Source of the DNA: Escherichia coli
GTDB taxonomy: Bacteria > Pseudomonadota > Gammaproteobacteria > Enterobacterales > Enterobacteriaceae
Direction: 5' to 3' (one strand)
Assembly (NCBI RefSeq): GCF_029227855.1
Contig: NZ_CP074356.1
DNA: 64,000 nucleotides
Shown here: one piece after another, positions 1-64,000 of the stretch
Layout of the letters: each line of letters opens with the position of its first letter
How positions within the stretch are numbered: the stretch's first letter is position 1
Translations under genes and position numbers: made by a program
The notes under the pieces: model-generated
The model's input: the letters and a program-made list of their open reading frames with translations, nothing else
Database searches by the model: none
What the model was told of the DNA's origin: nothing

Positions 1-272
1 ATGACGCTCTGACCGCTTTTAATCCACGGATTTTCTTTCCCGGCAATGGGTTTCACCAATAGTTGCAGCTGACTGCTGAATACGCCGCGATGATAGTTTT
101 GATAACTCACTTCCAGGTTGGATTCAGGAGCGGTCAGTTTGAGTTGCGCGTTCGCCTGCGCGACCATGTCTTCGAGATGGGTTTCAATCTTCTTGCCTGT
201 ATACCATGCGCCGCCTGTCCAGACTACGCCTAGCGCAACAATGACGCCTACCGCTACCAGCGATTTATTCAT
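1..272 (-). CDS. ydgA: YdgA-like protein, N-terminal ~90 codons only; gene runs off the window start
   Basis: Minus-strand ATG at 270-272; hand translation MNKSLVAVGVIVALGVVWTGGAWYTGKKIETHLEDMVAQ... with signal-anchor-like N-terminus; position next to manA fits E. coli synteny. Absent from ORF track because no stop lies in the window. Confidence 0.7.
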   Translation of the reverse strand, partial: MNKSLVAVGVIVALGVVWTGGAWYTGKKIETHLEDMVAQANAQLKLTAPESNLEVSYQNYHRGVFSSQLQLLVKPIAGKENPWIKSGQSV

Positions 273-372
273 AATGATTATCCATAAAATGAAATCAGGC
301 GGACTGGCCGCCTGAAGGTGTTATAAGCCTTTAATAAGCTTAGCAAGAGATGTTAATTTTTTCAGTAAGCTC

Positions 373-1548
373 TTACAGCTTGTTGTAAACACGCGCTAAA
401 CGGCCGTGGCCTTTGACAGTCACCGGTGATTCGTTGGCGGCAATAAACGCTGATTCACCCGGTTTAAGCTGTAACTGCTGAGAACCTTTCCACAGCGTTG
501 CATCGCCTTCGACGCAGAACAAAATGGCGGCACTCTGCTGGCTGATGGTGGTTTCTTTATCACTAAGGTCATGCAGCGAGAAGGCAAAATCATCCACAGG
601 AATCGGGAAGTCCAGTTCTGCACCTTGTTTCACCGGCTGGGTCAACAACTGGTTAGCCGGTTTGGCTTCGAACTTCACATTGGCAACCAGTTCCGGAATA
701 TCAATGTATTTAGGCGTCAGACCCGCACGCAGCACGTTATCGGAGTTCGCCATCACTTCCAGCGCCACGCCTTGCAGGTAAGCGTGCGGTGTTTCAGCGA
801 ACAGGAACATCGCTTCGCCAGGATTCAATTTCACCACATTCAGCAACAGCGGGGAGAACAGACCGCTGTCATCCGGGTAAAATTCAGAAATTAAACGAAT
901 TGTTTGCCACGGTTCACCCTGCTGGCTGTCAAGGGCCGATTTTAAAATCGCCAGCGCGCGGGATTTTTCTTCACCCTGCATATTCAACAGGCTGGCGAAC
1001 AGTTCGCTTAAACGTTCGGCATCAGGCTGTTGTAAAAAGTGAGCAATCGCCGGATGTGCACCTGCGACCGGCTGGAGCAGGGAGACAATCTCGGAAAACT
1101 CACGAAACGCGTTCATCGCAAGGAAAGGCGTCAGCGCAAAAACCAGCTCCGGCTTGTGGTTAGGATCTTTATAGTTACGCTCGGCGGCATCCAACGGAAT
1201 ACCTGCGGCATTTTCTTTGGCAAAACCGATTTCAGAATTGCGTTTGTTTGGATGAACCTGAATGGAGAGCGGCTGTGCTGCGCATAATACTTTGAACAGG
1301 AAAGGCAGTTCGCCAAAGCGTTTGGCAACGGCCTCTCCGAGCAGAGTCGATTTATCACTCTCAATCACATCACGCAGTGAAACGATATCTCCGGCGGCAT
1401 TCTGCACTCGTGAACTGCTTTTCGGATGTGCGCCCATCCACAGCTCGGCCATCGGCTGGCTGGACGGATTTTCCATACCATAAAGTTCAGTCAACGCCGT
1501 TTTGCTGCCCCAGGCATAGTTTTGCACTGAGTTAATGAGTTTTTGCAT
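373..1548 (-). CDS. manA: mannose-6-phosphate isomerase (391 aa)
   Basis: ORF 373..1626 (-); protein from internal Met MQKLINSVQNYAWGS... recognised as ManA; ATG at 1546-1548. Confidence 0.95.
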   Translation of the reverse strand: MQKLINSVQNYAWGSKTALTELYGMENPSSQPMAELWMGAHPKSSSRVQNAAGDIVSLRDVIESDKSTLLGEAVAKRFGELPFLFKVLCAAQPLSIQVHPNKRNSEIGFAKENAAGIPLDAAERNYKDPNHKPELVFALTPFLAMNAFREFSEIVSLLQPVAGAHPAIAHFLQQPDAERLSELFASLLNMQGEEKSRALAILKSALDSQQGEPWQTIRLISEFYPDDSGLFSPLLLNVVKLNPGEAMFLFAETPHAYLQGVALEVMANSDNVLRAGLTPKYIDIPELVANVKFEAKPANQLLTQPVKQGAELDFPIPVDDFAFSLHDLSDKETTISQQSAAILFCVEGDATLWKGSQQLQLKPGESAFIAANESPVTVKGHGRLARVYNKL

Positions 1549-1746
1549 GATCAATCCCTGTTTTAATGTGGAAATTAATCCCGCTATTAAAGCAAGAATC
1601 CTACGGGAAGTAACCTGGAGCCGCAAAAAGTCGTACTAGTCTCAGTTTTTGTTAAAAAAGTGTGTAGGATATTGTTACTCGCTTTTAACAGGGCAACGGA
1701 ACACCCGCCCAGAGCATAACCAAACCAGGCAGTAAGTGAGAGAACA

Positions 1747-3393
1747 ATGTCAAACAAACCCTTTCATTATCAGGCACCTTTTCCACTCAAAAAAGATGAT
1801 ACTGAGTATTACCTGCTAACCAGCGAACACGTTAGCGTATCTGAATTTGAAGGGCAGGAGATTTTGAAAGTCGCACCCGAAGCGTTAACTTTGTTGGCGC
1901 GTCAGGCGTTTCATGATGCGTCATTTATGCTGCGTCCGGCTCACCAACAACAGGTGGCCGACATTCTGCGTGACCCGGAAGCCAGCGAAAATGATAAATA
2001 TGTGGCGCTGCAATTCCTGCGCAACTCCGACATCGCCGCAAAAGGCGTTCTGCCAACCTGTCAGGATACCGGCACCGCGATTATTGTTGGTAAAAAAGGG
2101 CAGCGTGTATGGACCGGTGGCGGTGATGAAGTGGCGCTGGCACGCGGTGTCTATAACACTTATATCGAAGATAATCTGCGCTACTCGCAAAACGCGCCGC
2201 TGGATATGTATAAAGAGGTGAATACCGGCACCAATCTACCAGCGCAGATCGATCTTTATGCCGTTGATGGCGACGAGTACAAATTCCTCTGTATCGCCAA
2301 AGGTGGCGGTTCGGCAAACAAGACGTATCTCTATCAGGAAACCAAAGCGTTACTGACGCCGGGGAAACTGAAAAATTACCTGGTTGAGAAGATGCGCACG
2401 CTGGGTACGGCGGCCTGTCCTCCGTATCATATTGCGTTCGTTATTGGTGGAACTTCTGCAGAAACGAACCTTAAAACGGTGAAACTGGCTTCCGCTAAAT
2501 ACTATGATGAACTGCCAACGGAAGGGAATGAGCACGGACAGGCGTTCCGCGATGTGGAACTGGAAAAAGAATTGCTGATCGAAGCGCAAAATCTTGGTCT
2601 GGGTGCGCAGTTTGGCGGTAAATACTTCGCTCACGACATCCGCGTGATTCGCCTGCCACGTCACGGCGCATCCTGCCCGGTCGGTATGGGCGTCTCCTGT
2701 TCTGCTGACCGTAATATCAAAGCAAAGATCAACCGTCAGGGGATTTGGATCGAAAAACTGGAACATAATCCAGGCAAATATATCCCGGAAGAGCTGCGCA
2801 AAGCGGGAGAAGGCGAAGCGGTGCGCGTTGACCTTAACCGTCCGATGAAAGAGATCCTCGCACAGTTGTCGCAGTATCCCGTTTCTACACGCTTATCGCT
2901 GAATGGCACGATTATCGTTGGTCGTGATATTGCTCACGCCAAACTGAAAGAGCGGATGGATAACGGCGAAGGGCTGCCGCAGTATATTAAAGATCATCCG
3001 ATTTACTACGCGGGTCCGGCCAAAACGCCGGAAGGTTATGCCTCCGGTTCTCTTGGCCCAACGACCGCCGGACGGATGGATTCTTATGTCGATCAACTGC
3101 AAGCGCAGGGCGGAAGTATGATCATGCTGGCGAAAGGCAACCGCAGCCAGCAGGTGACGGATGCCTGTAAAAAACACGGCGGTTTCTACCTCGGTAGTAT
3201 CGGTGGTCCGGCAGCTGTATTGGCGCAGGGAAGTATTAAGAGCCTGGAATGTGTTGAATATCCGGAACTGGGAATGGAAGCCATCTGGAAAATTGAAGTG
3301 GAAGATTTCCCGGCATTTATCCTTGTGGATGATAAAGGAAATGACTTCTTCCAGCAGATACAACTCACACAGTGCACCCGCTGTGTGAAATAA
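1747..3393 (+). CDS. fumA: class I fumarate hydratase (Fe-S), 548 aa
   Basis: ORF track 548 aa [18 protein letters not shown]...; full-length FumA. Confidence 0.96.
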
Positions 3394-3398
3394 ACAGA

Positions 3399-3422
3399 GC
3401 CGCCCTTCGGGGCGGTTTTTTT
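3399..3422 (+). terminator. Rho-independent terminator after fumA
   Basis: GC hairpin gccgcccttcggggcgg followed by a T-run immediately after the fumA stop. Confidence 0.6.
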
Positions 3423-3535
3423 ACATGGCACGAAAGACCAAACATTTGTTATCAAATAGTAAATAATAAGTGAGCTAAAAGTTGCTTAACGAAAGCAAAA
3501 CAGAAAGAAAAAATTAATCAGGTGAGGAGCAGGCC

Positions 3536-7243
<3,708 letters not shown>

Positions 7244-7246
7244 CGC

Positions 7247-7966
7247 TTATTCCCATGCATGAGGCGCAAAAAGATAGCCTTTGTTACGCACAGTTTTAAT
7301 GCGATAAGGTTCTGCGGCGTTATCGAGCAGTTTTTTTCTTAACCGCGAAATAGCCACGTCCACGCTACGATCCAGTCCGTCATAACTGACGCCACGTAAA
7401 TTTTTCAGCAATGCATCGCGGTCCATGATTTGCCCAGCATGGGTAGCTAATTCCCACAATAATTCGAAATCAGCTGTCGAGAGCGAGATTTCAGTGTTAG
7501 CCAGGGTGACTACGCGGTTGATAGGATCGATGGTCAACGTGCCGAAATGCAGGGCTTTGTAGGGAGTCAGAGACGTTTCCTGAAGACCTTTGGTCAGCGT
7601 GGCTTGCTCATTCTGACGCAAATGCAAACGTAAACGCGCTAACAAAACAGCAGGGGGCGTCGTTTTGAGAATATAGTCGCAGGCACCCATTTCCAGTGCC
7701 AGGATGTGGTTCATATCGCTATCGAGAGAGGTTAGAAGAACAATCGGTCCGGACCACTTTGCGCGTAAATCACGACAAATGGTCATGCCGTCCTTGCCTG
7801 GTAGCATGATGTCGAGTAACACCAAATCCGGATTTTCTCGCAAAATAGTTTCTTCGGCCCGGTCGCCGCGCGGTTCCACGGTAACCTGCATATCATGTTT
7901 TGCCAGGTACGCAGCAATCAGTGAACCGACTTCCGCATCATCTTCCACAAATACGATAGTGTTCAT
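7247..7966 (-). CDS. rstA: OmpR-family response regulator RstA (239 aa)
   Basis: ORF 7247..8026 (-); start taken at internal ATG 7964-7966 (MNTIVFVEDD...); receiver domain plus winged-helix C-terminus. Confidence 0.92.
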   Translation of the reverse strand: MNTIVFVEDDAEVGSLIAAYLAKHDMQVTVEPRGDRAEETILRENPDLVLLDIMLPGKDGMTICRDLRAKWSGPIVLLTSLDSDMNHILALEMGACDYILKTTPPAVLLARLRLHLRQNEQATLTKGLQETSLTPYKALHFGTLTIDPINRVVTLANTEISLSTADFELLWELATHAGQIMDRDALLKNLRGVSYDGLDRSVDVAISRLRKKLLDNAAEPYRIKTVRNKGYLFAPHAWE

Positions 7967-8094
7967 AACATTCACGGTAGATATAAAAACGTCACAATAC
8001 ACCGCGCTGTTTTTACTTACTATCAATCGTTTCTAAACAAGGTTTCATCAGGTATTCTACTGATGACTTGTTATGGAAGTGTTAAGGTAAAAAG

Positions 8095-8430
8095 ATGGGG
8101 CTGGTAATCAAAGCCGCGCTCGGTGCGCTGGTAGTGCTGTTGATTGGTGTTTTAGCAAAAACGAAAAATTATTATATCGCCGGGCTGATTCCACTTTTCC
8201 CGACCTTTGCGCTTATCGCGCATTATATTGTTGCCAGCGAACGCGGCATTGAAGCCTTACGCGCAACTATCATTTTTAGCATGTGGTCGATTATTCCCTA
8301 TTTTGTTTACCTGGCGTCGCTATGGTATTTCACCGGAATGATGCGCTTGCCCGCCGCTTTTGTTGGTTCTGTTGCATGCTGGGGGATAAGCGCATGGGTG
8401 TTGATTATATGCTGGATTAAGCTGCATTAA
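8095..8430 (+). CDS. ydgC: GlpM-family small membrane protein (111 aa)
   Basis: ORF track 111 aa, hydrophobic; synteny between rstA and folM. Confidence 0.88.
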   Translation: MGLVIKAALGALVVLLIGVLAKTKNYYIAGLIPLFPTFALIAHYIVASERGIEALRATIIFSMWSIIPYFVYLASLWYFTGMMRLPAAFVGSVACWGISAWVLIICWIKLH

Positions 8431-9149
8431 CGCAGATGACGACCGCCATCAAGAGGGAAACTGCGTCCGGTGACAAAGCAGCTGGTAAGTAAGTAATCGA
8501 CCAGGTCGATCACTTCTTTCTCGCCAGGCGCAGTTTTCATCAGTGATTTATTCAGCGCCTGTTGTCGATATTCGGCATCATCATGTTCATTAAACAGGAT
8601 CAGCGATGGCGCAATAGAATTCACTTTCACTTCCGGTGCCAGCTTGCGGGCAAACGAGCGAGTCATATTATCCAGTGCCGCTTTGCTTGCAGCATAGGCA
8701 ATATGTTTGTCGCTACCGCGCTCCACCACATAATCGGTAAAGTGAATGATATCGCTGGCGGCGTGTCCGTGCCCACGCAGTAATCTTTCCAGTGCATGGT
8801 TGAGTAGGTATGGGGTATTAACGTGGATCTGCATCATGCAAGCCAGTACGTCGGTCAGTGGTGTACTTGGTTTTTCTGCCATCCACGCGCTGGCGTTATG
8901 CAAAATAGCACGCAGGCCATGGGTGCTTTTTAGTACTTCATCGGCAAACGCCATCACACCGTCGTTGGTCGAAAAATCAGCCTGAATACACTGCGCTCCT
9001 GCGTTAATCAGTCCATCAATGGCTGGATAGTGCGTCCGATAGCTGATAATCACCGGTTGCTTTTGATTAATGAAATGCCATGCGAGGGCGAGGCCGATGC
9101 GACGACCACCGCCAGTAATTAATATTGGCAAGGGCTGGGCTTTACCCAT
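8427..9149 (-). CDS. folM: dihydromonapterin/dihydrofolate reductase, SDR family (240 aa)
   Basis: ORF track 240 aa; Rossmann motif ITGGGRRIG; catalytic YAASKAAL. Confidence 0.93.
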   Translation of the reverse strand: MGKAQPLPILITGGGRRIGLALAWHFINQKQPVIISYRTHYPAIDGLINAGAQCIQADFSTNDGVMAFADEVLKSTHGLRAILHNASAWMAEKPSTPLTDVLACMMQIHVNTPYLLNHALERLLRGHGHAASDIIHFTDYVVERGSDKHIAYAASKAALDNMTRSFARKLAPEVKVNSIAPSLILFNEHDDAEYRQQALNKSLMKTAPGEKEVIDLVDYLLTSCFVTGRSFPLDGGRHLR

Positions 9150-9185
9150 CGTTATCTCCTTTGCTATCCAACGATGGGATGAACG

Positions 9186-10568
9186 TTATCCCACCAGCAT
9201 CCAGGTCGCCGGAACTGAGGCAATTAACAGCATGCCAATCAGCACCATTTCCTGACGATTCAGTACATTATCATGGGTATGCGTTTTACGCGCGTACAGG
9301 AAAACCAGCAGCCCCGGTGCATACAGAACAACGGATAACAGCAAGTGCATTGGACCAGAGGCGTACAATAACCATAAGCCATAAATGCAGGCACCGACAC
9401 CTACCGCTTTATGCAGTGGACGGGTTGCGATTTTCAGCAAGAACGCGCCGACCAGGAAATAGGGCACCAGAATCATTTCTGAGGCGATGGTCAGCAACGT
9501 GTTGTAATCGGAACCGGTCAGCCAGATGAGTACCAGACAAATTTGCACGCAGATGTTGGTCAACCACAGTGAGGCGGATGGCGCAGCTTGTGCGTTCTGG
9601 CGCGCAAAAATGCGCGGGAATGCTTTATGAGTGGCGGCCAGGAACGGAACTTCTGCCGCCATGATGGTCCAGCTTAAGTACGCGCCGCAAACGGAAACGA
9701 TCAAACCGGCAGCGATGATGATTTCGCCCCATGGTCCCATCATTTCCACCATCAGACCGGCCATTGACGGGTTACGAATTTCAGCCAGTTCAGGACGTGC
9801 CACCACGCCCAGCGAAAGCAGCGTTACCAGCAAGTAAACGCCCAGAGCGGAGAGAACCGCCAGCAGTGTCGCTTTGCCAACATCACGTTTATTACGCGCA
9901 CGCGCAGAAACAACCACGGCACCTTCCACACCAATGAAAACCCACAGGGTGATCAGCATGGTGTTTTTCACCTGTTCCCAAACGGGTACGCCAAGTGCAA
10001 GTCCGGTGAAGTCGAGCTTGAAGGTATCCAGTTTGAACATCATCATCGCCAACACAACAAACAGACCCAGCGGCAACAGTTTTGCCAGTGTTGCCACCAG
10101 GTTAATGCTGGCAGCGGTTTGCACCCCGCGCAGGATCAAAAAGTGAACAATCCACAATAAAGCCGATGCACCGACGATCGATTGCCAGGTATTACCATCG
10201 CCAAACAGGCGCAATTCCGGCGTGTCCGTAAAAAAGCTTAACGCGGAAAAAACGATCACCAGATAGGAGACGTTGGCGATGACCGCGCACAGCCAGTATC
10301 CCCATGCGGAACAAAAGCCGATTAGCTCGCCAAACCCTTCGCGGGCATAGGTAAAGATACCGCCGTCAAGTTCGGGACGAATGCGCGTGAGGATCAGCAT
10401 GGCAAAGGCCAGCAATAAAATGCCTGCGCCAGTAATACCCCAGCCGATGAGCAGTGCTGCCGGGCTGGCAACTGCCGCCATATTTTGCGGCAGACTGAAA
10501 ACACCCGCGCCCAGCATTGAGCTTAATACCAGCGCGGTGAGTGCGCTCAGTCCCAGTTTCTTTTCCAT
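9186..10568 (-). CDS. ydgI: APC-family amino acid transporter (putative arginine:ornithine antiporter), 460 aa
   Basis: ORF track 460 aa, about 12 hydrophobic helices; synteny. Confidence 0.92.
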   Translation of the reverse strand: MEKKLGLSALTALVLSSMLGAGVFSLPQNMAAVASPAALLIGWGITGAGILLLAFAMLILTRIRPELDGGIFTYAREGFGELIGFCSAWGYWLCAVIANVSYLVIVFSALSFFTDTPELRLFGDGNTWQSIVGASALLWIVHFLILRGVQTAASINLVATLAKLLPLGLFVVLAMMMFKLDTFKLDFTGLALGVPVWEQVKNTMLITLWVFIGVEGAVVVSARARNKRDVGKATLLAVLSALGVYLLVTLLSLGVVARPELAEIRNPSMAGLMVEMMGPWGEIIIAAGLIVSVCGAYLSWTIMAAEVPFLAATHKAFPRIFARQNAQAAPSASLWLTNICVQICLVLIWLTGSDYNTLLTIASEMILVPYFLVGAFLLKIATRPLHKAVGVGACIYGLWLLYASGPMHLLLSVVLYAPGLLVFLYARKTHTHDNVLNRQEMVLIGMLLIASVPATWMLVG

Positions 10569-10714
10569 CGATATCCAGTGATTAAAACGTGATAAGAAGA
10601 ATAAATATTAGGGCAAAACGCATAAAAATGGAGTTTGCCACTGAAGCGCGGGATTTTACGAAGAGATGTGTCTGCATGCAATGGTCGCGGGGAAATTTGT
10701 GACTAAAAATGCGA

Positions 10715-10735
10715 AAGGCGGCATCAAGCCGCCTT
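10715..10735 (-). terminator. putative Rho-independent terminator downstream of ydgH
   Basis: Perfect 8-bp inverted repeat aaggcggc-atcaa-gccgcctt; on the minus strand it is followed by a T-rich tract. Confidence 0.5.
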
Positions 10736-10753
10736 ATAGGAGTAACTGAATAG

Positions 10754-11698
10754 TTATTTATACAGATCTGCGCTGACGGTCAGGTTATTACCACGTTCCT
10801 GCCACTGGCGGGTGATGTGGTAATACTTAGCACCTTTCTTCGCGGCACGTTTCGCAACCTGATAGGAGACTTCGGTCATGTTGCCGTAGTTGCCAGAGAA
10901 TTTGATGCTGTCGAACGGGACCATCATCGCTGCGGTCGCTTTGTTCAGTTCTTCGACTTTAGTGCCATCCGGGAGCGTGACGGTGTAACGCCCGCCTTTT
11001 GATGACTGGGTTTCAAAGAAGCGACCGACTTCAGAACTTGGTGATGCGGTAGTCGCAACACCCGGGATCTCAACTTTCTTCGCGGCTTCGCCACCGGCAG
11101 CCAGAGCTGCACGTCCTGCTTCGGAATCTGCCGGGATCACATCCGGGCTCTGGACGATACGTTTCTTAGCATCTTTTTTATAGATGAATGCAGTAATACG
11201 CTGGTTGCCGCCCTGGTTGGAATCGATTTGACGAACGATGTAGAAAGAGTAGGCACCTTTCGCTTTTGCCGCTTTGGTGATGGCATCATTGACTTCTGGC
11301 TGGCTACGATAAAAGCCCTGGACGGTGACCGTGTCAAACGGTTCAATCAGAACGGCCTGATCTTTCGGCAGTTCGACAACTCCGTTAATTACGCGATTAC
11401 TTGTTTCTTCTGCTTTTTCAGCATCGGCTTTATAGAGGTCAGCGACCACACGCCAGTTACCGCTGTTACCAAAATCAGAAGTGTCGACAACATAAAAAGA
11501 GGCGGCACCTTCTTTATCTGCGCGACGAGAAACGGCTTTCACCGCTTCGCCAATAGCATTAAAACGACCGGTAACCACTACACGGTCAAAAGGTTTAACC
11601 GCTGCCGCTTGCTCCGGTGTCAGTTCTGTTGCTGCGTTAACGGAGAATGCCGTAGCAGAAAGCAGTGCCGACGCCAGGAGGGTGTTCTTAAGCTTCAT
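10754..11698 (-). CDS. ydgH: periplasmic DUF1471-repeat protein YdgH (314 aa)
   Basis: ORF track 314 aa with signal peptide; three internally repeated ~90-aa modules (..PFD.V.V.G.....E...A...A.A.GA.YY.I...). Confidence 0.92.
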   Translation of the reverse strand: MKLKNTLLASALLSATAFSVNAATELTPEQAAAVKPFDRVVVTGRFNAIGEAVKAVSRRADKEGAASFYVVDTSDFGNSGNWRVVADLYKADAEKAEETSNRVINGVVELPKDQAVLIEPFDTVTVQGFYRSQPEVNDAITKAAKAKGAYSFYIVRQIDSNQGGNQRITAFIYKKDAKKRIVQSPDVIPADSEAGRAALAAGGEAAKKVEIPGVATTASPSSEVGRFFETQSSKGGRYTVTLPDGTKVEELNKATAAMMVPFDSIKFSGNYGNMTEVSYQVAKRAAKKGAKYYHITRQWQERGNNLTVSADLYK

Positions 11699-12158
11699 AA
11701 AAATAATCCTTCGCCTTGCGCAAACCAGGTACTGGTATTGTTATTAACGAGAAACGTGGCTGATTATTGCATTTAAACGGTGTAACTGTCTGCGTCATTT
11801 TTCATATCACATTCCTTAAGCCAATTTTAATCCTGCTCAAATGACCGTCTATGCTTAAAAAACAGCCGTATCAGCATCAATACTACTGAAGCAACTGAAT
11901 TGTATAAGTTAATTTAATGTTAAGTAGTGATTCGTATCGGGGCGATGTCTCGTTTTACCTGACCGTCGAAGACAATTATCAGTCTTTATCCGGCGTTCTA
12001 AGGTGTTTATCCCACTATCACGGCTGAATCGTTAATATTTTGCGAGTTCACGCCGAAATACTGATTTTTGGCGCTAGATCACAGGCATAATTTTCAGTAC
12101 GTTATAGGGCGTTTGTTACTAATTTATTTTAACGGAGTAACATTTAGCTCGTACATGA

Positions 12159-13754
<1,596 letters not shown>

Positions 13755-13761
13755 GGGGTAA

Positions 13762-15153
<1,392 letters not shown>

Positions 15154-15157
15154 CCCT

Positions 15158-15179
15158 GACGGCCTCTGCGGAGGCCGTC
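15158..15179. terminator. bidirectional hairpin between convergent pntB and tqsA
   Basis: Inverted repeat gacggcctc-tgcg-gaggccgtc directly after the pntB stop. Confidence 0.5.
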
Positions 15180-16212
15180 ACTCTTTATTGAGATCGCTTA
15201 ACAGAACGGCGATGCTTTGACCTCCCGCTGTTTGTTCAAGCGCAATTTTGACAATAATTGTCAACGGCACGGAAAGCAGCATACCCACCGGTCCTAACAA
15301 CCATCCCCAAAAAATCAACGACAAAAATACCACCAATGTGGAAAGCCCCAGCCCACGCCCCATGATGCGTGGCTCCAGAATATTGCCGAAGACCAGATTA
15401 ATCAGCAGATATCCCGCCAGCACCAGCAACGCTTCGTAGAAGCCATTAAACACCAGTACCTGAGCAATAGGGGGGATTGCCGCGAGAACTGAACCAATAT
15501 TCGGGATGTAATTAAGCGCAAAGGCCAGCAATCCCCAGACAAAAGCGAAGCGAACATCGAGTGCGGCGAGCATCGCCCAGGCGACCAGGCCGGTGATGAT
15601 GCTGATGGCTGTTTTCAGCACCAGATAATGAGACACACTGTCAATCGCACGCTGAATCGCCGCCATCCCTTCAACCGGACGCGCCATCATTTGCTGAAAT
15701 TTTCCGGGCAATTGTGGCACTTCGAGCAGCATAAACAGCACCGTCAGCAGCAATAAAAATATTGATGACATGGCATTAGATAACTGCGTCAATAAGTTGG
15801 TGAGCAACGTCATCGCCGCGTTCGGATCAATGTAATGCGCCAGTTGGTCAACTGAGACGTCAATCCCTACGCGTTGCAACAACGGTTCAAGCGCTTGCAG
15901 CGGCGTCATAATAGAGTTGCGATATTGCGGTAACGTCCGCGTCAACTCGTTGAGTGCGGAACCCAGATAAGCTAACAGCAACACCATCGCCATCACGATG
16001 ATGGTCATCAAAATCGACACCGCCAGTACACGCGGCACTCGCCAGCGGACCATGTGTTGCACCAGCGGGTTAAGAATAACAGCAATAAATAATGCGAGAA
16101 TAAACGGCACGATGATCTCGGCGGCAAAACGGATACCGCAGAGAATAATGACCAGCATTCCCAACATAATGACGATTTTTAGGCCATTGAGCGTGATGAT
16201 CGGCTTTGCCAT
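15178..16212 (-). CDS. tqsA: AI-2 exporter family permease TqsA (344 aa)
   Basis: ORF track 344 aa; polytopic membrane protein; synteny. Confidence 0.92.
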
Positions 16213-16623
16213 GCTTGTCCCCGTTTTTTCTTCCTTTGCTAATAATAATGTCTTTTTCGCTCCGTCATCATAACGAAAATCAAACTGCTCAGGTAAAGAA
16301 GTGAAAATATTTTGAGTTAATTCTTAAGCTATGATACAAATCAGGCGTGTTCAACTACCGAGGACAATTATCATCCGCGATGACGAGAAGCAACACTGCG
16401 GATAATTGTAATATTATGGACAATTTGTTCAGGACGTTATTTTCTACATTTACCCATCTTCGTACCTCATCCACTATCTTGCTCGTAGGTGAGCAGCACT
16501 GGCGCAACGCGCTTTAGTCCTTTCTTCTGCCTAAGCTTGCGCTATGCGCGGGGCTTGACCACTTTACTTTGGTTTCGCTGAAATAAGCGAAAATTAAAAT
16601 AATTCTCTTGCAGGAGAAGGACA

Positions 16624-16989
16624 ATGTATATTTATTGGATTTTATTAGGCCTGGCTATTGCTACGGAAATTACCGGTACGCTGTCAATGAAATGGGCGAG
16701 CATCAGTGAGGGAAATGGCGGCTTTATTTTAATGCTGGTGATGATTTCTCTGTCGTATATATTTCTCTCTTTCGCCGTTAAAAAAATCGCCTTAGGCGTG
16801 GCTTATGCGCTGTGGGAAGGTATCGGTATTTTATTTATTACCTTGTTTAGCGTTTTGTTATTCGACGAAAGTTTATCGCTGATGAAAAGTGCCGGGTTAA
16901 CCACCCTGGTGGCCGGGATTGTATTGATCAAATCAGGTACCCGTAAAGCGCGTAAACCTGAACTGGAGGTGAACCATGGCGCAGTTTGA
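16624..16989 (+). CDS. mdtJ: SMR-family spermidine export protein MdtJ (121 aa)
   Basis: ORF track 121 aa; four-helix SMR architecture; overlaps the mdtI start. Confidence 0.92.
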
Positions 16990-17305
16990 ATGGGTTCACG
17001 CCGCCTGGCTGGCATTGGCAATCGTGCTGGAAATCGTTGCTAACGTTTTTTTGAAATTTTCTGACGGCTTTCGTCGCAAAATATTTGGCTTGCTCTCCCT
17101 GGCGGCGGTGCTGGCTGCCTTTAGTGCGCTTTCTCAGGCCGTTAAAGGGATCGACTTGTCTGTCGCTTATGCATTGTGGGGCGGGTTTGGTATTGCCGCC
17201 ACGTTAGCCGCAGGTTGGATCTTGTTTGGTCAACGGTTAAATCGTAAAGGCTGGATTGGCCTGGTCTTGCTGTTGGCTGGAATGATCATGGTGAAACTTG
17301 CCTGA
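16976..17305 (+). CDS. mdtI: SMR-family spermidine export protein MdtI (109 aa)
   Basis: ORF track 109 aa; paralogous to MdtJ; translationally coupled. Confidence 0.92.
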
Positions 17306-17315
17306 TGAACACGCT

Positions 17316-17345
17316 GCCCGCACTGTCGGGCAGCGTTTGAACATT
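17316..17345. terminator. putative hairpin terminator between mdtI and ydgD
   Basis: ctgcccg-cactgt-cgggcag hairpin followed by a T-rich tract. Confidence 0.45.
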
Positions 17346-18165
17346 ATTTTTGCGACAGTTGATCCAGCTTGTCGCGAAAACCGGTAACAGAAATGGCCCG
17401 GTTATCGGCGCGCCAGCGATCTTTCGCGGCAGGAGCCGAACTTTGCACCCCAATTAATTGCCAGCCGTCATTGGTATGCAACATCAGAGGCGAACCGCTG
17501 TCACCCGGCAAGGTATCGCACTGATGTGACATCACCGACGTTTGCGCCCAGCCAGTCACTTCACAGTTTTGATGACTGTACAACGTATCGAGATGATCTT
17601 CAGGGTATCCTGCCTGAGTCACTTTACGGCCAGCCGATTTTAATGCGGCGGTAAGCGCGGCTTTATCTCCCTTAAATAACGGCAACGGTGTAATGCCAGA
17701 AGGGGGATTACGTAGCACAATCAAACCGAAGTCCCACGGCGCAGCTGCGGGAGGAACAATCCAACCATCCCCATCTGCTTTTAACCGCTTTCCCAGTGTC
17801 GGATCAACGCGGCCTTCTATGTCGTGGATCTCATAGCGCCAAAGACCTTTATTTGACACGAAACGCAGCGCTACCGCTTTATCGGCTTTACCCTTTGGCG
17901 GCGTCAATAAACAGTGTCCTGCCGTTAATGCCAGATTGGGTGCAATCAGCGTCGCCGTACATAAATTGCCGCTGGCCGTTTCCAGTTGGCCAACCGCATC
18001 CCACGGTGATTGGGTCGTGTCATTCACTGGCACACGATCATCATGACCAAAAAACAGGGTGCTGACCTCATCGTTTGCCGATTTGGCAACGTCTGGTTTA
18101 TCTGCAAACACAAAAGCAGACGTCAAACTAATTGCACCCAACACTACAGCAATGGTTGTACGCAT
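17344..18165 (-). CDS. ydgD: secreted trypsin-like serine peptidase (273 aa)
   Basis: ORF track 273 aa; signal peptide; catalytic motifs TAGHC and GDSGSP. Confidence 0.9.
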
Positions 18166-18264
18166 ATCACACTCTGGTGGGTAATTATGATTATTAAAAG
18201 CAAACCCTCATAAATACTATAGACGGGACGGGATGAAAGTGGGAGTAAAATCAGATAACTACGA

Positions 18265-18348
18265 TCAGGAAAGATAAAAACGGGCGGCAATCAGTGCGCA
18301 TAAAATAAGGATGATAAGAATGAACTCAAAGCGATAACGGCCCACCAT
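18265..18348 (-). CDS. ydgU: small membrane protein YdgU (27 aa)
   Basis: Hand-translated minus-strand ORF MVGRYRFEFILIILILCALIAARFYLS; too short for the ORF track. Confidence 0.6.
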   Translation of the reverse strand: MVGRYRFEFILIILILCALIAARFYLS

Positions 18349-18440
18349 ACTACCCTCCGCTAAAGGCGGTGCTAAACGTTATCCGCTTAGCACCGTAATT
18401 TTCAGGCGCGAGGGGGCGCGCCAGCATTACTATTGATAAC

Positions 18441-18749
18441 TTACGCTGCGGGTTGTGCAGCAGGTTTTGCCGGTTGCTGATGGCTGTGTTTCTTGGCGTG
18501 TTTCTTCGCTGCCTGCGCTTTTTGTTCAGGAGCTTTCTGTTCAGCTTTGGCATTTTTATGATGCTTTTTAGCCGCCTGCGCTTTCTGGGCAGGTGCTGCT
18601 TTATGCTGTTTTTTATGATGTGTGGTTTTCGCCGGCGCTGCTTTGGTGGTCGTCGCAGTCGGAGCAGGTGTGGTCGCAGTCTCTGCAGCAAAGGCAGCAG
18701 AAGACAGACCCATAGCAGCGGCAACAACCAGAGCTAATACTTTTTTCAT
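18441..18749 (-). CDS. asr: acid shock protein Asr (102 aa)
   Basis: ORF 18441..18776 (-); start at ATG 18747-18749 ([21 protein letters not shown]); Ala/Lys/Gln/His-rich low-complexity mature region. Confidence 0.9.
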
Positions 18750-19172
18750 TGTCATACCCTCAATTTGTTTTTTCATTTAACCCCACTGCGGGGCCGTTGA
18801 AATAACTATATCCCTGGGAATGGCAGACTTCCGTGAGTGGTTGGTTTCAGCGTGTAACGATATGTACAAACGCTGAATAAATTACAGCGTTGATAATAAC
18901 GTATTGTGACTTAAGGGAAATTTAGCTACCAATAATAGTAGTCTTGATCGGGTTAACTATTTTACTACTTACAAAGCGGTAGAATAACTGCGCATCAGTA
19001 ATAAATGACACACAGCAAAATGAATCCGTTTATTTGGGTACTTATAATCCTGATGACACTAGATGCGCTGCGGGAATTGGCTGGCGCTTCGTCTATTTTA
19101 GGATGGCTATTAACGTTGGTTTGAGCAGACAATAAGTCCGGATGGGTATTTACCGCAGTCCGGACTTATTTT

Positions 19173-20426
19173 TCAGGCGTGCAGACGACGATGCAAACGC
19201 GTCCCGACCAGCAGAGCAATGACCAGCATCAGAGCAATAAATGCGCCGACGCCGTTCCAGCCATAGTTATGCCAGAAAACACCACCCAGCGTCCCGGCAA
19301 TACTCGACCCCAGATAGTAACTGAACAGATACAGCGAGGAGGCCTGGCCTTTAGCGCGTTTTGCTCGGGGGCCGATCCAGCTGCTGGCTACTGAGTGGGC
19401 TGCGAAGAATCCGGCTGAGAAGAGTAACATTCCGGCAAAGATCAGCCACAGCGAGCTAAATAAGGTCATCAGTAAACCAAACAGCATAACCCCCGTCGAA
19501 AACAACATCACCGGACCGCGCCCATAGCGGGTGGTCATGGTTCCGGCTTTGGGTGAGCTCCATGTACCGGTCAAATAGGCCAGCGATAATAAGCCAACCA
19601 CAGCCTGACTGACATGCCAGGGGGAGAGCATCAACCGATAGCCGATGTAATTAAACAGCGTGACGAACGACCCCATCAGCAAAAAGCCTTCTGCGAACAA
19701 TAACGGTAATCCCCGGTCACGCCAGTGCAGACGAAAGTTGATAAACAACGTCTTAGGTCGCAGCGAAGTCGGGCGAAAATGGCGTGATTCAGGGAGGATT
19801 TTCCAGAACATTAACGCCGAGGCCAGCGCGAAACAACCGATTGCCGCCAGCGCAATTCGCCAGTTGAAAAAGTCCGTGAAGACACCGCTAATTAAGCGTC
19901 CGCTCATGCCGCCAATTGAGTTGCCGCTGATATACAACCCCATCGAAAAGGCCACGAAACTGGGGTGGATTTCCTCACTAAGATAAGTCATGCCAACAGC
20001 TGCTACGCCACTTAACGAAAGCCCAATCAAGGCGCGCATAATCAAAATGCCGTGCCAGCTGGTCATCATTGTTGAAAGTAATGTGCAAATGGAGGCCAAC
20101 AGTAGCGCCGTTACCATCACTGGTTTGCGACCAATGGCATCGGATAGCGGGCCAGTAAACAGCAAACCGATAGCCAACATCGCCGTGGAAATGGACAGTG
20201 AAATACTACTGTTCGCGGGTGTTAAGCCAAACTCTTGTGAAAGCACCGGAAGGATAGGTTGCACACAATAGAGAAGTGCGAAGGTTGCCAGTCCGGCAGA
20301 GAACAGCGCCAGGGTGACGCGCATAAATTGCGGCGTACCGCGTTTAATAAATTGATTTGGCTGAGAAATGCTTTGCTTGTCAGTGTCGCTTGCCGGAGCG
20401 CCATCAACAGTTGTAGTACGGCTCAC
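19173..20426 (-). CDS. ynfM: MFS transporter YnfM (417 aa)
   Basis: ORF track 417 aa; 12-helix MFS pattern; GTG start at 20424-20426. Confidence 0.92.
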   Translation of the reverse strand: MSRTTTVDGAPASDTDKQSISQPNQFIKRGTPQFMRVTLALFSAGLATFALLYCVQPILPVLSQEFGLTPANSSISLSISTAMLAIGLLFTGPLSDAIGRKPVMVTALLLASICTLLSTMMTSWHGILIMRALIGLSLSGVAAVGMTYLSEEIHPSFVAFSMGLYISGNSIGGMSGRLISGVFTDFFNWRIALAAIGCFALASALMFWKILPESRHFRPTSLRPKTLFINFRLHWRDRGLPLLFAEGFLLMGSFVTLFNYIGYRLMLSPWHVSQAVVGLLSLAYLTGTWSSPKAGTMTTRYGRGPVMLFSTGVMLFGLLMTLFSSLWLIFAGMLLFSAGFFAAHSVASSWIGPRAKRAKGQASSLYLFSYYLGSSIAGTLGGVFWHNYGWNGVGAFIALMLVIALLVGTRLHRRLHA

Positions 20427-20532
20427 TTGAAATCCTTGCTAAATATGCCTGTGGATCAGGCTTATGAATAGATTAGGAAAATGGAATTGTTCTGTCTAAT
20501 ATATTAATAATCTCAAATAAGATGTTTTAAAT

Positions 20533-21426
20533 ATGAATATTGAACTTCGTCATCTGCGTTACTTTGTTGCTGTTGCAGAAGAGCTGCATTTCGGGCGCGC
20601 CGCTGCCCGCCTGAATATTTCGCAACCGCCGCTAAGTCAGCAGATTCAGGCGCTGGAGCAACAAATTGGTGCCCGACTGCTGGCACGAACCAATCGCAGT
20701 GTATTGCTGACGGCAGCAGGAAAACAGTTTCTTGCAGATAGTCGGCAAATCCTGTCTATGGTGGATGACACTGCCGCTCGCGCTGAAAGACTGCATCAGG
20801 GTGAAGCGGGGGAGTTGCGTATTGGTTTTACTTCGTCCGCTCCTTTTATTCGGGCGGTGTCCGATACGTTATCGCTGTTTCGCCGTGATTATCCTGATGT
20901 CCATTTACAAACCCGCGAAATGAACACTCGCGAGCAAATCGCTCCGCTCATTGAAGGAACGCTGGATATGGGATTGCTGCGTAACACAGCGTTACCGGAG
21001 ACGCTTGAACACGCAGTCATCGTCCATGAACCGCTTATGGCGATGATCCCGCACGATCATCCCTTGGCAAATAACCCGAGTGTAACGCTGGCTGAACTGG
21101 CGAAAGAACCCTTTGTCTTTTTTGATCCGCACGTAGGGACAGGGCTGTATGACGATATTCTCGGGCTGATGCGACGTTACAATTTGACGCCCGTCATCAC
21201 TCAGGAGGTGGGTGAGGCAATGACCATCATCGGTCTGGTTTCCGCTGGTCTGGGTGTTTCAATTTTGCCTGCGTCATTTAAACGTGTTCAGCTCAACGAA
21301 ATGCGCTGGGTGCCGATTGCTGAAGAGGATGCGGTTTCTGAAATGTGGTTGGTCTGGCCGAAACATCATGAACAAAGTCCGGCTGCGCGTAACTTTCGTA
21401 TTCATCTGCTGAATGCTCTCAGGTGA
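20533..21426 (+). CDS. ynfL: LysR-family transcriptional regulator (297 aa)
   Basis: ORF track 297 aa; N-terminal HTH LRHLRYFVAVAEELHFGRAAARLNISQPPLSQQI; divergent from ynfM. Confidence 0.92.
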   Translation: MNIELRHLRYFVAVAEELHFGRAAARLNISQPPLSQQIQALEQQIGARLLARTNRSVLLTAAGKQFLADSRQILSMVDDTAARAERLHQGEAGELRIGFTSSAPFIRAVSDTLSLFRRDYPDVHLQTREMNTREQIAPLIEGTLDMGLLRNTALPETLEHAVIVHEPLMAMIPHDHPLANNPSVTLAELAKEPFVFFDPHVGTGLYDDILGLMRRYNLTPVITQEVGEAMTIIGLVSAGLGVSILPASFKRVQLNEMRWVPIAEEDAVSEMWLVWPKHHEQSPAARNFRIHLLNALR

Positions 21427-21560
21427 GGGAAATTTCAGCGAAAAAGCCCGAAAAATGTGCTGTTAATCACATGCCTAAGTAAAAATTTGACGACACGTAT
21501 TGAAGTGCTTCACCATAGCCTACAGATTATTTCGGAGCGCGAAAATATAGGGAGTATGCG

Positions 21561-22781
21561 GTGGTTGCTGAAAATCAGCCTGGGCACATTGATCAAATAA
21601 AGCAGACCAACGCGGGCGCGGTTTATCGCCTGATTGATCAGCTTGGTCCAGTCTCGCGTATCGATCTTTCCCGTCTGGCGCAGCTGGCTCCTGCCAGTAT
21701 CACTAAAATTGTCCGTGAGATGCTCGAAGCACACCTGGTGCAAGAGCTGGAAATCAAAGAAGCGGGGAACCGTGGCCGTCCGGCAGTGGGGCTGGTGGTT
21801 GAAACTGAAGCCTGGCACTATCTTTCTCTGCGCATTAGTCGCGGGGAGATTTTCCTTGCTCTGCGCGATCTGAGCAGCAAACTGGTGGTGGAGGAGTCGC
21901 AGGAACTGGCGTTAAAAGATGACTCGCCATTGTTGGATCGTATCATTTCCCATATCGATCAGTTTTTTATCCGCCATCAGAAAAAACTTGAGCGTCTGAC
22001 TTCGATTGCCATTACCTTGCCGGGAATTATTGATACGGAAAATGGTATTGTACATCGCATGCCGTTCTACGAGGATGTAAAAGAGATGCCGCTCGGAGAG
22101 GCGCTGGAGCAGCATACCGGCGTACCGGTTTATATTCAGCATGATATCAGCGCATGGACGATGGCTGAGGCCTTGTTTGGTGCCTCACGCGGGGCGCGCG
22201 ATGTGATTCAGGTGGTTATCGATCACAACGTGGGGGCGGGCGTCATTACCGATGGTCATCTGCTACACGCAGGCAGCAGTAGCCTCGTGGAAATAGGTCA
22301 CACGCAGGTCGACCCGTATGGGAAACGCTGTTATTGCGGGAATCACGGCTGCCTCGAAACCATCGCCAGTGTGGACAGTATTCTTGAGCTGGCACAGCTG
22401 CGTCTCAATCAATCCATGAGCTCGATGTTACATGGACAGCCGTTAACCGTGGATTCATTGTGTCAGGCGGCATTGCGCGGCGATCTACTGGCAAAAGACA
22501 TCATTACCGGGGTGGGCGCGCATGTAGGGCGCATTCTTGCCATCATGGTGAATTTATTTAACCCACAAAAAATACTGATTGGCTCACCGTTAAGTAAAGC
22601 GGCAGATATCCTCTTCCCGGTCATCTCGGACAGCATCCGTCAGCAGGCCCTTCCTGCGTATAGTCAGCACATTAGCGTTGAGAGTACTCAGTTTTCTAAC
22701 CAGGGTACGATGGCAGGGGCTGCGCTGGTAAAAGACGCGATGTATAACGGTTCTTTGTTGATTCGTCTGTTGCAGGGTTAA
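21561..22781 (+). CDS. mlc: ROK-family global repressor Mlc (DgsA), 406 aa
   Basis: ORF track 406 aa, GTG start; ROK zinc motif CYCGNHGC. Confidence 0.94.
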   Translation: MVAENQPGHIDQIKQTNAGAVYRLIDQLGPVSRIDLSRLAQLAPASITKIVREMLEAHLVQELEIKEAGNRGRPAVGLVVETEAWHYLSLRISRGEIFLALRDLSSKLVVEESQELALKDDSPLLDRIISHIDQFFIRHQKKLERLTSIAITLPGIIDTENGIVHRMPFYEDVKEMPLGEALEQHTGVPVYIQHDISAWTMAEALFGASRGARDVIQVVIDHNVGAGVITDGHLLHAGSSSLVEIGHTQVDPYGKRCYCGNHGCLETIASVDSILELAQLRLNQSMSSMLHGQPLTVDSLCQAALRGDLLAKDIITGVGAHVGRILAIMVNLFNPQKILIGSPLSKAADILFPVISDSIRQQALPAYSQHISVESTQFSNQGTMAGAALVKDAMYNGSLLIRLLQG

Positions 22782-22905
22782 CATTTTTTAACTGTTCTAC
22801 CAAAATTTGCGCTATCTCAATTTGGGCCAGGAAAGCATAACTTAGACTTTCAAGGTTAATTATTTTCCTGGTTTATATTTGTGAAGCATAACGGTGGAGT
22901 TAGTG

Positions 22906-23601
22906 ATGCTGAAGCGTTTCTTTATTACCGGTACAGACACTTCTGTAGGGAAAACGGTGGTTTCCCGCGCATTGCTACAAGCGTTAGCCTCCCAGGGAAA
23001 AACGGTTGCGGGATATAAACCCGTAGCGAAGGGGAGCAAAGAGACACCCGAAGGGCTGCGTAATAAAGATGCCCTGGTGTTGCAGAGTGTTTCAACCATC
23101 GAACTGCCTTATGAAGCAGTTAATCCTATCGCGTTAAGCGAAGAAGAAAGTAGCGTGGCGCACAGTTGCCCAATCAATTACACCCTCATTTCAAACGGCC
23201 TGGCAAACCTGACCGATAAAGTCGATCATGTGGTGGTAGAAGGGACTGGCGGCTGGCGCAGTCTGATGAATGATTTGCGTCCGCTCTCTGAATGGGTGGT
23301 GCAGGAACAACTGCCGGTGTTGATGGTTGTCGGTATTCAGGAAGGTTGCATTAACCATGCACTGCTAACAGCTCAGGCGATCGCCAACGACGGGCTACCG
23401 CTCATTGGCTGGGTGGCTAACCGAATCAATCCAGGACTGGCGCATTATGCGGAAATCATTGATGTGCTCGGTAAAAAACTTCCGGCACCGCTCATTGGTG
23501 AACTGCCTTATCTGCCGCGCGCCGAACAGCGTGAACTGGGGCAATACATCCGCTTAGCTATGCTTCGCAGTGTGCTGGCGGTAGATAGAGTCACGGTGTA
23601 A
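22906..23601 (+). CDS. ynfK: dethiobiotin synthetase paralogue (231 aa)
   Basis: ORF 22894..23601; ATG at 22906; P-loop GTDTSVGKT; 3' end overlaps convergent clcB. Confidence 0.9.
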
Positions 23602-24810
23602 CGTCCGCGAAATTACCGACGCAATTACGCAGGCAATCAATAAACCGGGGAGTAGCTGATACTCCCCGGTCATTTCACATATCATCAACGTCGACATAAT
23701 CGGCGCGTGCGTGGTTGCCGCCAACAGTGTCGCCATCCCGGTCAATCCGAGTAAAAGCGTAATTTCTTCGCCATCAGGGAACCATAATCCCAGGCTACGA
23801 CCATACAACATGCCAATGGCAAGACCGATAAATAGCGTCGGTGTAAAGACACCACCGGGCGCGCCAGAACCACTACTCGCCAGCACGGCAAACAGTTTAC
23901 AGAGGAAGATCCCGGCAATGATCATTAACAGTGGCGGGGCGGTTAAAAAGGATTGTACGGTGCTATAGCCGTTGCCCCACACTGCAGGTGTGAACAGGGA
24001 AAGCAGACCCACGATCAACCCGCCCAGTGCCAGTTGCCAGGGCGGCGCAAGTTTGAGACTCACAAATCCACGATGACAGGCGTTCATTAACGTTAACAAC
24101 AGTGGTCCGCACAGACCTGCCAGCACACCTGTACTGATAATCAGCGCATAGTCACGAGCCTGAACCGTCACTGAGAGTTGTACGCTGTAGAGTAACGCGT
24201 CGCTATGATTAATCAGATTGCTAACCAGCAACGCCACGACGGCGGAAATAATCACCGGGCCGAGAGAGGCCAACATCATAGTGCCAAACAGCACTTCGGC
24301 TATAAATAAACTGCCAGCAAGCGGGGCGCGATAGGCCGCAGCCATTCCCGCCGCAGCTCCACAGGCGATCCATAATTTCCATTCCTGGCGTGGCGTAAAA
24401 CGTTGGGCAAAACAGGAGGCGGCAAGGGCAGCTAAAAGAATCATCGCACCTTCGCGACCAATTGCACTGCCGCTGGTTACTACCAGCAGAGAGGCAAGCG
24501 ATTTAACCAGGCTTGCTGCGTAATCAAACTGCCCATCGGTTTGCAACGCTTCCATATAATCGGTCGGCGCATGAGGGCGTTGCTGGGTAAATTTCTGCCA
24601 GCCCATCAGCAACAAACCCGCCGCCAGTCCGCCGAGCGCCGGGGTTAGCAGCCGTCGCCAGGGGGAAAGGTTTGTCGCTGCATTGACCAGACTGCCGGAG
24701 TCATTATTGAGGAACAACCACTCCAGTAGCAGCATCGCATGACGAAACCCGGCAACGGCAAAGGCCGCGAGAATACCAACGACTGTTGCGATAAGCAGAC
24801 GGCGGAACAT
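23554..24810 (-). CDS. clcB: ClC-family voltage-gated chloride channel ClcB (418 aa)
   Basis: ORF 23554..24870 (-); start at ATG 24808-24810 ([12 protein letters not shown]...); polytopic. Confidence 0.92.
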
Positions 24811-25004
24811 AGTGCGCAGATCCGGATAGATGTGTAGATGATGCATGAGCAGAAATGGGCAATGAAACACGGGCGACTATTTTGCGGCAAAAGAGGCCAG
24901 CCGCAAAAGCAGTGCGTGCTTTAAGAGATAAAAAAACGTGACACTGTAACCTATTATTGCCGAATTGCGCGTAATCGTCACCATCCGGCAATAATAAGGT
25001 GATC

Positions 25005-25619
25005 CTATCGAAAGAGTGGTTTAACCGCGACAGGAATTAACAGTTGTGATTGCCATTGCGCCAGCGTTAAGCGAGCCAGTTCACCCAGTGCACGGTAGAA
25101 AGGGTGTTCTGCTTTTTCGATAAAAACGTCAAGAAAACGTGTTGACCACGGAAAAAGGTGCCATGCCAGCAATTCTTCGCATTCTGTCTGGCGACCATTC
25201 TCCGCCAACCACGCAGCCATCAAGAGCAGTGAACCAAAATGATCTTCCGGTTCGTTTTGCTTCATTTCAAACTGAATGCCTTTCTCGCGCATCCACTGAC
25301 GAAGTGCCAATGTTGAATCGCCAAACAGCACAGATTCGCGATCCAGCCAGACCGATCCCCACGGCGGAGACGGCAGTGCCCACGGGCCGACAAACAAACG
25401 CTGCCAGGCCTGGGCGCGAGTCTCTTCACTCTGTGCCTGAAAAGCCGTCACCAGCGGCGCTAATGACGCTTCTGGTAGAGGCCACTGAGTTTCCCAGCCG
25501 TCACGGGTGAGTACCGCAACCATGGGGGCGGCTTCCGCACTCTCTGGAGCGTAATAAAACAGCGCGCCCAACACGCGCGCCGCGACAGAAAAATTATCTT
25601 GCTGTGAAAAATGGGTCAT
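25005..25619 (-). CDS. dmsD: Tat proofreading chaperone DmsD (204 aa)
   Basis: ORF 25005..25628 (-); start at MTHFSQQDNF...; TorD/DmsD family. Confidence 0.92.
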   Translation of the reverse strand: MTHFSQQDNFSVAARVLGALFYYAPESAEAAPMVAVLTRDGWETQWPLPEASLAPLVTAFQAQSEETRAQAWQRLFVGPWALPSPPWGSVWLDRESVLFGDSTLALRQWMREKGIQFEMKQNEPEDHFGSLLLMAAWLAENGRQTECEELLAWHLFPWSTRFLDVFIEKAEHPFYRALGELARLTLAQWQSQLLIPVAVKPLFR

Positions 25620-25661
25620 TCCTAACATCCTGAAATGTGCGGGTTGCCCCGCACCAATTTG

Positions 25662-26516
25662 TTAACCTGCAATAGCCATTCCTACCGTCATGTGCAGGCC
25701 ATAAAAGAGCACACGCCCGATCATCTCACCGCCAAGTATGAGGATTAGCCCCAGAACAAGTCCGGCAACGTGAGGTTCACGGCGACGAATGAGCGGACAA
25801 AGCCAGCATCCTAGACCTGCGCATAACAATACCACACGCCAGACCTGTAAGGAGGCGTAATCTGGTACCAGTGCGCTGGCTTGTTGTACGGATGAGTGAA
25901 TAGACGCCAGAGACAAACCTTGCAGCACAATCACCCCGGCACAAGCGATCAGCGCCAGAACGCTAATGATGGCAAAGGGTGTGGTATTAAATGTAATGCG
26001 GGCTGCCCGCAGAATTGTGGCAGCAAGTATTGGACCGCTCAACAATACTGTCAGGAAGAAAGCCAGCGTAGTGTAACCGTTATGCCAGGTTGGCACTGTG
26101 TCGATTTGATACACGCAGGTCATCATCCAGACGAAAATGACGCCGAGCGCCATGCTGACAAGTAACCAGAGTTTCCCCAACGCTTGCGGCATTTTACCGA
26201 TGACCGCCACCAGCCACCATAATCCGCCAACGGCAAAAAATATGGAGCCGGCAGCAATCTCGTTACTCAGACCAGAAGCTCCGATTCGATTCAGCGAGTT
26301 AAACGCCCGCAGTGGGGATCCCAGGTGCATGACAGAGGCAATAAACCCGATGCCCATCAACAGCCAGAGGAAAAACATGCCACGAACAATGTGCTGACGG
26401 TCTGCGTCATTTTTGGCGGCGAACCAGCCAATTCCGCTAACAATCAGCGCGCCTACTACGCATTGACCCAATACGGTAAAGATAACCAGTGGCCATTCAT
26501 GCCATCCATTTCCCAT
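25662..26516 (-). CDS. ynfH: DmsC-type membrane anchor subunit of the YnfEFGH oxidoreductase (284 aa)
   Basis: ORF 25662..26756 (-); start at ATG 26514-26516 (MGNGWHEWPLVIFTV...), directly after the ynfG stop. Confidence 0.92.
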   Translation of the reverse strand: MGNGWHEWPLVIFTVLGQCVVGALIVSGIGWFAAKNDADRQHIVRGMFFLWLLMGIGFIASVMHLGSPLRAFNSLNRIGASGLSNEIAAGSIFFAVGGLWWLVAVIGKMPQALGKLWLLVSMALGVIFVWMMTCVYQIDTVPTWHNGYTTLAFFLTVLLSGPILAATILRAARITFNTTPFAIISVLALIACAGVIVLQGLSLASIHSSVQQASALVPDYASLQVWRVVLLCAGLGCWLCPLIRRREPHVAGLVLGLILILGGEMIGRVLFYGLHMTVGMAIAG

Positions 26517-26517
26517 T

Positions 26518-27135
26518 TTACACTTCCTCCGGATTAGCCAGATAACCAGTGGTATCGCCGGTTGAGCGGCTGTTGGCGTTAGGTTTGATAACAATATTGG
26601 GTTTTGTGAAATGCGCGCGCGGCAGTGGCGCGACGGCAGCCAGAGTGCCGTGCTTCTGGCGCAGCTTTTCAATTGGACCGAACTCAAGTGCACGCAGCGG
26701 GCAGGATTCGACACATATGGGTTGTTTCCCCTCGGCGACGCGCGAATAACAACCATCGCACTTCGTCATGTGCCCTTTTTCAGCATTGTACTGTGGCGCG
26801 CCGTACGGACAAGCCATGTGGCAGTAGCGGCAGCCGATACAAACATCTTCATCAACCACCACAAAGCCATCTTCACGCTTATGCATTGCGCCGCTGGGGC
26901 AGACTTTTGTACATGCGGGGTCATCGCAATGGTTACAGGAGATGGAGAGATAATAAGCGAACACGTTCTGGTGCCAGACGCCATTATCTTCCTGCCAGTC
27001 GCCGCCAGCATATTCATAAATACGGCGGAAACTGACTTCCGGGCCAAGATCTTTAAAATCTTTGCACGCCAGTTCGCAGGTTTTACAGCCAGTACAGCGG
27101 CTGGAATCGATAAAAAATCCATATTGTGTGGTCAT
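26518..27135 (-). CDS. ynfG: 4Fe-4S ferredoxin-type electron-transfer subunit, DmsB-like (205 aa)
   Basis: ORF track 205 aa; four CxxCxxCxxxCP clusters. Confidence 0.95.
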   Translation of the reverse strand: MTTQYGFFIDSSRCTGCKTCELACKDFKDLGPEVSFRRIYEYAGGDWQEDNGVWHQNVFAYYLSISCNHCDDPACTKVCPSGAMHKREDGFVVVDEDVCIGCRYCHMACPYGAPQYNAEKGHMTKCDGCYSRVAEGKQPICVESCPLRALEFGPIEKLRQKHGTLAAVAPLPRAHFTKPNIVIKPNANSRSTGDTTGYLANPEEV

Positions 27136-27145
27136 GGGCTACTCC

Positions 27146-29572
27146 TTAAACCTTTTCGATCTGGACAAGATTGCTGTGCGACGGGTTTCCCTTTGCCAGC
27201 GGTGAAGGGCGGTGAGAGGTCAGAATATTGATACTGCCGCCGTGATCGACCCGGTCACCAAACATATCCGCTTTAAGCCACGCACCTTGCCCGATGGCGG
27301 TAACGCCAGGCAGAATACGCGGAGTCACTTTTGCGGCAATCAGCATTTCTCCATTATTGTTAAATACCCGCACGGTATCGCCATGACGGATACCGCGTGC
27401 CTGAGCATCAATAGGGTTGATCCACACCTCTTGTGGGCAGGCCTGCTGTAACACATCAATATTGCCGTAGCTGGAGTGGGTACGCGCTTTGTAGTGGAAG
27501 CCCGTTAGCTGCAGTGGATAGGTTTTCCGCAGGGGATCGTCCCAGCCATCAAAACCTGGCGTATACGCAGGAAGGGGATGAATAATTTCATCTTTTTTCA
27601 ATTCCCAGGTATCCGCAATCGTCGCCAGTCGTTCAGAATAAATTTCGATTTTCCCCGAAGGTGTTTTCAACGGGTTTGCCTGTGGATCTTCACGGAATGC
27701 GCGGAAAGCGACGTAGTGTTCTTCCGGGCATTTTTTCTTAAAGATCCCGGTCGTTTTCATCTCCTCGTAGTCGGGCATCTCAGGGTTACGTTCCTTCGTT
27801 TTCGCATGGAGATATTTGATCCATTCGTGCTGACTGCGACCTTCAGTAAAGGTTTGATAAACGTCTGGTCCTAAGCGTTTGGCAACTTCACTCAGAATCC
27901 AGTAGATGGGTTTGCGTTCAAATTTTGCTGAGGTTGCGGGTTGGGCGAGGATCACATAGCCCATATTCCCGGCAGATTCATGAGAGATAAGGTCTTCTTG
28001 CTCTGTTGGCATCAGGTCGGGCAACAGGATATCGCAATACTTAGCCGAGGCAGTCATGAAGTGGTCAATGCCAACAATCATCTCGCACTTGCTGTCATCC
28101 TGAAGCACCTCATGGGTGTGATTGATGTCGCCATGTTGATTGATCAATGTGTTACTGGCGTAGCACCATAAAAACTTGATGGGGACATCCAGTTTTTCTT
28201 TTCCACGAACACCATCACGGGTCGCGGTCATTTCCGTACCGTGGTCGATGGCATCTGTCCATGTAAAGACGGAAATCTGCGTTTTAACAGGATTCTCAAG
28301 CATCGGGAACCATTCTACCCCCAGATCCCAGCTACCTTCGCGTACACCTGAGTTGCCGCCGTTTATGCCGACGTTACCGGTGAGAACGGAAAGCATGGCA
28401 ATAGCGCGGGACGTTTGTTCGCCGTTGGAGTGTCGTTGTGGCCCCCAACCCTGACAAATATAAGCAGGTTTTGCTGAACCGATCTCTCGTGCCAACTGGA
28501 TAATTTTTTCTGCCGGGATGCTGGTGATTTTTGCTGCCCATTCCGGCGTTTTAGCTATGCCGTCAGGCCCTTCGCCCAGAATATAGGCTTTATAATGCGC
28601 GTTACGTGGTGCGTTGGCGGGCAGCGTTTTTTCATCGTAACCAACACAATATTTGTCGAGAAATGGCTGATCGACCATGTTCTCAGTAATCAGTACCCAG
28701 GCAATCGCACAGGCCAGTGCGCCATCGGTGCCTGGGCGAATTGGCAGCCATTCATCTTCACGCCCGGCAGCAGTGTCGTTATAACGTGGATCGATGACGA
28801 TCATGCGTGCGTTTGAACGTTCGCGGGCTTGCTCGACGTAGTAAGTGACACCACCGCCGCTCATCCGCGTTTCTGCCGGGTTATTTCCGAACATAACGAC
28901 CAGTTTCGTATTGGCGATATCATCCGGGCTGTTGCCATCATTGGCACCGAACATATAACTCATCGCGGCACTGATCTGTGCGGTACTGTAGCTACCATAG
29001 CGACTGAGAAAACCACCGCAAGAGTTCATCAGACGGTACGGGACGTTTGAGTTGGTGATGTTTCCGCCATCTACGCCTGTTCCGTACAGGACATGTACAG
29101 CCTCATTGCCGTAATCTTTAAGGATCCGCCGAAGATTATCACTGATGGTATCCAGGGCTTCATCCCAACTTATCCGTTCAAATTTACCTTCACCGCGCTT
29201 GCCGACGCGCTTCATGGGATATTTCAACCTGTCAGGATGATTCATCCGTCGGCGGATAGAGCGCCCGCGTAAACATGCCCGAACCTGATGATTACCGTAA
29301 ACGTCGTCACCTGTCGTATCAGACTCCACCCAGTACACGGTGTCATCTTTCACATGCAAACGTAACAGACAGCGGCTCCCGCAGTTAACGGTGCAGGAAC
29401 TCCAGACCGCTTTCTCTCCTACCGGTGCCTCTGCCGCTCGGACCATTTGGGAAAATGGCAGAGTGAAAGCACTGCTTGCCAGCGCAAGACTGCCAAGTGC
29501 GGAGGTTTTCATCAGACTTCTACGGCTGATTTCAGCCTTCATGAGCGCCTCTGTGGTATGGATTTTCATCAT
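27146..29572 (-). CDS. ynfF: Tat-exported molybdopterin oxidoreductase catalytic subunit, DmsA paralogue (807-808 aa)
   Basis: ORF track 808 aa; twin-arginine signal SRRSLMKTSALGSLALA; alternative start one codon downstream (29569). Confidence 0.95.
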   Translation of the reverse strand: MMKIHTTEALMKAEISRRSLMKTSALGSLALASSAFTLPFSQMVRAAEAPVGEKAVWSSCTVNCGSRCLLRLHVKDDTVYWVESDTTGDDVYGNHQVRACLRGRSIRRRMNHPDRLKYPMKRVGKRGEGKFERISWDEALDTISDNLRRILKDYGNEAVHVLYGTGVDGGNITNSNVPYRLMNSCGGFLSRYGSYSTAQISAAMSYMFGANDGNSPDDIANTKLVVMFGNNPAETRMSGGGVTYYVEQARERSNARMIVIDPRYNDTAAGREDEWLPIRPGTDGALACAIAWVLITENMVDQPFLDKYCVGYDEKTLPANAPRNAHYKAYILGEGPDGIAKTPEWAAKITSIPAEKIIQLAREIGSAKPAYICQGWGPQRHSNGEQTSRAIAMLSVLTGNVGINGGNSGVREGSWDLGVEWFPMLENPVKTQISVFTWTDAIDHGTEMTATRDGVRGKEKLDVPIKFLWCYASNTLINQHGDINHTHEVLQDDSKCEMIVGIDHFMTASAKYCDILLPDLMPTEQEDLISHESAGNMGYVILAQPATSAKFERKPIYWILSEVAKRLGPDVYQTFTEGRSQHEWIKYLHAKTKERNPEMPDYEEMKTTGIFKKKCPEEHYVAFRAFREDPQANPLKTPSGKIEIYSERLATIADTWELKKDEIIHPLPAYTPGFDGWDDPLRKTYPLQLTGFHYKARTHSSYGNIDVLQQACPQEVWINPIDAQARGIRHGDTVRVFNNNGEMLIAAKVTPRILPGVTAIGQGAWLKADMFGDRVDHGGSINILTSHRPSPLAKGNPSHSNLVQIEKV

Positions 29573-29629
29573 TACTCACTTATTGCTTTTCAAACAAAAT
29601 GTCATGTCAGAATTTATGGTTGTTGTGGG

Positions 29630-32056
29630 TTATATTTTTTCGATCTCGACCAGATTAGTGTGCTGCGGGTTTCCCTTCGCCAGTGGTGAAGGGCGCAGAG
29701 TGGTTAGCGTATTCACACAGCCGCCGTGGTCGATTTTATCGCCAGACATATTGGCCTCGTGCCAGGCTCCCTGGCCCATAGCGCTAACCCCAGGGAGAAT
29801 GCGTGGTGTTACTTTGGCTGGTAGCCGAACTTCGCCACGATGGTTAAACACCCGCACCATATCGCCGTTGGCAATCCCACGTTTCTGTGCATCTATAGGG
29901 TTGATCCACACCTCCTGACGGCAGGCTGCCTTCAGGACATCAATGTTGCCGTAGGTCGAGTGAGTACGGGATTTGTAATGGAAACCAAACAGTTGCAGTG
30001 GGAAGGTGCTACGTTCAGGGGAGTCCCAGCCTTCAAAGGTTGAGGCATAAACCGGCAGTGGGCTTATCACTTCATCTTTTTCCAGTTCCCAGGTACGGGC
30101 AATTTCCGCCAGCTTGCTGGAGTAAATTTCAATCTTACCGGAAGGCGTTTTAAGTGGATTTGCCTCGGGGTCGTCACGAAATGCTTTGTAGGCGACAAAA
30201 TGACCATTGGGATCTTTACGCTTATAGATACCCATTTTTTTCAGTTCGTCGTAAGACGGTAACGCCGGATCTTTGGCAAGCATTTTGGCGTACAGATGTT
30301 GTAACCATTGTTCCTGAGTGCGACCTTCAGTGAACTTTTGATAGACTTCAGGTCCAAGACGTTTCGCGACTTCACTCAGGATCCAGTAAATCGGTTTGCG
30401 TTCGAATTTTTCGCTGGTGACTGGCTGAAGGAAAATGAGATATCCCATGTTACCGGCGTAGTCGTTAGGAATAATATCTTCCTGCTCAACGGTCATCAGG
30501 TCTGGCAGCAGAATGTCGGCATATTTTGCCGATGAGGTCATAAAGTTTTCGATGACCACAATCATTTCGCATTTCGATTCGTCCTGCAGAATTTCATGCG
30601 TTTTGTTGATGTCAGAATGCTGATTAACCAGGGTATTTCCCGCGTAGTTCCAGATGAACTTAATGGGCACATCCAGTTTATCTTTGCCGCGGACGCCGTC
30701 GCGGATTGCCGTCATTTGCGGGCCATGATCGATAGCATCCGTCCAGCTGAAGCAGGAGATTGACGTTTTAACCGGATTATCCAGCACCGGCAGGCGTTCT
30801 ATGGTAATGGTATAGGTCGATTCACGCGCGCCACTATTTCCGCCGCTGATGCCGACATTGCCCGTCAAAATAGGCAACATCGCAATAGCGCGTGCAGTCA
30901 GTTCGCCGTTTGCCTGGCGTTGCGGCCCCCAGCCCTGGCAGATATAAGCGGGTTTTGCTGTGCCAATTTCACGCGCCAGTTTGATGATACGGTCCACCGG
31001 GATACCGGTAATTTGCGAAGCCCACTGCGGCGTTTTCGCTGTTTTATCGTCACCTTCACCAAGAATATAGGCTTTATAGTGACCATTTTTTGGTGCATCT
31101 GCGGGTAAGGTTTTTTCGTCATAGCCGACGCAGTATTTATCGAGAAAAGGTTGATCAACGAGATTTTCGTTAATCAATACCCAGGCAATACCCGCAACCA
31201 GCGCGGCATCGGTGCCCGGGCGAATAGGAAGCCATTCATCTTCACGACCGGCAGCCGTATCGGTATATCGCGGATCGATAACAATCATTTTTGCGTTCGA
31301 TTTCTCGCGCGCTTTTTCAAGAAGATAAGTGATGCCACCACCGCTCATGCGGGTTTCTGCCGGGTTGTTACCAAACATCACGACCAGCTTGCTGTTTTCA
31401 ATATCCGTGGTGCTGTTGCCATCATTACTGCCGTAGGTGTAGGGCATGGCACAGGAAATTTGCGCGGTGCTGTAGGAGCCATACTGGTTGAGTGAACCGC
31501 CGTAGCAGTTCATCAGGCGTTTGACCGCCGAGGCGGATGGCGAAGAGCGGGTCATATTGCCGCCAACGATCCCTGAAGAGTACTGAATATATACAGCCTC
31601 ATTGCCATATTGTTCGACGGTTTTTTTCAGGCTACTGGCCATAGTATCCAGGGCTTCATCCCAGCTAATCCGTTCGAATTTGCCTTCGCCGCGTTTGCCC
31701 ACGCGTTTCATTGGGTAATTCAAGCGATCGGGATGATTAATACGCCGACGGATGGAGCGACCGCGCAAACAGGCACGTACTTGATGATTGCCATACTCGT
31801 CGTTGCCGGTGTTGTCAGTTTCCACCCAGGTCACTTCATTATCTTTAACATGCAGACGAAGTGCACAGCGGCTACCACAGTTGACGGAACAGGCACCCCA
31901 GACCACTTTCTCGCTGGCCTGCTGTACCGCTGCCGCTGCACTGCGCAGGGTGAACGGTAAAGAAAAACCGCCTGCAGCCAGCGCCAGAGAACCTATCGCG
32001 GTAGATTTAACGAGTGTTCTGCGGCTGATGCCCACCATTTGTTCATTTTTGGACAT
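29630..32056 (-). CDS. ynfE: Tat-exported molybdopterin oxidoreductase catalytic subunit (putative selenate reductase), 808 aa
   Basis: ORF track 808 aa; twin-arginine signal SRRTLVKSTAIGSLALA; long stretches identical to YnfF. Confidence 0.95.
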   Translation of the reverse strand: MSKNEQMVGISRRTLVKSTAIGSLALAAGGFSLPFTLRSAAAAVQQASEKVVWGACSVNCGSRCALRLHVKDNEVTWVETDNTGNDEYGNHQVRACLRGRSIRRRINHPDRLNYPMKRVGKRGEGKFERISWDEALDTMASSLKKTVEQYGNEAVYIQYSSGIVGGNMTRSSPSASAVKRLMNCYGGSLNQYGSYSTAQISCAMPYTYGSNDGNSTTDIENSKLVVMFGNNPAETRMSGGGITYLLEKAREKSNAKMIVIDPRYTDTAAGREDEWLPIRPGTDAALVAGIAWVLINENLVDQPFLDKYCVGYDEKTLPADAPKNGHYKAYILGEGDDKTAKTPQWASQITGIPVDRIIKLAREIGTAKPAYICQGWGPQRQANGELTARAIAMLPILTGNVGISGGNSGARESTYTITIERLPVLDNPVKTSISCFSWTDAIDHGPQMTAIRDGVRGKDKLDVPIKFIWNYAGNTLVNQHSDINKTHEILQDESKCEMIVVIENFMTSSAKYADILLPDLMTVEQEDIIPNDYAGNMGYLIFLQPVTSEKFERKPIYWILSEVAKRLGPEVYQKFTEGRTQEQWLQHLYAKMLAKDPALPSYDELKKMGIYKRKDPNGHFVAYKAFRDDPEANPLKTPSGKIEIYSSKLAEIARTWELEKDEVISPLPVYASTFEGWDSPERSTFPLQLFGFHYKSRTHSTYGNIDVLKAACRQEVWINPIDAQKRGIANGDMVRVFNHRGEVRLPAKVTPRILPGVSAMGQGAWHEANMSGDKIDHGGCVNTLTTLRPSPLAKGNPQHTNLVEIEKI

Positions 32057-32155
32057 AACTCACTCCCTGTTCTTTATCGTTATATAAAAGTTTATATATT
32101 GAATATTTAGCGCGCTAACAATAGAGGGAGTCTACCTATTTTGGGTTAAGAATTA

Positions 32156-32169
32156 TTAATCCATATCAA
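32156..32169 (-). promoter_or_regulatory. candidate FNR-type site upstream of ynfE
   Basis: Minus strand reads TTGAT-ATGG-ATTAA (one mismatch to TTGAT-N4-ATCAA), ~105 bp upstream of the ynfE ATG; anaerobic oxidoreductase operon. Confidence 0.3.
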
Positions 32170-32254
32170 TAGAAGGGTATGAGTAATAAGGTGGGATTAT
32201 GTTGTATGTTCAAATCGCCGGATGTGTCGTATCCGGCGTGCAGTCGATAATGTG

Positions 32255-32560
32255 TTACTGCGGTTCGGCAGGCGCGCCATCCTGGGTAGACTGCGCGGGA
32301 GCAGAGACGTTACCGCTGGTGGTGCGGGTGTAGAGAATTTTATGCGTATCATTAGCGCAATGCCCGACGACCTGGGAATCAGGCTGATCAACCTGGTCAT
32401 TGGGTACAATACTTAACGTGAAGCTGCTTTCGGGAACGCCATTATTGATAATGCGCTGTGATATATCGCTCTGTATGCGCTCACAGGATCCCGGCGCGGC
32501 GAGTACCGCGGGTGAGGCGAGGGCGAGCAGAAGCGCGGCACAGCAGGTTGAGAGTTTCAT
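32255..32560 (-). CDS. ynfD: secreted DUF1161-family protein YnfD (101 aa)
   Basis: ORF 32255..32602 (-); start at ATG 32558-32560 (MKLSTCCAALLLALASPAVLA); signal peptide. Confidence 0.88.
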   Translation of the reverse strand: MKLSTCCAALLLALASPAVLAAPGSCERIQSDISQRIINNGVPESSFTLSIVPNDQVDQPDSQVVGHCANDTHKILYTRTTSGNVSAPAQSTQDGAPAEPQ

Positions 32561-32667
32561 CATAAGCTCCTTACGCGAAGATAACTTCTTTAAGCATAGC
32601 ATTTAACGTGTAAAGTACTGTATTTGCTACTATGATTGAGAATCATCTCTACTCTCTGGTGACTGTT

Positions 32668-33378
32668 GTGAAATACAAATTACTGCCATGCTTACTCGCG
32701 ATATTCCTCACAGGATGTGACCGAACAGAGGTAACACTTTCATTTACCCCTGAGATGGCCAGTTTCTCTAATGAATTCGATTTTGATCCGCTGCGTGGTC
32801 CGGTAAAAGATTTCACTCAGACATTAATGGATGAGCAAGGTGAAGTGACGAAACGTGTTTCGGGGACTTTGTCGGAAGAAGGCTGTTTTGATTCACTCGA
32901 ATTACTGGATCTGGAAAATAATACCGTGGTTGCCCTGGTACTGGACGCCAATTATTACCGTGATGCCCAGACACTGGAGAAAAGAGTTCGTTTGCAGGGA
33001 AAATGCCAGCTAGCAGAATTACCTTCTGCCGGGGTGAGTTGGGAAACCGATGATAATGGCTTTGTGATTAAAGCCAGCAGCAAACAGATGCAGATGGAAT
33101 ATCGCTATGATGATCAGGGGTATCCGCTGGGTAAAACCACGAAAAGTAACGACAAAACATTATCTGTTAGCGCCACGCCATCAACGGACCCGATCAAAAA
33201 ATTAGATTACACAGCGGTTACTTTACTGAATAATCAAAGAGTTGGTAATGTAAAACAGAGCTGTGAATATGACAGTCACGCCAATCCGGTGGACTGTCAG
33301 CTAATCATTGTTGATGAAGGAGTAAAACCCGCCATCGAACGGGTTTACACCATCAAAAATACTATCGATTATTATTAA
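32668..33378 (+). CDS. ynfC: UPF0257 lipoprotein YnfC (236 aa)
   Basis: ORF 32632..33378; preferred GTG start at 32668 (MKYKLLPCLLAIFLTGCDR), lipobox LTGC; ATG 32632 is an alternative. Confidence 0.85.
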   Translation: MKYKLLPCLLAIFLTGCDRTEVTLSFTPEMASFSNEFDFDPLRGPVKDFTQTLMDEQGEVTKRVSGTLSEEGCFDSLELLDLENNTVVALVLDANYYRDAQTLEKRVRLQGKCQLAELPSAGVSWETDDNGFVIKASSKQMQMEYRYDDQGYPLGKTTKSNDKTLSVSATPSTDPIKKLDYTAVTLLNNQRVGNVKQSCEYDSHANPVDCQLIIVDEGVKPAIERVYTIKNTIDYY

Positions 33379-33380
33379 TG

Positions 33381-33941
33381 CTATTGTGCGGTCGGCTTCA
33401 GGAGAGTCTGACCCGGTGTTTTGTGCTCTGCCAGATACTGATGCTGGAATATGCACATGCGAATGGCATTCCGATATTGACCATTAATAAAGAACTCATG
33501 CATCAATTCACCTTCAACCGTAAAGCCAAGCTTGCGGTAAATGTGAATCGCTTTTTCATTCTCTTTATCGACGATCAGATACAGCTTATAGAGATTGAGA
33601 ACGGTGAAGCCATAGTCCATTGCTAATTTTGCGGCACGCGTTGCCAGACCTTTCCCCTGATATTCCGGGGAGATAATTATCTGAAATTCTGCGCGGCGAT
33701 GAACATGGTTAATTTCCACCAGCTCCACCAGACCGGCTTTTTCGCCGTCACATTCCACCACAAAGCGCCGTTCGCTCTGATCGTGAATATGCTTATCGTA
33801 CAGATCAGAGAGTTCAACAAAGGCTTCGTAGGGTTCCTCAAACCAGTAACGCATCACACTGGCGTTATTGTCGAGTTGATGTACATAGCGTAAATCTTCA
33901 CGCTCCAGCGGGCGTAGCTTAACACTGTGGGCGCTTGGCAT
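33381..33941 (-). CDS. speG: spermidine N1-acetyltransferase, GNAT family (186 aa)
   Basis: ORF track 186 aa [39 protein letters not shown]... Confidence 0.95.
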
Positions 33942-33975
33942 AACGTGTCCTTACATTCCTTAAATCAATAACAGG

Positions 33976-34317
33976 TTAGGGGGTAATAACGCGGCCAGTT
34001 CGACGATCCAGGCAGCGCAAAGTATTTGGCTCCCAGTAGGCATTGATGTTGGCGCTTTGCTCACATTTATCGCGGTTATCAAAAGCGGCGTCGGCTTTAT
34101 CCCACTCTTTTTCAGTGCGTTTATTCACTTTCTGGCGCAGATTGCGCGTGTCATTCCATTGCTCTTTTTCCATCGCGGCGTGCTGGCGGCTTTGTGCACT
34201 GTCGCCAGACTCAATCACCAGTTTGTTAGTTTCGGCATGAATAGTTGTGCTCAATGCCAGTGCGCAAGGCAGCAGAAAAGCGAGCAGGCCAATTCGTTTG
34301 CTGAGAGTAATTTTCAT
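33976..34317 (-). CDS. ynfB: UPF0482 secreted protein YnfB (113 aa)
   Basis: ORF track 113 aa with signal peptide. Confidence 0.9.
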
Positions 34318-34451
34318 AATTCATTCCCTGTATGAATGATTAAAGGTGATTCTACACCATCCACTGCGAACGCAAAACGTACCAGGAGGATGTTTATATT
34401 GATGATATTATGTCGCCCTATAACTATACATGATGTCAATAAGTGACAAAG

Positions 34452-34778
34452 ATGATTAAAACAACGTTACTATTTTTTGCTACTGCGCTGTGTGAAATTA
34501 TTGGATGCTTTCTGCCCTGGTTGTGGTTAAAACGAAACGCCAGTATCTGGCTGTTGCTTCCGGCGGGGATTTCTCTGGCACTGTTTGTCTGGTTGTTAAC
34601 GTTGCATCCTGCGGCGAGTGGGCGTGTTTACGCGGCTTATGGTGGCGTTTATGTCTGCACGGCGTTGATTTGGCTGCGCGTTGTGGATGGCGTGAAACTG
34701 AGTCTTTATGACTGGACGGGGGCGTTGATTGCGCTTTGCGGCATGTTGATCATTGTTGCGGGCTGGGGGCGCGCGTAA
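34452..34778 (+). CDS. ynfA: UPF0060 small membrane protein YnfA (108 aa)
   Basis: ORF 34443..34778; ATG at 34452 ([13 protein letters not shown]...). Confidence 0.9.
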
Positions 34779-34982
34779 GGACATAAATCCATTTTATCAA
34801 TAAGATACGAGGAAGTGTCAGCTGACAAAAGGTATTCTATTTCATCTTTTGTCAACCATTCACGACGCAAATATACGCCTTTTTTTGTGATCACTCCGGT
34901 TTTTTTGATCTTCATACTTGTATGGTAGTAGCTCAGTTGCGTAGATTTCATGCATCACGACAAGCGATGCAAGGAATCGAAC

Positions 34983-36197
34983 ATGAAGATCGTAAAGGCT
35001 GAAGTTTTTGTTACCTGTCCGGGGCGTAATTTCGTCACATTAAAAATCACTACTGAGGACGGTATTACGGGCCTTGGGGATGCCACCCTCAATGGACGTG
35101 AGCTTTCCGTGGCCTCTTATTTGCAGGATCACCTTTGTCCGCAGCTTATTGGTCGCGATGCGCACCGTATCGAAGATATCTGGCAGTTTTTCTATAAAGG
35201 TGCTTACTGGCGTCGCGGCCCGGTGACGATGTCGGCCATTTCAGCGGTTGATATGGCGCTGTGGGATATTAAAGCCAAAGCTGCCAACATGCCGCTTTAC
35301 CAGTTACTCGGCGGCGCGTCTCGTGAAGGGGTGATGGTTTATTGCCATACCACCGGTCACAGTATTGATGAAGCTCTGGATGATTATGCCCGTCATCAGG
35401 AGCTGGGATTCAAAGCCATCCGCGTGCAGTGCGGAATCCCTGGTATGAAAACCACATACGGCATGTCGAAAGGTAAAGGTCTGGCTTATGAACCCGCAAC
35501 CAAAGGACAGTGGCCGGAAGAGCAGCTGTGGTCGACGGAGAAATACCTCGATTTCATGCCGAAATTGTTTGACGCGGTACGTAACAAGTTTGGTTTTAAT
35601 GAACATTTGCTGCATGACATGCACCATCGCTTAACGCCTATTGAAGCGGCGCGCTTTGGTAAAAGCATTGAAGATTATCGCATGTTCTGGATGGAAGACC
35701 CGACGCCTGCGGAAAACCAGGAATGCTTCCGTCTCATTCGCCAACATACCGTCACACCCATCGCGGTGGGTGAAGTCTTCAACAGCATCTGGGACTGCAA
35801 GCAACTGATTGAAGAGCAACTTATCGATTATATCCGCACTACGCTGACCCACGCGGGTGGCATTACCGGTATGCGCCGGATTGCCGATTTTGCTTCGCTG
35901 TATCAGGTACGTACTGGCTCACACGGTCCTTCCGATTTGTCACCAGTCTGCATGGCTGCGGCGCTGCACTTTGATCTGTGGGTCCCCAATTTCGGTGTCC
36001 AGGAATACATGGGTTATTCCGAACAAATGCTCGAAGTCTTCCCGCACAACTGGACTTTCGATAACGGCTATATGCATCCGGGAGACAAACCGGGTCTTGG
36101 CATCGAATTCGATGAAAAGCTGGCGGCGAAATATCCCTATGAATCTGCTTATCTACCAGTCGCACGTCTGGAAGATGGCACGCTGTGGAACTGGTAA
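34983..36197 (+). CDS. rspA: starvation-sensing protein RspA, enolase-superfamily dehydratase (404 aa)
   Basis: ORF 34950..36197; ATG at 34983 ([17 protein letters not shown]...) preceded by AAGGAA. Confidence 0.94.
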
Positions 36198-36208
36198 GGA
36201 GTAAGATA

Positions 36209-37228
36209 ATGAAAAGCATTTTAATTGAAAAACCGAATCAACTGGCAATTATCGAACGCGAAATACCTACCCCGTCAGCGGGTGAAGTACGAGTAAAAGT
36301 GAAACTTGCCGGAATTTGTGGTTCAGATAGCCATATTTATCGTGGGCATAATCCTTTTGCGAAATATCCGCGCGTCATTGGACATGAATTTTTTGGCGTC
36401 ATTGATGCAGTGGGTGAAGGCGTGGAAAGCGCCAGAGTCGGTGAACGCGTTGCTGTCGATCCGGTGGTCAGCTGTGGGCATTGCTATCCGTGCTCTATAG
36501 GTAAGCCGAACGTTTGTACAACACTGGCTGTATTAGGTGTGCACGCTGACGGTGGTTTCAGTGAATATGCCGTGGTTCCGGCAAAAAATGCGTGGAAAAT
36601 TCCTGAAGCAGTGGCCGATCAATATGCGGTGATGATCGAACCTTTTACCATTGCGGCGAACGTAACCGGTCATGGTCAACCGACTGAAAATGATACCGTT
36701 CTGGTTTACGGTGCCGGTCCAATCGGCCTGACGATCGTTCAGGTATTAAAAGGCGTCTATAACGTTAAAAATGTGATTGTTGCCGATCGCATTGATGAAC
36801 GACTGGAAAAAGCGAAAGAGAGCGGGGCTGACTGGGCGATTAATAACAGCCAGACACCGCTTGGCGAGATTTTCGCTGAAAAAGGCATAAAGCCGACATT
36901 AATTATCGATGCGGCTTGTCATCCTTCTATCCTGAAAGAGGCCGTAATTCTGGCTTCTCCAGCGGCACGTATTGTATTGATGGGCTTCTCCAGTGAACCG
37001 TCTGAAGTGATTCAGCAAGGAATTACCGGAAAAGAACTCTCTATTTTCTCTTCACGCTTAAATGCAAATAAATTCCCGGTCGTTATCGACTGGTTAAGTA
37101 AAGGGTTAATTAAACCAGAAAAATTAATTACCCATACGTTTGATTTCCAGCATGTTGCTGATGCCATTAGTTTATTTGAACAGGATCAAAAACATTGCTG
37201 CAAAGTCTTACTCACTTTTTCTGAATAA
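36209..37228 (+). CDS. rspB: starvation-sensing protein RspB, Zn-dependent alcohol dehydrogenase family (339 aa)
   Basis: ORF 36185..37228; ATG at 36209 after AAGGAG; motifs CGSDSH, GHEFFG, GAGPIG. Confidence 0.94.
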   Translation: MKSILIEKPNQLAIIEREIPTPSAGEVRVKVKLAGICGSDSHIYRGHNPFAKYPRVIGHEFFGVIDAVGEGVESARVGERVAVDPVVSCGHCYPCSIGKPNVCTTLAVLGVHADGGFSEYAVVPAKNAWKIPEAVADQYAVMIEPFTIAANVTGHGQPTENDTVLVYGAGPIGLTIVQVLKGVYNVKNVIVADRIDERLEKAKESGADWAINNSQTPLGEIFAEKGIKPTLIIDAACHPSILKEAVILASPAARIVLMGFSSEPSEVIQQGITGKELSIFSSRLNANKFPVVIDWLSKGLIKPEKLITHTFDFQHVADAISLFEQDQKHCCKVLLTFSE

Positions 37229-37285
37229 TACCAATAACGGCGAATAAGTAGTACGCATCTTACCTCTTTTTTAGAGATAACCATT

Positions 37286-37414
37286 ATGACAATAGAAAAA
37301 CACGAAAGAAGCACTAAGGATTTGGTGAAAGCAGCAGTATCGGGATGGCTGGGCACTGCGCTTGAATTTATGGATTTCAAGAGTCATACGTGTCAACTAT
37401 TTGATAAATATTAA
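37286..37414 (+). pseudogene. ydfJ: 5' fragment of an MFS-transporter gene (ydfJ-like) truncated at the prophage junction
   Basis: Hand translation MTIEKHERSTKDLVKAAVSGWLGTALEFMDF then KSHTCQLFDKY-stop; the first ~31 residues look like the conserved N-terminus of a metabolite:H+ symporter; the reading frame ends 2 bp before the integrase stop. Confidence 0.5.
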
Positions 37415-37415
37415 A

Positions 37416-38696
37416 TTAATTTTTCATTGCTTCGTTATGGGGCATGGTTGGGGCAAACTCGCTTAACTGTGTATTTAACAAAGCTACCTGTGCATTATTG
37501 TTTTCAGACATCCATTTTCCGTATACCTGAAATACCATTTGCGCATCTGCATGGCCCATCTGGTTTGCTATAAATGCCGGGTTAGCACCAGCTGTCAGCG
37601 ACCAGCAGGCATAAGTATGTCTCGACTGATATGATTTTCGATGGCGGAGTCCGGCACGTTTTATCGCTGCGTCCCACATCTGCCTTATTGAGTCAACGGT
37701 AAAATGGTCACCATAATTTTTTACTCTCGCTGACACTTCAGGTTGAAAAACAAAGGTGCATTTTTGTTTTTCTGTTCTGCCATACTCTCTGAGGTGAACA
37801 TCAATGATATGCTCTTTGCTCAGTCTCGTTAATGTCATCTGACTCCGGAGAGCGTCGATTGCTGGCTTAATAAGATGAATGACCCGATTGGTTCCCGCCT
37901 GTGTTTTTGGTACCGTGAAACGGTCTTTTGCTAAATTTCTCCTGATCATCATTGTTCCATTTTTCAGATCTATGTCCTCCCATCCAAGTGCACACAGCTC
38001 ACCAGGGCGAACGCCAGTATAAACAGAAACACACCATAAATTTTTTGCTTGCTGATTTCTGCACGCATCGATAAGACGGATAAATTCCTCCCGCGAAAGA
38101 GGATCCGGAATGGTTCTTGATTCCTTTAATGGCGAGATCCCCTTAAACGGATTATCTGGCAGGTAACCGTTATCAACACCAAACTGGAACACGGCGTTAA
38201 GATTTGTCATGTAATTATTTACAGTTACAGCCGATCTCCCTGGTTGTGTAACAATATAGTTACTTTTGGGGATCTGGTATCCAGTCAGTAGCTCTTTACG
38301 AACCTCCAGTAATTTTTCTTTATTAATCGATGAGGCAAGATTTTTTTCACCGATTATGCTCAGGATATTTTTGATGACGGCACGGTATGTGTTGAGTGAT
38401 GTTTTGGCGACTTCAGTTTCTTTCAGTGCCAGAAATTTTTCAGCCAGTTCTTTTATGGTTAAATCTTGTCGGGCCTCACCAAATTTTTCCAGATTGCGTG
38501 AGGAGGGAAACTGTTTTGCATAGTCGAAAACACCAGTTTTTATTGCGTAACAAACAGAGGCGCGTAGTTCACCTGCAACGCGCCTGTTTTTTGCTGTGTC
38601 AGGAACCCCCAGATTTTCCCTGACTCTTACGCCTTTATAAACAAACCAGATACGTAATTTCCCTCCATGGTTTTCCACGCCTGTCGGATATTTCAT
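37416..38696 (-). CDS. intQ: phage tyrosine integrase (about 426 aa)
   Basis: ORF 37416..38711 (-); preferred start at second ATG 38696 (MKYPTGVENHGGKLRIWF...) preceded by GAGAGG; catalytic region ...HRKSYQSRHTYACW...HADAQMVFQVYGKWM. Confidence 0.88.
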   Translation of the reverse strand: MKYPTGVENHGGKLRIWFVYKGVRVRENLGVPDTAKNRRVAGELRASVCYAIKTGVFDYAKQFPSSRNLEKFGEARQDLTIKELAEKFLALKETEVAKTSLNTYRAVIKNILSIIGEKNLASSINKEKLLEVRKELLTGYQIPKSNYIVTQPGRSAVTVNNYMTNLNAVFQFGVDNGYLPDNPFKGISPLKESRTIPDPLSREEFIRLIDACRNQQAKNLWCVSVYTGVRPGELCALGWEDIDLKNGTMMIRRNLAKDRFTVPKTQAGTNRVIHLIKPAIDALRSQMTLTRLSKEHIIDVHLREYGRTEKQKCTFVFQPEVSARVKNYGDHFTVDSIRQMWDAAIKRAGLRHRKSYQSRHTYACWSLTAGANPAFIANQMGHADAQMVFQVYGKWMSENNNAQVALLNTQLSEFAPTMPHNEAMKN

Positions 38697-38730
38697 TTCA
38701 ACCTCTCTCATTAGTTAGTGTGGCTTTTAG

Positions 38731-38982
38731 TCAAGTAAGATGACGTCTTGGTCTCGCTGATGCCTGGCGCTCAATCCAGCGATCAATTTCTTCCAGGTTG
38801 TAAAAGCATGGACTGTTATCCCATGGCATACCGTCATGAGCGACATGCTTATATTCCCTTCCTTCCATAAACGATTTTTCCCGGGCCTTTTTTAACGTAC
38901 CTTTTTTTATTCCTTTCAGCGCAATTAACTGCTCTTCGGATACCCATTTGCCGGGAGAGACAATCATGATTACTTCGCTCAT
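38731..38982 (-). CDS. putative excisionase (83 aa)
   Basis: Small ORF immediately upstream of int in the same orientation; assignment is by position. Confidence 0.55.
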   Translation of the reverse strand: MSEVIMIVSPGKWVSEEQLIALKGIKKGTLKKAREKSFMEGREYKHVAHDGMPWDNSPCFYNLEEIDRWIERQASARPRRHLT

Positions 38983-39054
38983 CGATTTCTTTATCTCTTA
39001 CATCAGACGAGCGCCGGTTGCAGAATACCAGTCACAACCGGCGACAGTTGAACA

Positions 39055-41526
39055 TTAAGAATCAGCCTGACTCGGGATCAGTTTTTGCCAGATAACTGAA
39101 ACGTATTTTGCCTGGTAACGGGCGTCATCAAGTGCATTATGCCGCTCACCTTCGAATGGAATAGCCGTTCTGGCATCGAAGTCTATGGCTTTCCCCAGCT
39201 CAACGATTGTGCGTACATCGCGATCGTTGTAGTAACGCCACGGGCAGGGGATCCCCTGCCGTTCGTATGAACGGCGCAAAATCGTGTTGTCGAAGTTGGC
39301 TCCATTTCCCCAGACCTGAACAAAAAATTCACCGGAGTTTTCGTCGATAAATTCCCGCAATTGTAACAGTGCATCATCTAACGGGATTTCATCGGTCATA
39401 ATGGCAGACTGCGCTTCACGTGATTGCTTCAGCCACCATTTAATGACGTCACGATCAATGACTCCGCCAGCAGTATTCAGATCTATGGTCTTGCTAAATT
39501 CCGGTCCCATATCTCCGGTTTGTGGATCGAAAAATATTGCGCCTATTGAGATAATCGGGGCATCAGGATTTTTTCCCATGGTTTCAAGGTCGATCATTAG
39601 ATGGTCACACGTCCTGCTGGTGGATGTGATAACGTGATGACCGTTCACCGTAATTAAGGGATCTGCCGTCTCGCCAGTTTCACTATCGCTGGCGTGGTCC
39701 TGAGCGCTGCCAGCATTCTCCTTGTGTGGATGTTCAGCGCCTTCCATTTTCTCCGAATCGTCTTCCTGAACTTCAACCTGGTTCTTGTCATCGAATGTTT
39801 CCTGGTATGTTGCGTCGCCCATCACCGCACCACATTCAGGGCAGTTGCCGCCGCCGGTCTGACCGTAGGCGGTGCAGATTTTTTCCGCTTCCTGTTGCGC
39901 TACTGGCTCAGGTTGTTTCGTTTCTGGCTCGTTTTGTAACGCATTTGGGCTGTTTTGTTCCGCTTTCTGGTCGTTCTGTTCCGTTTCTTGCTGGTTCTGG
40001 TTCACTGAATCGCGGGTTTCAATCCCCTTCACCCATTTCGGATCATTCGGATCGCTAATCCCTGCAACAAATTCACCACGTGATACAGCAAGCAACTGAT
40101 TGGCGTCAGGCTGGCTGATATTGGCTGCCTGCATAATTTTGTTTACTTCGTCAGCGGTAATTTTTACCGGCTCTGGTTGTGCGGTCGTGTCAGATGCACC
40201 AGTATTTTGTTGTGAACCTGAGTATGTACCGTTTTTGCGGGCGAAATATTCTTCTTTCGTGATTTCAGTAGCCCCGGCAGCCAGCGCCTTATCCAGACCA
40301 GAAAGTTTGTTTGCGCGACCGTATTTTTCGCCATCCTTGTCGGTAAAGAGGAAGTAGAACGGCCCCTCACGCTCTACAGATGGTTCGACTTCCACTTTGC
40401 ATTCAGTTTTTTCGTTGCCCGGAATTGCCGTTTCCACTGCATCAGTTTCTGGTACTGGCGACGAGAGAGTATCAGTTGCGCTCTGATTTGTTCCTTCATC
40501 TTCAAACACGCCCTTTGTAGTCAGGTATTTAGTAATGTATTTGTTCAGTGCCACAGGGTCTTTGTGAATGTCGATCGGACGTTCACGGACAAGGCCAAAA
40601 ATAGTCTGGCGGTCGTAGCGAAGGGCATCAGGCTGTTTGCGCATTGATGCCGAGATACGCTTCCAGTCTTCGCGGTCGTTGTCGATAACTTCATTTTTTG
40701 CCCAGCGATGGATGCTGCCGTCAATGTTTCCGGCATCCACATCACCAGGCCAGAGAGCGTAGGCCAGTTCGTCATCCAGTGTTTTCCATGTCTGCTTGTA
40801 TTCGCGATGAGTGGCAGCAATGACCGGGTTGATTTTTCCTGTTGAATTTTCAGTGTGCTGTTGATTGGCTCTGGCGCGGGCGAGATCAACAACAGACGTG
40901 TATTTTCCGGTTTCCTTGCGTTCATTTTCGCGACGTTTTTTCCAGATGCGCATCTCTGCCTGAATTTCGGGCCATTTAGCTCCAGGATTACATTTATGTT
41001 TAACCCACCCGATGGCATGCAGCTTAAGCTCCGGATACATGGCGTTAACTTCTGGCATTTTCATCAACGCTTCAACGATATGTCCGTCGAATGTTGCCAT
41101 GTCTTCCTGCAACAATTCCTGCGCGCTAATCACCATATCAACGGTGATGTTTTCACATGTGTCGAACTTAACCATGACAGCGTTCTGTACTTCAGGGGCC
41201 AGCTTGTCAAAAGTGACGTTCATCGGATCTGATTCAGTCTCAACCGGGACAAAGGAAGCAGACTCCTCATCCCAGCGGTTTTCCTGCATATATTCAGCAT
41301 CCCAGGAATCGAGGGCAGGGCGGGGTATACCGGGTTTATCCTCGCAAACAAGAAATTTATAAGCGCAGTCCTGAGCAACCGGATAATGTTCCAGGAATTG
41401 CCAGTGAAATTTTGCGCGGGCGCGACGTTCATCACCGGCTTCAATGGCAGTGGCTACAGCGATTGCACCTTCTTCCTTTATTGCCTGTTCGTCCGGAATG
41501 GCGGCGCAAATAAAGACTTTACTCAT
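39055..41526 (-). CDS. prophage exonuclease (RecE/ExoVIII-like position) with C-terminal DEDDh-type 3'-5' exonuclease domain (823 aa)
   Basis: ORF track 823 aa; C-terminal motifs MIDLETMG and ERHNALDDARYQ fit Exo I and Exo III of DnaQ-like exonucleases; acidic Q/E-rich central region. Confidence 0.78.
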   Translation of the reverse strand: MSKVFICAAIPDEQAIKEEGAIAVATAIEAGDERRARAKFHWQFLEHYPVAQDCAYKFLVCEDKPGIPRPALDSWDAEYMQENRWDEESASFVPVETESDPMNVTFDKLAPEVQNAVMVKFDTCENITVDMVISAQELLQEDMATFDGHIVEALMKMPEVNAMYPELKLHAIGWVKHKCNPGAKWPEIQAEMRIWKKRRENERKETGKYTSVVDLARARANQQHTENSTGKINPVIAATHREYKQTWKTLDDELAYALWPGDVDAGNIDGSIHRWAKNEVIDNDREDWKRISASMRKQPDALRYDRQTIFGLVRERPIDIHKDPVALNKYITKYLTTKGVFEDEGTNQSATDTLSSPVPETDAVETAIPGNEKTECKVEVEPSVEREGPFYFLFTDKDGEKYGRANKLSGLDKALAAGATEITKEEYFARKNGTYSGSQQNTGASDTTAQPEPVKITADEVNKIMQAANISQPDANQLLAVSRGEFVAGISDPNDPKWVKGIETRDSVNQNQQETEQNDQKAEQNSPNALQNEPETKQPEPVAQQEAEKICTAYGQTGGGNCPECGAVMGDATYQETFDDKNQVEVQEDDSEKMEGAEHPHKENAGSAQDHASDSETGETADPLITVNGHHVITSTSRTCDHLMIDLETMGKNPDAPIISIGAIFFDPQTGDMGPEFSKTIDLNTAGGVIDRDVIKWWLKQSREAQSAIMTDEIPLDDALLQLREFIDENSGEFFVQVWGNGANFDNTILRRSYERQGIPCPWRYYNDRDVRTIVELGKAIDFDARTAIPFEGERHNALDDARYQAKYVSVIWQKLIPSQADS

Positions 41527-41619
41527 TTTGTTTTAACCTCATGACAGATTTAAGGGTGAACAAATCCCTGCCATTGCTGGCATATAAGAATGAAATCGGA
41601 TGTTTATTACGGAACTGTT

Positions 41620-41811
41620 TTAAAGACCTGCCGGGATTTCGTTATTATCCTGGTGAATAACTTTATCGACAGGGTAACAGTTACCGGGAATTTTCTGTTC
41701 GGTTGCTGCAGTCACACACTCCTGCATTGTCCTGTGAACACTGACTGCAATATCAACTGGTTCTCCGGAAACAAGAAAAACTGTCAGAACAAGTGCAAAT
41801 GCTGTATTCAT
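41620..41811 (-). CDS. ydfD: small membrane-targeted protein YdfD (63 aa)
   Basis: ORF 41620..41865 (-); start at ATG 41809-41811 (MNTAFALVLTVFLVSGEPVD...); overlaps the dicB stop (ATGA). Confidence 0.8.
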   Translation of the reverse strand: MNTAFALVLTVFLVSGEPVDIAVSVHRTMQECVTAATEQKIPGNCYPVDKVIHQDNNEIPAGL

Positions 41812-41996
41812 TGCCAGCATCCTTTTTGTATCGGACGTAAACGGGCCAGCATTGAAAGAATGCATACTTTATTTAATAGCTCCCGTTCTTGTTTTCTCTT
41901 GTTAATGGCATCTTCAGTAAATACTGGGTTACTGATAGTGACACCAATTTCAAAACAACCTTCAGACGTATTAACGTTTGGTAATAACGTTTTCAT
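41808..41996 (-). CDS. dicB: cell-division inhibitor DicB (62 aa)
   Basis: ORF 41808..42101 (-); start at ATG 41994-41996 preceded by GAGGA; MKTLLPNVNTSEGCFEIGVTISNPVFTEDAINKRKQERELLNKVCILSMLARL... recognised as DicB. Confidence 0.88.
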   Translation of the reverse strand: MKTLLPNVNTSEGCFEIGVTISNPVFTEDAINKRKQERELLNKVCILSMLARLRPIQKGCWQ

Positions 41997-42165
41997 TATC
42001 GCGTCCTCAACAATGAATTTTGTGATGCAGTGCCTGGTGCCTCCAGGTGACGTTAACCAGTTAACAATTAACGTCGGATACAGAGAATCCACCCATAACA
42101 CTGTTTTTGGTTTTAACTGTTCCGCGTGCGCTCAGCCGCATTCACCGCATCACAAAATTCACTTT

Positions 42166-42223
42166 AAAAACGGCGGCAGAGCAGTCACGGAGTAAAACTG
42201 ATACCGCTAAACGTCACCAGAAA
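42166..42223 (-). ncRNA. dicF: DicF small RNA
   Basis: Reverse complement reads TTTCTGGTGACGTTTAGCGGTATCAGTTTTACTCCGTGACTGCTCTGCCGCCGTTTTT, matching the DicF sequence I recall, including terminator stem and U-tail; lies between the ydfC-like ORF and dicB. Confidence 0.85.
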
Positions 42224-42254
42224 ATTGATAACAGAGGGCGTTGCAGCGGGGTTG

Positions 42255-42446
42255 TCACTTAAGCGTATGGTCAACCTGACAACCCGGTGTCCTCAACGGG
42301 GAAGGAATAACCCCGCCATACTTACCGCCGCGCCATTTCGCGGGTTGCCACAACCGGAAGCGCACGGTCGAATTAAATTTAACGACACCGTACAGTGAGA
42401 CGAACTTCGCCGTGCGCTTTCGTGTTGTGTGCCTGCTTTTAACCAC
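42255..42446 (-). CDS. possible ydfC-like small ORF (63 aa, GTG start)
   Basis: Only positional support (between the ydfB-like ORF and dicF); composition not convincing; a second GTG ORF 42293..42478 competes. Confidence 0.25.
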   Translation of the reverse strand: MVKSRHTTRKRTAKFVSLYGVVKFNSTVRFRLWQPAKWRGGKYGGVIPSPLRTPGCQVDHTLK

Positions 42447-42482
42447 GTCAGGCGAGGTGGTATCCTTAAAATCACCACAGTT

Positions 42483-43058
42483 TTAAGGATTCATTAAGCA
42501 ATGTCGCAACCACCAATAAATCCGCTTAAGAACATGAAAATTGATTACTGGTATAAAGCGCTTACAGTTGTTGGCGCTGCGTTGTTTGTCTTTAATGGAA
42601 CGTCTTTTTTTGACAGATATCCCGTTGTTCCATTGGGTTTTTTGTCCTCCGGCATCTTTTTTATTGGTTTGGGGGAGTGGATTAATCACCCTCTCAAAGT
42701 GAGATTTATTGGTCCTGGAGTTTGGACTCGTGGATATAATCGTTCTTCGTGCGCACTCGGTATCATCTTCGACATACTTGGTTGTTTCCTGATTGTTACA
42801 GGAGTCGTCAAGTTCTTCTGATGTAAAACCGCAAATGGGGCACGTAACGGGAATTTTGAAAAGCGTTTCTCCGGGTTCCAGAACAAAATTTTCTGCGGTC
42901 TGATTTTGCTTCTCATATTTGTGCTCCGCGTCATTGTGAGAGCACATTCTTATTCTGAGTGCCTGTTTAAACTCACTGAAGCTGAGAGCTTCTTCGCCTT
43001 CGGCAAGACCTTCGAAGTATTCTTCGTAAGCCTTTTCCATGATTGTGTCGAAATCCAT
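42483..43058 (-). CDS. ydfB-like ORF, extended (191 aa from MDFDTIMEK...)
   Basis: ATG at 43056-43058, 1 nt after the ydfA stop; N-terminal ~90 aa protein-like (acidic helix, CPICGF); C-terminal half K/R/N-rich and is the codon-for-codon complement of a membrane-protein-like ORF on the plus strand. Confidence 0.4.
   Translation of the reverse strand: MDFDTIMEKAYEEYFEGLAEGEEALSFSEFKQALRIRMCSHNDAEHKYEKQNQTAENFVLEPGETLFKIPVTCPICGFTSEELDDSCNNQETTKYVEDDTECARRTIISTSPNSRTNKSHFERVINPLPQTNKKDAGGQKTQWNNGISVKKRRSIKDKQRSANNCKRFIPVINFHVLKRIYWWLRHCLMNP
42501..42821 (+). CDS. possible antisense 3-TM membrane protein (106 aa)
   Basis: ORF track 106 aa; three hydrophobic segments (ALTVVGAALFVF, VVPLGFLSSGIFFIGLG, CALGIIFDILGCFLIVTGVV); T-rich second codon positions; AAGGA 11 nt upstream of the ATG. 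Shares triplet register with the minus-strand ORF, so only one of the two is likely real. Confidence 0.35.
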   Translation: MSQPPINPLKNMKIDYWYKALTVVGAALFVFNGTSFFDRYPVVPLGFLSSGIFFIGLGEWINHPLKVRFIGPGVWTRGYNRSSCALGIIFDILGCFLIVTGVVKFF

Positions 43059-43059
43059 A

Positions 43060-43215
43060 TCACTCACCTGAGTTTCTTTCCAGCCAGCGACGGGCACCAT
43101 TTTCGGTTTTAAACGTTTTGCTTTTGGTATATGTCATCGCGGTGAACGTACCGTCCTGGTTGGGGAACACGCCACATACCAGAGATTCGCTGTTGCCAAG
43201 ATCGATAGTATCCAT
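43060..43215 (-). CDS. ydfA: DUF1391 small protein YdfA (51 aa)
   Basis: ORF 43060..43269 (-); start at ATG 43213-43215 with GAGG SD; MDTIDLGNSESLVCGVFPNQDGTFTAMTYTKSKTFKTENGARRWLERNSGE. Confidence 0.85.
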   Translation of the reverse strand: MDTIDLGNSESLVCGVFPNQDGTFTAMTYTKSKTFKTENGARRWLERNSGE

Positions 43216-43329
43216 GCTGACCTCATTTCCCCTTAACGCCGGGGTCGCGGAACTGTTTGCTGAGAACACCGTGCGGTGTCTTGATGGAAAGTAATTTAGA
43301 ATAACCTAACACGAGAGGCAAGTGTTTTT

Positions 43330-43347
43330 TGTTAGATTGATCTAACA
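43330..43347. promoter_or_regulatory. perfect palindrome TGTTAGA-N4-TCTAACA, candidate DicA operator at the dicB-operon promoter
   Basis: tgttagattgatctaaca between dicA 3' end and ydfA; same half-sites as the palindrome in the dicA-dicC intergenic region. Confidence 0.5.
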
Positions 43348-43383
43348 AAAAGAGTGGGCGCAACTAATCACTTGAAAAGAATG

Positions 43384-43791
43384 TTATTTTATTGATTTAT
43401 TTTTACGCGCTTTAAGCATTTCTTCGAAGAGTTTGTTGAAGTTTTCTACTCTTGCGCGCATTTCAGACAGCAAGGCTTCCTGCTCGGAAGATGGAAGAGC
43501 ATCGAATAATTCGATCAATTCTTTGTGGTTGGGAGTTAGCTCTGTTTCCACATGAAGTTCTTGTGCAGGCACTGGTGCCTTGTCTTCGTCACCAAACATT
43601 AGCCATGTAGGTGAGCACTTCAGAGCATCCGCTAAAGCAAACAATCGTTTTCCGACTGGCTGGGTTTCGTCTCTTTCCCATTGTGAAATTGTGACGTGAG
43701 CAACTCCAGCGAGGCGCGCAGCTTCTCGTTGTGTTAAGCGTAATTCTTTTCGTCGCGCCAGAACTCGCTGGCCTAGGGTTCTTGTATCCAT
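43384..43791 (-). CDS. dicA: HTH (XRE/CI-like) repressor DicA (135 aa)
   Basis: ORF track 135 aa MDTRTLGQRVLARRKELRLTQREAARLAGVAHVTISQWERDETQP... Confidence 0.9.
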   Translation of the reverse strand: MDTRTLGQRVLARRKELRLTQREAARLAGVAHVTISQWERDETQPVGKRLFALADALKCSPTWLMFGDEDKAPVPAQELHVETELTPNHKELIELFDALPSSEQEALLSEMRARVENFNKLFEEMLKARKNKSIK

Positions 43792-43840
43792 AGTTAGGTA
43801 ATTCTAATTTTTCTTGACTTAGGTATCCCGCGCACAATAA

Positions 43841-43858
43841 TGTTAGAAAAGTCTAACA
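43841..43858. promoter_or_regulatory. perfect palindrome TGTTAGA-N4-TCTAACA in the dicA/dicC divergent promoter region (candidate operator)
   Basis: tgttagaaaagtctaaca, 13 bp upstream of the dicC start. Confidence 0.55.
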
Positions 43859-43871
43859 AGAGGGGGCTTTG

Positions 43872-44099
43872 ATGCTTAAAGTTGACGCAATTACTTTTTT
43901 TGGCAGCAAAACAAAGCTTGCCAATGCCGCAGGAGTGAGACTGGCAAGTGTTGCTGCTTGGGGGATACTGGTTCCTGAAGGTCGCGCGATGCGTCTACAG
44001 GAGGCATCTGGCGGGGAGCTTCAGTATGATCCCAAAGTTTATGACGAATATCGTAAGACGAAGCGGGCGGGGCGGTTGAACAATGAAAATCACTCCTGA
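43872..44099 (+). CDS. dicC: Cro-like regulator DicC (75-76 aa)
   Basis: ORF 43869..44099; ATG at 43872 preceded by AGGGGG; MLKVDAITFFGSKTKLANAAGVRLASVAAWGIL... Confidence 0.88.
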   Translation: MLKVDAITFFGSKTKLANAAGVRLASVAAWGILVPEGRAMRLQEASGGELQYDPKVYDEYRKTKRAGRLNNENHS

Positions 44100-44604
44100 A
44101 CAGGCTCGTGAGGCTCTGGATGCCTGGATATGTCGACCAGGAATGACACAGGAGCAGGCGACGATATTAATCACTGAAGCATTCTGGGCTTTGAAAGAGC
44201 GCCCGAACATCGATGTTCAGCGTGTCACATATGAAGGTGGCGCGGTTGATCAGCGAGCGCTTAGCGTTAATCGAGTGAAGATATTCGAACGCTGGAAGGC
44301 TATCGACACCAGGGATAAGCGTGAAAAGTTCACAGCGCTAGTGCCTGCAATTATGGAGGCTATCCGGATTAGTGATTTCAGGTTGTATCGTGAGATCAGT
44401 GATGGAAAAAGTATTACGTACATGATCGCCGGGTTAAATAAAGAATATGGCGATGTGGTGGAATCCGGACTGCTTTTTGCAGATCCTGCCGTTGTAGATC
44501 GTGAAACTGACGAACTTATAGAAAAAGCAATTGCTTTCAAGCTTGCGTATCGACAGCAATACCAACAAAAAGCTGGATGGAATTATGAGTCTTCTTTTTG
44601 CTGA
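44083..44604 (+). CDS. prophage early protein (YdfX/YdaT-like position), 173 aa
   Basis: ORF track 173 aa overlapping the dicC stop; position equals cII in lambdoid maps; family name is a guess. Confidence 0.55.
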   Translation: MKITPEQAREALDAWICRPGMTQEQATILITEAFWALKERPNIDVQRVTYEGGAVDQRALSVNRVKIFERWKAIDTRDKREKFTALVPAIMEAIRISDFRLYREISDGKSITYMIAGLNKEYGDVVESGLLFADPAVVDRETDELIEKAIAFKLAYRQQYQQKAGWNYESSFC

Positions 44605-45550
44605 ACGCCCACTGGTTATAAACACGCAGCTGGCAATGAAAATCGGCTTAAACGAAGCCATTGTTTTGCAACAACTGCACTACTGGTTGAGAGATACCAA
44701 CTCCGGTATGGAATGTGATGGTGTTCGCTGGATTTATAACACAACGGAACAATGGCTGGAACAGTTCCCATTCTGGTCAGAGTCAACGTTAAAGCGCGCG
44801 TTTGCAAGTCTGAAAACGCTGGGGCTTTTGCGTTGTGAAAAGCTCAATAAATCAAAGCGCGATATGACCAATTTCTACACGATCAACTATGGGAGCGAGC
44901 TTTTAGATGGTGGCAAATTGAACGAATCCATCGGTTCAAAATGCGCCGCTCCATCAGGTCAAAATGACACGATGGAAGAGGTCAAAATGAAACGCTCCAT
45001 TGGTTCAAAACGATCCAATGTCATCGGGTCAAAATGGCCTGATGATCTTACAGAGAATACAACAGAGATTACTACAGAGAATAAAAACACTTTTCGTCCG
45101 GAAGCTTCGCAACCGGACCCGCAGACGACTGAACAGGATTTTTTAACCCGGAACTCCGACGCGGTTGTGTTTAGTGCGAAAAAACGCCAGTGGGGTAGCA
45201 GGGAGGATTTGGCGTGTGCGCAGTGGATCTGGGGGCGGATCGTGGGTCTCTACGAACAGGCAGCCAGTGATGATGGCGAGATCATGCGACCAAAAGAGCC
45301 TAACTGGACTGCCTGGGCCAATGACGTGCGCACAATGCGGATGCTGGATGGCAGAAGCCACAGACAAATTTGCGAAATGTTTGGTCGGGTTCAGCGAGAT
45401 CCATTCTGGGTAAAAAACATCATGAGCCCGTCAAAGCTCCGCGAAAAATGGGACGAACTGGTCATCCGCCTGGGACGTTCACCTGTACAGCGTTGTGTTA
45501 ATCATATTTCTGAACCGGATACAGAAATTCCGCCTGGTTTCAGAGGATAA
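44585..45550 (+). CDS. phage replication initiation / replisome organiser protein (O-like), about 321 aa
   Basis: ORF 44531..45550; start chosen at ATG 44585 (MSLLFAERPLVINTQLAMKIGLNEAIVLQQLHYWL...), an N-terminal winged-helix pattern I associate with phage replisome organisers; alternative start 44636. Confidence 0.7.
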   Translation: MSLLFAERPLVINTQLAMKIGLNEAIVLQQLHYWLRDTNSGMECDGVRWIYNTTEQWLEQFPFWSESTLKRAFASLKTLGLLRCEKLNKSKRDMTNFYTINYGSELLDGGKLNESIGSKCAAPSGQNDTMEEVKMKRSIGSKRSNVIGSKWPDDLTENTTEITTENKNTFRPEASQPDPQTTEQDFLTRNSDAVVFSAKKRQWGSREDLACAQWIWGRIVGLYEQAASDDGEIMRPKEPNWTAWANDVRTMRMLDGRSHRQICEMFGRVQRDPFWVKNIMSPSKLREKWDELVIRLGRSPVQRCVNHISEPDTEIPPGFRG

Positions 45551-45590
45551 GTGTTGATTTCAGGTCATGAGGTAATTTTAAGGGGGACTT

Positions 45591-46022
45591 GTGGCAAAAG
45601 TTTTTACACAAGAAGAGCGGGAAAAAATTAAAGGGCAGGTGGTGGAACTCGTGCGCCAGAGCGGTCGTGAGACGTTACGGCAACTGGAAGCTAAAACAGG
45701 TGCGACTAGATATCTGATGAGCGTTCTTGCCAGAGAGCTGGTAGCCAGTGGCGATGTATACAACTCCGGCTACGGGTTATTCCCGTCTGAACAGGCGCGT
45801 AAGGACTGGCAACACGCCCGCAAAAAACTCTCGAGGGCAAAGGTGAAGAAACCTGCTGTGGTTGATCCGGACCTTATCTGGTCATTACCTGACGGAGAAA
45901 TACGCCGCTACGACAGTCGCCTAAACATAATCTGTCGCGAGTGCCGGAAGACTGAAGTTATGCAGCGTATACTCGCATTCTATCAGGGAAATGTTCGATA
46001 TCTATTGAAGCGACGAGATTAA
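45591..46022 (+). CDS. hypothetical prophage protein (143 aa, GTG start)
   Basis: GTG at 45591 preceded by AGGGGG; basic protein; function unknown. Confidence 0.5.
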   Translation: MAKVFTQEEREKIKGQVVELVRQSGRETLRQLEAKTGATRYLMSVLARELVASGDVYNSGYGLFPSEQARKDWQHARKKLSRAKVKKPAVVDPDLIWSLPDGEIRRYDSRLNIICRECRKTEVMQRILAFYQGNVRYLLKRRD

Positions 46023-46345
46023 AGAGCATTAGTTCAGATGTGAATTGACATTTTCGTGGCACAAGATTAGCGCTAGCGTGGTCGTTTGGTTTGTGCCAAG
46101 AGCGGATAATGCTGACATTCCTATGCACTAATTAACGCAGAGCAAGCCAGTTAGTTGGTTATGGAAGTAAGTTGTAGCCAGCAACTATCACCATCGGAGA
46201 TATTTAGGGGGATGCACTCTAAGTTGTAGTTACTTTATAATGTCACTTTCAAAGCGGAAGCTTGTACAAAAGATGGATAAGCTTTTGTATAGTATGGGAT
46301 TCAAGAATCACTAAAAGATGACAACAGTACTTACAGGATGTGGCT

Positions 46346-46585
46346 ATGATCCGAATTATGATTAGAATATTTTCTTTGACATTCGTTGCTTGCGCTGGCT
46401 TTGCTGCATATCACTTCAATAGTGTGCCATTGATGTTCACTTCTGGTAGCTTTCTTGTAACATTTTTAGGTACATTTATTGTTAATAAAAAAAGTTCAGG
46501 GCATACAATAATTCAAAAAAGCGGTAGCCATTCAAAAAATAATCATACGGTCGTTTTTGGAAATAATGAAAACAAGCGAGGCTGA
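46346..46585 (+). CDS. small two-TM membrane peptide (79 aa), first gene of the AT-rich cassette
   Basis: ATG at 46346 with AGGA upstream; MIRIMIRIFSLTFVACAGFAAYHF...LMFTSGSFLVTFLGTFIV then polar tail; stop is 2 nt before the next start. Confidence 0.5.
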   Translation: MIRIMIRIFSLTFVACAGFAAYHFNSVPLMFTSGSFLVTFLGTFIVNKKSSGHTIIQKSGSHSKNNHTVVFGNNENKRG

Positions 46586-46587
46586 TC

Positions 46588-47184
46588 ATGGTTGGTGTTA
46601 CTCAAAGGTCAGGGAATTACTCACGTAATGTGCAGGTGGTTGTCGATTCTAACTCTGTTGATATTATAAAGTCTCCATCGATTTTTATGGATCTTGTTGG
46701 TATTTTAGTTGATTCGAATGTTATTGATCCTCGTACAAACAATGACTACGAGCCATATGATATTGAGAATAAAATAGACTTCAATGATGTTATAAAACAT
46801 AGAGAACGTATTGAAGGGTTCTATCTATATTCTTCGATGATAGATAAAGCGTATGAAACATTAAATGAAAGTATGCCTACTGCTAAGGAAACGGCACTGA
46901 AAAGCATCAATTCACGATATCTTGATTGTCAAGGAGATTTATTGCTTAAACATAGAGAAGCGTATAAGAGCTGCAAGGATGCTCAGGAACGGAATAATTT
47001 AAAGATTCAATTGGTAAGAGAGTTTGCAGATTGGATAATAGACAGTGTAATAGAGCACATCATTAAGAAATGCTTAAATTCTCTTATGGCAATGAATTAC
47101 ACAAGCGAAGAAATCGAATGCCATGCTTCTTTTATCGTTTATCATGCATTCGTAGAGTGTAAGATTCTGGAAAAACCAATATGA
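46588..47184 (+). CDS. hypothetical protein (198 aa), second gene of the AT-rich cassette
   Basis: ATG 46588 with GAGG SD; stop overlaps the next start (ATGA); no motif I recognise. Confidence 0.65.
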   Translation: MVGVTQRSGNYSRNVQVVVDSNSVDIIKSPSIFMDLVGILVDSNVIDPRTNNDYEPYDIENKIDFNDVIKHRERIEGFYLYSSMIDKAYETLNESMPTAKETALKSINSRYLDCQGDLLLKHREAYKSCKDAQERNNLKIQLVREFADWIIDSVIEHIIKKCLNSLMAMNYTSEEIECHASFIVYHAFVECKILEKPI

Positions 47185-47417
47185 TTATCTCTGATGTAAC
47201 AAAACCAAGCCAAACCTTGTATTACCTGGGAGCTCGGTTATTAGAATGCATGAGTTCAAATGCTTATTCGTATGTTGATATTATAGACTTGTATAATGAA
47301 TTCAAATCTAAAAATAACAACTCTTCATTCACGCAATATATTTACACTTTAAATTGGCTATATTTATTAGGCCTGGTTGATGCTAACGAAAATGGAGATT
47401 TGATATTATGTTTTTGA
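47181..47417 (+). CDS. hypothetical small protein (78 aa), third gene of the AT-rich cassette
   Basis: ATG 47181 overlapping the upstream stop; 3' end overlaps the ATPase start by 10 nt. Confidence 0.6.
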   Translation: MIISDVTKPSQTLYYLGARLLECMSSNAYSYVDIIDLYNEFKSKNNNSSFTQYIYTLNWLYLLGLVDANENGDLILCF

Positions 47418-49132
47418 AACGGCTAATAGTCAGTTCTTTCAGGCTTGGAGTGATTCGTGATATCGAATTTCACATTGGCGTTAATTTGATTATTGACCGA
47501 AACACCTCCAGCAAAGAGCAAACTGGAAATGGTGTGGGAAAAACTACTGTATTAAGAGCTTTAGATTTTTGTTTTGGAGCAGAACAACTGAATTTTTATA
47601 CCGATCCTGAATTCAAGAAAGAAAATTCGGTTATAAAAAATTATTTGATAGAGAACGAGATTGAGTTTTGTTTAATTCTCACAAAAGATTTGAATAATAA
47701 AACTGCACCAGTAATAAAAATTAAGCGTAAAATTACATCTGAGACTAATAAAACGAAGGTTATAGCCTCAATAAATGAAGAGTCCTATACGAAGGCTAAA
47801 GATTTCAACGAGGCTTTAAAAAGAACATTATATCTTGATTCCGCGATAAAACCGACCATACGAGAGATTATGGGACGTGTTATTCGAAATACGCATGACA
47901 AGATGTCGAACGCATTAAAAACGATAAAAATGGGTTCTAATACACAATATGAAACGTTAAATCTGTTTATGTTTGGGTTCGGTAACTCACAGATTCTGGA
48001 TGAAAAACAGTCAGTGACTAAAGCCTATAAACTGGCGAAATCCGATTATGAAGTAATTACTCGCCATCGCTCAAAGAATGCTTTGGAACAAGCTATTGCA
48101 ATTATAAATAGAGATATTATAGCACAAGAAGAGTTAATTTCTAATTTTCAAGTGGCAGACTCTTATAATGATATGCTTGCTGAGTTAAATGAGTTAAAAA
48201 TTAAAATTAGTGAAGTTTCTATCACACTATCATCTTTGGAGTTTAAGCAAAAATTAAACGATAAGGCTATACTAGATCTGGAAAAAAGTCATGAAAATAT
48301 AAATACACTAGATCTACAGAAGTTGTACTTAGAAGCAACTGATCGGTTAGGTAACTTAAACAAAGAGTTTACTGAGCTACTTTCGTTTCATAATAAAATG
48401 CTTGTAAAAAAAGCTGAGTTTATTAGAAAACAAATGCAGCCAGTGCTGCAAGAAATTTCCAAATATAAAGATGAACTAAATAATTTATTGACTCAAGAAT
48501 CAGAGCTTTTAAAGAGTTTGTCTTCGCATGGGACATTGGCAGACCTGCAAATAATGCAAAAAAAATTAAATTCATTATTTGAAGAAAAAGGTGGGCTTGA
48601 AGCTGGACTACTTCAAATCCAAGAGATGGAGAACAACTTTAATATACTGAAAGCAAAGTTTAATGATGTGTCAGATAGATTAAAATCTAAACTTGACGAT
48701 TTTAACAAACGTCTTGCGCTATTCAATTCCTATTTTTCTTTATATACTAAAAAATTATATCAGGATGAATATATTCTTTCCTATAAAGATTCCTCCGGTT
48801 CTTTCGTTTTTACCATTGAACCTTTAGGAACTTTGCTCACATCAGGTAATCAGGGAGAAGGAAAAAAGAAAGCCCAGGTTGCCTCTTTAGATTTTGCCTA
48901 TTTATCTGTCCAGGAGTCTTTAGAAGCCAGAACACCACGTTTTATAGCTCATGATGGAATTGAGGCAATTCATGTAAATCAAATAAATAAGTTATTCGAG
49001 ATAGCTTCGGGGATTAATGGTCAATATATATTGGCTATTCTTAAAGACAAGTTGGAGAATATTGATCAAGACTTCATCAATAATAGTGTTGTGCTTGAGC
49101 TTGGGGAGGACGATAAGTTTTTTAGGCTTTAA
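47408..49132 (+). CDS. SMC/Rad50/ABC-type coiled-coil ATPase (574 aa), fourth gene of the AT-rich cassette
   Basis: N-terminal P-loop TGNGVGKTTVLRALDFCFG (RecF/SMC-type Walker A); ~300-aa heptad-rich central region; C-terminal TSGNQGEG (signature-like) followed by RFIAHDGIEAIH (Walker-B/D-loop-like); GGAG SD. Confidence 0.8.
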   Translation: MFLKRLIVSSFRLGVIRDIEFHIGVNLIIDRNTSSKEQTGNGVGKTTVLRALDFCFGAEQLNFYTDPEFKKENSVIKNYLIENEIEFCLILTKDLNNKTAPVIKIKRKITSETNKTKVIASINEESYTKAKDFNEALKRTLYLDSAIKPTIREIMGRVIRNTHDKMSNALKTIKMGSNTQYETLNLFMFGFGNSQILDEKQSVTKAYKLAKSDYEVITRHRSKNALEQAIAIINRDIIAQEELISNFQVADSYNDMLAELNELKIKISEVSITLSSLEFKQKLNDKAILDLEKSHENINTLDLQKLYLEATDRLGNLNKEFTELLSFHNKMLVKKAEFIRKQMQPVLQEISKYKDELNNLLTQESELLKSLSSHGTLADLQIMQKKLNSLFEEKGGLEAGLLQIQEMENNFNILKAKFNDVSDRLKSKLDDFNKRLALFNSYFSLYTKKLYQDEYILSYKDSSGSFVFTIEPLGTLLTSGNQGEGKKKAQVASLDFAYLSVQESLEARTPRFIAHDGIEAIHVNQINKLFEIASGINGQYILAILKDKLENIDQDFINNSVVLELGEDDKFFRL

Positions 49133-49279
49133 GATTTGTAATTTGATAGATATGTAGATATCATTTTTCTCGCTCAAAACTGACAGTCAGATTTGAGCGA
49201 ATTGCTTATGTAAGTATTTCGCAGAATCATGCCATTTATATTTATTAGAACATACGTACTTTAAATGTGGGAGGCTGTC

Positions 49280-49366
49280 ATGTTGGTTCTTAAATGTTCG
49301 CTGACTATTGCGGTGGTGCGGGTAATTTATTGTTCTGTTATTCTTATGGATCGCCTTTCTGACTGA
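49280..49366 (+). CDS. possible 28-aa hydrophobic peptide
   Basis: ATG 49280 preceded by GGGAGG at spacing 6; MLVLKCSLTIAVVRVIYCSVILMDRLSD; could be coincidental. Confidence 0.25.
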   Translation: MLVLKCSLTIAVVRVIYCSVILMDRLSD

Positions 49367-49577
49367 TTTCATATTGGCGAGATAACGGGAGTTAAGTAGA
49401 ATGCCTGCGGGTGCTTGAGGCTATCTGCCTCGGGCATGAACACCAACGGCAGATAGAGAAAAGCCCCAGTTAACATTACGCGTCCTGCAAGACGCTTAAC
49501 ATTAATCTGAGGCCAATTTCATGCTAGACACATGTAGGTTAGCCTCTTACGTGCCGAAAGGCAAGGAGAAGCAGGCT

Positions 49578-49733
49578 ATGAAGCAGCAAAAGGCGATGTT
49601 AATCGCCCTGATCGTCATCTGTTTAACCGTCATAGTGACGGCACTGGTAACGAGGAAAGACCTCTGCGAGGTACGAATCCGAACCGGCCAGACGGAGGTC
49701 GCTGTCTTCACAGCTTACGAACCTGAGGAGTAA
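49578..49733 (+). CDS. hokD: Hok/Gef-family membrane toxin HokD (51 aa)
   Basis: ATG 49578 preceded by AAGGAGAAG; MKQQKAMLIALIVICLTVIVTALVTRKDLCEVRIRTGQTEVAVFTAYEPEE; ORF track shows an in-frame upstream extension from 49521. Confidence 0.86.
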   Translation: MKQQKAMLIALIVICLTVIVTALVTRKDLCEVRIRTGQTEVAVFTAYEPEE

Positions 49734-49740
49734 GAGACCC

Positions 49741-49830
49741 GGCGAGGGAGAAATCCCTCGCCACCTCTGATGTGACAGGCATCCTCAACGCACCCGCACT
49801 TAACCCGCTTCGGCGTGTTTTTGTTTTTAT
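49741..49830 (+). terminator. stem-loops and T-run downstream of hokD (putative 3' fold-back/terminator region)
   Basis: Hairpin ggcgaggga-gaaa-tccctcgcc at 49741-49762, then cgcttcggcg followed by tgtttttgtttttatttt. Confidence 0.4.
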
Positions 49831-49949
49831 TTTCAACGCGTTTGAAGTTCTGGACGGTGCCGGAATAGAATCAAAAATACTTAAGTAGCGCGCAGGGATA
49901 AGAGGGATGTTCCCTTAAAGGGGAGAGCTAATTATCCGGAAGGATTCTG

Positions 49950-50201
49950 ATGATGAACATCGAAGAACTGCGTAAAATTTTTTGTGAAGATGGCCTCTAT
50001 GCTGTGTGCGTTGAAAATGGAAATCTTGTTAGTCATTACCGCATTATGTGTTTGCGAAAGAATGGGGCTGCGTTAATTAATTTTGTGGATGGTCGAGTGA
50101 CAGACGGATTTATCTTGCGCGAAGGTGAGTTTGTCACTTCATTACAGGCACTGAAAGAGATCGGAATAAAAGCAGGCTTTTCAGCTTTTGCAGAAGAATA
50201 A
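49950..50201 (+). CDS. rem: Rem protein (83 aa), function unknown
   Basis: ORF track 83 aa MMNIEELRKIFCEDGLYAVCVENGNLVSHYRIMCLRK...; conserved Qin gene next to hokD. Confidence 0.8.
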   Translation: MMNIEELRKIFCEDGLYAVCVENGNLVSHYRIMCLRKNGAALINFVDGRVTDGFILREGEFVTSLQALKEIGIKAGFSAFAEE

Positions 50202-50267
50202 ACTCATCTACAATCTTGCGCGGGGCTGAACTCCCGCTGAGTAACACCGTGCCACCGGAGAAAACCG

Positions 50268-50546
50268 ATGGCACGCAACGTAAAATATTACAATTCTGAT
50301 AATTCGCCCGTTCTTGCCTGCACGCACGAGCGGTATTCTCACGCATTCAAGTCTGAATGGTTCCAGCACCCTCCATGCACTGAAGAGCAGGCTGAATGGA
50401 TAATTCAGTGTTACCGCAGGCGCGGATACGAGGTTAAGAAAGCCCTTAGTCTCGACTACCGTCACTGGATAATCTCAGTCAGATTGCCTTACTCCGAACG
50501 CCCACCGCGTCCGTCCCGTACATTCCAGCAACGCATCTGGAGGTAA
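50268..50546 (+). CDS. hypothetical prophage protein (92 aa)
   Basis: ATG 50268 with GGAG upstream; stop 1 nt before the ydfU start. Confidence 0.5.
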   Translation: MARNVKYYNSDNSPVLACTHERYSHAFKSEWFQHPPCTEEQAEWIIQCYRRRGYEVKKALSLDYRHWIISVRLPYSERPPRPSRTFQQRIWR

Positions 50547-50547
50547 C

Positions 50548-51597
50548 GTGCGGGTATTACTTCGACCTGTTCTGGTACCGGAACTCGGGCTGGTGGTCGT
50601 TAAGCCGGGCCGTGAATCCATGCCGGTATTCCACAATACCCGGGTACTGGTGGAGCCGGAACCGAAAAGCATGCGTAATCTGCCGTCCGGGGTCGTTCCT
50701 GCCGTTCGCCAGCCGCTGGTGGAAGACAAAACATTGCTGCCGTTTTTCAGTAACGCACGGGTGATTCGTGCTGCTGGTGGTGCTGGTGCATTGTCTGACT
50801 GGCTGTTGCGCCATATTAAATCCTGCCAGTGGCCACACGGCGATTATCATCACAGCGAAACCGTCATTCACCGTTATGGTACCGGCGCAATGGTGTTGTG
50901 CTGGCACTGCGACAACCAGCTGCGTGACCAGACATCCGAATCACTCGAGCAAGTTGCTCATCAAAACCTGTCAGCATGGATGATTGACGTCATCGGTCAC
51001 GCAATAAGCGGTACGCAGGAGCGTGAATTATCTCTGGCTGAATTATCCTGGTGGGCGGTCCGCAATCAGGTGGCGGACGCGCTACCGGAAGCGGTATTAC
51101 GTCGTTCGCTGGGGTTGCGTGCGGAAAAAATCCGCTCAATGTACCGCGAAAGCGACATCGTACCGGGAGAGCAGACCGCCACCAGCATATTGAAACAGCG
51201 CACAAAAAATCTTGCACCGTTGCCTCACGCCCACCAGCAACAAAACCCATCACAGGAAAAGACGGTGGTAAGCATCACCGTTGATCCAGAGTCTCCGGAA
51301 TCTTTCATGAAGCTGCCTAAACGTCACCGTTGGGTTAAGGAGAAATACACACGCTGGGTTAAGACACAGCCGTGTGCTTGCTGCGGGATGCCAGCCGACG
51401 ATCCGCATCATCTGATTGGTCACGGGCAGGGCGGAATGGGAACCAAAGCACATGATCTCTTTGTGTTGCCTTTGTGCAGAAAGCATCACGACGAGTTGCA
51501 TACGGATACCGTGGCATTTGAAGAGAAGTATGGCTCCCAACTGGAGCTGATTTTTCGATTTATCGATCGCGCGCTGGCAATTGGTGTGCTGGCCTAA
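50548..51597 (+). CDS. ydfU: DUF968-family prophage protein YdfU (349 aa)
   Basis: ORF track 349 aa, GTG start after GGAGG; C-terminal Cys/His cluster CACCGMP...[10 protein letters not shown]...CRKHHDELH. Confidence 0.87.
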
Positions 51598-51614
51598 TTT
51601 TGTGGAGTAAGTTG

Positions 51615-51992
51615 ATGCGTGATATTCAGATGGTTCTTGAGCGTTGGGGGGCATGGGCGGCTAATAATCATGAAGATGTGACCTGGTCGTCCATTGCCGC
51701 TGGTTTTAAGGGATTAATTCCTTCAAAAGTAAGATCTCGTCCGCAATGCTGTGACGATGACGCGATGATCATTTGTGAATGTATGGCTCGCCTGAGAAAA
51801 AACAACAGCGATTTACATGGTTTATTGGTGGACTATTATGTCGGCGGCATGACTTTTATGGCGCTTGCACGTAAGCATGGGCGATCTGATTGTTGGGTTG
51901 GCAGGATGCTCCAGAAAGCTGAGGGCGTAGTGGAGGGCATGCTGATGGTATTGGATCTCCGATTGGAGATGGATGCTGATTGTTCGAAATAA
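51615..51992 (+). CDS. late-gene antiterminator Q (QuuD-type), about 126 aa
   Basis: ORF 51600..51992 (TTG); ATG at 51615 after GGAG; [34 protein letters not shown]... recognised as the short Q family of DLP12 QuuD. Confidence 0.85.
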
Positions 51993-51999
51993 TTAAAGG

Positions 52000-52060
52000 A
52001 AAAGTTGCTGTCTGATTGTCATTAGTCTAACATTTTAAATGTTGGAATCGCAACGTAGTT
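52000..52060 (+). promoter_or_regulatory. putative late promoter / qut region (pR'-like), not precisely mapped
   Basis: AT-rich segment with TTGTCA and TAAATG/TATCAT candidate hexamers between the Q stop and a strong terminator. Confidence 0.3.
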
Positions 52061-52081
52061 ATTATCATATAACAGCTTGTT

Positions 52082-52109
52082 TCCTGATTTAGCCAGCCTC
52101 CCCAAAGGC
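52082..52109 (+). terminator. Rho-independent terminator (tR'-like) downstream of Q
   Basis: ccagcc-tccccaaa-ggctgg hairpin followed by TTTTTTT. Confidence 0.65.
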
Positions 52110-52147
52110 TGGTTTTTTTCTAATAAGTATCATTTCGGGTAGGGATT

Positions 52148-52672
52148 TTATTGTTTAACCCATAATAATTCATTGACATTGAATCCCAACTTTTGAGCGG
52201 TTCGCACATAGTCTGCTTTTACTTTATCTGGAATAGTTGGGGTCCTTGCCAGAATCCATAGGTATTCTCTGTTCGAACCACTAACAAGAGCATACTTATA
52301 CTCATCATCCAGTTTGATTACATTATAGCCACCATAGAAGGGGCCAAAAAACGAAACCTTCAACGCTGCAGTTTTAGTATCTCCAGTAAAGTATGCTTTA
52401 CCTTCGCTCTCGCTCCATTTATTTTTCGTTGGATCGTATCCACGGTTAAGTACACGAATCCCTCCGTCGTTCCGTTTTCCATAAGTAGCGCTGACCTGTT
52501 CCAGACCACGTTCGAACCGGTTCTCGAGGCGAGCTATTTCATACCATTTTCCGAGGTAGCGGTTGGCGTCAAAATTTGTAATCGGCTGCACACCTTTAGG
52601 TGGTGTCGGGGCCTTACATGCTATAAGAGTGAAAGAGAGTGCAATGCCAGTCAACACAGGCCATAACTTCAT
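52148..52672 (-). CDS. outer-membrane lipocalin Blc homologue (about 174 aa), prophage cargo
   Basis: ORF 52148..52678 (-); ATG at 52670-52672 with AGGA SD; lipobox LIAC; lipocalin motifs NFDANRYLGKWYEIARL, YNVIKLDDEYKYALVSG; AT-rich. Confidence 0.85.
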   Translation of the reverse strand: MKLWPVLTGIALSFTLIACKAPTPPKGVQPITNFDANRYLGKWYEIARLENRFERGLEQVSATYGKRNDGGIRVLNRGYDPTKNKWSESEGKAYFTGDTKTAALKVSFFGPFYGGYNVIKLDDEYKYALVSGSNREYLWILARTPTIPDKVKADYVRTAQKLGFNVNELLWVKQ

Positions 52673-52864
52673 AATCAATCCTGTACTTTTGATAGTTGAG
52701 AGTAAGTATGAAAGATAGATGATTACGACCGATCACTTAAAGAACTTTCATACTATATTAGGAATAGTCCATAACAGAAAAATTGTCAGTGATGACGTCA
52801 GAAAGGCAATTTATTCCGTGCACTACACAGTTTATGTGTTAATGAATTAGTCAAGGGGGAGGAT

Positions 52865-53824
52865 ATGATAAAAAAACCTGTGATTGGAATCAGCGGTTGT
52901 TTGGCCGGTTCTGCTGTTCGTTTTGATGGTGGTCACAAAAGAGCTGACTTTTTAATGGACAAATTAGTGGAATGGGTAACATTCAGACCAGTATGTCCGG
53001 AAATGGCTATAGGGCTGCCAGTTCCGCGTCCTGCTCTACGTCTTGTGCGCTCGAAGCAAGGAAATATACGGATGTGTTTCAGCCACGACCAGAATGAGGA
53101 TGTGACAGAGAGAATGACAGAGTTTAGTCGTTCTTATATGCACAAATTAAAGGATGTATCGGGGTTTGTGGTTTGTGCTAAATCTCCCAGCTGTGGCATG
53201 GAGCGCGTGCGTGTCTATGATGAAAATGGTAATCGAGGTCGTAAAGATGGAGTGGGACTATTTACGAGCACTTTGATGGAAAAGTTTTCCTGGCTACCGG
53301 TTGAAGAGGATGGGCGATTACATGATCCAGTGCTTCGTGAGAATTTTGTTGAAAGAGTTTTTGCTTTGCATGAGCTCAATCACCTTTACAAGGAGAAATT
53401 ATCAAGAAGAGAGTTATTAGCTTTTCATAGTCGTTATAAGCTTCAGTTGTTGGCGCATAGTCAGGCAGGCTATAAAGATATGGGACCATTTGTGGCTGCA
53501 ATACACGAGTGGGCGGACCTTGAATCATACTTTGAGGTGTATCGTGATAAGCTGATGGCGATTCTCAGAAAACCTGCATCACGTAAAAATCACACGAATG
53601 TGCTGATGCATATACAGGGGTATTTTAGTAATTACTTAAGTACACGCCAGCGTAAAGAGTTGACCGAGGTTATACTTAACTATCGCTTTGGCACATTGCC
53701 TCTTCTTGCGCCGTTGACTCTGCTGAAGCATTATCTGGGTGAGTATCCTAATGATTACTTGCTTACACAGAATTACTTCGATCCCTATCCGGAAGAACTG
53801 GCTCTAAGACTGATGGTGAATTAA
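52865..53824 (+). CDS. two-domain DUF523 (TudS-like Fe-S thio-nucleobase desulfidase) plus DUF1722 protein, RudS-like (319 aa)
   Basis: ORF track 319 aa; GGGGGAGG SD; N-terminal GISGCLAGSAVRFDGGHK with further Cys at FRPVCPEM and VVCAKSPSCGM (three-Cys Fe-S pattern); C-terminal half YbgA-like. Confidence 0.75.
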   Translation: MIKKPVIGISGCLAGSAVRFDGGHKRADFLMDKLVEWVTFRPVCPEMAIGLPVPRPALRLVRSKQGNIRMCFSHDQNEDVTERMTEFSRSYMHKLKDVSGFVVCAKSPSCGMERVRVYDENGNRGRKDGVGLFTSTLMEKFSWLPVEEDGRLHDPVLRENFVERVFALHELNHLYKEKLSRRELLAFHSRYKLQLLAHSQAGYKDMGPFVAAIHEWADLESYFEVYRDKLMAILRKPASRKNHTNVLMHIQGYFSNYLSTRQRKELTEVILNYRFGTLPLLAPLTLLKHYLGEYPNDYLLTQNYFDPYPEELALRLMVN

Positions 53825-54230
53825 CTGTATGCGATATCATCTGAAAGTGATGAGTTCCTGTATGCAGGATATTTACAATCGTAAAAACTACACTATGATA
53901 CCCATAGTGTCAGTTTGTATAAAAATCCTGTTCACGCTGAAGAAAACATTGAGATGCAATTTAATGTTGGTAAACATACCAGCCCCAAAAGATTTTATTC
54001 AATCTGTTTTTATATGAAGATATTTCAAGTGAATATTAAGAGTATATAATATTATTATTGCACGCAGCTATTATAATATAACAGATTAGTTTAATGATTT
54101 GTTTTTTGTGAGTTAAACACATGGTTTTATAGTTGTGATGCAATGAGATTTTCCTTATTGTTGAACTGGCGAATATTGATTTTCCACCTATACTTACCTG
54201 GTGTAACCCCAGTGATATCAGGTGGATAAT

Positions 54231-54944
54231 ATGCCATACATATGTTCTGTCATTTTGGTGTTGAACTCGTTTGGTGTCCGAATTGGTAAAGAAGATATTT
54301 TGTTTAAAAAAGGAAGTGCTGTCCTCATCGAATACAATTTAAAAGATCTTTTTTCGTCAAATACAGATCATCTAATGATCGTAGATGTTGAGGAGAAAAC
54401 AGTTAATGATTTCTTTAAAAACTACACACTCTCACCTTTTTCTGTAAGAAGGTTTTATCCGGCATACTTGATAGTAGAATGTGAAGGTTTTTCTTTGTTA
54501 AAGAACTTGGTTGCATGCTTGAATTGTGATAGCAAAACCGTGGATGTGGTTAGAAATCAAATATCACTTGCATGTCTTGCTGTCTTATCTTCAGAGAAAA
54601 TAGTGCAAAGTTTTTTGTTCGGAAGTCTTAATAGCTTAGGTTGTAAAGTTAAGGCTATTATTCACTCGGATATCTCAGCGTCATGGAGACTTTGTGATAT
54701 ATCTTCAAGATTATATATGAGCGAGAGTTTGTTAAAAAGAAAATTAAAAGACGAAGGGGTATCGTTTAGTAGATTAATTCTTGAAGAACGAATGATGATG
54801 GCGCAAAGATTATTAATTTACAGTAACCATACTGTCGGCAAGGTGGCGGGAATATGCGGGTATGACAATGCATCATATTTTGTAAGTGTTTTTAGAAGAT
54901 ATTTTGGTGTGCCTCCGCACCAATATTTATCAAGATTTTCTTAG
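54231..54944 (+). CDS. AraC/XylS-family transcriptional regulator (about 237 aa), prophage cargo
   Basis: ORF 54222..54944 (GTG); ATG at 54231; C-terminal HTH ...HTVGKVAGICGYDNASYFVSVFRRYFGVPPHQY; AT-rich with long AT-rich upstream region. Confidence 0.85.
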   Translation: MPYICSVILVLNSFGVRIGKEDILFKKGSAVLIEYNLKDLFSSNTDHLMIVDVEEKTVNDFFKNYTLSPFSVRRFYPAYLIVECEGFSLLKNLVACLNCDSKTVDVVRNQISLACLAVLSSEKIVQSFLFGSLNSLGCKVKAIIHSDISASWRLCDISSRLYMSESLLKRKLKDEGVSFSRLILEERMMMAQRLLIYSNHTVGKVAGICGYDNASYFVSVFRRYFGVPPHQYLSRFS

Positions 54945-55135
54945 AAGATATGATGTGATGGCATTTTATAAAGTTGTTTTTTTGAAGTGTAAGATTATAC
55001 GATATTTTTAGCTACGCCAGAATAATTGCTGGCGTTTTTCTTTTTGAATAGATGTTCGGGCCTTACGCTAATGTAATTTTTTTCCTTCTTCGAACCAAAC
55101 CGTGTACACCATCCGTTATCTGCGGAGGTGAGGCT

Positions 55136-55351
55136 ATGAAATCCATGGATAAGTTAACAACGGGCATCGCCTACGGCACCTCTGCAGGCAGTGCTGGCTA
55201 CTGGTTTTTACAGTTGCTCGATAAAGTCACGCCCTCACAGTGGGCGGCAATAGGTGTATTGGGTAGTCTGGTATTTGGCATGCTGACGTATCTGACTAAC
55301 CTTTATTTCAAGATTAAAGAAGACAGGCGTAAGGCTGAGAGAGGAGAGTAA
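55136..55351 (+). CDS. essQ: phage holin (71 aa)
   Basis: ORF 55052..55351; ATG 55136 after GGAGGTGAGG; [30 protein letters not shown]...[13 protein letters not shown]. Confidence 0.88.
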
Positions 55352-55355
55352 TCCA

Positions 55356-55700
55356 ATGACTCAAGTATACGAACTGGTTGTGAAAGGAGTCCGTAATTTT
55401 GAGAATAAAGTTGCGGTAACTTTAGCCTTACAGGACAAAGAACGCTTTGACGGTGAGATTTTTGACCTTGATATCACTATGGATCGTGTTGAAGGTGCTG
55501 CACTGGAGTTTTATGAGGCAGCAGCCAGAAGGAGAATCAGACAGGTGTTCTTGGATGTTGCTGCCGGGTTATGTGAAGGGGATGAGCAGTCGCCGGAAAA
55601 GCGCCCCATAATTTTAGAGGCGCAGAATGTGTGGATAACCTACAAAGGAAAGCTACCAGGAAGAATTACTGGTTATCTGAAGACTCCGCCGGAATGTTAA
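55356..55700 (+). CDS. hypothetical protein between holin and endolysin (114 aa)
   Basis: ATG 55356 after GAGGAGAG, 5 nt after the holin stop. Confidence 0.5.
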   Translation: MTQVYELVVKGVRNFENKVAVTLALQDKERFDGEIFDLDITMDRVEGAALEFYEAAARRRIRQVFLDVAAGLCEGDEQSPEKRPIILEAQNVWITYKGKLPGRITGYLKTPPEC

Positions 55701-55938
55701 TTTTAACAGCATATTTCTCTTCCAGTAATGCCACCAGCCACTTGAAGGAATTTTGTTGTTCCTGGGACCATTTGGGGCTGTGTGATTCAAGCTGGAGCGA
55801 TGCCAGTGTTGGTTGCATTTGTTCCCTGGGAATTGACAATGCCAGATATGAAAATGCGACAGTAAGGGCATTAACATCATCCCGAAGCCTGGAAATGCAG
55901 TCGAGCAACTCCTGAAGAGAAATGGTGTTATTGTCCAT
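55666..55938 (-). CDS. hypothetical protein, antisense to the lysis cassette (90 aa)
   Basis: Minus-strand ATG at 55936-55938 preceded by AAGAGGA; 3' end overlaps the convergent 114-aa ORF by 35 nt. Confidence 0.45.
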   Translation of the reverse strand: MDNNTISLQELLDCISRLRDDVNALTVAFSYLALSIPREQMQPTLASLQLESHSPKWSQEQQNSFKWLVALLEEKYAVKINIPAESSDNQ

Positions 55939-56043
55939 AAATAATCCTCTTGATTGTATTTACCTGTTCTCCGCCTGATTCAACAGGTTGGGACAGATAA
56001 ACATATCCTGGGTTCAGAAATCGATAAATCCTGATAAATATCC

Positions 56044-56577
56044 ATGAACGTAAAAGTCAAATACGGCCTGTCGGCTGCCGTTCTGGCGCTGATTGGTGCT
56101 GGTGCATCTGCTCCCCAGATACTTGACCAGTTTCTGGACGAAAAAGAAGGTAACCACACAATGGCATACCGTGATGGTTCCGGCATATGGACCATCTGTC
56201 GGGGTGCCACAGTGGTGGATGGAAAACCCGTTTTTCCCAATATGAAACTGTCGAAGGAAAAATGCGACCAGGTTAACGCTATTGAGCGTGATAAGGCTCT
56301 GGCATGGGTGGAGCGCAATATTAAAGTACCACTGACCGAACCACAAAAAGCGGGTATCGCGTCATTTTGTCCCTATAACATTGGCCCCGGTAAGTGTTTT
56401 CCGTCGACGTTTTATAAACGGCTGAATGCTGGTGATCGTAAAGGTGCATGCGAGGCGATTCGCTGGTGGATTAAGGACAGGGGGCGTGATTGCCGCATTC
56501 GTTCAAATAACTGTTACGGTCAGGTTATTCGTCGTGATCAGGAGAGCGCGTTAGTGTGCTGGGGGATCGACAGATAA
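56044..56577 (+). CDS. rrrQ: SAR-type endolysin (lysozyme), 177 aa
   Basis: ORF track 177 aa; N-terminal signal-anchor-release segment LSAAVLALIGAGASAP; motifs shared with lambdoid lysozymes (WTICRG, LNAGDRKGACEAIRWW, CWG). Confidence 0.82.
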   Translation: MNVKVKYGLSAAVLALIGAGASAPQILDQFLDEKEGNHTMAYRDGSGIWTICRGATVVDGKPVFPNMKLSKEKCDQVNAIERDKALAWVERNIKVPLTEPQKAGIASFCPYNIGPGKCFPSTFYKRLNAGDRKGACEAIRWWIKDRGRDCRIRSNNCYGQVIRRDQESALVCWGIDR

Positions 56578-56875
56578 GCAGAATATTTCTCTGAAAAATG
56601 ACGTTGGCCAACGCGAGTGGATAACACGATATTCGTCATAAATGAATTGAAGTAGTGAATAAGAGCAGAACCCCCGATTGCGCGAACAGTCGGGTTTTTT
56701 GTGTTTCCTGACTCCGGAAAAGCCAAAGGAGAAAGTGTGTTTGATTTTAGCAAACTGATTCGGGAGATTCGAACTATGGTTGAAAAATTATCCACCTGGA
56801 AATTCATTCTTTTCTGGCTGGTGTTTGCGATTATGGCCTCCGGTTATTTCATTGCTCAGATACGCTGGTGGTGAA

Positions 56876-57340
56876 ATGAAACCGGTTCTGTATGCGGTGA
56901 TTGTTATTCTACTGGTGGTCAGTGGTGCGCTGTTGCTGGCAATAGCCCATTACCGCGATAATGCCATCATCTACAAAGAGCAGAGAGATGATGCGAAGAC
57001 AAAACTCAGCCAGGCGAACGCAGCCATTACTGACATGCAGCAGCGCCAGCGTGATGTTACTGCACTCGATGCAAAATACCTGAAGGAATTAGCTGATGCG
57101 AAAGCTGAAAATGATGCTCTTCGTGATGATATTGCCGCTGGTCGTCGTCGGTTGCACATCAGAGCAGTCTGTCAGAGCGTGCGTGAAGCCACCGCCGCCT
57201 CCGGCGTGGGTAATGCAGCCGCCCCCCGACTGGCAGACACCGCTGAACGGGATTATTTCACCCTCAGAGAGCGACTGATAATAATGCAAAAACAACTTGA
57301 AGGGGCACAGCTATACATTCGAGAGCAATGCCTCAGATAA
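56876..57340 (+). CDS. rzpQ: i-spanin Rz (about 154 aa)
   Basis: ORF 56780..57340; ATG 56876 ([26 protein letters not shown]...); N-terminal TM helix plus coiled-coil periplasmic domain. Confidence 0.8.
57096..57278 (+). CDS. o-spanin Rz1 lipoprotein (60 aa), embedded in Rz in the +1 frame
   Basis: ORF track 60 aa [24 protein letters not shown]...; lipobox VVGC; proline-rich ([15 protein letters not shown]). Confidence 0.78.
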
Positions 57341-57657
57341 AAACCGGCCAAGGATAATCCGCTGAAGATTCGCCGGGGCTAGAGAGAGCCAAAGCTTTAA
57401 TTGACACCATTACTCATAGCAAGGCAATGCATCGTTTTTATGAGGTCAATAGATGCCTGATTTATTTCTGTGCTCCGTATCGTCGCTGTATTCCTTCGTT
57501 AACCATGAGTGTAGTCCGACGGGGAGCACGAGTGTATGGGAATAATAAAAAAAGATACACACCTGGGTTTACCGCTTTTATGCTTCGCGGGTTTGCTCTT
57601 CATGCAGCTAGTCCGGTACAGAGGTGTATGAAACCGGACTGCTGATTTAATTAATTC

Positions 57658-58062
57658 CTATATTAATGGTCTGTTATTTTCAACATCTTCCATGTACAAA
57701 AGATCGTGATCAAACGAATAGTAAAACCTTATGTTTTTATCTATATCTGTAATCCAGCGATAAACACCTGCTTTTGCTAAAGTGAGACGATATTGATGAA
57801 ATGTAGATTTACCTGATATAAGATTTCTGGCTGCTTCTTTAATTAATTCTGGTTTCTTTGATGTGCTAACTTTCACAAGTCCTCTACTGCCTCGAACTAA
57901 TAAAATATTATCATCATGAGTAATTAGTCTTATATTATCAGTAGCCAGATAATAAATATAATGCGCAATATTATGGCGTTTTAATTCGGAGTAAAACCAT
58001 GGGAAGTATAAATTACTTCTAACGTGTTCGAATATCTCTTGAAAAATATCTGCCTGCTCCAT
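57658..58062 (-). CDS. hypothetical AT-rich cargo protein (about 134 aa) between lysis and packaging modules
   Basis: ORF 57658..58083 (-, GTG); preferred ATG at 58060-58062 preceded by AAGAGGA; Tyr/aromatic-rich; no recognised motif. Confidence 0.5.
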   Translation of the reverse strand: MEQADIFQEIFEHVRSNLYFPWFYSELKRHNIAHYIYYLATDNIRLITHDDNILLVRGSRGLVKVSTSKKPELIKEAARNLISGKSTFHQYRLTLAKAGVYRWITDIDKNIRFYYSFDHDLLYMEDVENNRPLI

Positions 58063-58218
58063 CAGGAAATATCCTCTTGTCACTGCTACTTCTTACCATG
58101 AGCTTAGATAGTTTGCATGATTTGTTCTCTCACATCAATCTGATCCGACCTCATTGAGGTGGGCGTTGTGAATACCTGATAAGAAATGTGGGTCCTCCCA
58201 ATGGGGGAGGCTGGCACG

Positions 58219-58230
58219 GGGCGGGAGCGT
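58219..58230. other. candidate cohesive-end (cosN-like) site
   Basis: GGGCGGGAGCGT-CGCGG resembles the lambda cos start GGGCGGCGACCT-CGCGG; ~185 bp upstream of the terminase small subunit; next to palindrome CCTCCCaatgGGGGAGG. Confidence 0.3.
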
Positions 58231-58414
58231 CGCGGAAAAAGGCTAGTTTTTGCATTTCCATGGCGGCGGCAGCATGTTTGGTAATTTATTGATAATTAAA
58301 AGTTATTTCCCTTTTCACCTGTACAATATTTTTTTCTTCCTGTCATTAGACCAGTTTGCAATTAATTGAAATATATAAATAAACCTGATTTTCACCTGCC
58401 AGATGGAGTTGCTT

Positions 58415-58942
58415 ATGTCAAATGTGAGCGGGATCGGTGATGCTTATTACTGGAGTGTTTTTAAAATCGCCGAGGCCTTTGGGCTTCACCGGGACACAGT
58501 AAAAAAACGGCTCCTCGCGGCCAACACTCCTGTGGCTGCGACTGTCAGGGGGAACCCCGTTTACGCCCTGCAGCATGTCGGGCCCGCCCTGTTTAGTGTG
58601 AAGCATGAGGCAGCAGACTCTGTTCATGATCCATCCCGTATGGAGCCGAAAGAGAGAAAGGACTGGTACCAGTCTGAAAATGAAAGGATCAAGCTGGAAA
58701 AGGAGCAGCGAAAACTCATCCCAGTTGATGAAGTAGTCATCGTCTATTCGTCCATGAGAAAGGCTGTCGTCCAGGTTCTGGAGACAATTCCGGATGTTCT
58801 TGAACGCGATTGCGCTCTGACTCCTCAGGCCGTCGGCGTTGTACAGCAGGCCATTGATGACCTGCGATACACTCTTCAGGAAAAATCCTACGAGGCTTGT
58901 GCTGCTGAATTAATTCCTGATGAGGAAGGAGAGAGTCTCTAG
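58415..58942 (+). CDS. terminase small subunit (about 175 aa)
   Basis: ORF 58403..58942; ATG 58415 after GGAG; N-terminal HTH-like segment; directly precedes the large subunit. Confidence 0.75.
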   Translation: MSNVSGIGDAYYWSVFKIAEAFGLHRDTVKKRLLAANTPVAATVRGNPVYALQHVGPALFSVKHEAADSVHDPSRMEPKERKDWYQSENERIKLEKEQRKLIPVDEVVIVYSSMRKAVVQVLETIPDVLERDCALTPQAVGVVQQAIDDLRYTLQEKSYEACAAELIPDEEGESL

Positions 58943-58950
58943 GAGGAATA

Positions 58951-61050
58951 ATGGGTTTTTCATCAGCCCGAAATTTGGGAAGGGACATATCGGCAGGATT
59001 TTCCCCACCACGTCGCATGCCGATTTCGGAGGCTGTTAAAAAATTCATGCGTGTTCCCAAGGGGGCTGGTAACTCGGTGCCATGGGATCCTGAACTGACA
59101 CCCTACATCATTGAGCCCATGAACTGCCTGGCATCGCGTGAATACGATGCGGTGATTTTTGTTGGTCCTGCGCGAACAGGGAAGACCATTGGTCTGATCG
59201 ATGGATGGATTGTCTATACCATCGTTTGCGATCCTTCGGACATGCTCGTTGTGCAGATGACCGAAGATAAGGCCCGCGAGCATTCTAAAAAGCGCCTCGA
59301 CAGAACGTTCAGAAGCAGTGCGGCGGTAAAGAAAAGAATGAGTCCACGTCGTAACGACAATAATGTCCATGATAAGAAGTTCAGGGATGGCTCGTTCCTT
59401 AAAATTGGTTGGCCCTCGGTCAACATTATGTCGTCGTCGGATTACCGGTTTGTCGCCTTAACCGATTACGACCGTTTTCCGGAGAATATCGACAGCGAGG
59501 GTGATGGTTTCTCCCTGGCCTCAAAACGTACCACCACATTTATGTCCGCCGGGATGACTCTGGTGGAGAGCTCGCCGGGACGTGACATCTGCGACAGCAA
59601 ATGGCGACGTAAGTCGCCTCATGAAGCGCCACCGACGACTGGTATTCTTTCCCTTTACAATCGTGGTGACCGCCGCCGCTGGTACTGGCCATGTCCGCAC
59701 TGCGGTGAATATTTTCAGCCAGCTATGGATGCCATGACCGGCTACCGTAATGAACCGGATCCCTTTAAAGCCAGTGAGGCGGCGTATCTACTTTGCCCGC
59801 ACTGCAGCGGCATTATCACTGCGGAGAAAAAGCGTGAGCTCAATAGTGCAGGAGTCTGGTTGCGTGAAGGTCAGGTCATTGATCGTAACGGCAACGTTTC
59901 CGGTGAACCGCGCCGCTCCCGTATCGCCAGTTTCTGGATGGAAGGGCCAGCTGCTGCGTATCAGACCTGGGCGCAACTGGTTTACAAATTACTGACTGCA
60001 GAACAGGAGTATGAAGCGACAGGAAGCGAAGAAACACTCAGGGCGGTTATCAACACCGACTGGGGATTGCCTTATCTTCCTCGTGCCAGCATGGAGCAAC
60101 GAAAAAGTGAACTGCTTGAGCAGCGGGCAGAGCCAGTTCCTTCCTGCAGTGTGCCGGATGGCGTTAATTTCCTTGTGGCGACAGTGGATGTGCAGGCGGG
60201 ACGTCATCGCCGTTTTGTGGTTCAGGTAACTGGCTATGGCAGTCGTGGCGAACGCTGGATTATTGATCGTTACAATATCACGCAGTCATTGCGCAGTGAC
60301 TGCGACGGGGAGAGCCAGCGAATTGATCCGGCCAGCTATCCGGAAGACTGGGATGTCCTGCTGACGGATGTTTTTCATAAAAGCTGGCCGCTGGCCTCCG
60401 ATCCTTCTCAACAAATGCGACTGATGGCAATGGCGGTGGACTCCGGCGGTGAAGACGGGGTCACTGATAATGCCTATAAATTCTGGCGTCGTTGCCGTCG
60501 TGATGGCCTTGGTAAACGTATTTACCTGTTTAAGGGCGACAGCATCCGGCGCGCAAAACTGATCACCCGTACATTCCCTGATAACACCGGACGAACGGGC
60601 CGACGGGCGCAGGCCGCAGGTGATGTGCCGCTCTGGCTTCTTCAGACGGATGCACTGAAAGACCGGGTGAATAACGCGTTATGGCGTGACTCGCCAGGTC
60701 CCGGCTATGTGCATTTCCCTGACTGGCTGGGGAGCTGGTTTTACGACGAACTGACGTATGAAGAGCGGAGCAGTGACGGGAAATGGAGTAAGCCGGGTCG
60801 CGGTGCCAACGAAGCTTTTGACCTGATGGTGTATGCCGAGGCTCTGGTCATTCTGCATGGATACGAAAAGATCCGCTGGCCGGATGCACCGGAGTGGGCG
60901 AGCCGGGAAACCTGGCTGGAGTGTGTCCCGGACAGTACCGAACCGTCACCCTCACCGGAACCGGTATCCACGCCTGTTAAAAAACAAAAACGGAAGAAAA
61001 CAGTAACTGACGATGTTAACCCCTGGCTGACTTCCGGAGGATGGTTATGA
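58951..61050 (+). CDS. terminase large subunit (699 aa)
   Basis: ORF track 699 aa; AGGAGG SD; Walker A VGPARTGKT; lambda gpA-like layout. Confidence 0.92.
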   Translation: MGFSSARNLGRDISAGFSPPRRMPISEAVKKFMRVPKGAGNSVPWDPELTPYIIEPMNCLASREYDAVIFVGPARTGKTIGLIDGWIVYTIVCDPSDMLVVQMTEDKAREHSKKRLDRTFRSSAAVKKRMSPRRNDNNVHDKKFRDGSFLKIGWPSVNIMSSSDYRFVALTDYDRFPENIDSEGDGFSLASKRTTTFMSAGMTLVESSPGRDICDSKWRRKSPHEAPPTTGILSLYNRGDRRRWYWPCPHCGEYFQPAMDAMTGYRNEPDPFKASEAAYLLCPHCSGIITAEKKRELNSAGVWLREGQVIDRNGNVSGEPRRSRIASFWMEGPAAAYQTWAQLVYKLLTAEQEYEATGSEETLRAVINTDWGLPYLPRASMEQRKSELLEQRAEPVPSCSVPDGVNFLVATVDVQAGRHRRFVVQVTGYGSRGERWIIDRYNITQSLRSDCDGESQRIDPASYPEDWDVLLTDVFHKSWPLASDPSQQMRLMAMAVDSGGEDGVTDNAYKFWRRCRRDGLGKRIYLFKGDSIRRAKLITRTFPDNTGRTGRRAQAAGDVPLWLLQTDALKDRVNNALWRDSPGPGYVHFPDWLGSWFYDELTYEERSSDGKWSKPGRGANEAFDLMVYAEALVILHGYEKIRWPDAPEWASRETWLECVPDSTEPSPSPEPVSTPVKKQKRKKTVTDDVNPWLTSGGWL

Positions 61051-61259
61051 ACCAGAATGATATCGAAGCCATGATTCAGCGTTATACGGAAGCTGAAATG
61101 GCGGTGCTGGACGGAAAATCCGTCACCTTTAATGGTCAGCAGATGACCATGGAAAACTTATCTGAGATCCGGCAGGGACGGCAGGAGTGGGAGCGCCGCC
61201 TTGCGGCTCTGATTACACGACGACGGGGGCATCCCGGGTACCGGCTGGCGAGGTTCTGA
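61047..61259 (+). CDS. head-tail joining protein, gpW-like (70 aa)
   Basis: ORF 61041..61259; ATG 61047 after GGAGG; overlaps terminase stop and portal start (TGATG). Confidence 0.6.
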   Translation: MNQNDIEAMIQRYTEAEMAVLDGKSVTFNGQQMTMENLSEIRQGRQEWERRLAALITRRRGHPGYRLARF

Positions 61260-62767
61260 TGGCAATTCTTGATGATGTGATTGGCGTTTTTTCACCAGGA
61301 TGGAAAGCGGCAAGGCTGCGTTCCCGGGCGGTGATCCAGGCTTATGAGGCCGTAAAAACGACGCGGACACACAAAGCCCGGCGGGAAAACCGAACTGCCG
61401 ACCAGTTAAGCCTCTACGGGGCCGTGTCGTTACGTGAGCAGGCCCGTTACCTTGATAACAACCACGATCTGGTCATTGGTGTATTTGACAAGCTGGAAGA
61501 ACGGGTGGTGGGGAAAAACGGGATTATTGTCGAGCCACATCCGGTATTACGCAATGGGGCCATTGCCCGTGATCTGGCAGCGGAGATACGCACCCGATGG
61601 AGTGAATGGTCTGTCAGTCCGGAAGTTACCGGGCAGTTTACCCGTCCGATGCTGGAACGTCTGATGCTGCGTACCTGGCTGCGCGATGGTGAGGTGTTTG
61701 CCCAGATGGTTTCCGGGCGCATAAACAGCCTGACGCCTTCTGCCGGTGTTCATTTCTGGCTGGAGGCACTCGAGCCAGACTTTATTCCCATGACCAGTGA
61801 TGAGAGCAACAGGCTGAATCAGGGCGTGTTTGTTGATGACTGGGGGCGTCCCGAAAAATATCTGGTGTATAAAAGTCGTCCTGTATCCGGACGGCAGATG
61901 GAAACCAAAGAAGTGGATGCAGAGCGAATGCTGCATCTTAAATTTGTTCGCCGTCTGCACCAGATGCGCGGGACGTCTTTATTGTCCGGTGTGCTGATCC
62001 GCCTCAGTGCCCTGAAAGAATATGAAGATTCTGAGCTGACTGCAGCAAGGATCGCTGCTGCTCTGGGGATGTACATCCGCAAAGGCGACGGACAGAGCTA
62101 TGAAACGGATGGTAATGACAGCAAGGAGAATGAACGCGAGCTTACCATTCAGCCAGGCATTATTTACGACGATCTGAAACCCGGCGAAGAAATCGGAATG
62201 GTGAAGTCGGATCGCCCCAATCCTAACCTTGAAACTTTTCGTAATGGTCAGTTGCGTGCCGTGGCGGCGGGCAGTCGTCTGAGTTTTTCCAGTACAGCGC
62301 GCAACTATAACGGCACTTACAGCGCCCAGCGTCAGGAGCTGGTTGAATCCACTGATGGCTACCTGATCCTGCAGGACTGGTTTATTGGTGCCGTCACCCG
62401 CCCGATGTATCGTGCCTGGCTGAAACAGGCTGTGGCATCCGGTGTTATCAGGCTACCCCGCGATCTTGACCGTTCTTCACTGTATACCGCGGTGTATTCC
62501 GGACCGGTGATGCCGTGGATTGACCCTGTTAAGGAGGCTGAGGCCTGGAAAATTCAGATTCGTGGTGGAGCGGCGACAGAATCAGACTGGGTACGTGCAG
62601 GTGGTCGTAATCCGGATGATGTCAAACGTCGGCGCAAGGCAGAAATTGATGAAAACCGCAAGCTGGATCTGGTATTTGATACCGATCCGGCCAGTGATAA
62701 AGGAGGCAGCAGTGCCGCAACGAAACGACAGGAGCCGCAGCACACCGACGACCAGTCCGAAGAATAA
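61259..62767 (+). CDS. portal protein (502 aa)
   Basis: ORF 61187..62767; ATG 61259 (MAILDDVIGVFSPGWKAARL...); size and position after terminase/gpW. Confidence 0.88.
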   Translation: MAILDDVIGVFSPGWKAARLRSRAVIQAYEAVKTTRTHKARRENRTADQLSLYGAVSLREQARYLDNNHDLVIGVFDKLEERVVGKNGIIVEPHPVLRNGAIARDLAAEIRTRWSEWSVSPEVTGQFTRPMLERLMLRTWLRDGEVFAQMVSGRINSLTPSAGVHFWLEALEPDFIPMTSDESNRLNQGVFVDDWGRPEKYLVYKSRPVSGRQMETKEVDAERMLHLKFVRRLHQMRGTSLLSGVLIRLSALKEYEDSELTAARIAAALGMYIRKGDGQSYETDGNDSKENERELTIQPGIIYDDLKPGEEIGMVKSDRPNPNLETFRNGQLRAVAAGSRLSFSSTARNYNGTYSAQRQELVESTDGYLILQDWFIGAVTRPMYRAWLKQAVASGVIRLPRDLDRSSLYTAVYSGPVMPWIDPVKEAEAWKIQIRGGAATESDWVRAGGRNPDDVKRRRKAEIDENRKLDLVFDTDPASDKGGSSAATKRQEPQHTDDQSEE

Positions 62768-62779
62768 TTCCTGGTTCAG

Positions 62780-64000
62780 GATGCAGGCTGGTCACCAGAG
62801 TGACGCGGATATTTATATTTATGACGAGATTGGTTTCTGGGGTGTTACAGCGAAGCAGTTTATCAGTGATCTGAATGCACTGGGCGATATCACCCACATT
62901 AATCTCCATATCAATTCACCGGGTGGCGATGTCTTTGAAGGCATCGCCATTTTTAATGCGCTGAAAACACATGGTGCGTCCATTACCGTTTATGTCGACG
63001 GTGTGGCGGCGTCAATGGCGTCGGTCATTGCGATGGTGGGAAACCCGGTCATTATGCCGGAAAACACCTTCATGATGATTCATAAACCATTTGGCTTTAC
63101 GGGCGGTGATGCGGAGGACATGCGCACCTATGCCGACCTGCTCGATAAGGTTGAGGCGGTTCTGTTACCCGCTTATGCACAGAAAACCGGGAAAACCACC
63201 GATGAAATTGCTGCCATGCTGGCGGATGAGACCTGGATGTCCGGTGCCGAATGTCTGGCACATGGATTTGCTGATCAGGTGACGCCAGCCGTTAAGGCAA
63301 TGGCATGTATTCAGTCAAAACGTACAGAGGAATTTAAAAAGATGCCGGAATCCATTCGAAACATGATTACTCCGCCACGCAACAGTGCTCCACGCGTACA
63401 GGATGATGAACCTGCAGCCTCCCGGACGCCAGTGCAGGCAGCAGCACCCGTGGTGGATGAAAACAGTATCCGTGCGCAGGTACTGGCAGAGCAAAAAGCG
63501 CGTGTAAACGGTATTAATGATCTGTTTGCCATGTTTGGCGGGCGTTATCAGACGCTGCAGGCTCAGTGTCTTGCCGATCCTGAGTGTTCGCTGGAGCAGG
63601 CCCGCGAAAAGCTGTTGAACGAGATGGGGCGCGAGTCCACGCCATCCAATAAAAATACACCGGCTCATATTTATGCTGGTAACGGTAATTTTGTGGGGGA
63701 CGGGATCCGCCAGGCGCTGATGGCGCGTGCCGGATTTGAAAAAACCGAACGTGATAATGTCTACAACGGGATGACCCTGCGTGAATATGCCCGTATGTCA
63801 CTGACTGAACGGGGTATTGGGGTTTCCGGTTATAACCCGATGCAGATGGTCGGTGCGGCGTTCACCCACAGTACGTCTGACTTCGGTAATATTCTGCTGG
63901 ATGTTGCGAACAAAGCCATTCTGCAGGGCTGGGAAGATGCTCCTGAAACCTATGAACAATGGACGCGGAAAGGTCAGTTGTCTGATTTTAAAATTGCCCA
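62780..64000 (+). CDS. prohead serine protease (ClpP-like) fused to scaffold/capsid region; 3' end beyond the window
   Basis: Hand translation MQAGHQSDADIYIYDEIGFWGVTAKQF...INSPGGDVFEGIAIFNALKTHGASITVYVDGVAASMASVIAMVG... (ClpP-type motifs); frame open to position 64000. Confidence 0.8.

Follow-up and report, generated by a model that had tools for sequence, protein, structure and literature searches.

The cargo region between Q and the lysis genes

The window analysed here, a 64,000-nucleotide stretch of Escherichia coli chromosome (GCF_029227855.1, contig NZ_CP074356.1), carries a complete-looking lambdoid prophage beside rspB, with genes from integrase through tail. The local order is DUF968 gene, Q, terminator, lipocalin gene, rudS, an AT-rich spacer, an AraC-type regulator gene, a second terminator and the lysis genes (Table 1), the latter starting with an S21-type holin gene followed by a DUF1327 gene and a lysozyme gene. 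The lipocalin open reading frame was listed as 52148..52678 on the minus strand, and the ATG at 52672 yields the 174-residue product; mechanically, a TTG two codons further 5' could also serve as the start. A Shine-Dalgarno sequence, AGGA, precedes the ATG by 6 nt (52682-52679). The RefSeq annotation of E. coli strain 2D, whose locus is identical, gives the same coordinates for the gene.

Table 1. Features of the prophage cargo region, with positions in the window
Feature	Position	Strand	Basis and remarks
Antiterminator Q gene, Phage_antitermQ family	51615..51992	+	Pfam E 3.4e-50; RefSeq, identical locus
Intrinsic terminator after Q, tR'-like	52091..52121	+	9-bp G+C-rich stem, 6-nt loop, T7 run
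Lipocalin lipoprotein gene	52148..52672	-	174 aa + stop; Blc subfamily, clade A (MerR/rudS-linked lineage)
Signal peptide with lipobox L-I-A-C, residues 1-19	52616..52672	-	Pattern match; sequence read directly
Divergent lipocalin-rudS intergenic region, 192 bp	52673..52864		Shine-Dalgarno AGGA and -10-like motifs, motif level only
rudS (TudS/DUF523 + DUF1722, 319 aa)	52865..53824	+	Pfam; 92% identical to RudS_vir of phage 1H12
AraC-type regulator gene, full-length AppY homologue, low G+C	54231..54944	+	31% identity to AppY, E 5e-43
Second intrinsic terminator, at the end of the cargo region and just 5' of the holin gene	55014..55045	+	Terminator scan
Class II (S21-type) holin gene, start of the lysis cassette	55136..55351	+	Pfam Phage_holin_2_1 E 5e-35; RefSeq essD

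The Q protein is 84% identical to QuuD of DLP12 over 120 aa (blastp). The hairpin behind Q (52091-52114) and its T-run are located 99 nt past the Q stop codon and 27 nt from the lipocalin stop codon. Its predicted fold has a free energy of -14.9 kcal/mol (z -3.8), and none of 200 shuffled sequences reached equal stability. The terminator is kept in phage 1H12 and strain PK8261, in both alongside the same Q allele. It is poor in the reverse direction because the minus strand has no T-run after the stem. A first-pass annotation had placed the lipocalin gene directly after tR' and antisense to late transcription. Orientation is as claimed, since Q, holin, lysis genes and terminase all lie on the plus strand and the lipocalin gene on the minus strand. 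In case of tR', a strong and rightly placed terminator is present, and the putative label is reasonable by position. An inspection by eye of the sequence near Q gave no convincing candidate for pR' or qut, the best being TTGCTG-17-TAACAT with a match at 7/12 positions.

The Q-to-holin interval is a classical lambdoid cargo slot, and in DLP12 of E. coli K-12 the porin gene nmpC is found antisense at the equivalent spot after quuD. The lipocalin gene is located between conserved phage modules and is dispensable, as is typical of a moron: the flanks were matched in 4837 genomes and the entire Q-to-holin cassette in just 952 of them (952 of the 5426 complete E. coli genomes). A direct junction of Q and its terminator with the holin segment was found at no place in any complete E. 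coli genome at a coverage of at least 80%, so the insertion boundaries stay undefined by that route. The Q allele appears to be tied to the cassette, with about 1011 genomes matching the Q query at 95% identity or more compared with 1041-1134 genomes carrying the prophage lipocalin gene.

A predicted lipoprotein of the Blc subfamily

The prophage protein matches the Pfam family Lipocalin_2 (PF08212) over residues 35-174 with 147.9 bits (gathering score 24, E 2.6e-43) and additionally the family Lipocalin (E 2.2e-05), showing that 52148-52672 is no chance open reading frame. NCBIfam assigns it to the Blc subfamily (NF007786; 312.4 bits against a cut-off of 267), with residues 1-174 matched to a profile of 176 positions, and crystallised E. 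coli Blc sequences in the PDB are matched at E 5e-68. The N-terminus, MKLWPVLTGIALSFTLIAC followed by Lys, fits the PROSITE-type lipobox pattern [LVI][ASTVI][GAS]C with Cys19 as the predicted site of lipidation and a lysine in the n-region. From Lys at position +2, the mature protein is predicted to be carried to the outer membrane by Lol.

Aligned with K-12 Blc, the protein shows 59% identity and 79% positives with zero gaps. Conserved between the two are GxW, FFGPFYGGYNVI and YLWILxRTP as well as a common 16-residue run, ALKVSFFGPFYGGYNV. Across an alignment of 12 sequences, the SCR1 residues G41-K-W43 and the SCR3 residue R143 (ILARTP) are invariant. An alignment of 12 sequences was also the input for an AlphaFold (AF2) model (pLDDT 75.9, pTM 0.74), whose elements are eight strands, a short helix near the N-terminus (36-39) and a C-terminal helix (149-161). 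Foldseek superimposed this model on the Blc structures 1QWD, 2ACO and 3MBT with TM scores of 0.78-0.90 and rmsd values of 1.8-2.4 A. Profile matches, the modelled barrel with its C-terminal helix and the SCR motifs all place the protein in the lipocalin superfamily. The lipoprotein with LIAC lipobox and conserved lipocalin motifs proposed in the first-pass annotation is thus well supported by the pattern match with Cys19, the Pfam score and GxW.

Two paralog lineages share the name Blc

The prophage lipocalin is much closer to proteins of other Enterobacterales, with identities of 72-82% (Enterobacter, Cedecea, Klebsiella variicola, Scandinavium, Phytobacter, Kluyvera and Budvicia), than to E. 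coli Blc. We surveyed gene neighbourhoods using one genome per species and counted 10 loci of these closer relatives, here called clade A, and 25 loci of clade B, which includes E. coli blc and has identities of 53-63% to the prophage protein. Clade B genes always lie within the arrangement frdD-(ampC)-blc-gdx-ecnB, and frd/gdx neighbours were present at 25/25 clade B loci compared with 0/10 clade A loci. Conversely, a MerR and/or RudS neighbour was seen at 8/10 clade A and 0/25 clade B loci (Fisher p 2e-6). The majority of the clade A genes are divergent from a gene for an MlrA-like MerR regulator and/or from rudS. The MerR gene is followed in one arrangement by a transthyretin-like gene together with rudS (319 aa) and in the other by a SnoaL-SDR-FAD oxidase-DUF1365-CFA synthase-DUF2878 operon. 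In Cedecea lapagei and Klebsiella variicola, the lipocalin gene is divergent from MerR and an operon of SnoaL, SDR, FAD oxidase, DUF1365, CFA-synthase-like and DUF2878 genes (locus 1-6534).

Enterobacter cloacae DSM 26481 encodes both paralogs, which are 79% and 56% identical to the prophage lipocalin. In a neighbor-joining tree, the phage alleles (bootstrap 100) are nested in clade A (bootstrap 81). Judged by sequence and neighbourhood, the prophage lipocalin is therefore a member of a paralog lineage absent from E. coli chromosomes and not a copy of host blc. The view that the prophage carries a mobile copy of chromosomal blc has to be given up with respect to the word copy, given 59% identity, a position in the separate clade A and MerR/rudS instead of frd/gdx synteny, while the gapless alignment upholds its Blc-like character. 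As the phage gene stems from a lineage missing in E. coli chromosomes, lysogeny adds a new type of protein rather than a higher dose of an existing one. Further, what databases call Blc in Enterobacterales corresponds to two paralog lineages with different and mutually exclusive gene neighbourhoods.

Co-capture of lipocalin and rudS

The prophage lipocalin and rudS genes are collinear with their closest metagenomic relatives at nucleotide identities of 73% and 66%, respectively (blastn). Approximately 1.46 kb containing merR and the transthyretin-like gene are missing from the prophage, with the 192-bp intergenic region in their place. This collinearity indicates that both genes entered the phage as one block from which the regulator was excluded. 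A divergent rudS/lipocalin pair without MerR is also found on the chromosome of Kluyvera genomosp. 1. A merR gene of the ancestral type was matched in 64/5426 E. coli genomes, in 61 of these on plasmids. The MlrA protein of the host is a paralog of the clade A MerR regulators with 39% identity.

The full, putatively ancestral cluster of lipocalin, MerR, uraH-like, rudS and ATPase genes is itself mobile. On the E. coli resistance plasmid PCN061p6 (locus 1-7986), the one plasmid inspected, genes for a lipocalin, an MlrA-like MerR regulator, a uraH/transthyretin-like protein, RudS and an AAA ATPase adjoin IS26 and aph(3')-Ia; the lipocalin gene of this plasmid is truncated. The closest metagenomic relative has the gene order of PCN061p6 plus a transposase and SymE.

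RudS is an eraser (desulfidase) of 4-thiouridine (s4U) in tRNA, and RudS_vir of phage 1H12 was tested experimentally (Jamontas et al. 2024, PMC11417400). Although E. coli is described as lacking RudS in that study, the lipocalin cassette brings rudS into roughly 950-1130 of the 5426 complete E. coli genomes, so that the lipocalin-rudS pair is present in about 20% of them.

The AraC-type gene downstream of rudS has a different history. Its product is homologous over the full length to AppY, a regulator of the DLP12 prophage, and among NCBIfam models most resembles YdeO and GadX, with scores under their cut-offs. No AraC-type gene was seen beside a chromosomal clade A lipocalin gene at any locus surveyed. 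Since it has no counterpart there and its G+C content of 31-35% is much lower, the cargo represents at least two acquisitions. The regulator might act on acid- or stress-response genes of the host or on its cassette neighbours; of five homologous E. coli prophage loci that we inspected, two have a frameshift in the regulator gene. A 21-bp near-perfect palindrome, ACACTATGATACCCATAGTGT, is located at 53890-53910 in the AT-rich spacer that separates rudS from this gene and overlaps promoter-like hexamers on both strands. It might serve as an operator or terminate transcription weakly in both directions.

Distribution and maintenance

Host blc, in the frd-ampC-blc-gdx locus, occurs once per genome in 5424/5426 complete E. 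coli genomes, whereas copies of the prophage gene with 90-100% identity are present in 1134/5426 (about 21%), with up to three places per genome and at varied chromosomal positions among genomes. The exact prophage protein is present on at least 1000 public contigs. Viable plaque-forming phages also carry the lipocalin, namely 1H12 and relatives (96.6% aa identity) and IdasGreatGrand (98.9%). Both 1H12 and IdasGreatGrand possess the same three-gene cassette, with different nin and lysis modules. That the chromosome has its own blc elsewhere and that the prophage gene is extra and mobile, as proposed beforehand, agrees with these counts and with the existence of viable phages.

The gene is not new as an object. 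Of 19 lambda-like phages from the infant gut, more than half were listed with a moron named blc, for a bacterial lipocalin (Mathieu et al. 2020, PMC6969025), and the prophage protein is phrog_2809 in PHROGs and carries the NCBI names lipocalin family protein or Blc. On its own, it is a routine annotated cargo gene, and our additions to the known picture are the paralog split and the lipocalin-rudS linkage alone. No phenotype of a phage-borne blc is reported in the literature we found. A further Blc-like lipoprotein gene, 53.5% identical, was independently acquired by Morganella phage IME1369_01 (3465-3980 of the inspected locus), where it is flanked by the lysis genes and the gene for the small terminase subunit and has late-gene orientation. 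Temperate phages of Enterobacterales have hence taken up lipocalin cargo more than once.

The two main phage allele groups differ by 21 synonymous and 6 nonsynonymous changes (dS about 0.2). Between these groups, dN/dS is 0.07-0.10 for the lipocalin and 0.11-0.14 for rudS. In an even sample of 30 rows taken down the ranking of matches, 27/29 real matches were full length. One allele is interrupted by an IS3 element and truncated alleles exist as well, while in a decayed prophage, whose Q has been replaced by IS debris, both lipocalin and rudS are intact. Disruption in homologous prophages, which would have spoken against a lysogenic-conversion candidate, is thus mostly absent. The low dN/dS points to purifying selection on the lipocalin gene. 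Together with the intact copies, it argues for a function in the phage or the lysogen, which by itself does not prove expression.

Upstream region and regulation

In 9/10 clade A relatives, CTACACTT(AA) is located about 33 nt 5' of the ATG and represents a good match to a sigmaS-type extended -10 element. A MAFFT alignment places the -10-like CATACTTAC of the prophage (52710-52702) at the position equivalent to the sigmaS-type CTACACTTAA of the clade A relatives. A second element is found about 80 nt upstream and reads TATAGT in the prophage (52757-52752) and TATACT in the relatives. A blastn-short comparison of the 192-bp region with the MerR-lipocalin regulatory DNA of the relatives gave nothing significant (best E 0.64), and no minus-strand promoter upstream of the lipocalin gene passed a sigma-70 consensus scan. 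The positional agreement is no more than suggestive of ancestral MerR-lipocalin regulatory DNA being kept in the intergenic region. With respect to the own promoter and terminator of a moron, the antisense orientation, Shine-Dalgarno sequence and -10-like motifs are in place; the hairpin has no T-run in the lipocalin direction and the scan returned no promoter.

Proposed function and alternatives

We consider it probable that this lambdoid-prophage moron encodes a Blc-subfamily lipocalin of the outer membrane that is functional, is expressed from its own promoter in the lysogen and protects envelope lipids. The precursor would be exported via Sec, lipidated at Cys19 by Lgt, LspA and Lnt and, owing to Lys at +2, transferred by the Lol system to the inner leaflet of the outer membrane, where the pocket of the beta-barrel may bind hydrophobic lipid species as in Blc. 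Ligands of Blc are fatty acids and lysophospholipids, and 2ACO is the complex of Blc with vaccenic acid. The ligand of Blc is itself under debate, with lysophospholipid, fatty acid and heme as candidates (PMC8177097). Expression in the lysogen would start from the lipocalin's own promoter, possibly of a stationary-phase or sigmaS type, with the post-Q terminator shielding the gene from constitutive pR' transcription. During lytic growth, Q-antiterminated late transcription would converge on the gene and oppose its expression. The likely benefit for the lysogen would be added protection of envelope lipids under stress, and the label lysogenic conversion, used in the first-pass annotation, is an inference.

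Which stress this might be is suggested by the neighbourhood. The SnoaL-to-DUF2878 lipid-modification operon suggests that clade A lipocalins take part in a membrane-lipid stress regulon. On a neighbourhood basis, the conserved linkage to rudS and to this cfa-like operon points to near-UV or photo-oxidative stress, which is the most speculative step of the proposed mechanism. Blue-light responses of Vibrio are mediated by MerR-like regulators (PMC5241685), and our literature search found nothing that directly ties lipocalins to LitR, ChrR or DUF1365/cfa light regulons. A tentative extension, which we regard as somewhat unlikely at present, is that lipocalin and rudS form one stress module for near-UV/photo-oxidative defence that is normally controlled by an MlrA-like MerR regulator, is sometimes joined to the cfa operon and was captured by the phage without its regulator. 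If this were true, RudS would erase photosensitive s4U from tRNA, lipids at the outer membrane that are damaged or in the lyso form would be dealt with by the lipocalin, and lysogeny would confer a coordinated near-UV/photo-oxidative defence on about one in five E. coli strains. It would also provide the first physiological handle on the role of Blc-family lipocalins. In any case, the pairing with rudS yields a testable near-UV/oxidative lipid-stress hypothesis for a family whose function has been unclear since 1995.

Among the alternatives, a silent passenger fares best. In this reading, the gene came along with rudS or the Q module, was parted from its MerR activator and is of no consequence in E. 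coli. The missing regulator, the negative sigma-70 scan, the IS3-disrupted and truncated alleles and the similar prevalence of Q allele and cassette gene would all fit such a passenger. We nevertheless judge it improbable, given the dN/dS of the phage allele groups at appreciable synonymous divergence, the full length of about 90% of sampled copies, the survival of the gene in a decayed prophage and the retention of a Shine-Dalgarno sequence and a positionally conserved -10-like element.

Still less probable is a phage-exclusion or envelope-defence factor acting by receptor masking or a block of DNA entry (such as T5 Llp or Cor of phi80/HK022) or by serum resistance similar to Bor/Iss. Placement and orientation resemble nmpC (antisense after quuD, DLP12) and bor/iss (antisense after Rz), morons of lambda-like phages are mostly membrane proteins (PMC6969025) and the independent acquisition in IME1369_01 would suit such a role. 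However, the nearest relatives of the prophage lipocalin are chromosomal genes of housekeeping type in non-phage contexts, with strongly conserved cores that include the 16-residue run shared with Blc, and the protein resembles none of the known exclusion proteins. The periplasmic orientation assumed for Blc (Bishop 1995/2000) is a poor fit with receptor masking.

We give hardly any credence to the two remaining alternatives. A role in the lytic cycle, for example in modulating lysis or disrupting the outer membrane, is rejected on grounds of orientation and dispensability despite the close holin, endolysin and spanin genes: the gene runs antisense to late transcription, two cargo genes and a terminator separate it from the holin gene, and it is missing from most lambdoid prophages with related Q and lysis genes (952 of 4837 flank-matching genomes). 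A transduced duplicate of chromosomal blc which merely raises the Blc dose, as might be read from the shared NCBIfam subfamily, gapless alignment and identical lipobox position, is contradicted by tree and synteny, with MerR/rudS and never frd-ampC-gdx as neighbours; moreover, a megablast search with host blc hits a single place per genome in nearly every case, so the two genes do not cross-match.

Comparison with known systems

E. coli Blc (b4149; 1QWD, 2ACO, 3MBT) and the prophage lipocalin agree in length class, Cys19 lipobox, motifs, fold and NF007786 membership. They differ in paralog clade, in gene context (frdD-ampC-blc-gdx-ecnB compared with MerR/rudS) and in being a core gene and prophage cargo, respectively. 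The +2 residue is Ser in E. coli Blc and Lys in the prophage protein. Residue 84 is Asn in the prophage lipocalin and is the site of the G84E SNP of Blc, which was linked to gut inflammation (PMC13192267). Chromosomal clade A lipocalins, which are likewise named lipocalin family protein or Blc, share 72-82% identity and mostly a divergent MerR gene and/or rudS. In contrast to their loci, the prophage has neither MerR nor the transthyretin-like gene, occupies the Q-holin slot and has gained an AppY-like regulator downstream.

A phage counterpart is the blc moron of 1H12/Lambda_ev phages with the same Q-blc-rudS-araC-holin cassette. It belongs to a different allele group, and its flanks are rusA-ylcG and a lambda-type lysis region with bor, whereas DUF968 and an S21-type holin flank the cargo of the prophage. 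The antisense genes nmpC of DLP12 and bor/iss also encode outer-membrane proteins beside the lysis cassette, and nmpC directly follows the QuuD terminator as the lipocalin gene follows the Q terminator. Their folds and functions are unrelated to those of the lipocalin, one being a porin and the other a serum-resistance lipoprotein. Eukaryotic stress lipocalins such as ApoD and plant temperature-induced lipocalin (TIL, 8WB2) have a homologous fold (TM about 0.7; TIL E 8e-19) at an identity of only 28-32%, and a functional analogy with the prophage protein is an inference. ApoD and TIL are linked to protection against lipid peroxidation.

Other features of the prophage

In an Rfam scan of 49000-56500, only sok passed (49409-49583, plus strand; 115 bits, gathering score 59), and a match below the threshold at the post-Q terminator (28.6 bits against 50) was dismissed. 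This hok/sok type I toxin-antitoxin locus lies 5' of DUF968-Q, and hokD and rem are annotated there. According to RefSeq, the early region of the prophage encodes ABC-three-component-system proteins and a DUF2326 protein at about 46346-49132, in the interval from the replication genes to hokD; these are likely anti-phage defence cargo.

Follow-up and report, generated by a model that had tools for sequence, protein, structure and literature searches.

Between the antiterminator gene Q and the lysis genes of a lambdoid prophage of Escherichia coli, an open reading frame codes for a two-domain protein with features of an iron-sulfur desulfidase and of YbgA. The locus raises the question of which reaction this protein catalyzes and of what use it may be to a temperate phage or its lysogenic host. 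An earlier note, derived from the letters of the sequence, had described a prophage-encoded, putative thio-nucleobase desulfidase composed of an N-terminal DUF523/TudS part and a C-terminal DUF1722 (YbgA-like) part. We followed up these assignments in the surrounding window, i.e. a 64,000-nucleotide stretch of an E. coli chromosome (assembly GCF_029227855.1, contig NZ_CP074356.1), by profile searches, homologue alignment, structure prediction and comparison with other genomes and phages. Judged from its sequence, the gene is very probably a prophage allele of RudS, a tRNA 4-thiouridine (s4U) "eraser", with respect to both identity and chemistry, while the confidence in its mode of expression and in its benefit to phage or lysogen is much lower. 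Both this class of enzymes and its occurrence in phages have been published before, and many E. coli genomes carry the gene.

Domain architecture and active-site residues

The features of the locus are compiled in Table 1. The Pfam profiles PF04463 and PF08349 are found fused within one open reading frame of 319 residues, and both matches are beyond chance, which bears out the two domain calls of the earlier note. The TudS crystal-structure sequence 6Z92 was matched in addition (phmmer, E 1.5e-4). In RefSeq the same coding sequence, on an E. coli chromosome with 100% identity, is named "YbgA family protein" (WP_001587086.1). The Shine-Dalgarno stretch in front of the start codon is largely kept in the phages 1H12 and IdasGreatGrand, and nothing from Rfam or ARAGORN was reported inside or beside rudS.

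Table 1. Features of the rudS locus and its prophage surroundings (window coordinates).
Feature	Position	Strand	Remarks
Integrase	about 37416-38696		next to rspB
Antiterminator Q, Q21/QuuD family	51615..51992	+	PHROG 79, E 1.5e-49; PDB Q21 6p18, E 4.8e-10; RefSeq
Strong intrinsic terminator	52091..52121	+	about 100 nt downstream of Q; G+C-rich stem of 9 bp with seven T behind it; -14.9 kcal/mol, z-score -4.7
blc-like outer-membrane lipocalin gene	52148..52672	-	divergent from rudS; NCBIfam Blc subfamily, 312 bits (cutoff 267)
blc-rudS intergenic region	52679..52864	.	186 bp; presumed site of the cargo module's own promoter(s)
Shine-Dalgarno stretch, purine-rich	52853..52862	+	AAGGGGGAGG; read from the sequence, just 5' of the ATG
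rudS coding sequence	52865..53824	+	960 nt, 319 aa plus stop codon; ORF list, Pfam, RefSeq
TudS/DUF523 catalytic domain	52883..53311	+	residues 7-149; PF04463 (2-thiour_desulf), Pfam E 1.2e-39, whole model covered
Codons of the Cys ligands	52898-52900 (C12); 52994-52996 (C44); 53192-53194 (C110)	+	residues read from the translation
DUF1722 domain	53438..53791	+	residues 192-309; PF08349, Pfam E 9.4e-40; all-helical in the model
Stable hairpin	53890..53910	+	66 nt downstream of the stop codon of rudS; -13.1 kcal/mol, z-score -5.1; poor U-tract
AraC-family regulator gene, YdeO/GadX/HilD-like	54231..54944	+	AT-rich, GC about 0.33; NCBIfam, PHROG
Intrinsic terminator	55014..55041	+	between cargo block and holin gene; -11.3 kcal/mol, with the run TTTTTCTTTTT behind it

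The three cysteine motifs quoted in the earlier note (GISGC, RPVCPE and CAKSPSCG) are all found in the protein as G8-I-S-G-C12, R41-P-V-C44-P-E46 and C104-A-K-S107-P-S109-C110-G111, and the catalytic residues E46, R55, S107 and S109 are likewise all present. A homologue search among 1.84 billion cluster representatives returned 4108 proteins at E ≤ 1e-10; the alignment evaluated here comprises 68 diverse full-length relatives with identities down to 35%. E46 and R55 are invariant in this alignment, and serine is found at position 107 in 67 and at position 109 in 64 of the 68 homologues. The expected cysteine triad emerges as well, C12, C44 and C110 being cysteines in 66-67 of the 68 sequences. 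As the other cysteine of the third motif, C104, is shared by only 11 of them, the third-motif ligand is C110 and not C104, in agreement with Table 1 of PMC11417400; the motif of the earlier note is therefore retained, with its conserved cluster ligand confined to the second cysteine. A further cysteine, C71, is not conserved among the 68 family members. Every invariant or near-invariant column of the alignment is retained by the window protein.

An AlphaFold2 model built on the 68-member alignment reached a mean pLDDT of 96 and a pTM of 0.93. When this model was compared with the PDB by Foldseek, five significant matches were obtained, all of them TudS structures (including 6zw9/6z92), with a probability of 1.00 and target-normalised TM-scores of 0.72-0.76; for the DUF1722 half no solved relative was among the PDB matches. 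Both domains, the three cysteines, the catalytic residues and the TudS fold, i.e. all hallmarks of RudS enzymes that are accessible to sequence and structure tools, are present in the window protein.

Relation to characterized RudS and TudS enzymes

Fusions of TudS and DUF1722 were named "RudS" by Jamontas et al. 2024 (NAR 52:10543; PMC11417400), and this family is the two-domain form which the earlier note had correctly linked to the removal of s4U from tRNA. Its label of a thio-nucleobase desulfidase is right in the desulfidase and slightly off in the substrate, as the main RudS substrate is s4U in tRNA and not free thiouracil. Overexpression of six RudS enzymes, RudS_vir of a phage included, lowered the s4U content of E. 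coli tRNA 4.7- to 26-fold according to LC-MS/MS, with an 18.3-fold drop for RudS_ST of Salmonella, while TudS alone or E. coli YbgA alone left it unaffected (PMC11417400). These values refer to plasmid overexpression and not to a single-copy prophage gene, and the only enzyme whose overexpression was shown to lessen the growth delay under UVA is RudS_KT of Pseudomonas (PMC11417400). Activity was lost upon exchange of the Cys ligands to Ala and in E51, S111, S113 and R60 mutants (RudS_KT numbering), and the DUF1722 domain of RudS_KT binds the tRNA anticodon arm in the model of the authors (PMC11417400).

The window protein is most directly compared with RudS_vir, the product gp66 (H3V29_gp66) of Escherichia phage 1H12 (NC_049947), for which Cys12, Cys44 and Cys110 are listed in the cited table as they are for RudS_ST (PMC11417400). 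Both proteins have 319 residues, are 92.5% identical and share the Cys12/44/110 ligands and the catalytic residues; the 24 substitutions between them are conservative or of surface type and none affects a ligand or catalytic position. They are spread over both parts of the protein (10 in residues 1-150, 14 in residues 151-319). At the nucleotide level the two genes are 91.8% identical, and a dN of 0.038 compared with a dS of 0.29 (dN/dS 0.13) indicates that purifying selection acts on rudS in the phage lineage. The RudS homologue of IdasGreatGrand, an isolated phage, is even 98% identical to the window protein.

RudS_ST (STM1389, "ORF319") of Salmonella enterica LT2 agrees with the window protein in length, domain fusion and Cys12/44/110 numbering and differs in its chromosomal locus, where it is reported to stand under a MerR-family regulator. 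RudS_KT (PP_0741) from Pseudomonas putida KT2440, which serves as the reference for the mechanism, has the same architecture but is distant, family members of its kind being about 40-45% identical, and its gene lies in a light-regulated phrB-litR-rudS operon, unlike the rudS gene described here. By means of the numbering offset and a proxy homologue that matches 19 of 36 fingerprint positions, the residues E51, R60, S111 and S113 of RudS_KT were mapped onto E46, R55, S107 and S109, and C17, C49 and C114 onto C12, C44 and C110. In the DUF1722 domain, where the mapping is approximate, the tRNA contacts S243 and R244 probably correspond to S239 and R240. The equivalents of N202 and N203 of RudS_KT are uncertain from the proxy mapping, which is usable for the N-terminal catalytic residues and for S239/R240.

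Each of the two domains also has stand-alone relatives. TudS (PDB 6Z92 and related entries) shares with the window protein the fold, the three-cysteine [4Fe-4S] site and the catalytic Glu and Ser, but it is a single domain of about 150-166 residues without DUF1722, is about 27% identical over the shared domain and acts on free thiouracil and 4-thio-UMP; with its 319 residues and DUF1722 domain the window protein is not a stand-alone TudS. Conversely, YbgA of E. coli K-12 (b0707), encoded upstream of phr, is a stand-alone DUF1722 protein which is 49% identical to residues 164-315 and has no catalytic domain. The window protein is not an equivalog of YbgA, as it scores 190.4 bits against the model NF007549 (cutoff 237) and is covered only over residues 160-315.

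Prophage setting

The window represents E. coli chromosome with a lambdoid prophage beside the host gene rspB (Qin site), which extends past the window end. The attribute "prophage-encoded" given in the earlier note is substantiated by the integrase beside rspB and by the subsequent regulatory, lysis, packaging and structural genes in the order xis, exo, dicB, cI/cro-like genes, Q, lysis, terminase, portal, capsid and tail genes. Locally, a DUF968/HNH gene precedes Q; downstream of the rudS cargo block and its terminator (55014-55041) follow the holin gene, ydfR, a lysozyme gene and a spanin gene. The slot between Q and the lysis cassette of lambdoid phages often holds conversion and exclusion genes ("morons"), and in Shiga-toxin phages the same slot is occupied by stx. 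The cargo block found here has the attributes of a moron: it is placed 3' of Q and a terminator and 5' of the holin gene, possesses its own terminator and is atypical in composition, with a GC content of 0.31-0.45 compared to 0.51-0.56 in the upstream phage genes. Its location in the stx slot suggests an induction together with lysis.

The order Q, blc (minus strand), rudS, AraC-like gene and holin gene is common to 1H12, IdasGreatGrand and a STEC prophage with a different backbone. Phage 1H12 differs from the window in its lysis cassette and backbone, essD/ydfR/rrrQ being present in the Qin-site prophage of the window, and its AraC-like protein is only 76% identical to the window neighbour. 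Generally, the AraC-like gene is the more variable component of the block (76-86% identity in rudS-carrying phages), while blc accompanies rudS in 12 of 12 phage records with 97-99% identity. Phage Blc is a genuine Blc-subfamily protein according to NCBIfam. Conservation amounts to 96-97% in the leader downstream of Q and in the stretch between blc and rudS, more than in rudS itself; the intergenic region reaches 96% column identity across three phages/prophages, compared with the above-mentioned 91.8% for rudS between the window and 1H12. RudS is usually found in a light-responsive setting together with a photolyase and a MerR/LitR regulator (PMC11417400), which are absent among the neighbours of the window rudS.

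Transcription of the cargo block

A consensus scan revealed no convincing sigma-70 promoter 5' of rudS; the best site matches 9 of 12 positions (52696-52723), and the region contains just as many promoter-like sites as shuffled sequence does. Lambdoid late transcription follows a cassette logic of Q gene, pR', pause element, terminator and late genes, for which the Q21 structure preprint provides the scheme and no matchable sequence (bioRxiv 10.1101/651190). By analogy, the strong terminator 52091-52121 is a candidate tR' of a Q-dependent late unit; the bases of its hairpin are identical in 1H12 and IdasGreatGrand, 1H12 having one extra T at the junction to the T-run. If it acts as tR', rudS would lie inside the late transcription unit, as does stx in Shiga-toxin phages, but this reading is not secure. 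The Q gene resembles quuD of the K-12 prophage DLP12 over about the first 250 nt; the leaders then diverge, so that pR' is not placeable by this alignment. Moreover, a second promoter-like site is found together with the terminator just upstream of the holin gene (54927-55041), and the late promoter could accordingly also lie downstream of rudS.

Judging from the terminator in front of the holin gene, the lysogen may additionally transcribe the cargo as a separate unit, kept apart from the lysis genes; shielding these from cargo transcription is probably the role of this terminator. The hairpin 53890-53910 behind rudS might act as a weak terminator or serve to stabilise the RNA.

Distribution in E. 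coli and in other carriers

In the published picture E. coli lacks RudS, which served to explain its slower UVA recovery compared to Enterobacter, and E. coli was contrasted with Enterobacter and Salmonella over their differing UVA responses (PMC11417400). Our survey goes beyond this picture, as rudS was detected in 1135 of 5426 complete E. coli genomes (about 21%), nearly all copies being chromosomal. Its open reading frame has at least 80% of the full length in 1063 of the 1135 carriers (about 94%) and is shorter in the remaining 72, and 988 of the carriers contain the whole blc-rudS-AraC-holin block. A BL21(DE3) derivative retains Q, blc and a remnant of rudS, which an IS3 element interrupts 147 nt into the gene. 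From the carriage by 1135 of 5426 genomes and the BL21(DE3) remnant it follows that UVA growth delay and tRNA s4U content may vary among E. coli strains by prophage content. BL21(DE3) is the lineage of the assay host used in PMC11417400.

Chromosomal RudS proteins of Citrobacter and Klebsiella are 73-76% identical to the window protein. Their genes terminate a conserved nine-gene operon (SnoaL, SDR, amine oxidase, DUF1365, CMAS, DUF2878, an unassigned gene, DUF3833 and rudS), a context different from that of phage rudS. Within the enterobacterial family the E. coli phage clade is an outlier, being 70-76% identical to chromosomal RudS proteins that are 82-92% identical among themselves, and the GC content of its rudS genes is 0.43 compared to 0.55-0.60 in the chromosomal genes. 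A joint capture of blc and rudS from the chromosomal operon was considered and, at the level of sequence, rejected, since phage Blc gave BLASTP E values above 1 against the DUF3833 protein and the 175-residue protein. The latter, which precedes chromosomal rudS, has no Pfam match.

A scan of the viral contigs of IMG/VR with the single window protein as query yielded 42 rudS loci; the diverse alignment contains no conserved stretch of 7-10 columns. Six of the loci, whose contigs measure 38-44 kb, form a class of 73% identity. The one locus of this class that was examined (L048) has rudS embedded in the nin region, behind replication genes and in front of dinI, rusA, ninG and Q, and the encoded protein shares 98% identity with proteins of Salmonella and Citrobacter. 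This second lineage of Salmonella/Citrobacter-type prophages with rudS in the nin region implies that temperate enterobacterial phages acquired the gene at least twice. Its independent acquisition by at least two lambdoid lineages argues for a usefulness to temperate phages of enterobacteria. Literature searches returned no paper that pairs RudS with a prophage and none on a blc-ybgA prophage module.

Proposed mechanism and alternative explanations

Based on the conserved residues and in analogy to the characterized enzymes, the following scenario is conceivable for the prophage-encoded RudS. The TudS domain is predicted to hold a [4Fe-4S] cluster ligated by C12, C44 and C110, whose free fourth iron would bind the sulfur of 4-thiouridine at position 8 (or 9) of the tRNA. 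E46, positioned by R55, S107 and S109, might then activate a water molecule, by which the sulfur would be removed and uridine left in the tRNA. Docking of the DUF1722 domain to the anticodon arm would direct the enzyme towards tRNA rather than the free base. A promoter of its own probably sustains weak expression of rudS in the lysogen, and upon induction the gene probably becomes part of the Q-dependent late transcript. A lowered s4U content of the host tRNA would be expected to blunt the near-UV-dependent tRNA cross-linking, the stringent response and the growth delay, and might result in a greater sunlight tolerance of the lysogen and/or in sustained translation during UV-triggered lytic growth. 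The earlier proposal that the prophage copy could modulate tRNA modification or UV sensing of the host is, as a putative role in the lysogen, reasonable.

The substrate preference of the phage enzyme deserves a separate consideration. Phage RudS might mainly serve as a TudS-like desulfidase for salvage or detoxification of free 4-thiouracil, 4-thiouridine or 4-thio-UMP, released for example by tRNA turnover, with tRNA as a side substrate. The TudS fold of the catalytic domain would suit such an activity, and among the RudS enzymes studied in a uracil auxotroph RudS_vir had the shortest lag on 4-thiouracil, whereas its tRNA desulfidation was weaker in relation to its protein level, the amount of soluble protein being high (PMC11417400). 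The substrate balance of RudS_vir may therefore be shifted. However, none of the RudS enzymes, not even RudS_vir, sustained growth on thiouracil in the way TudS does, and tRNA s4U was nevertheless lowered by RudS_vir (PMC11417400). Moreover, DUF1722 is retained under purifying selection, the substitutions being evenly spread over both halves of the protein (10 versus 14) at a dN/dS of 0.13. We consider a predominant salvage function quite unlikely and prefer the s4U eraser of tRNA.

The same selection data bear on the question of whether the gene has any current function. As a silent or decaying passenger, rudS would hitch-hike with the Q-lysis region, and the fact that no promoter stands out, together with its destruction in some strains (by IS3 in the BL21(DE3) derivative and by the shortened frames of 72 out of 1135 carriers), could be understood in this way. 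Against it argue the low dN/dS at a dS of 0.29 with retention of all family-invariant residues, the nearly full-length frame in about 94% of the carriers, the presence of rudS in phages that form infectious particles and its independent occurrence in a different slot of a second phage lineage, all of which render mere hitch-hiking very improbable. An equally small probability is attributed to a role in phage-phage or phage-host conflict, in which the altered tRNA would evade or trigger a tRNA-directed defence, or exclude superinfecting phages, instead of providing light tolerance. Such a role would be in line with the exclusion genes often present in the Q-lysis slot and with a candidate defence cluster in the same prophage, an ABC three-component system with a PDC-M68B match. 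Yet blc, rudS and the AraC-like protein match no PADLOC defence model and chromosomal RudS genes are situated in light or oxidative-stress operons; to our knowledge, no defence system keyed to s4U has been described.

Among the functions compatible with a tRNA s4U eraser, a direct coupling to prophage induction would be the most far-reaching in its consequences. If rudS belonged to the Q-dependent late unit, UV induction of the prophage would also switch on the removal of the near-UV sensor from tRNA and thereby protect late translation; at present we regard this extension as rather doubtful. It would mean that s4U8-C13 cross-linking, uncharged tRNA and ppGpp accumulation, by which the synthesis of late proteins and the burst size would otherwise be curbed, are prevented, and that rudS is a phage fitness gene rewiring a host stress checkpoint and not merely a trait of lysogenic conversion. 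Two side observations are consistent with the coupling and prove nothing: rudS of the second phage lineage is located beside dinI, an SOS modulator, and the divergent E. coli phage clade has long been under purifying selection.

Distribution and relatives of rudS

Among 5426 complete E. coli genomes, 1135 (21%) carry rudS, and a single genome can hold as many as three copies. This carriage contradicts the published statement that E. coli is devoid of RudS homologues (PMC11417400). The same study used BL21(DE3) as the host of its s4U assay (PMC11417400). The chromosome of the BL21(DE3) derivative Nico21(DE3) (NZ_CP053600.1) displays the Q-blc-rudS arrangement of the window, but an IS3 element interrupts its rudS after the first 147 nt, and the phage genes further downstream are lost. 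BL21(DE3) is, on the basis of this derivative, a lineage with a decayed rudS.

A second phage-borne rudS lineage was found on six IMG/VR contigs of 38–44 kb (L048–L053), with a RudS that shares 73% identity with that of the window and 98% with proteins from Salmonella and Citrobacter. In L048 the gene is preceded by CII-like, replication and helicase-loader genes and followed by dinI, rusA, a ninG-like gene and Q. The L048-type rudS appears to have been acquired independently, in another slot than that of the window gene and adjoining an SOS modulator.

On the chromosomes of Citrobacter braakii and Klebsiella (L004–L009), rudS closes a conserved nine-gene operon, which resembles a photo-oxidative stress set. 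E. coli K-12 YbgA shares 49% identity with residues 164–315 of the window protein; its gene lies directly 3′ of the transposase remnants ybfL and ybfD, and phr is located downstream of it.

Features of the window and of the comparison loci (each locus in its own coordinates)
Feature	Locus	Position	Strand	Remarks
AraC-family regulator gene	window	54231-54944	+	AT-rich, GC about 0.33; adjoins rudS
blc, outer-membrane lipocalin gene	window	52148-52672	-	NCBIfam Blc subfamily, 312 bits (cutoff 267)
GTC(T/A) x3, 7-8 nt spacing	window	52011-52029	+	GTCTGATT GTCATTA GTCTAAC; leader between Q and terminator; found by eye
Three-gene AT-rich cluster	window	46588-49132	+	prophage early region; RefSeq: ABC three-component system
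DicF sRNA	window	42171-42222	-	Rfam, 64.8 bits; near dicB
sok antitoxin RNA	window	49409-49583	+	Rfam, 115 bits; just upstream of hokD
Q-blc-rudS arrangement	L013 (Nico21(DE3))	2251-4840
Second-lineage rudS	L048 (IMG/VR contig)	4001-4960		nin region
Nine-gene rudS operon	L004-L009 (C. braakii, Klebsiella)	110-6960		SnoaL_2, SDR, FAD amine oxidase, DUF1365, cyclopropane-fatty-acid-synthase-like, DUF2878, gene without Pfam match, DUF3833, rudS
ybgA	L011 (E. coli K-12)	1593-3011		DUF1722 only

Neighbouring genes and the Q-terminator leader

The lipocalin gene blc is oriented divergently from rudS, and the two occur together in all 12 of the 12 phage records. Prophage Blc is about 61–65% identical to the Blc proteins of Salmonella and E. 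coli O157 in the phage collection, which are apparently chromosomal copies. No relation was found between prophage Blc and two products of the chromosomal rudS operon, the DUF3833 protein and the protein without a Pfam match.

Acid resistance and type III secretion are rewired by the prophage-encoded regulators AppY, PatE and PsrA/PsrB, and the AraC-family regulator beside rudS is of the same general kind. Its top NCBIfam matches are YdeO, HilD and GadX, each far under the cutoff. The rudS-carrying phages encode a regulator 76–86% identical to the window copy, and relatives with 47% identity are present in the phages mEp332 and ev099, which are without rudS.

The binding site of the antiterminator Q21 is a direct repeat made up of 8-bp subsites (bioRxiv 10.1101/651190); the GTC(T/A) repeat in the leader that follows Q and precedes the terminator could, because of this binding mode, be a candidate Q-binding element, an assignment that remains a visual impression only. 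The motif is partially conserved in phage 1H12.

Other prophage features

The 574-aa protein encoded by the AT-rich cluster of the early region matches the PADLOC candidate defence family PDC-M68B (E = 1.3e-41). The DicF sRNA in the vicinity of dicB and sok upstream of hokD are standard features of Qin-type prophages.

Follow-up and report, generated by a model that had tools for sequence, protein, structure and literature searches.

An AraC-like gene lying in strongly AT-rich DNA in the late region of an Escherichia coli prophage raises the question of what its product regulates: promoters of the host, the genes of its own neighbourhood or the lytic programme of the phage. Prophage-borne regulators of this kind (PatE, PsrA/B, AppY) offer the best examples of how a core stress regulon of bacteria is rewired by phage genes; to our knowledge, they have so far been studied in O157:H7 and K-12. 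An initial reading made from the sequence alone (the sequence-only reading) had described the gene as a horizontally acquired AraC-family regulator that may act on chromosomal targets. The claim was followed up in the whole 64,000-nucleotide stretch of contig NZ_CP074356.1 that contains the gene, hereafter called the window. The regulator family and the generic RefSeq annotation of the gene are already known, and they hold nothing to surprise a specialist. A literature search yielded papers neither on this orthologue group nor on the lipocalin/YbgA/AraC cassette to which the gene belongs, and no experimental characterisation of the group.

The list of open reading frames gives a + strand frame from a GTG at 54222 to 54944, encoding 240 amino acids. 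This frame, on which the sequence-only reading was based, was present and intact, but its start is probably 9 nt too far upstream. In other genomes RefSeq starts the identical gene at ATG 54231, which yields a protein of 237 amino acids. This ATG is preceded at a distance of 5 nt by AGGTGG, a Shine-Dalgarno sequence within which the GTG itself falls, and the block from the Shine-Dalgarno sequence to the ATG is unchanged in every allele and even in P0016, a homologue of 60% identity; for these reasons ATG 54231 was adopted as the probable true start. Both the 240- and the 237-amino-acid forms are found in the protein collection, and the cluster comprises 1532 members, named either "AraC family transcriptional regulator" or "helix-turn-helix domain-containing protein". 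As had been noted from the sequence, the gene and the roughly 400 bp upstream of it are strongly AT-rich, with 34.3% GC in the gene and 31.3% in the 406-bp spacer that precedes it, versus 48.2% for the whole window and 48-50% for the host average. GC contents as low as these were reached by only 4.5% of the 714-bp segments and 1.1% of the 406-bp segments of the window, respectively. A 237-codon frame in DNA of 34% GC with the domain E-values reported below is far beyond chance, and the gene is real, intact and compositionally foreign. This composition, together with a lambdoid prophage slot between the antiterminator gene Q and the lysis genes, fits the proposed horizontal acquisition.

The AraC-type C-terminal helix-turn-helix was recovered with Pfam HTH_18 (E 1.5e-17, 64 bits for a cut-off of 33.6, residues 161-237) and HTH_AraC (E 3.6e-13, also above its curated cut-off). 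The protein has the C-terminal region of about 100 residues with two helix-turn-helix motifs and the N-terminal cupin-type regulatory/dimerisation domain that characterise the AraC/XylS family. The AlphaFold model was confident (pLDDT 91.7, from an alignment of 38 sequences) and predicts a cupin-type regulatory domain followed by a GadX-like DNA-binding domain; the nearest full-length solved folds were Rns, CsvR and ToxT, which are fatty-acid-binding regulators. The protein is a canonical two-domain AraC/XylS activator, and it belongs to the YdeO/GadW/AppY/Psr/PatE clade. An end-to-end match was obtained with PHROG 1450 (E 8e-98), a family of "unknown function". A search of 1.84 billion cluster representatives recovered 10 clusters at E 1e-30 or better, indicating that the full-length family is small. 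Among the NCBIfam models, YdeO (NF007407) scored highest, with 115.5 bits for a cut-off of 348 and residues 4-234 aligned to positions 1-229 of the 253 of the model, and the GadX model (NF007432) reached 89.7 bits for a cut-off of 500 in the region of the DNA-binding domain only. Orthology with YdeO or GadX was ruled out on these scores, which lie far under the equivalog cut-offs.

To place the protein among its relatives, comparator proteins were taken from RefSeq records and analysed by pairwise BLASTP. PatE was represented by Sakai ECs_0287, picked because no other gene annotated as "transcription regulator" in prophage Sp1 has the size of an AraC-like protein; we take Sp1 to be the same element as OI-8/CP-933H. 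A review assigns patE to OI-8/CP-933H. The comparison with prophage AraC-like regulators of enterohaemorrhagic E. coli, suggested by the sequence-only reading, was informative: over their full length, PatE was 48% identical (E 1e-76) and the Psr-type protein of EDL933 39% identical to the regulator. Full-length identities were 34% with GadW, 31% with AppY and 30% with YdeO of K-12, and the match with GadX (41%) was restricted to the DNA-binding domain. Identity with PatE was unevenly distributed, with 66% in the DNA-binding domain and 35% in the regulatory domain. Of the two recognition helices, the first (SESLLKRKLKxEG) matches that of PatE at all positions but one and the second is 67% identical. 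In a neighbour-joining tree the alleles of the regulator clustered with P0016 and PatE, then with Psr, and then with the YdeO, GadW and AppY branches. The low identity of the regulatory domains argues against orthology with PatE, and the regulator forms an orthologue group of its own, sister to PatE and orthologous to no characterised relative.

Two reviews assign psrA (z1789) to OI-50/CP-933N (Sp6). psrA was not found in CP-933N/Sp6, since a tblastn search of the RefSeq copies of this prophage (Sakai 1.54-1.59 Mb and EDL933 1.62-1.705 Mb, L008-L010) detected no AraC-like gene, and the Psr comparator was drawn from a different EDL933 prophage. The mismatch may reflect the known prophage misassembly in the original EDL933 sequence. 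Both O157:H7 Psr-type genes belong to other lambdoid prophages, where they are flanked by a DUF1133 Q-like gene on one side and tRNA/lysis genes on the other; a PerC/Pch gene follows the lysis genes (L011).

The right part of the window is occupied by a prophage inserted at the Qin site, which extends from an integrase gene adjoining rspB to gpJ and appears from its gene content to be a complete-looking lambdoid prophage. In an identical copy annotated in RefSeq (L007), the order begins with an integrase, an excisionase, an exonuclease, dicB, CI/Cro-like repressors and a defence-like three-gene block; then come hokD/sok, rem, ydfU, Q, the cargo genes, the lysis cassette, the terminase, the head genes and the tail genes. 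As the sequence-only reading had it, the regulator gene lies in the late region, between Q and an S21-type holin gene and on the same strand as both, which is the late-operon strand (Table 1). This is the location of lambdoid late-operon cargo (morons), between Q/pR'-tR' and the lysis genes. Q is named "antiterminator Q family protein" in L007 and is 78-82% identical to Q of Stx1a and Stx2a phages by tblastn. The segment that follows Q is predicted to act as the pR' leader and tR' terminator. According to a terminator scan, its hairpin has a 9-bp stem that includes 5 GC pairs and runs into TTTTTTT; segment and hairpin are kept in all alleles and are homologous to those which follow Q in the Stx2a phage F403, where they stand upstream of tRNAs and stx2. 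Because the Q protein is about 80% like that of Stx phages, the tR'-like hairpin is homologous and the gene lies on the late-operon strand, the regulator occupies the slot which is taken by stx in those phages.

Several other features of this prophage were noted. Three very AT-rich genes (30-35% GC) of the early region, at 46588-49132, are annotated in RefSeq as "ABC-three component system" and DUF2326 protein, and the large protein of the block matches the PADLOC candidate PDC-M68B (E 1e-41); the block is probably anti-phage defence cargo. The sok antisense RNA (49409-49583, Rfam RF01794, 115 bits) adjoins hokD and forms with it a type I toxin-antitoxin pair within the prophage. Between ydfR and the lysozyme gene, a 90-amino-acid antisense frame (55666-55938, - strand) is carried in RefSeq copies as a hypothetical protein with no family assignment (L007 21867-22139).

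Table 1. Features of the regulator locus in the window, from Q to the lysis genes.
Feature	Position	Strand	Evidence or remarks
Late-gene antiterminator Q, 125 aa	51615-51992	+	PHROG 79 "anti-termination protein Q-like", E 3.4e-49
Late-leader segment with a tR'-like intrinsic terminator at its end	52040-52122	+	Hairpin 52091-52114 and T-run; strong terminator, 52091-52122
Blc-like outer-membrane lipocalin, cassette gene 1	52148-52672	-	NCBIfam Blc subfamily, 312 bits (cut-off 267); Pfam Lipocalin_2, E 2.7e-43
TudS (2-thiouracil desulfurase, DUF523) and DUF1722 fusion, "YbgA family", cassette gene 2	52865-53824	+	Pfam PF04463, E 5.5e-40, and PF08349, E 9.4e-40; PHROG 3275, E 5e-225
AT-rich spacer	53825-54230		Presumed promoter/regulatory region
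Perfect 8-bp inverted repeat	53890-53910		ACACTATG-ATACC-CATAGTGT; 66 nt past the ybgA stop
Copy of late-leader segment 52053-52078, without the terminator hairpin	54062-54087	+	Consensus TATAAT at 54072-54077
AraC/XylS-family regulator gene	54231-54944	+	237 aa; regulatory domain ~1-135, DNA-binding domain ~136-237
Intrinsic terminator 3' of the regulator gene	55014-55045	+	ACGCCAG-loop-CTGGCGT, then TTTTCTTTTT
S21-type (class II) holin, first lysis-cassette gene	55136-55351	+	Pfam Phage_holin_2_1, E 5e-35; RefSeq essD
YdfR	55356-55700	+	
Phage lysozyme (endolysin)	56044-56577	+	
Rz	downstream of 56577	+	

The regulator gene does not stand alone as cargo but comes third in a conserved cassette, behind a Blc-like lipocalin gene and a TudS/YbgA-like gene. 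The order Q, terminator, blc (- strand), ybgA, regulator, terminator, holin was shared by six chromosomal contexts and phage IdasGreatGrand. E. coli B REL606 has the cassette order at 98% nucleotide identity with ybgA broken by IS3, an interruption shared by REL606 and BL21 (L001 9805-12025), and DLP12-like and other lambdoid prophages carry the cassette with regulator alleles of 89% and 82% nucleotide identity. Isolated temperate phages bear it too, including phages from the gut. The regulator was present in all 12 of the phage records matching blc-ybgA, and in 11 of 11 matching records of Lambda_ev/1H12-type temperate phages it lay about 200 bp downstream. Among 5426 complete E. coli genomes, about 970-1030 (some 18%) contain the regulator at a nucleotide identity of at least 80%, always on the chromosome, and the blc-ybgA part was found in 1150; the carriers include E. 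coli B/BL21 and the commensal strain HS. At this prevalence the orthologue group is at least as widespread as PatE, PsrA/B and AppY. The O157:H7 genomes among the matches listed had no orthologue, only PatE and Psr, the best match being patE with 73% identity over 220 bp.

Such a strict association with blc and ybgA, seen at all six chromosomal loci inspected as well as in the 12 phage records, could mean that the regulator serves the cassette and acts as a local regulator of the divergent blc/ybgA promoters and/or of itself, possibly triggered by a lipid ligand and with little effect on the host. This is the main alternative to a role on host promoters, and we consider it unlikely. The similar genome counts of the two parts are in line with it, and so is the resemblance of the predicted fold to fatty-acid-binding regulators in a protein encoded next to a lipocalin; Blc lipocalin binds lipids. 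However, the closest relatives, PatE, Psr and P0016, occur without blc or ybgA. Comparison of the window with one other locus (L015) revealed 99% identity in blc and ybgA versus 89% in the regulator, which places a recombination breakpoint after ybgA, ahead of the regulator, and implies that the modules exchange independently. Moreover, the blc-ybgA spacer and the region upstream of the regulator had no repeat in common beyond short matches at chance level. A PADLOC scan of the three cassette proteins returned no defence-system match.

The regulator is maintained by selection. The allelic types of the protein diverge by up to 24% (97%, 85% and 76% identity), the frame was intact in five of five alleles compared, and dN/dS was 0.19-0.21 at dS values of 0.33-0.61, which is evidence of purifying selection. 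The RefSeq CDS was intact in every match listed except one, in strain AR145.2, where IS2 splits the gene (L018 4010-6076) and the N-terminal piece is labelled "PH domain-containing protein". It is therefore very improbable that the gene is a silent passenger devoid of current function and retained solely through its linkage to the lysis region. Foreign AT-rich DNA is often silenced and an occasional IS disruption does occur, as expected of such a passenger, but a dN/dS of about 0.2 at dS up to 0.61 contradicts the idea of a dead gene, and the intact alleles and the conservation of the Shine-Dalgarno sequence and the proximal upstream region likewise oppose it.

Comparison of alleles showed two conserved parts of the AT-rich spacer, a distal block (53870-53925) and the proximal ~110 bp, with indels in the middle. 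The proximal block, which holds TATACTTA (54189-54196), is kept even in P0016, a homologue whose gene directly follows a different Q. The inverted repeat of the distal block is kept in every aligned allele with a few substitutions and is a candidate ybgA terminator or protein-binding site. Two spacer frames of 62 and 44 amino acids were rejected as genes since they are broken by indels in other alleles. A sigma-70 promoter scan gave 12 sites versus 10.6 expected from shuffled sequence, showing no excess, and a scan with Rfam found no RNA family in the spacer, sok being the sole match in the 49-58 kb interval. No similarity was detected between the region upstream of the regulator and the patE loci (L003, L006) or psr loci (L002, L011). 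The sequence-only reading had likened this region to an H-NS-silenced promoter, and in view of its base composition silencing of the gene by H-NS is plausible.

The spacer also contains a second copy of the late-leader segment. Positions 52053-52078 and 54062-54087 are identical at 22 of 26 positions, a score reached by none of 300 dinucleotide shuffles (mean best score 16.9, SD 0.8). In a gapped alignment of 52040-52122 with 54050-54125 the similarity extends over about 70 nt, and the 21-nt terminator hairpin is exactly absent from the second copy. The copy is lacking in the 82% allele and can therefore be dispensed with. One possibility is a scar left by recombination, dating from an arrangement in which Q was followed immediately by the regulator, as a Q gene still is by psr and by P0016; another is a co-opted promoter region deprived of its terminator.

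The presence of this copy, the strand shared with Q and the lysis genes, the upstream tR'-like terminator homologous to that of Stx phages and the occurrence of the cassette on viable phages would all suit a factor of the lytic cycle, produced mainly from the Q-antiterminated late transcript, whose effect on transcription, of phage or host, would fall in the minutes preceding lysis rather than in the lysogen. We regard such a role as improbable. The regulator has a conserved upstream block and a terminator of its own, and the characterised relatives work in lysogens (PMC10877973). A purely lytic role is further weakened by prophages that are defective and unable to complete a lytic cycle, Qin of E. 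coli B among them, since purifying selection has kept the gene intact there.

The characterised members of the clade point to the host as the site of action. PatE and PsrB are activators of gadE and the AR2 genes and bind at the hdeA promoter, whereas PsrA and PsrB use GadE and YhiF to repress type III secretion; regulators of this type bind AT-rich DNA and counter H-NS (PMC10877973, PMC8565820). The base composition found here would fit such a property. Activation of gadE/hdeA by PatE and PsrB is accompanied by increased acid survival (PMC10877973). AppY is a direct activator of gadE (PMC10057817), and YdeO takes part in a cascade in which EvgAS acts on YdeO and YdeO on GadE (PMC4222967). In these sources gadE and/or hdeA are targets of PatE, PsrB, AppY and YdeO (PMC10877973; PMC10057817; PMC4222967). 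Since all characterised members converge on the acid-fitness island and most of the DNA-reading surface of PatE is shared, activation of gadE/hdeA-type promoters is the best-supported function that can be proposed for the regulator, at roughly even odds.

According to the mechanism that we favour, the gene would be expressed at a low level in the lysogen from its own AT-rich upstream region, probably bound by H-NS. Upon induction, Q-modified RNA polymerase would pass tR' and the terminator of the regulator itself, and the gene would join the late transcript, like stx; this read-through is expected from the position of the gene between terminators and from the orientation that it shares with Q and the lysis genes. 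The protein would dimerise by its cupin-type N-terminal domain, bind AT-rich sites through its two helix-turn-helix motifs and, like PatE, PsrB, AppY and YdeO, most likely activate the promoters of the acid-fitness island (gadE, hdeAB), raising acid resistance. We estimate at about 0.55 the probability of the account as a whole, namely that the regulator is a PatE-sister activator, encoded by the last gene of a lysogenic-conversion cassette between Q/tR' and the holin gene, with acid-fitness targets. Four points count against it: an identity of 48% with PatE, and of 35% in the regulatory domain, is no guarantee of a shared regulon, the second recognition helix is only 67% identical to that of PatE, the promoter scan showed no excess of sigma-70-like sites to which a promoter of the gene could be assigned, and the strict linkage to blc and ybgA could be explained by service to the cassette. 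A bolder variant, which we regard as a long shot, combines expression from the co-opted terminator-less leader copy with a lipid-responsive switch of the Rns/ToxT type that would link the lipocalin, the TudS/YbgA protein and the acid-fitness island. If this were true, the cassette would be a self-contained module for envelope and acid stress that lambdoid phages have disseminated across about a fifth of E. coli.

The prevalence of the gene, in E. coli B and commensals among others, and the constancy of its three-gene context recommend it as a reasonable subject for experiments, and the tight linkage to the lipocalin and TudS/YbgA genes provides a simple three-gene test system. If the regulator also feeds gadE/hdeA, differences between strains in acid resistance, laboratory B strains included, would gain a phage-encoded component.

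Compared with known systems, the regulator resembles PatE/Psr-type proteins both in its full-length homology and in its prophage location, which here extends to isolated phages. PatE of O157:H7 is the closest: both proteins are prophage-borne and have an N-terminal M..CSV motif, and both genes are AT-rich (35% GC for patE, 34% here). Activation of gadE and hdeA by PatE was demonstrated by experiment (PMC10877973), and a PatE-like role is proposed here by homology. Unlike the regulator, patE adjoins tail-fibre and pin genes and an IS fragment instead of lying in the Q-to-holin slot, and it is without blc-ybgA. PatE-type genes, 47% identical to the query, were also observed at the tail-fibre end of phage mEp332 (L021 44454-45206) and of a further locus (L006 19102-19845), beside a transposase fragment; in the tail-fibre end the regulator family has a second, different cargo site. 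The PsrA/PsrB-type regulators of enterohaemorrhagic E. coli have an equivalent place in lambdoid prophages, just after a Q-type antiterminator and before the lysis genes, and P0016, like Psr, sits directly downstream of such an antiterminator. The PsrA/PsrB-type regulators differ by forming a separate branch of the tree, by being less AT-rich (44% GC) and by their company, which consists of tRNA genes, effector loci and PerC/Pch regulators and not of blc-ybgA. AppY (DLP12 prophage), YdeO and GadW of K-12 belong to the same clade, with the same two-domain architecture and 30-34% full-length identity, and all three regulate the acid-fitness island (PMC10057817; PMC4222967), whereas their genomic positions are different and the YdeO and GadX model scores are far below the values needed. 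Rns, CsvR and ToxT, whose structures are solved, are more distant, with about 20% identity and a longer regulatory domain than the ~135 residues found here. Finally, the cassette shares its slot with stx and other Q-to-S cargo of lambdoid phages, after a Q of about 80% identity and a homologous tR'-like hairpin; in place of a toxin the slot here carries a regulator cassette, for which the gene order suggests Q-dependent expression.

Follow-up and report, generated by a model that had tools for sequence, protein, structure and literature searches.

A close described counterpart of the locus reported here lies in the Qin prophage of Escherichia coli K-12, in which YdfR (b1555, P76160), of the same PF07041 family as the protein discussed below, is encoded at the same site, after the class II holin gene essQ and before rrrQ. 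In work published in 2026, two-hybrid screens that used RNase G and RNase E as baits picked up K-12 YdfR; the RNase E interaction was mapped to YdfR residues 1–72, with the catalytic N-terminal half of RNase E as the partner, and YdfR was found to co-purify with RNase E 1–598 (PMC13232886). In the same work, DNase-resistant nucleic acid co-purified with K-12 YdfR and RNA was pulled down; overexpression of the protein changed few transcripts, and ydfR was silent in standard growth (PMC13232886). A second point of reference is provided by morons, which have been defined for lambdoid and P22-like phages as late-operon inserts whose expression is independent of the operon (PMC2629481).

Here, we describe a related locus in a window of 64,000 nucleotides (the whole stretch of DNA analysed) from E. 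coli contig NZ_CP074356.1. The account that we favour, and that we regard as probable rather than secure, is that a resident late gene of the YdfR family lies beside an independently mobile, separately transcribed reversed moron, which we call alpha, and that the overlap between the two genes has no function. The arrangement is a common one, and both genes are already annotated as unknowns within an E. coli prophage lysis cassette. What makes it worth attention is that about one-fifth of complete E. coli genomes possess the reversed gene and that roughly half of the surveyed prophage loci anchored on YdfR have cargo in the slot behind ydfR; the slot offers a clean natural experiment in module exchange within an operon usually drawn as holin, endolysin and spanin; the new tie between YdfR and RNase E adds interest to the cassette (PMC13232886).

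The lysis cassette and its ydfR-family gene

The stretch from 55000 to 56650 is 100% identical to several RefSeq E. coli chromosomes, and in one of these the surrounding 25 kb form a lambdoid prophage in which a Qin-like early region and the Q antiterminator are followed by the lysis cassette; genes for terminase and portal are present in the same prophage, as are those for head and tail. The lysis cassette described here belongs to an E. coli prophage of the lambdoid, Qin/phage-21 type. It opens with essD, a class II pinholin gene of the phage 21 S type (55136–55351, plus strand, 71 codons; PF04971 Phage_holin_2_1, E = 2e-35), in whose sequence the dual-start motif MKSMDK can be read, whose TAA stop codon lies at 55349–55351 and which PGAP names 'phage lysis protein EssD' in the identical RefSeq record. 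The lysozyme gene is of the rrrQ type (56044–56577, plus strand; PF00959, E = 3e-23; PGAP 'rrrQ lysozyme'), and its product begins with an Ala/Gly-rich, weakly hydrophobic segment that is typical of signal-anchor-release (SAR) endolysins, so far as can be judged from the residues and from what is generally known of such enzymes; the lysozyme would be expected to behave accordingly. An Rz-type spanin gene follows (56876–57340, plus strand; PF03245, E = 9e-49; PGAP 'lysis protein'), with an Rz1-like lipoprotein ORF embedded in it (57096–57278, from the list of open reading frames). The three Pfam families, the dual start and the Rz1 ORF together identify a pinholin/SAR-endolysin cassette of the phage 21 type, in which the order would be pinholin, ydfR, a small reversed gene, SAR-type lysozyme and Rz/Rz1. 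The order holin, YdfR, reversed ORF, lysozyme recurs in the annotations of two functional phages, Chlobot and vB_EcoS-783R2. A cassette probe found matches in 5152 of 5426 complete E. coli genomes, and the genome set contains 14,541 copies of the cassette. A search of 53800–58200 against Rfam gave no match.

Between pinholin and lysozyme, the sequence-only reading had described a convergent, overlapping pair of orphan ORFs, both thought to be insertions. Its geometry is borne out: the plus-strand ORF spans 55356–55700 and the minus-strand ORF 55938–55666, the two overlap by 35 nt, and the latter has a strong Shine-Dalgarno sequence, AAGAGGA. The close adjacency of the plus ORF to the holin gene is likewise confirmed, with four intervening nucleotides between the holin stop codon and the ATG at 55356. 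The description as orphans, on the other hand, has to be withdrawn. The 114-residue product of the plus ORF matches PF07041 (DUF1327) with E = 5e-42 and 142.4 bits against a cut-off of 25, its residues 1–112 covering positions 1–92 of the 93 in the profile; it also belongs to phrog_406/2091 and is a 'YdfR family protein' in PGAP. The 90-residue product of the minus ORF, alpha, matches phrog_2411 end to end (E = 3.4e-53, residues 1–90 on profile positions 1–90 of 90) and is likewise annotated by PGAP, as a 'hypothetical protein'. The homology and structure searches that had been proposed have yielded families for both ORFs, and no match that gives alpha a function.

Both frames are conserved across related prophages, which is what the sequence-only reading had made its case depend on. 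Among 53 distinct DNA versions of the holin-to-lysozyme interval, drawn from 76 copies (the window and 75 related loci), the ydfR reading frame is intact in all 53, with a pN/pS of 0.37, and that of alpha in 50. As in K-12 Qin, ydfR lies directly 3' of a class II holin gene (essD-ydfR-...-rrrQ here), and several functional phages (Chlobot, vB_EcoS-783R2 and Stx2-86) have it in their cassettes. The gene belongs to the normal make-up of this type of cassette.

The Shine-Dalgarno sequence of ydfR, GGAG, sits within the 3' end of the holin gene, and this position, together with the four-nucleotide spacer, suggests that ydfR is translated from the late transcript; the gene would be read from the Q-dependent late transcript straight after the holin. 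By homology with K-12 YdfR, the protein most likely targets host RNA metabolism late in infection and most likely stands outside the membrane and cell-wall lysis machinery. The link to RNase E has been established only for the 103-residue K-12 variant (PMC13232886); the 114-residue form retains, inside its conserved core, the N-terminal region that corresponds to the RNase E-binding residues 1–72. A late role of YdfR in host RNA metabolism may be taken as the best available hypothesis. The AF2 model of the protein is weak (pLDDT 54), with three strands and a helix over residues 1–71 and disorder over 72–114, and a comparison of the model with PDB structures returned no significant structural neighbour (best match, E = 0.05).

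A variable slot behind ydfR codon 112

Slot lengths were surveyed in 236 loci, with the YdfR core and the lysozyme as anchors, and were 59, 78, 352, 428–537, 591–696 or 922–1106 nt. A slot of 59 or 78 nt is empty, and one of 352 nt contains alpha. YdfR queries by themselves recovered 151 loci, in which the slot is empty in 73 cases and contains alpha in 19; the remaining ones have C-terminal extensions of YdfR (64–184 aa) and/or other reversed ORFs. These belong to three further families that occupy the same place in the same orientation, each with its own Shine-Dalgarno sequence and with an ATG 113–128 nt from that of the lysozyme gene: phrog_2572 (86 aa), which shares 53 nt with a long ydfR and has no annotation in phage PhiR63_1; phrog_1853 (104 aa), which corresponds to gp06 of Stx2-86; and phrog_18136 (87–91 aa). 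No homology was detected among the four families of reversed ORFs, alpha included. YdfR tails and reversed genes assort independently, as illustrated by a 156-residue tail that is seen both with and without gp06. The slot is a recombination hot spot whose start falls precisely behind codon 112 of ydfR and whose contents vary from phage to phage.

The conserved YdfR core, codons 1–112 (55356–55691, plus strand), is common to all cassette variants, and all module classes are homologous through CTGAAGACNCCNCCG and diverge afterwards; correspondingly, YdfR proteins of other cassettes match up to residue 112 (…LKTPP) before diverging, and BLAST homology to two such loci (L003 and L004) ends at 55691. 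DNA homology to the other classes is regained near position 56000, 44 nt upstream of the lysozyme start codon, which delimits between the two breakpoints a variable module of 308 nt (55692–55999) that holds the body of alpha and its 5' region. A stand-alone homologue, whose protein is 54% identical to alpha (L257), shares DNA with the window over 55699–55963 only. Alpha and ydfR overlap because the module junction falls within the 3' end of alpha. The alpha stop codon (55666–55668) is the antisense of a conserved AGA-ATT-ACT; this codon and the last eight sense codons of alpha lie beyond the module, antisense to codons 104–112 of the conserved ydfR core.

The convergent overlap at 55666–55700 is, as judged from the junction alignment, the comparison with L257 and an AF2 model, a recombination-junction scar, with the folded part of alpha predicted to lie wholly outside it. 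The overlapped alpha residues, together with a few codons at the module edge, are exactly the tail with pLDDT below 50. Since the stop codon and last residues of alpha are borrowed from ydfR antisense and are predicted to be disordered, the overlap appears incidental: the antisense of the ydfR core would supply alpha with its last eight codons and its stop, and the overlap would have no function of its own. The proposal that both ORFs are insertions between holin and endolysin divides, with ydfR being resident, as in the essQ-ydfR-rrrQ arrangement of K-12 Qin, and alpha a present-or-absent mosaic module. Nor is there support for treating the two as a pair, as had been suggested: each occurs without the other, and their overlap arises from the module junction.

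A survey of 5426 complete E. coli genomes found alpha DNA in 1124, about one-fifth, BL21(DE3) and ST131 among them; approximately 79% are without it. The BL21(DE3) copy resides in Rac (ECD_RS07140, WP_000370546.1). Among 50,697 deposited phage genomes, only three contain alpha DNA. Beyond E. coli, homologues with 25–42% identity occur in other Enterobacterales, and their surroundings vary widely. Two of them (P0188 and P0191), from hosts with GC contents of 53% and 36%, have the reverse orientation between the tail genes M and L; another (P0185) is reversed just upstream of small ORFs and terminase genes, and its use as a query against viral contigs found nothing. In a subfamily from a phage of a low-GC host (L333), the gene has the reverse orientation immediately ahead of a holin-holin-M15 endolysin-Rz/Rz1 cassette, and in E. 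coli phage phiSTEC1575-Stx2k the order is S21, ydfR and reversed alpha, followed by a holin-holin-M15 peptidase cassette that replaces the lysozyme. Chromosomal homologues lie between dinI and bssS (P0196) or are solitary genes (P0192 and P0183). This range of contexts, with tail regions, terminase regions, other cassettes and chromosomes, argues that alpha is mobile and independent of ydfR.

In non-E. coli homologues of alpha, we also observed a conserved 5' hairpin leader with the loop GAUGGCUGAUUAA; the leaders of the distant homologues gave no match in Rfam. A 14-mer, GATGGCTGATTAAC, was set aside, its occurrences being mostly chance matches, with an alpha-family ORF following in only 5 of 120.

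In all phage contexts found, a small forward ORF converges on alpha and extends 7–35 nt into the 3' end of the gene. Such regularity might be expected if alpha formed a functional unit with YdfR or with the lysis cassette, whether as an antagonist of YdfR, pinholin or endolysin or as a timing or lysis-inhibition factor, with alpha acting as a regulator of lysis and the convergence being selected. The same reading can draw on the fact that alpha homologues adjoin the lysis genes of three cassettes of unrelated type (those of the window, phiSTEC1575-Stx2k and L333), and on weak motif echoes between the forward partner ORFs and the tails or C-terminus of YdfR. These echoes are, however, short and non-significant (z 2.8–3.6), as are those among the partner ORFs themselves, which show no significant homology to one another; a conserved two-gene module of alpha and a forward partner was rejected as unproven on this ground. 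Further points against a functional unit are that the great majority of E. coli genomes are without alpha while nearly all match the cassette probe (the counts are given above), that about half of the YdfR-anchored loci have an empty slot, that alpha also occurs between tail genes, by terminase genes and alone in chromosomes, and that its reversed orientation precludes co-expression with the late operon. We consider a functional unit unlikely. We read the convergent partner ORFs as a sign of compact gene packing rather than of conserved pairing, and note the repeated proximity to lysis genes.

Coding evidence, fold and expression of the reversed gene

Alpha (55666–55938, minus strand, 90 aa) is a real gene, and the decisive evidence, as far as comparison of sequences can carry it, comes from its distant homologues. 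A HMMER profile search of 1.84 billion representative proteins retrieved homologues of 81–97 aa at 25–42% identity that share the pattern ELLDxIxxLRxxVNxLxxAFSYLAFS...PTIxALxFES (the AFSYLAF/FES motif), and three of the distant ones (P0188, P0192 and P0196) themselves match phrog_2411. Within E. coli, the region is free of indels across the DNA variants, and the part of alpha outside the overlap has 17, 13 and 38 polymorphic sites at codon positions 1, 2 and 3. The pN/pS of alpha is 0.32 and that of the plus-strand shadow frame (55631–55915) is 0.27–0.29; dN/dS cannot separate the two frames because their third codon positions coincide, and it was dropped as a frame test in favour of substitution quality and codon usage. 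Both of the replacement tests point to alpha. The mean BLOSUM62 score of amino-acid replacements is −0.38 in the alpha frame, the more conservative of the two, versus −1.22 in the shadow frame, and the codon-usage log-odds are 0.16 for alpha and −0.01 for the shadow frame, with neighbouring genes at 0.12–0.25. The shadow frame has no Shine-Dalgarno sequence, its stop codon is not conserved and some variants contain internal stops. Ahead of alpha, by contrast with the shadow frame, the Shine-Dalgarno sequence AAGAGGA (55945–55951, minus strand) is placed 6 nt before the ATG, and GAGGATT is kept in all variants. The base composition of alpha is not distinct from that of neighbouring genes.

From a shallow alignment, AF2 predicts alpha to be a three-helix bundle (mean pLDDT 78; helices at residues 8–34, 38–52 and 59–77) with a disordered segment at 80–90. 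The protein is computed to be acidic (pI 4.6) and soluble, and across the family the pI ranges from 4.6 to 6.1 with no membrane segment. Searches of alpha against Pfam, NCBIfam and PADLOC and a profile search against the PDB gave no match, and Foldseek comparison with the PDB and BFVD returned only matches with E > 0.3. None of the PADLOC-DB defence models matched alpha, its reversed analogues beta and gamma, or YdfR, and the sole PADLOC-DB match among the alpha homologues was that of P0196, at 13.6 bits. The products of alpha and ydfR are both soluble and acidic, and both frames are under protein-level constraint. A type I toxin-antitoxin system of the txpA/RatA kind, with convergent 3' overlap, was rejected because neither product is hydrophobic: no transmembrane segment was found, with maximum KD19 values of 0.93 and 0.78.

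The signals that might drive alpha are sparse. A scan with consensus models detected no sigma-70 promoter and no intrinsic terminator on the minus strand near alpha, and no LexA box occurs in the window. Our own scan, combined with conservation, brought out a speculative promoter-like element that the consensus scanner did not report, TTGAAT-N19-TACAAT (55953–55983, minus strand), the sole conserved element of this kind in the 105-nt spacer; its 19-nt spacing is non-optimal, and it would start transcription almost at the Shine-Dalgarno sequence, leaving nearly no leader. A literature search by accession numbers retrieved no papers, and no expression report for alpha was found. Alpha is reversed in every late-operon context found, and this suggests that it is most likely transcribed alone when late transcription is off. 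Expression in the lysogen, which the sequence-only reading had also proposed, is plausible from the orientation.

Downstream of alpha on the minus strand, no terminator-like site was found, the 3' end of the gene being inside ydfR, so that transcription of alpha would continue, in antisense, into both ydfR and the holin gene. This feature and the convergent geometry could be taken to mean that the transcript matters more than the protein, with antisense transcription damping leaky late-gene expression, that of the holin, in the lysogen. Such a role for the transcript sits poorly with the protein-level constraint on alpha, which is visible in the quality of its replacements, in its codon usage, and in homologues of the same length that retain 25–42% identity in unrelated contexts; the conservation of a strong Shine-Dalgarno sequence speaks for translation, and the family also occurs where no holin gene lies downstream. 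We judge this explanation improbable. That the minus ORF is a chance or shadow ORF, the constraint falling instead on the plus frame 55631–55915 or on non-coding DNA, is very hard to credit: the plus frame is open in most variants and has an equally low pN/pS, yet it fares worse on substitutions and codon usage and has the defects in initiation and termination described above, whereas alpha has a confident fold and distant homologues in other genera and contexts, and PGAP as well as phage annotators call the minus ORF.

We return to a resident YdfR late gene beside an independently mobile reversed gene. Here, alpha would be an accessory gene, a moron, encoding a small, acidic, cytoplasmic three-helix protein that is most likely transcribed on its own in the lysogen, with late transcription off, and that most likely acts by binding a host or phage protein.

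A more ambitious proposal can be built on the same observations, and we put it forward as a doubtful one. The slot would be a dedicated hot spot at which lambdoid phages swap small reversed genes expressed against the late operon, of at least four unrelated families (phrog_2411, phrog_2572, phrog_1853 and phrog_18136); alpha would represent a family of acidic three-helix proteins found across the Enterobacterales, with a role in modulating lysis or in counteracting some function of host or phage; and outside E. coli its expression would be controlled by the 5' hairpin with the GAUGGCUGAUUAA loop. If the reversed genes do turn out to be expressed in the lysogen and to modulate lysis, immunity or defence, the slot would offer a small region in which to look for such functions. 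To us, the most interesting aspect of the locus is a slot that exchanges at least four unrelated small reversed genes beside lysis genes, followed by the hairpin leader outside E. coli.

Comparison with known systems

The cassette resembles that of phage 21 (S21, R21, Rz/Rz1) in its PF04971 dual-start holin, in the weakly hydrophobic N-terminus of its lysozyme and in its embedded Rz1. The canonical phage 21 cassette has no gene between S and R; in the present cassette, as in numerous E. coli prophages, that position is taken by ydfR, either alone or followed by a variable module. Compared with K-12 Qin, the family and the site of ydfR are the same and the protein differs, K-12 YdfR being 103 aa long and diverging from the 114-residue form after approximately residue 84. 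In K-12, ydfR overlaps rrrQ by 4 nt, and for this reason there is neither a variable slot nor a reversed gene.

Alpha is moron-like in several respects. It is present or absent at one site among collinear phages, it is small and reversed and has its own Shine-Dalgarno sequence, and its family recurs at other late-operon sites and in chromosomes. It departs from the moron pattern in that no terminator was recognised and its composition does not stand out, and the consensus scan found no promoter, the conserved TTGAAT-N19-TACAAT being the one candidate. The bor gene of phage lambda is likewise reversed and adjoins the lysis genes; it encodes an envelope lipoprotein, in contrast to alpha, whose product is predicted to be cytoplasmic and acidic.

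The architecture of the window is found again in Stx2-86, where gp05 is a 268-aa YdfR family protein and gp06 a reversed 104-aa hypothetical protein, and the two loci share the placement of the reversed gene's Shine-Dalgarno sequence, some 105–128 nt from the lysozyme ATG. They differ in that Stx2-86 YdfR has a 156-aa C-terminal extension and does not overlap gp06, and in that gp06 has no detectable similarity to alpha.

Leader and opposite strand of alpha

Outside E. coli, homologues of alpha (the reversed 90-aa gene of the window, 55666-55938, minus strand) share a hairpin immediately 5' of the Shine-Dalgarno (SD) sequence, which we located at five loci, none of them in the window (L246:3921-4003, L253:3921-4003, L251:741-823, L258:376-458 and L333:4766-4848, the last upstream of a holin-holin-M15 endolysin cassette). 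Across these five sequences the stems covary (compensatory pairs 4/10) around an almost unchanging loop, G(G/A)AUGGCUGAUUA(A), and farther 5' of the hairpin lies a GGTTCAGCCC box. A search of Rfam returned no family match for this leader, and in E. coli the DNA 5' of alpha is without the hairpin element.

The frame opposite alpha, a 94-codon plus-strand shadow ORF (55631-55915), has its third codon positions in register with those of alpha, and this alone keeps it free of stops in most variants; we rejected it as non-coding because its translation is rich in Ser and Cys, its codon usage is poor and its substitutions are radical.

Mosaicism of YdfR and other settings of alpha

The YdfR core is mosaic in itself, as an alignment of YdfR family proteins revealed swapped segments, for example DKERFDGEIFDL versus IGGYPSLLLPDV and AAARRSIRQVF versus EAKKQAKQFF, and some database members carry an internally duplicated core or are holin-YdfR fusions.

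In the Stx2k phage phiSTEC1575-Stx2k (OQ243220, 18405-22650), the S21 holin-ydfR-alpha block is followed by a second, different lysis set that replaces the lysozyme and consists of an M15 peptidase gene with a pair of holin-like genes, so that holins of two types stand in tandem in this phage. At L257, where an alpha homologue stands alone, the gene for the Hfq-binding sRNA isrN (L257:2985-3127, 134 bits) was found 170 nt downstream of it, at a site flanked by genes for an AIDA-type autotransporter and an AraC-type regulator.

Accessory genes around the window's lysis cassette

In the window, cargo (about 52150-54944) separates the gene for the Q antiterminator from that for the holin; it comprises a reversed gene for a lipocalin, a gene of the YbgA family (52865-53824) and one for an AraC-type regulator (54222-54944). 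A terminator-like hairpin (55014-55035) comes next, just 5' of the holin gene. The prophage early region contains three genes annotated as an 'ABC-three component system', one product being a DUF2326 protein (about 46588-49132, mapped from the PGAP annotation of the identical RefSeq record, L005:3589-6133), with hokD just downstream (about 49578-49733). Between Rz and the terminase genes, a DUF1398 (YdfO/YbcV-like) gene (57658-58083, minus strand) is a second reversed accessory gene of the late region.

Counterparts in other phages

The 300-nt lysozyme-Rz gap (56578-56875) contains a strong plus-strand terminator-like hairpin (56673-56694) followed by a T-run, which falls inside what is expected to be a single late operon; in Stx phages, the position of this gap is occupied by ant. 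In phage PhiR63_1, an unannotated reversed 86-aa ORF (L003:2248-2508, minus strand) with the SD AGAGGTGA matches phrog_2572 (E=4e-53) and overlaps the 3' end of the gene for a 183-aa YdfR by 53 nt; by position it is the analogue of the window's alpha, although the two sequences are unrelated.

What the first reader, a model, noticed from the sequence alone, without database searches (positions are those of the whole stretch)
57658..58062. AT-rich orphan gene encoded antisense between Rz/Rz1 and the packaging genes
A ~134-aa aromatic-rich protein with a good SD lies on the minus strand in a clearly AT-rich island between the lysis and terminase modules, another cargo hotspot. No motif I can recognise.
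Basis: seen in the sequence. Interest (0 to 1): 0.3.

Follow-up and report, generated by a model that had tools for sequence, protein, structure and literature searches.

The report
Known DUF1398 (YdfO-like) prophage accessory gene
The AT-rich antisense gene between the lysis and packaging genes is real, but it is not an orphan: it belongs to the well-catalogued DUF1398 family (YbcV, YdfO, YcgX and lambda's own p78), it sits in that family's usual slot, and nobody has yet tested what the family does.

Summary
The ORF is real. It lies at window 57658-58062 on the minus strand, encodes 134 aa, and has an AAGAGGA ribosome-binding site 9 nt before the ATG. Its GC is 0.32 (GC3 0.23) against 0.50-0.54 in its neighbours, and it is antisense between Rz/Rz1 and a DUF1441/TerL packaging pair.

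The prophage sits at the rspB/ynfA site, which I recall (not checked) as the K-12 Qin site; that would make this gene the positional equivalent of ydfO. By sequence it is closer to ycgX (64% aa), a gene present in about 92% of E. coli genomes.

In 44 of 45 related prophage loci the gene is antisense to Rz, and it is never co-oriented. Evidence for a functional coding gene and its own promoter:
- dN/dS is 0.10-0.29.
- A 46-nt upstream block (a PdhR-box-like palindrome plus TTGATG-17-CAAACT) is conserved across alleles whose synonymous sites are saturated.

The PHROG label "head protein" is annotation carry-over and is contradicted by fold, orientation and the non-essentiality of lambda p78.

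Best reading: a silenced, independently transcribed accessory gene ("moron") encoding a non-enzymatic cytoplasmic binding module. The molecular function is still unknown. Interest is low.

The parts
57658..58062 (-). DUF1398 / YdfO-like protein gene (134 aa, identical to RefSeq WP_025238988.1); the finding itself
58072..58078 (-). Shine-Dalgarno sequence AAGAGGA, 9 nt upstream of the ATG at 58062
   Evidence: Read directly from the sequence. The equivalent GGAAGG/AAGAGG is present in all aligned alleles.
58109..58154 (-). Conserved 46-nt upstream block. It contains a PdhR-box-like element GGTCGGATC (58150-58142; GGTCAGACC in the other alleles), a -35-like TTGATG (58138-58133), a 17-nt spacer and a -10-like CAAACT (58115-58110). 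This is the candidate promoter/operator of the gene.
   Evidence: Alignments. The block is 67-74% identical to the ycgX, lambda, Tritos, 55989 and ydfO-type alleles, whereas third codon positions are only 39-48% identical. The consensus scan did not report it; by my own count it matches 8 of 12, below the scan's cut-off of 9. A PdhR site was mapped in the ybcV-ybcW spacer of K-12 (PMC7660256). Promoter function is inferred, not shown.
57605..57644 (-). 12-bp stem-loop starting 14 nt after the stop codon, with no U-tract. It may stabilise the 3' end or weakly terminate transcription; on the plus strand it is followed by an A/U-rich run.
   Evidence: RNA fold (z = -2.2 for the 146-nt stretch). 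No terminator-like site was called. Function is inferred.
58219..58230 (+). Probable cosN cohesive-end site (GGGCGGGAGCGT). It places the DUF1398 start codon about 157 nt from the right end of the packaged genome.
   Evidence: The deposited genomes of phages Tritos and cdtI begin at this base at 97.5-99.5% identity. The resemblance to lambda's GGGCGGCGACCT is from my own knowledge. Inferred.
56876..57340 (+). Rz i-spanin, with Rz1 embedded at 57096-57278. This is the left flank, on the opposite strand.
   Evidence: Pfam Phage_lysis E 1.6e-48. RefSeq 'lysis protein'. The Rz1 ORF with its lipobox-like VVGC appears.
58415..58942 (+). DUF1441 protein (small-terminase position), followed by TerL at 58951-61050. 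This is the right flank, on the opposite strand.
   Evidence: Pfam DUF1441 E 1.7e-44. RefSeq annotation. The homologue in phage Tritos/cdtI is annotated as small terminase.

Best explanation
The gene is a prophage-borne member of the DUF1398 (YdfO-like) family. It belongs to the YcgX sequence branch but occupies the ydfO/ybcV/lambda-p78 slot at the right end of a Qin-site lambdoid prophage.

It is an accessory 'moron', not part of the lysis, packaging or virion programme. It is AT-rich, which I infer makes it a target of xenogeneic silencing by H-NS/Hha, as reported for its K-12 paralogues. It appears to be transcribed leftwards on its own, from a weak conserved sigma-70-type promoter that carries a PdhR-type box.

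The product is a soluble cytoplasmic protein of about 16 kDa. It is built from two alpha-alpha-beta3 repeats that form one sheet backed by four helices. No polar residue is conserved across the family, so it most likely acts by binding a host macromolecule or ligand rather than by catalysis, and so adjusts host physiology in the lysogen.

Shown here: family membership, fold, position and orientation, purifying selection, and the conserved upstream block. Inferred: silencing, promoter use, expression in the lysogen, and the binding role. The molecular target is unknown.
For: Family and fold:
- Pfam DUF1398 at 139 bits over the whole model; 2HH8 YdfO at E 3.5e-40.
- No other PDB or BFVD fold is significant.

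Slot and orientation:
- Antisense between Rz and the terminase in lambda-like HK629, Tritos, PhiR42_1 and the 55989 prophage.
- Among 45 IMG/VR loci, Rz is on the opposite strand in 44 and the small terminase in 30. The other loci had no detectable hit, many being near a contig end. None is co-oriented.
- The prophage integrase abuts rspB/ynfA. That this is the K-12 Qin site is from my own knowledge.

Accessory nature:
- GC 0.316 and GC3 0.23 against about 0.5 for the neighbours; all alleles have GC 0.31-0.33.
- Lambda p78 is non-essential by CRISPRi (PMC10695390).
- The exact allele occurs in only 8 of 5426 genomes, while other alleles fill the same slot.

Real, constrained gene: dN/dS 0.10-0.29.

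Independent, regulated transcription:
- The 46-nt upstream block is conserved at 67-74% against 39-48% at third codon positions.
- K-12 ybcV has a PdhR site and falls 10-fold in a pdhR mutant (PMC7660256).
- ybcV rises more than 1000-fold when T4 MotB, which perturbs H-NS repression, is overexpressed (PMC7827196).
- ycgX is de-repressed in an hha/ydgT mutant (PMC3686432).
- ydfO is induced 116-fold by an ionic liquid (PMC4077768).

Cytoplasmic and non-enzymatic:
- pI 8.0, no 19-residue hydrophobic stretch, no signal peptide.
- Only L27, G99 and W103 are invariant across the wide family.
Against: - No experiment on any DUF1398 protein defines a function. A 2025 survey found 'no consistent functional inference' for ycgX (PMC12356324).
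- The only phenotype found is an altered glycogen content when ybcV is over-expressed (PMC2853380).
- The often-repeated statement that YdfO over-expression protects against oxidative stress is a mis-citation. The cited paper reports YfdO of CPS-53, not YdfO.
- In this allele the PdhR-like box is degenerate (GGTCGGATC in place of GGTCAGACC), and by my count the promoter match is weak (8 of 12); the scan did not report it.
- Expression of this gene in the lysogen was not, and cannot be, tested here.
- Chromosomal homologues in Bacteroidota have no conserved neighbour, so gene context gives no clue to a partner.
Confidence: 0.55

Rival explanations
1. The gene is an early 'first-in' host-takeover or anti-defence factor. 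It lies about 160 nt from cosN at the right genome end, reads inwards, and has its own host-type promoter. In lambda the right end is packaged last and injected first (textbook knowledge). The gene could therefore be expressed as soon as DNA enters the cell, to blunt a host defence or to prime the cell.
For: - The position next to cos is inferred from the Tritos and cdtI genome ends.
- The promoter-like block lies between the gene and cos.
- Lambda p78 is dispensable on laboratory hosts, as is usual for anti-defence genes.
- Many deeply divergent alleles share one slot.
Against: - dN/dS of 0.10-0.29 shows purifying selection, not arms-race diversification.
- The nearest relative, ycgX, is a near-core chromosomal gene.
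- Distant homologues are ordinary chromosomal genes in Bacteroidota.
- In most YdfO-type phages a further gene, ynfO, lies between DUF1398 and cos.
- Lambda DNA entry is fast, so the order of entry matters little (my own knowledge).
- No similarity to any known anti-defence fold was found.
Confidence: 0.1
2. The gene is a prophage-encoded superinfection-exclusion or anti-phage defence gene, expressed from the lysogen to block other phages.
For: - It lies in a moron hotspot next to the slot used by bor in lambda.
- It is AT-rich, independently transcribed cargo.
- The same prophage carries other defence-like cargo, an ABC-three-component system.
Against: - No PADLOC model matches, even at E 0.1.
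- It is a single small protein with no enzymatic or membrane features.
- The K-12 copies ybcV, ydfO and ycgX have not been reported as defence genes in the papers found.
- The chromosomal Bacteroidota homologues seen here have varied neighbours with no recurring defence gene. One (L094) lies beside an HNH nuclease and a HicAB pair.
Confidence: 0.1
3. The protein is the toxin or effector half of a two-gene module with the small DUF3950 protein YnfO/YlcI. YnfO looks to me like a ribbon-helix-helix protein, which was not tested. The copy in this window would be a solo remnant of such a module.
For: - In 40 of 43 YdfO-type loci a 77-aa DUF3950 gene lies 45-60 nt upstream on the same strand.
- A stop-codon-loss fusion of the two, P0035, stands for 761 sequences.
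- The 3' end of ynfO survives as the conserved upstream block in alleles that lack ynfO.
Against: - The window allele, its near-identical copies L014/L015, and ycgX all lack an intact ynfO. The lambda-like HK629 keeps only a partial remnant of it.
- ycgX is maintained in 92% of E. coli genomes, which is hard to square with an unguarded toxin.
- ybcV over-expression gave viable cells in the ASKA screen.
- YnfO has no detectable relative in the PDB, so its ribbon-helix-helix nature is only an impression.
- The ynfO-to-DUF1398 spacing varies between loci by 1 nt (about 290 or 291 nt start to start), which changes the reading frame, so no programmed read-through is conserved.
Confidence: 0.05
4. 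The protein is a virion 'head' or 'envelope' component, as the PHROG 413, RefSeq and older lambda annotations say.
For: - PHROG 413 'head protein' matches at E 1.4e-47.
- Several phage records label the homologue 'head protein' or 'putative envelope protein'.
Against: - The labels disagree with one another and trace back to one uncharacterised lambda ORF.
- The gene is antisense to the late operon in every locus examined.
- Lambda p78 is non-essential.
- There is no transmembrane segment or signal peptide.
- The fold matches only YdfO and no capsid, portal, scaffold or decoration protein in the PDB or BFVD.
- Paralogues are kept in cryptic prophages and as a near-core chromosomal gene.
- Homologues are common in Bacteroidota chromosomes.
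Confidence: 0.02

Closest known systems
YcgX of E. coli K-12 (DUF1398; chromosomal, between bluR and iraM, beside the e14 prophage)
   Same: YcgX is the closest common relative: 64% amino-acid and 70% nucleotide identity over the full length, the same 134-aa size and the same C-terminal ...EDVENNxPLI tail. Both lack an upstream ynfO, and both keep the conserved upstream block.
   Different: ycgX is a fixed, near-core chromosomal gene found in 5010 of 5426 genomes. The window gene sits in an apparently intact lambdoid prophage between Rz and cos and is rare (8 of 5426 genomes at 95% identity or more).
YdfO (Qin prophage) and YbcV (DLP12 prophage) of E. coli K-12; YdfO has the solved structure PDB 2HH8
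   Different: Identity is only 46-50% and synonymous sites are saturated. YdfO-type genes usually have the DUF3950 gene ynfO immediately upstream, which is absent here. In this allele the PdhR-type box is degenerate.
Lambda ORF lambdap78 ('putative envelope protein'), with the same gene in HK629, HK630 and DE3
   Same: 50% identical over 129 residues, and in the same slot and orientation at the right end of the genome. It scored non-essential for lytic growth by CRISPRi.
   Different: In lambda the gene lies between bor and the divergent lambdap79 (ybcW-like), about 1 kb from cos. Here there is no bor and no ybcW homologue, and the gene is only about 160 nt from cosN.
Lambda bor and lom type lysogenic-conversion 'morons'
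   Same: It works like these genes in genome architecture: a small gene with foreign base composition, inserted between conserved late-region modules and transcribed on its own rather than with the surrounding operon. Bor is the immediate neighbour of the lambda homologue.
   Different: Bor and Lom are outer-membrane proteins with signal sequences and known phenotypes. This protein is cytoplasmic and has no known phenotype, and its expression in lysogens is not documented.

Membership tests
DUF1398 / YdfO-like (Pfam PF07166) | Sequence match to the family HMM above the curated threshold, over the whole domain | tested here: met
   139.3 bits against a cut-off of 22; protein residues 15-133 of the 141-aa ORF cover model positions 1-119 of 119.
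DUF1398 / YdfO-like (Pfam PF07166) | YdfO fold: two alpha-alpha-beta3 repeats forming a single domain | tested here: met
DUF1398 / YdfO-like (Pfam PF07166) | Family-wide conserved residues (L27, Y35, A96, G99, W103 in this protein's numbering) | tested here: met
   All are present in the window protein in the 19-sequence alignment that spans enterobacterial and Bacteroidota members.
Prophage ydfO/ybcV/lambda-p78 positional class | Lies between the lysis cassette and the cos/terminase region, antisense to the late operon | tested here: met
   The window layout is shown. The same arrangement holds in 44 of 45 IMG/VR loci and in four annotated phages or prophages.
Prophage ydfO/ybcV/lambda-p78 positional class | Conserved upstream block (GGTCAGACC box plus TTGAAG-17-CAnACT) | tested here: met
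   The block is present at 58154-58109 and is 31-34 of 46 identical to other alleles. The box is degenerate here, GGTCGGATC.
Prophage ydfO/ybcV/lambda-p78 positional class | Partner gene ynfO/ylcI (DUF3950) immediately upstream on the same strand (typical of the YdfO subtype) | tested here: not met
   tblastn finds no YnfO in the window, and the two small upstream ORFs have no Pfam match. It is also absent from ycgX; the lambda-like HK629 keeps only a remnant.
Moron / lysogenic-conversion cargo | Base composition unlike the flanking phage genes, and insertion between conserved modules | tested here: met
   GC 0.316 and GC3 0.23 against 0.50-0.54 and 0.48-0.55. The flanks are conserved in more than 2000 genomes while the gene itself differs.
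Moron / lysogenic-conversion cargo | Own promoter and terminator | tested here: inconclusive
   A conserved promoter-like block exists, but by my count it matches only 8 of 12 consensus positions and the scan did not report it. There is a hairpin after the stop codon but no U-tract.
Moron / lysogenic-conversion cargo | Expressed from the repressed prophage and confers a host phenotype | not testable with these tools
   This needs RNA-seq of the lysogen and knock-out phenotyping. Only indirect K-12 data exist.
Virion head or packaging protein (PHROG 413 label) | Structural similarity to a known capsid, portal, scaffold, decoration or terminase fold | tested here: not met
Virion head or packaging protein (PHROG 413 label) | Co-transcribed with the late structural operon and required for plaque formation | tested here: not met
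   The gene is on the opposite strand in every locus examined. Lambda p78 scored non-essential by CRISPRi (PMC10695390).
Known anti-phage defence systems (PADLOC-DB 2.0) | Match to any defence-protein HMM | tested here: not met
   No family matched at E of 0.1 or better.
Type II toxin-antitoxin module | Adjacent cognate antitoxin gene, with the toxin unable to persist alone | tested here: not met
   There is no upstream partner here. Solo copies such as ycgX are kept in 92% of E. coli genomes.

The most novel reading that the evidence does not exclude
DUF1398 proteins are a still-unrecognised class of phage-borne host modulators. Each would be a small platform-fold protein made from the genome end that enters the cell first. 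Expression would come from a promoter wired to the host pyruvate sensor PdhR and held down by H-NS/Hha. The protein would bind a conserved host macromolecule to tune carbon and stress physiology, or to blunt a defence, early in infection or in the lysogen. The near-core gene ycgX would then be a domesticated copy. The window allele, which has lost the ynfO partner and sits only about 160 nt from cosN, would be the most stripped-down version of this module.
Probability: 0.1. Interest if true: 0.5.

Novelty: already known. Interest (0 to 1): 0.12.

Why it matters
The result matters mainly as a clean-up. The gene should be filed as DUF1398 (YcgX/YdfO/YbcV/lambda p78 family), not as an orphan and not as a "head" or "envelope" protein. 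It also flags two errors that are spreading through databases and papers:
- The PHROG/RefSeq "head protein" label has no evidence behind it.
- The claim that YdfO protects against oxidative stress comes from confusing YdfO with YfdO.

The wider point is modest but real. A gene present in phage lambda itself, in two K-12 cryptic prophages, and as a near-core E. coli gene has had a solved structure since 2006 and still has no known function. The conserved upstream block and the frequent ynfO partner found here give concrete starting points for anyone who wants to test it.

Tried and rejected
- NCBIfam: no model hit.
- PADLOC: no hit.
- Rfam at E of 1 or better across 57000-58600: only a sub-threshold chance match, Prion_pknot at 21 bits against a cut-off of 39.
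- Consensus promoter/terminator scan: nothing upstream of the gene on the minus strand and no terminator. The conserved block was found only by aligning alleles.
- Gene-neighbourhood inference for the wider family: eight contexts were examined and no neighbour recurred.
I did not run the expensive genome-contig scan, because only close relatives could have been seeded.
- Programmed read-through linking ynfO and the DUF1398 gene: rejected, because the spacing varies by 1 nt between loci and so changes the frame.
- Lambda ribosome-profiling paper: not held. The cap on papers was reached before I could check the sigma-70 SELEX papers for ycgX.
- tblastn for Bor, YbcW and GnsB in the IMG/VR loci returned nothing. 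I did not resolve whether this is a true absence, so I make no claim about those neighbours.

Full report
**Observation.** The ORF listing gives a minus-strand frame at 57658-58083. The ATG at 58062 yields the 134-aa protein and is preceded by AAGAGGA at 58078-58072, with a 9-nt spacer. RefSeq uses the same start in an E. coli chromosome whose 12.7-kb matching stretch differs from the window by about one base, and all homologues align from that Met. The gene has GC 0.316 and GC3 0.231, against GC 0.50-0.54 and GC3 0.48-0.55 for Rz, the lysozyme, DUF1441 and TerL. Aromatic residues make up 14% of the protein. The flanks are as described: a P21-type holin, a DUF1327 protein, a lysozyme and Rz/Rz1 on the left, and DUF1441 plus the large terminase on the right, all on the plus strand.

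**It is not an orphan.**
- The protein matches Pfam PF07166 (DUF1398) end to end, at E 8e-41 and 139 bits against a threshold of 22.
- It matches the NMR structure of E. coli YdfO (PDB 2HH8) at E 3.5e-40.
- An AlphaFold model built on 13 homologues has pLDDT 91 and consists of two alpha-alpha-beta3 repeats.
- RefSeq already holds the identical protein as WP_025238988.1, "DUF1398 family protein".

**Relatives.**
- E. coli K-12 has three paralogues: ybcV (DLP12), ydfO (Qin) and ycgX (PMC3509220).
- Phage lambda carries one at 47066-47452 on the minus strand, ORF lambdap78, 50% identical to the window protein.
- The window allele is closest to ycgX (64% aa, 70% nt). ycgX occurs in 5010 of 5426 complete E. 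coli genomes, next to bluR and iraM.
- At 95% identity or more, the window allele occurs in only 8 of 5426 genomes.
- Synonymous sites are saturated between this allele and the lambda/YdfO clade (pS about 0.8). dN/dS is 0.10 to the closest allele and 0.15-0.29 within the other clade. These are old lineages under purifying selection, not fast-evolving conflict genes.
- Every allele has GC 0.31-0.33.

**Position.** The prophage integrase abuts rspB/ynfA. I recall this as the Qin site of K-12, which would make the gene the positional equivalent of ydfO. The slot is conserved: in HK629 (lambda-like), Tritos, PhiR42_1 and a prophage of E. coli 55989 the DUF1398 gene lies antisense between the lysis genes and the cos/terminase region. 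In an IMG/VR scan, 45 prophage-type loci had Rz on the opposite strand in 44 cases and the small terminase on the opposite strand in 30. The remaining loci had no detectable hit, many being close to a contig end, and none was co-oriented. One divergent member lies in the other late-region cargo slot, between Q and the holin, in the sense orientation. The deposited genomes of phages Tritos and cdtI start at window 58219. The sequence there, GGGCGGGAGCGT, resembles lambda's cohesive end (my own knowledge). The gene is therefore the last gene at the right end of the packaged genome, with its start codon about 157 nt from cosN.

**Regulatory region.** Aligning the upstream regions of 24 distinct alleles exposed a conserved 46-nt block. 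In the window it lies at 58154-58109. It consists of GGTCGGATC (GGTCAGACC elsewhere), then TTGATG, a 17-nt spacer and CAAACT. The block is 67-74% identical between the window and ycgX, lambda, Tritos, 55989 and ydfO-type alleles, whereas third codon positions are only 39-48% identical. The palindrome corresponds to the PdhR site mapped by genomic SELEX in the ybcV-ybcW spacer, and ybcV mRNA falls 10-fold in a pdhR mutant (PMC7660256). By my count the promoter match is weak (8 of 12), below the consensus scan's cut-off of 9, and the scan did not report it. A 12-bp stem-loop follows the stop codon but has no U-tract. No Rfam family matches. I read this as a weak, activator-dependent promoter of an independent transcription unit. 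That is inferred, not shown.

**The ynfO partner.** In 40 of 43 YdfO-type loci a 77-aa DUF3950 gene (ynfO/ylcI type) lies 45-60 nt upstream on the same strand. A stop-loss fusion of the two genes stands for 761 sequences in the protein database. The conserved block is in fact the 3' end of ynfO, and it is retained in alleles that have lost ynfO, including this one, ycgX and lambda. The window has no ynfO.

**Published data.**
- ybcV rises more than 1000-fold when T4 MotB perturbs H-NS repression (PMC7827196).
- ycgX is de-repressed in an hha/ydgT mutant (PMC3686432).
- ydfO is induced 116-fold by an ionic liquid (PMC4077768).
- ybcV over-expression alters glycogen content (PMC2853380).
- Lambda p78 is non-essential by CRISPRi (PMC10695390).
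- A 2025 survey could draw no inference for ycgX (PMC12356324).
- The statement that YdfO over-expression confers oxidative-stress resistance is a mis-citation. The cited paper names YfdO of CPS-53 and never mentions YdfO.

**The "head protein" label.** PHROG 413 carries the label "head protein", and several RefSeq phage records repeat it, while GenBank versions of the same ORF say "putative envelope protein", "YbcV" or "hypothetical". The evidence goes against the label: opposite strand to the late operon, dispensable in lambda, no structural resemblance to any virion or packaging protein, and paralogues kept in cryptic prophages and as a core chromosomal gene.

**Verdict.** The gene is an already catalogued DUF1398 family member in that family's usual prophage slot. 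The best-supported account is a silenced, independently transcribed accessory gene encoding a non-enzymatic cytoplasmic binding module. The rival readings (anti-defence from the first-entering genome end, superinfection exclusion, toxin of a ynfO module, virion component) each have specific evidence against them. The function remains open, as it does for the lambda homologue, but this window adds little that is new. Interest is low.

Noticed in passing
L056 3710-3943 with 3986-4411; also L051-L093; protein P0035: In YdfO-type prophages a 77-aa DUF3950 gene (ynfO/ylcI type) lies 45-60 nt upstream of the DUF1398 gene on the same strand, in 40 of 43 loci. A stop-codon-loss fusion of the two (233 aa) stands for 761 database sequences. 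This suggests a functional link between two families of unknown function.
   Followed up: partly
window 57341-57657: The roughly 300-bp spacer between Rz and the DUF1398 stop codon is conserved at about 80% identity in more than 2000 E. coli genomes, while the adjacent gene is not. It holds a 72-aa plus-strand ORF (57427-57645) that hits phrog_6954 'Rz-like spanin' at E 3e-10 but has no Pfam match, and a 12-bp hairpin at 57605-57644.
   Followed up: partly
window 55666-55938 (-): A 90-aa ORF lies antisense within the lysis cassette, overlapping the 3' end of the DUF1327/YdfR gene. It matches phrog_2411 (unknown function) at E 3e-53 and RefSeq annotates it as hypothetical (WP_069903859.1). It is a second antisense gene in the late region.
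   Followed up: no
window 52148-54944: A cargo block lies between the Q antiterminator (about 51615-51992) and the holin. It comprises a lipocalin-family gene (minus strand), a YbgA-family gene and an AT-rich (GC 0.34) AraC-type HTH regulator at 54222-54944. This is the slot used by stx in Shiga-toxin phages.
   Followed up: no
window about 46588-49132 (mapped from NZ_CP059003.1 at 99.25% identity): The early region of the prophage carries genes that RefSeq annotates as an 'ABC-three component system' (three genes, including a DUF2326 protein), followed by hokD. This is probably defence or addiction cargo.
   Followed up: no
window 58219-58230: This is the probable cosN site. The deposited genomes of phages Tritos and cdtI begin here, with GGGCGGGAGCGT compared to lambda's GGGCGGCGACCT. 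No ybcW/lambdap79 homologue lies between the DUF1398 gene and cos, unlike in lambda and DLP12.
   Followed up: partly
literature (PMC4077768 citing PMC3105296): The claim that YdfO over-expression increases oxidative-stress resistance is a name mix-up. The cited study reports YfdK, YfdO and YfdS of prophage CPS-53, and its text does not mention YdfO.
   Followed up: yes
protein annotations (e.g. P0269, P0341): Chromosomal DUF1398 proteins of Bacteroidota are labelled 'phage envelope protein' in some NCBI and UniRef records. This is the unsupported lambda p78 label spreading across phyla.
   Followed up: no
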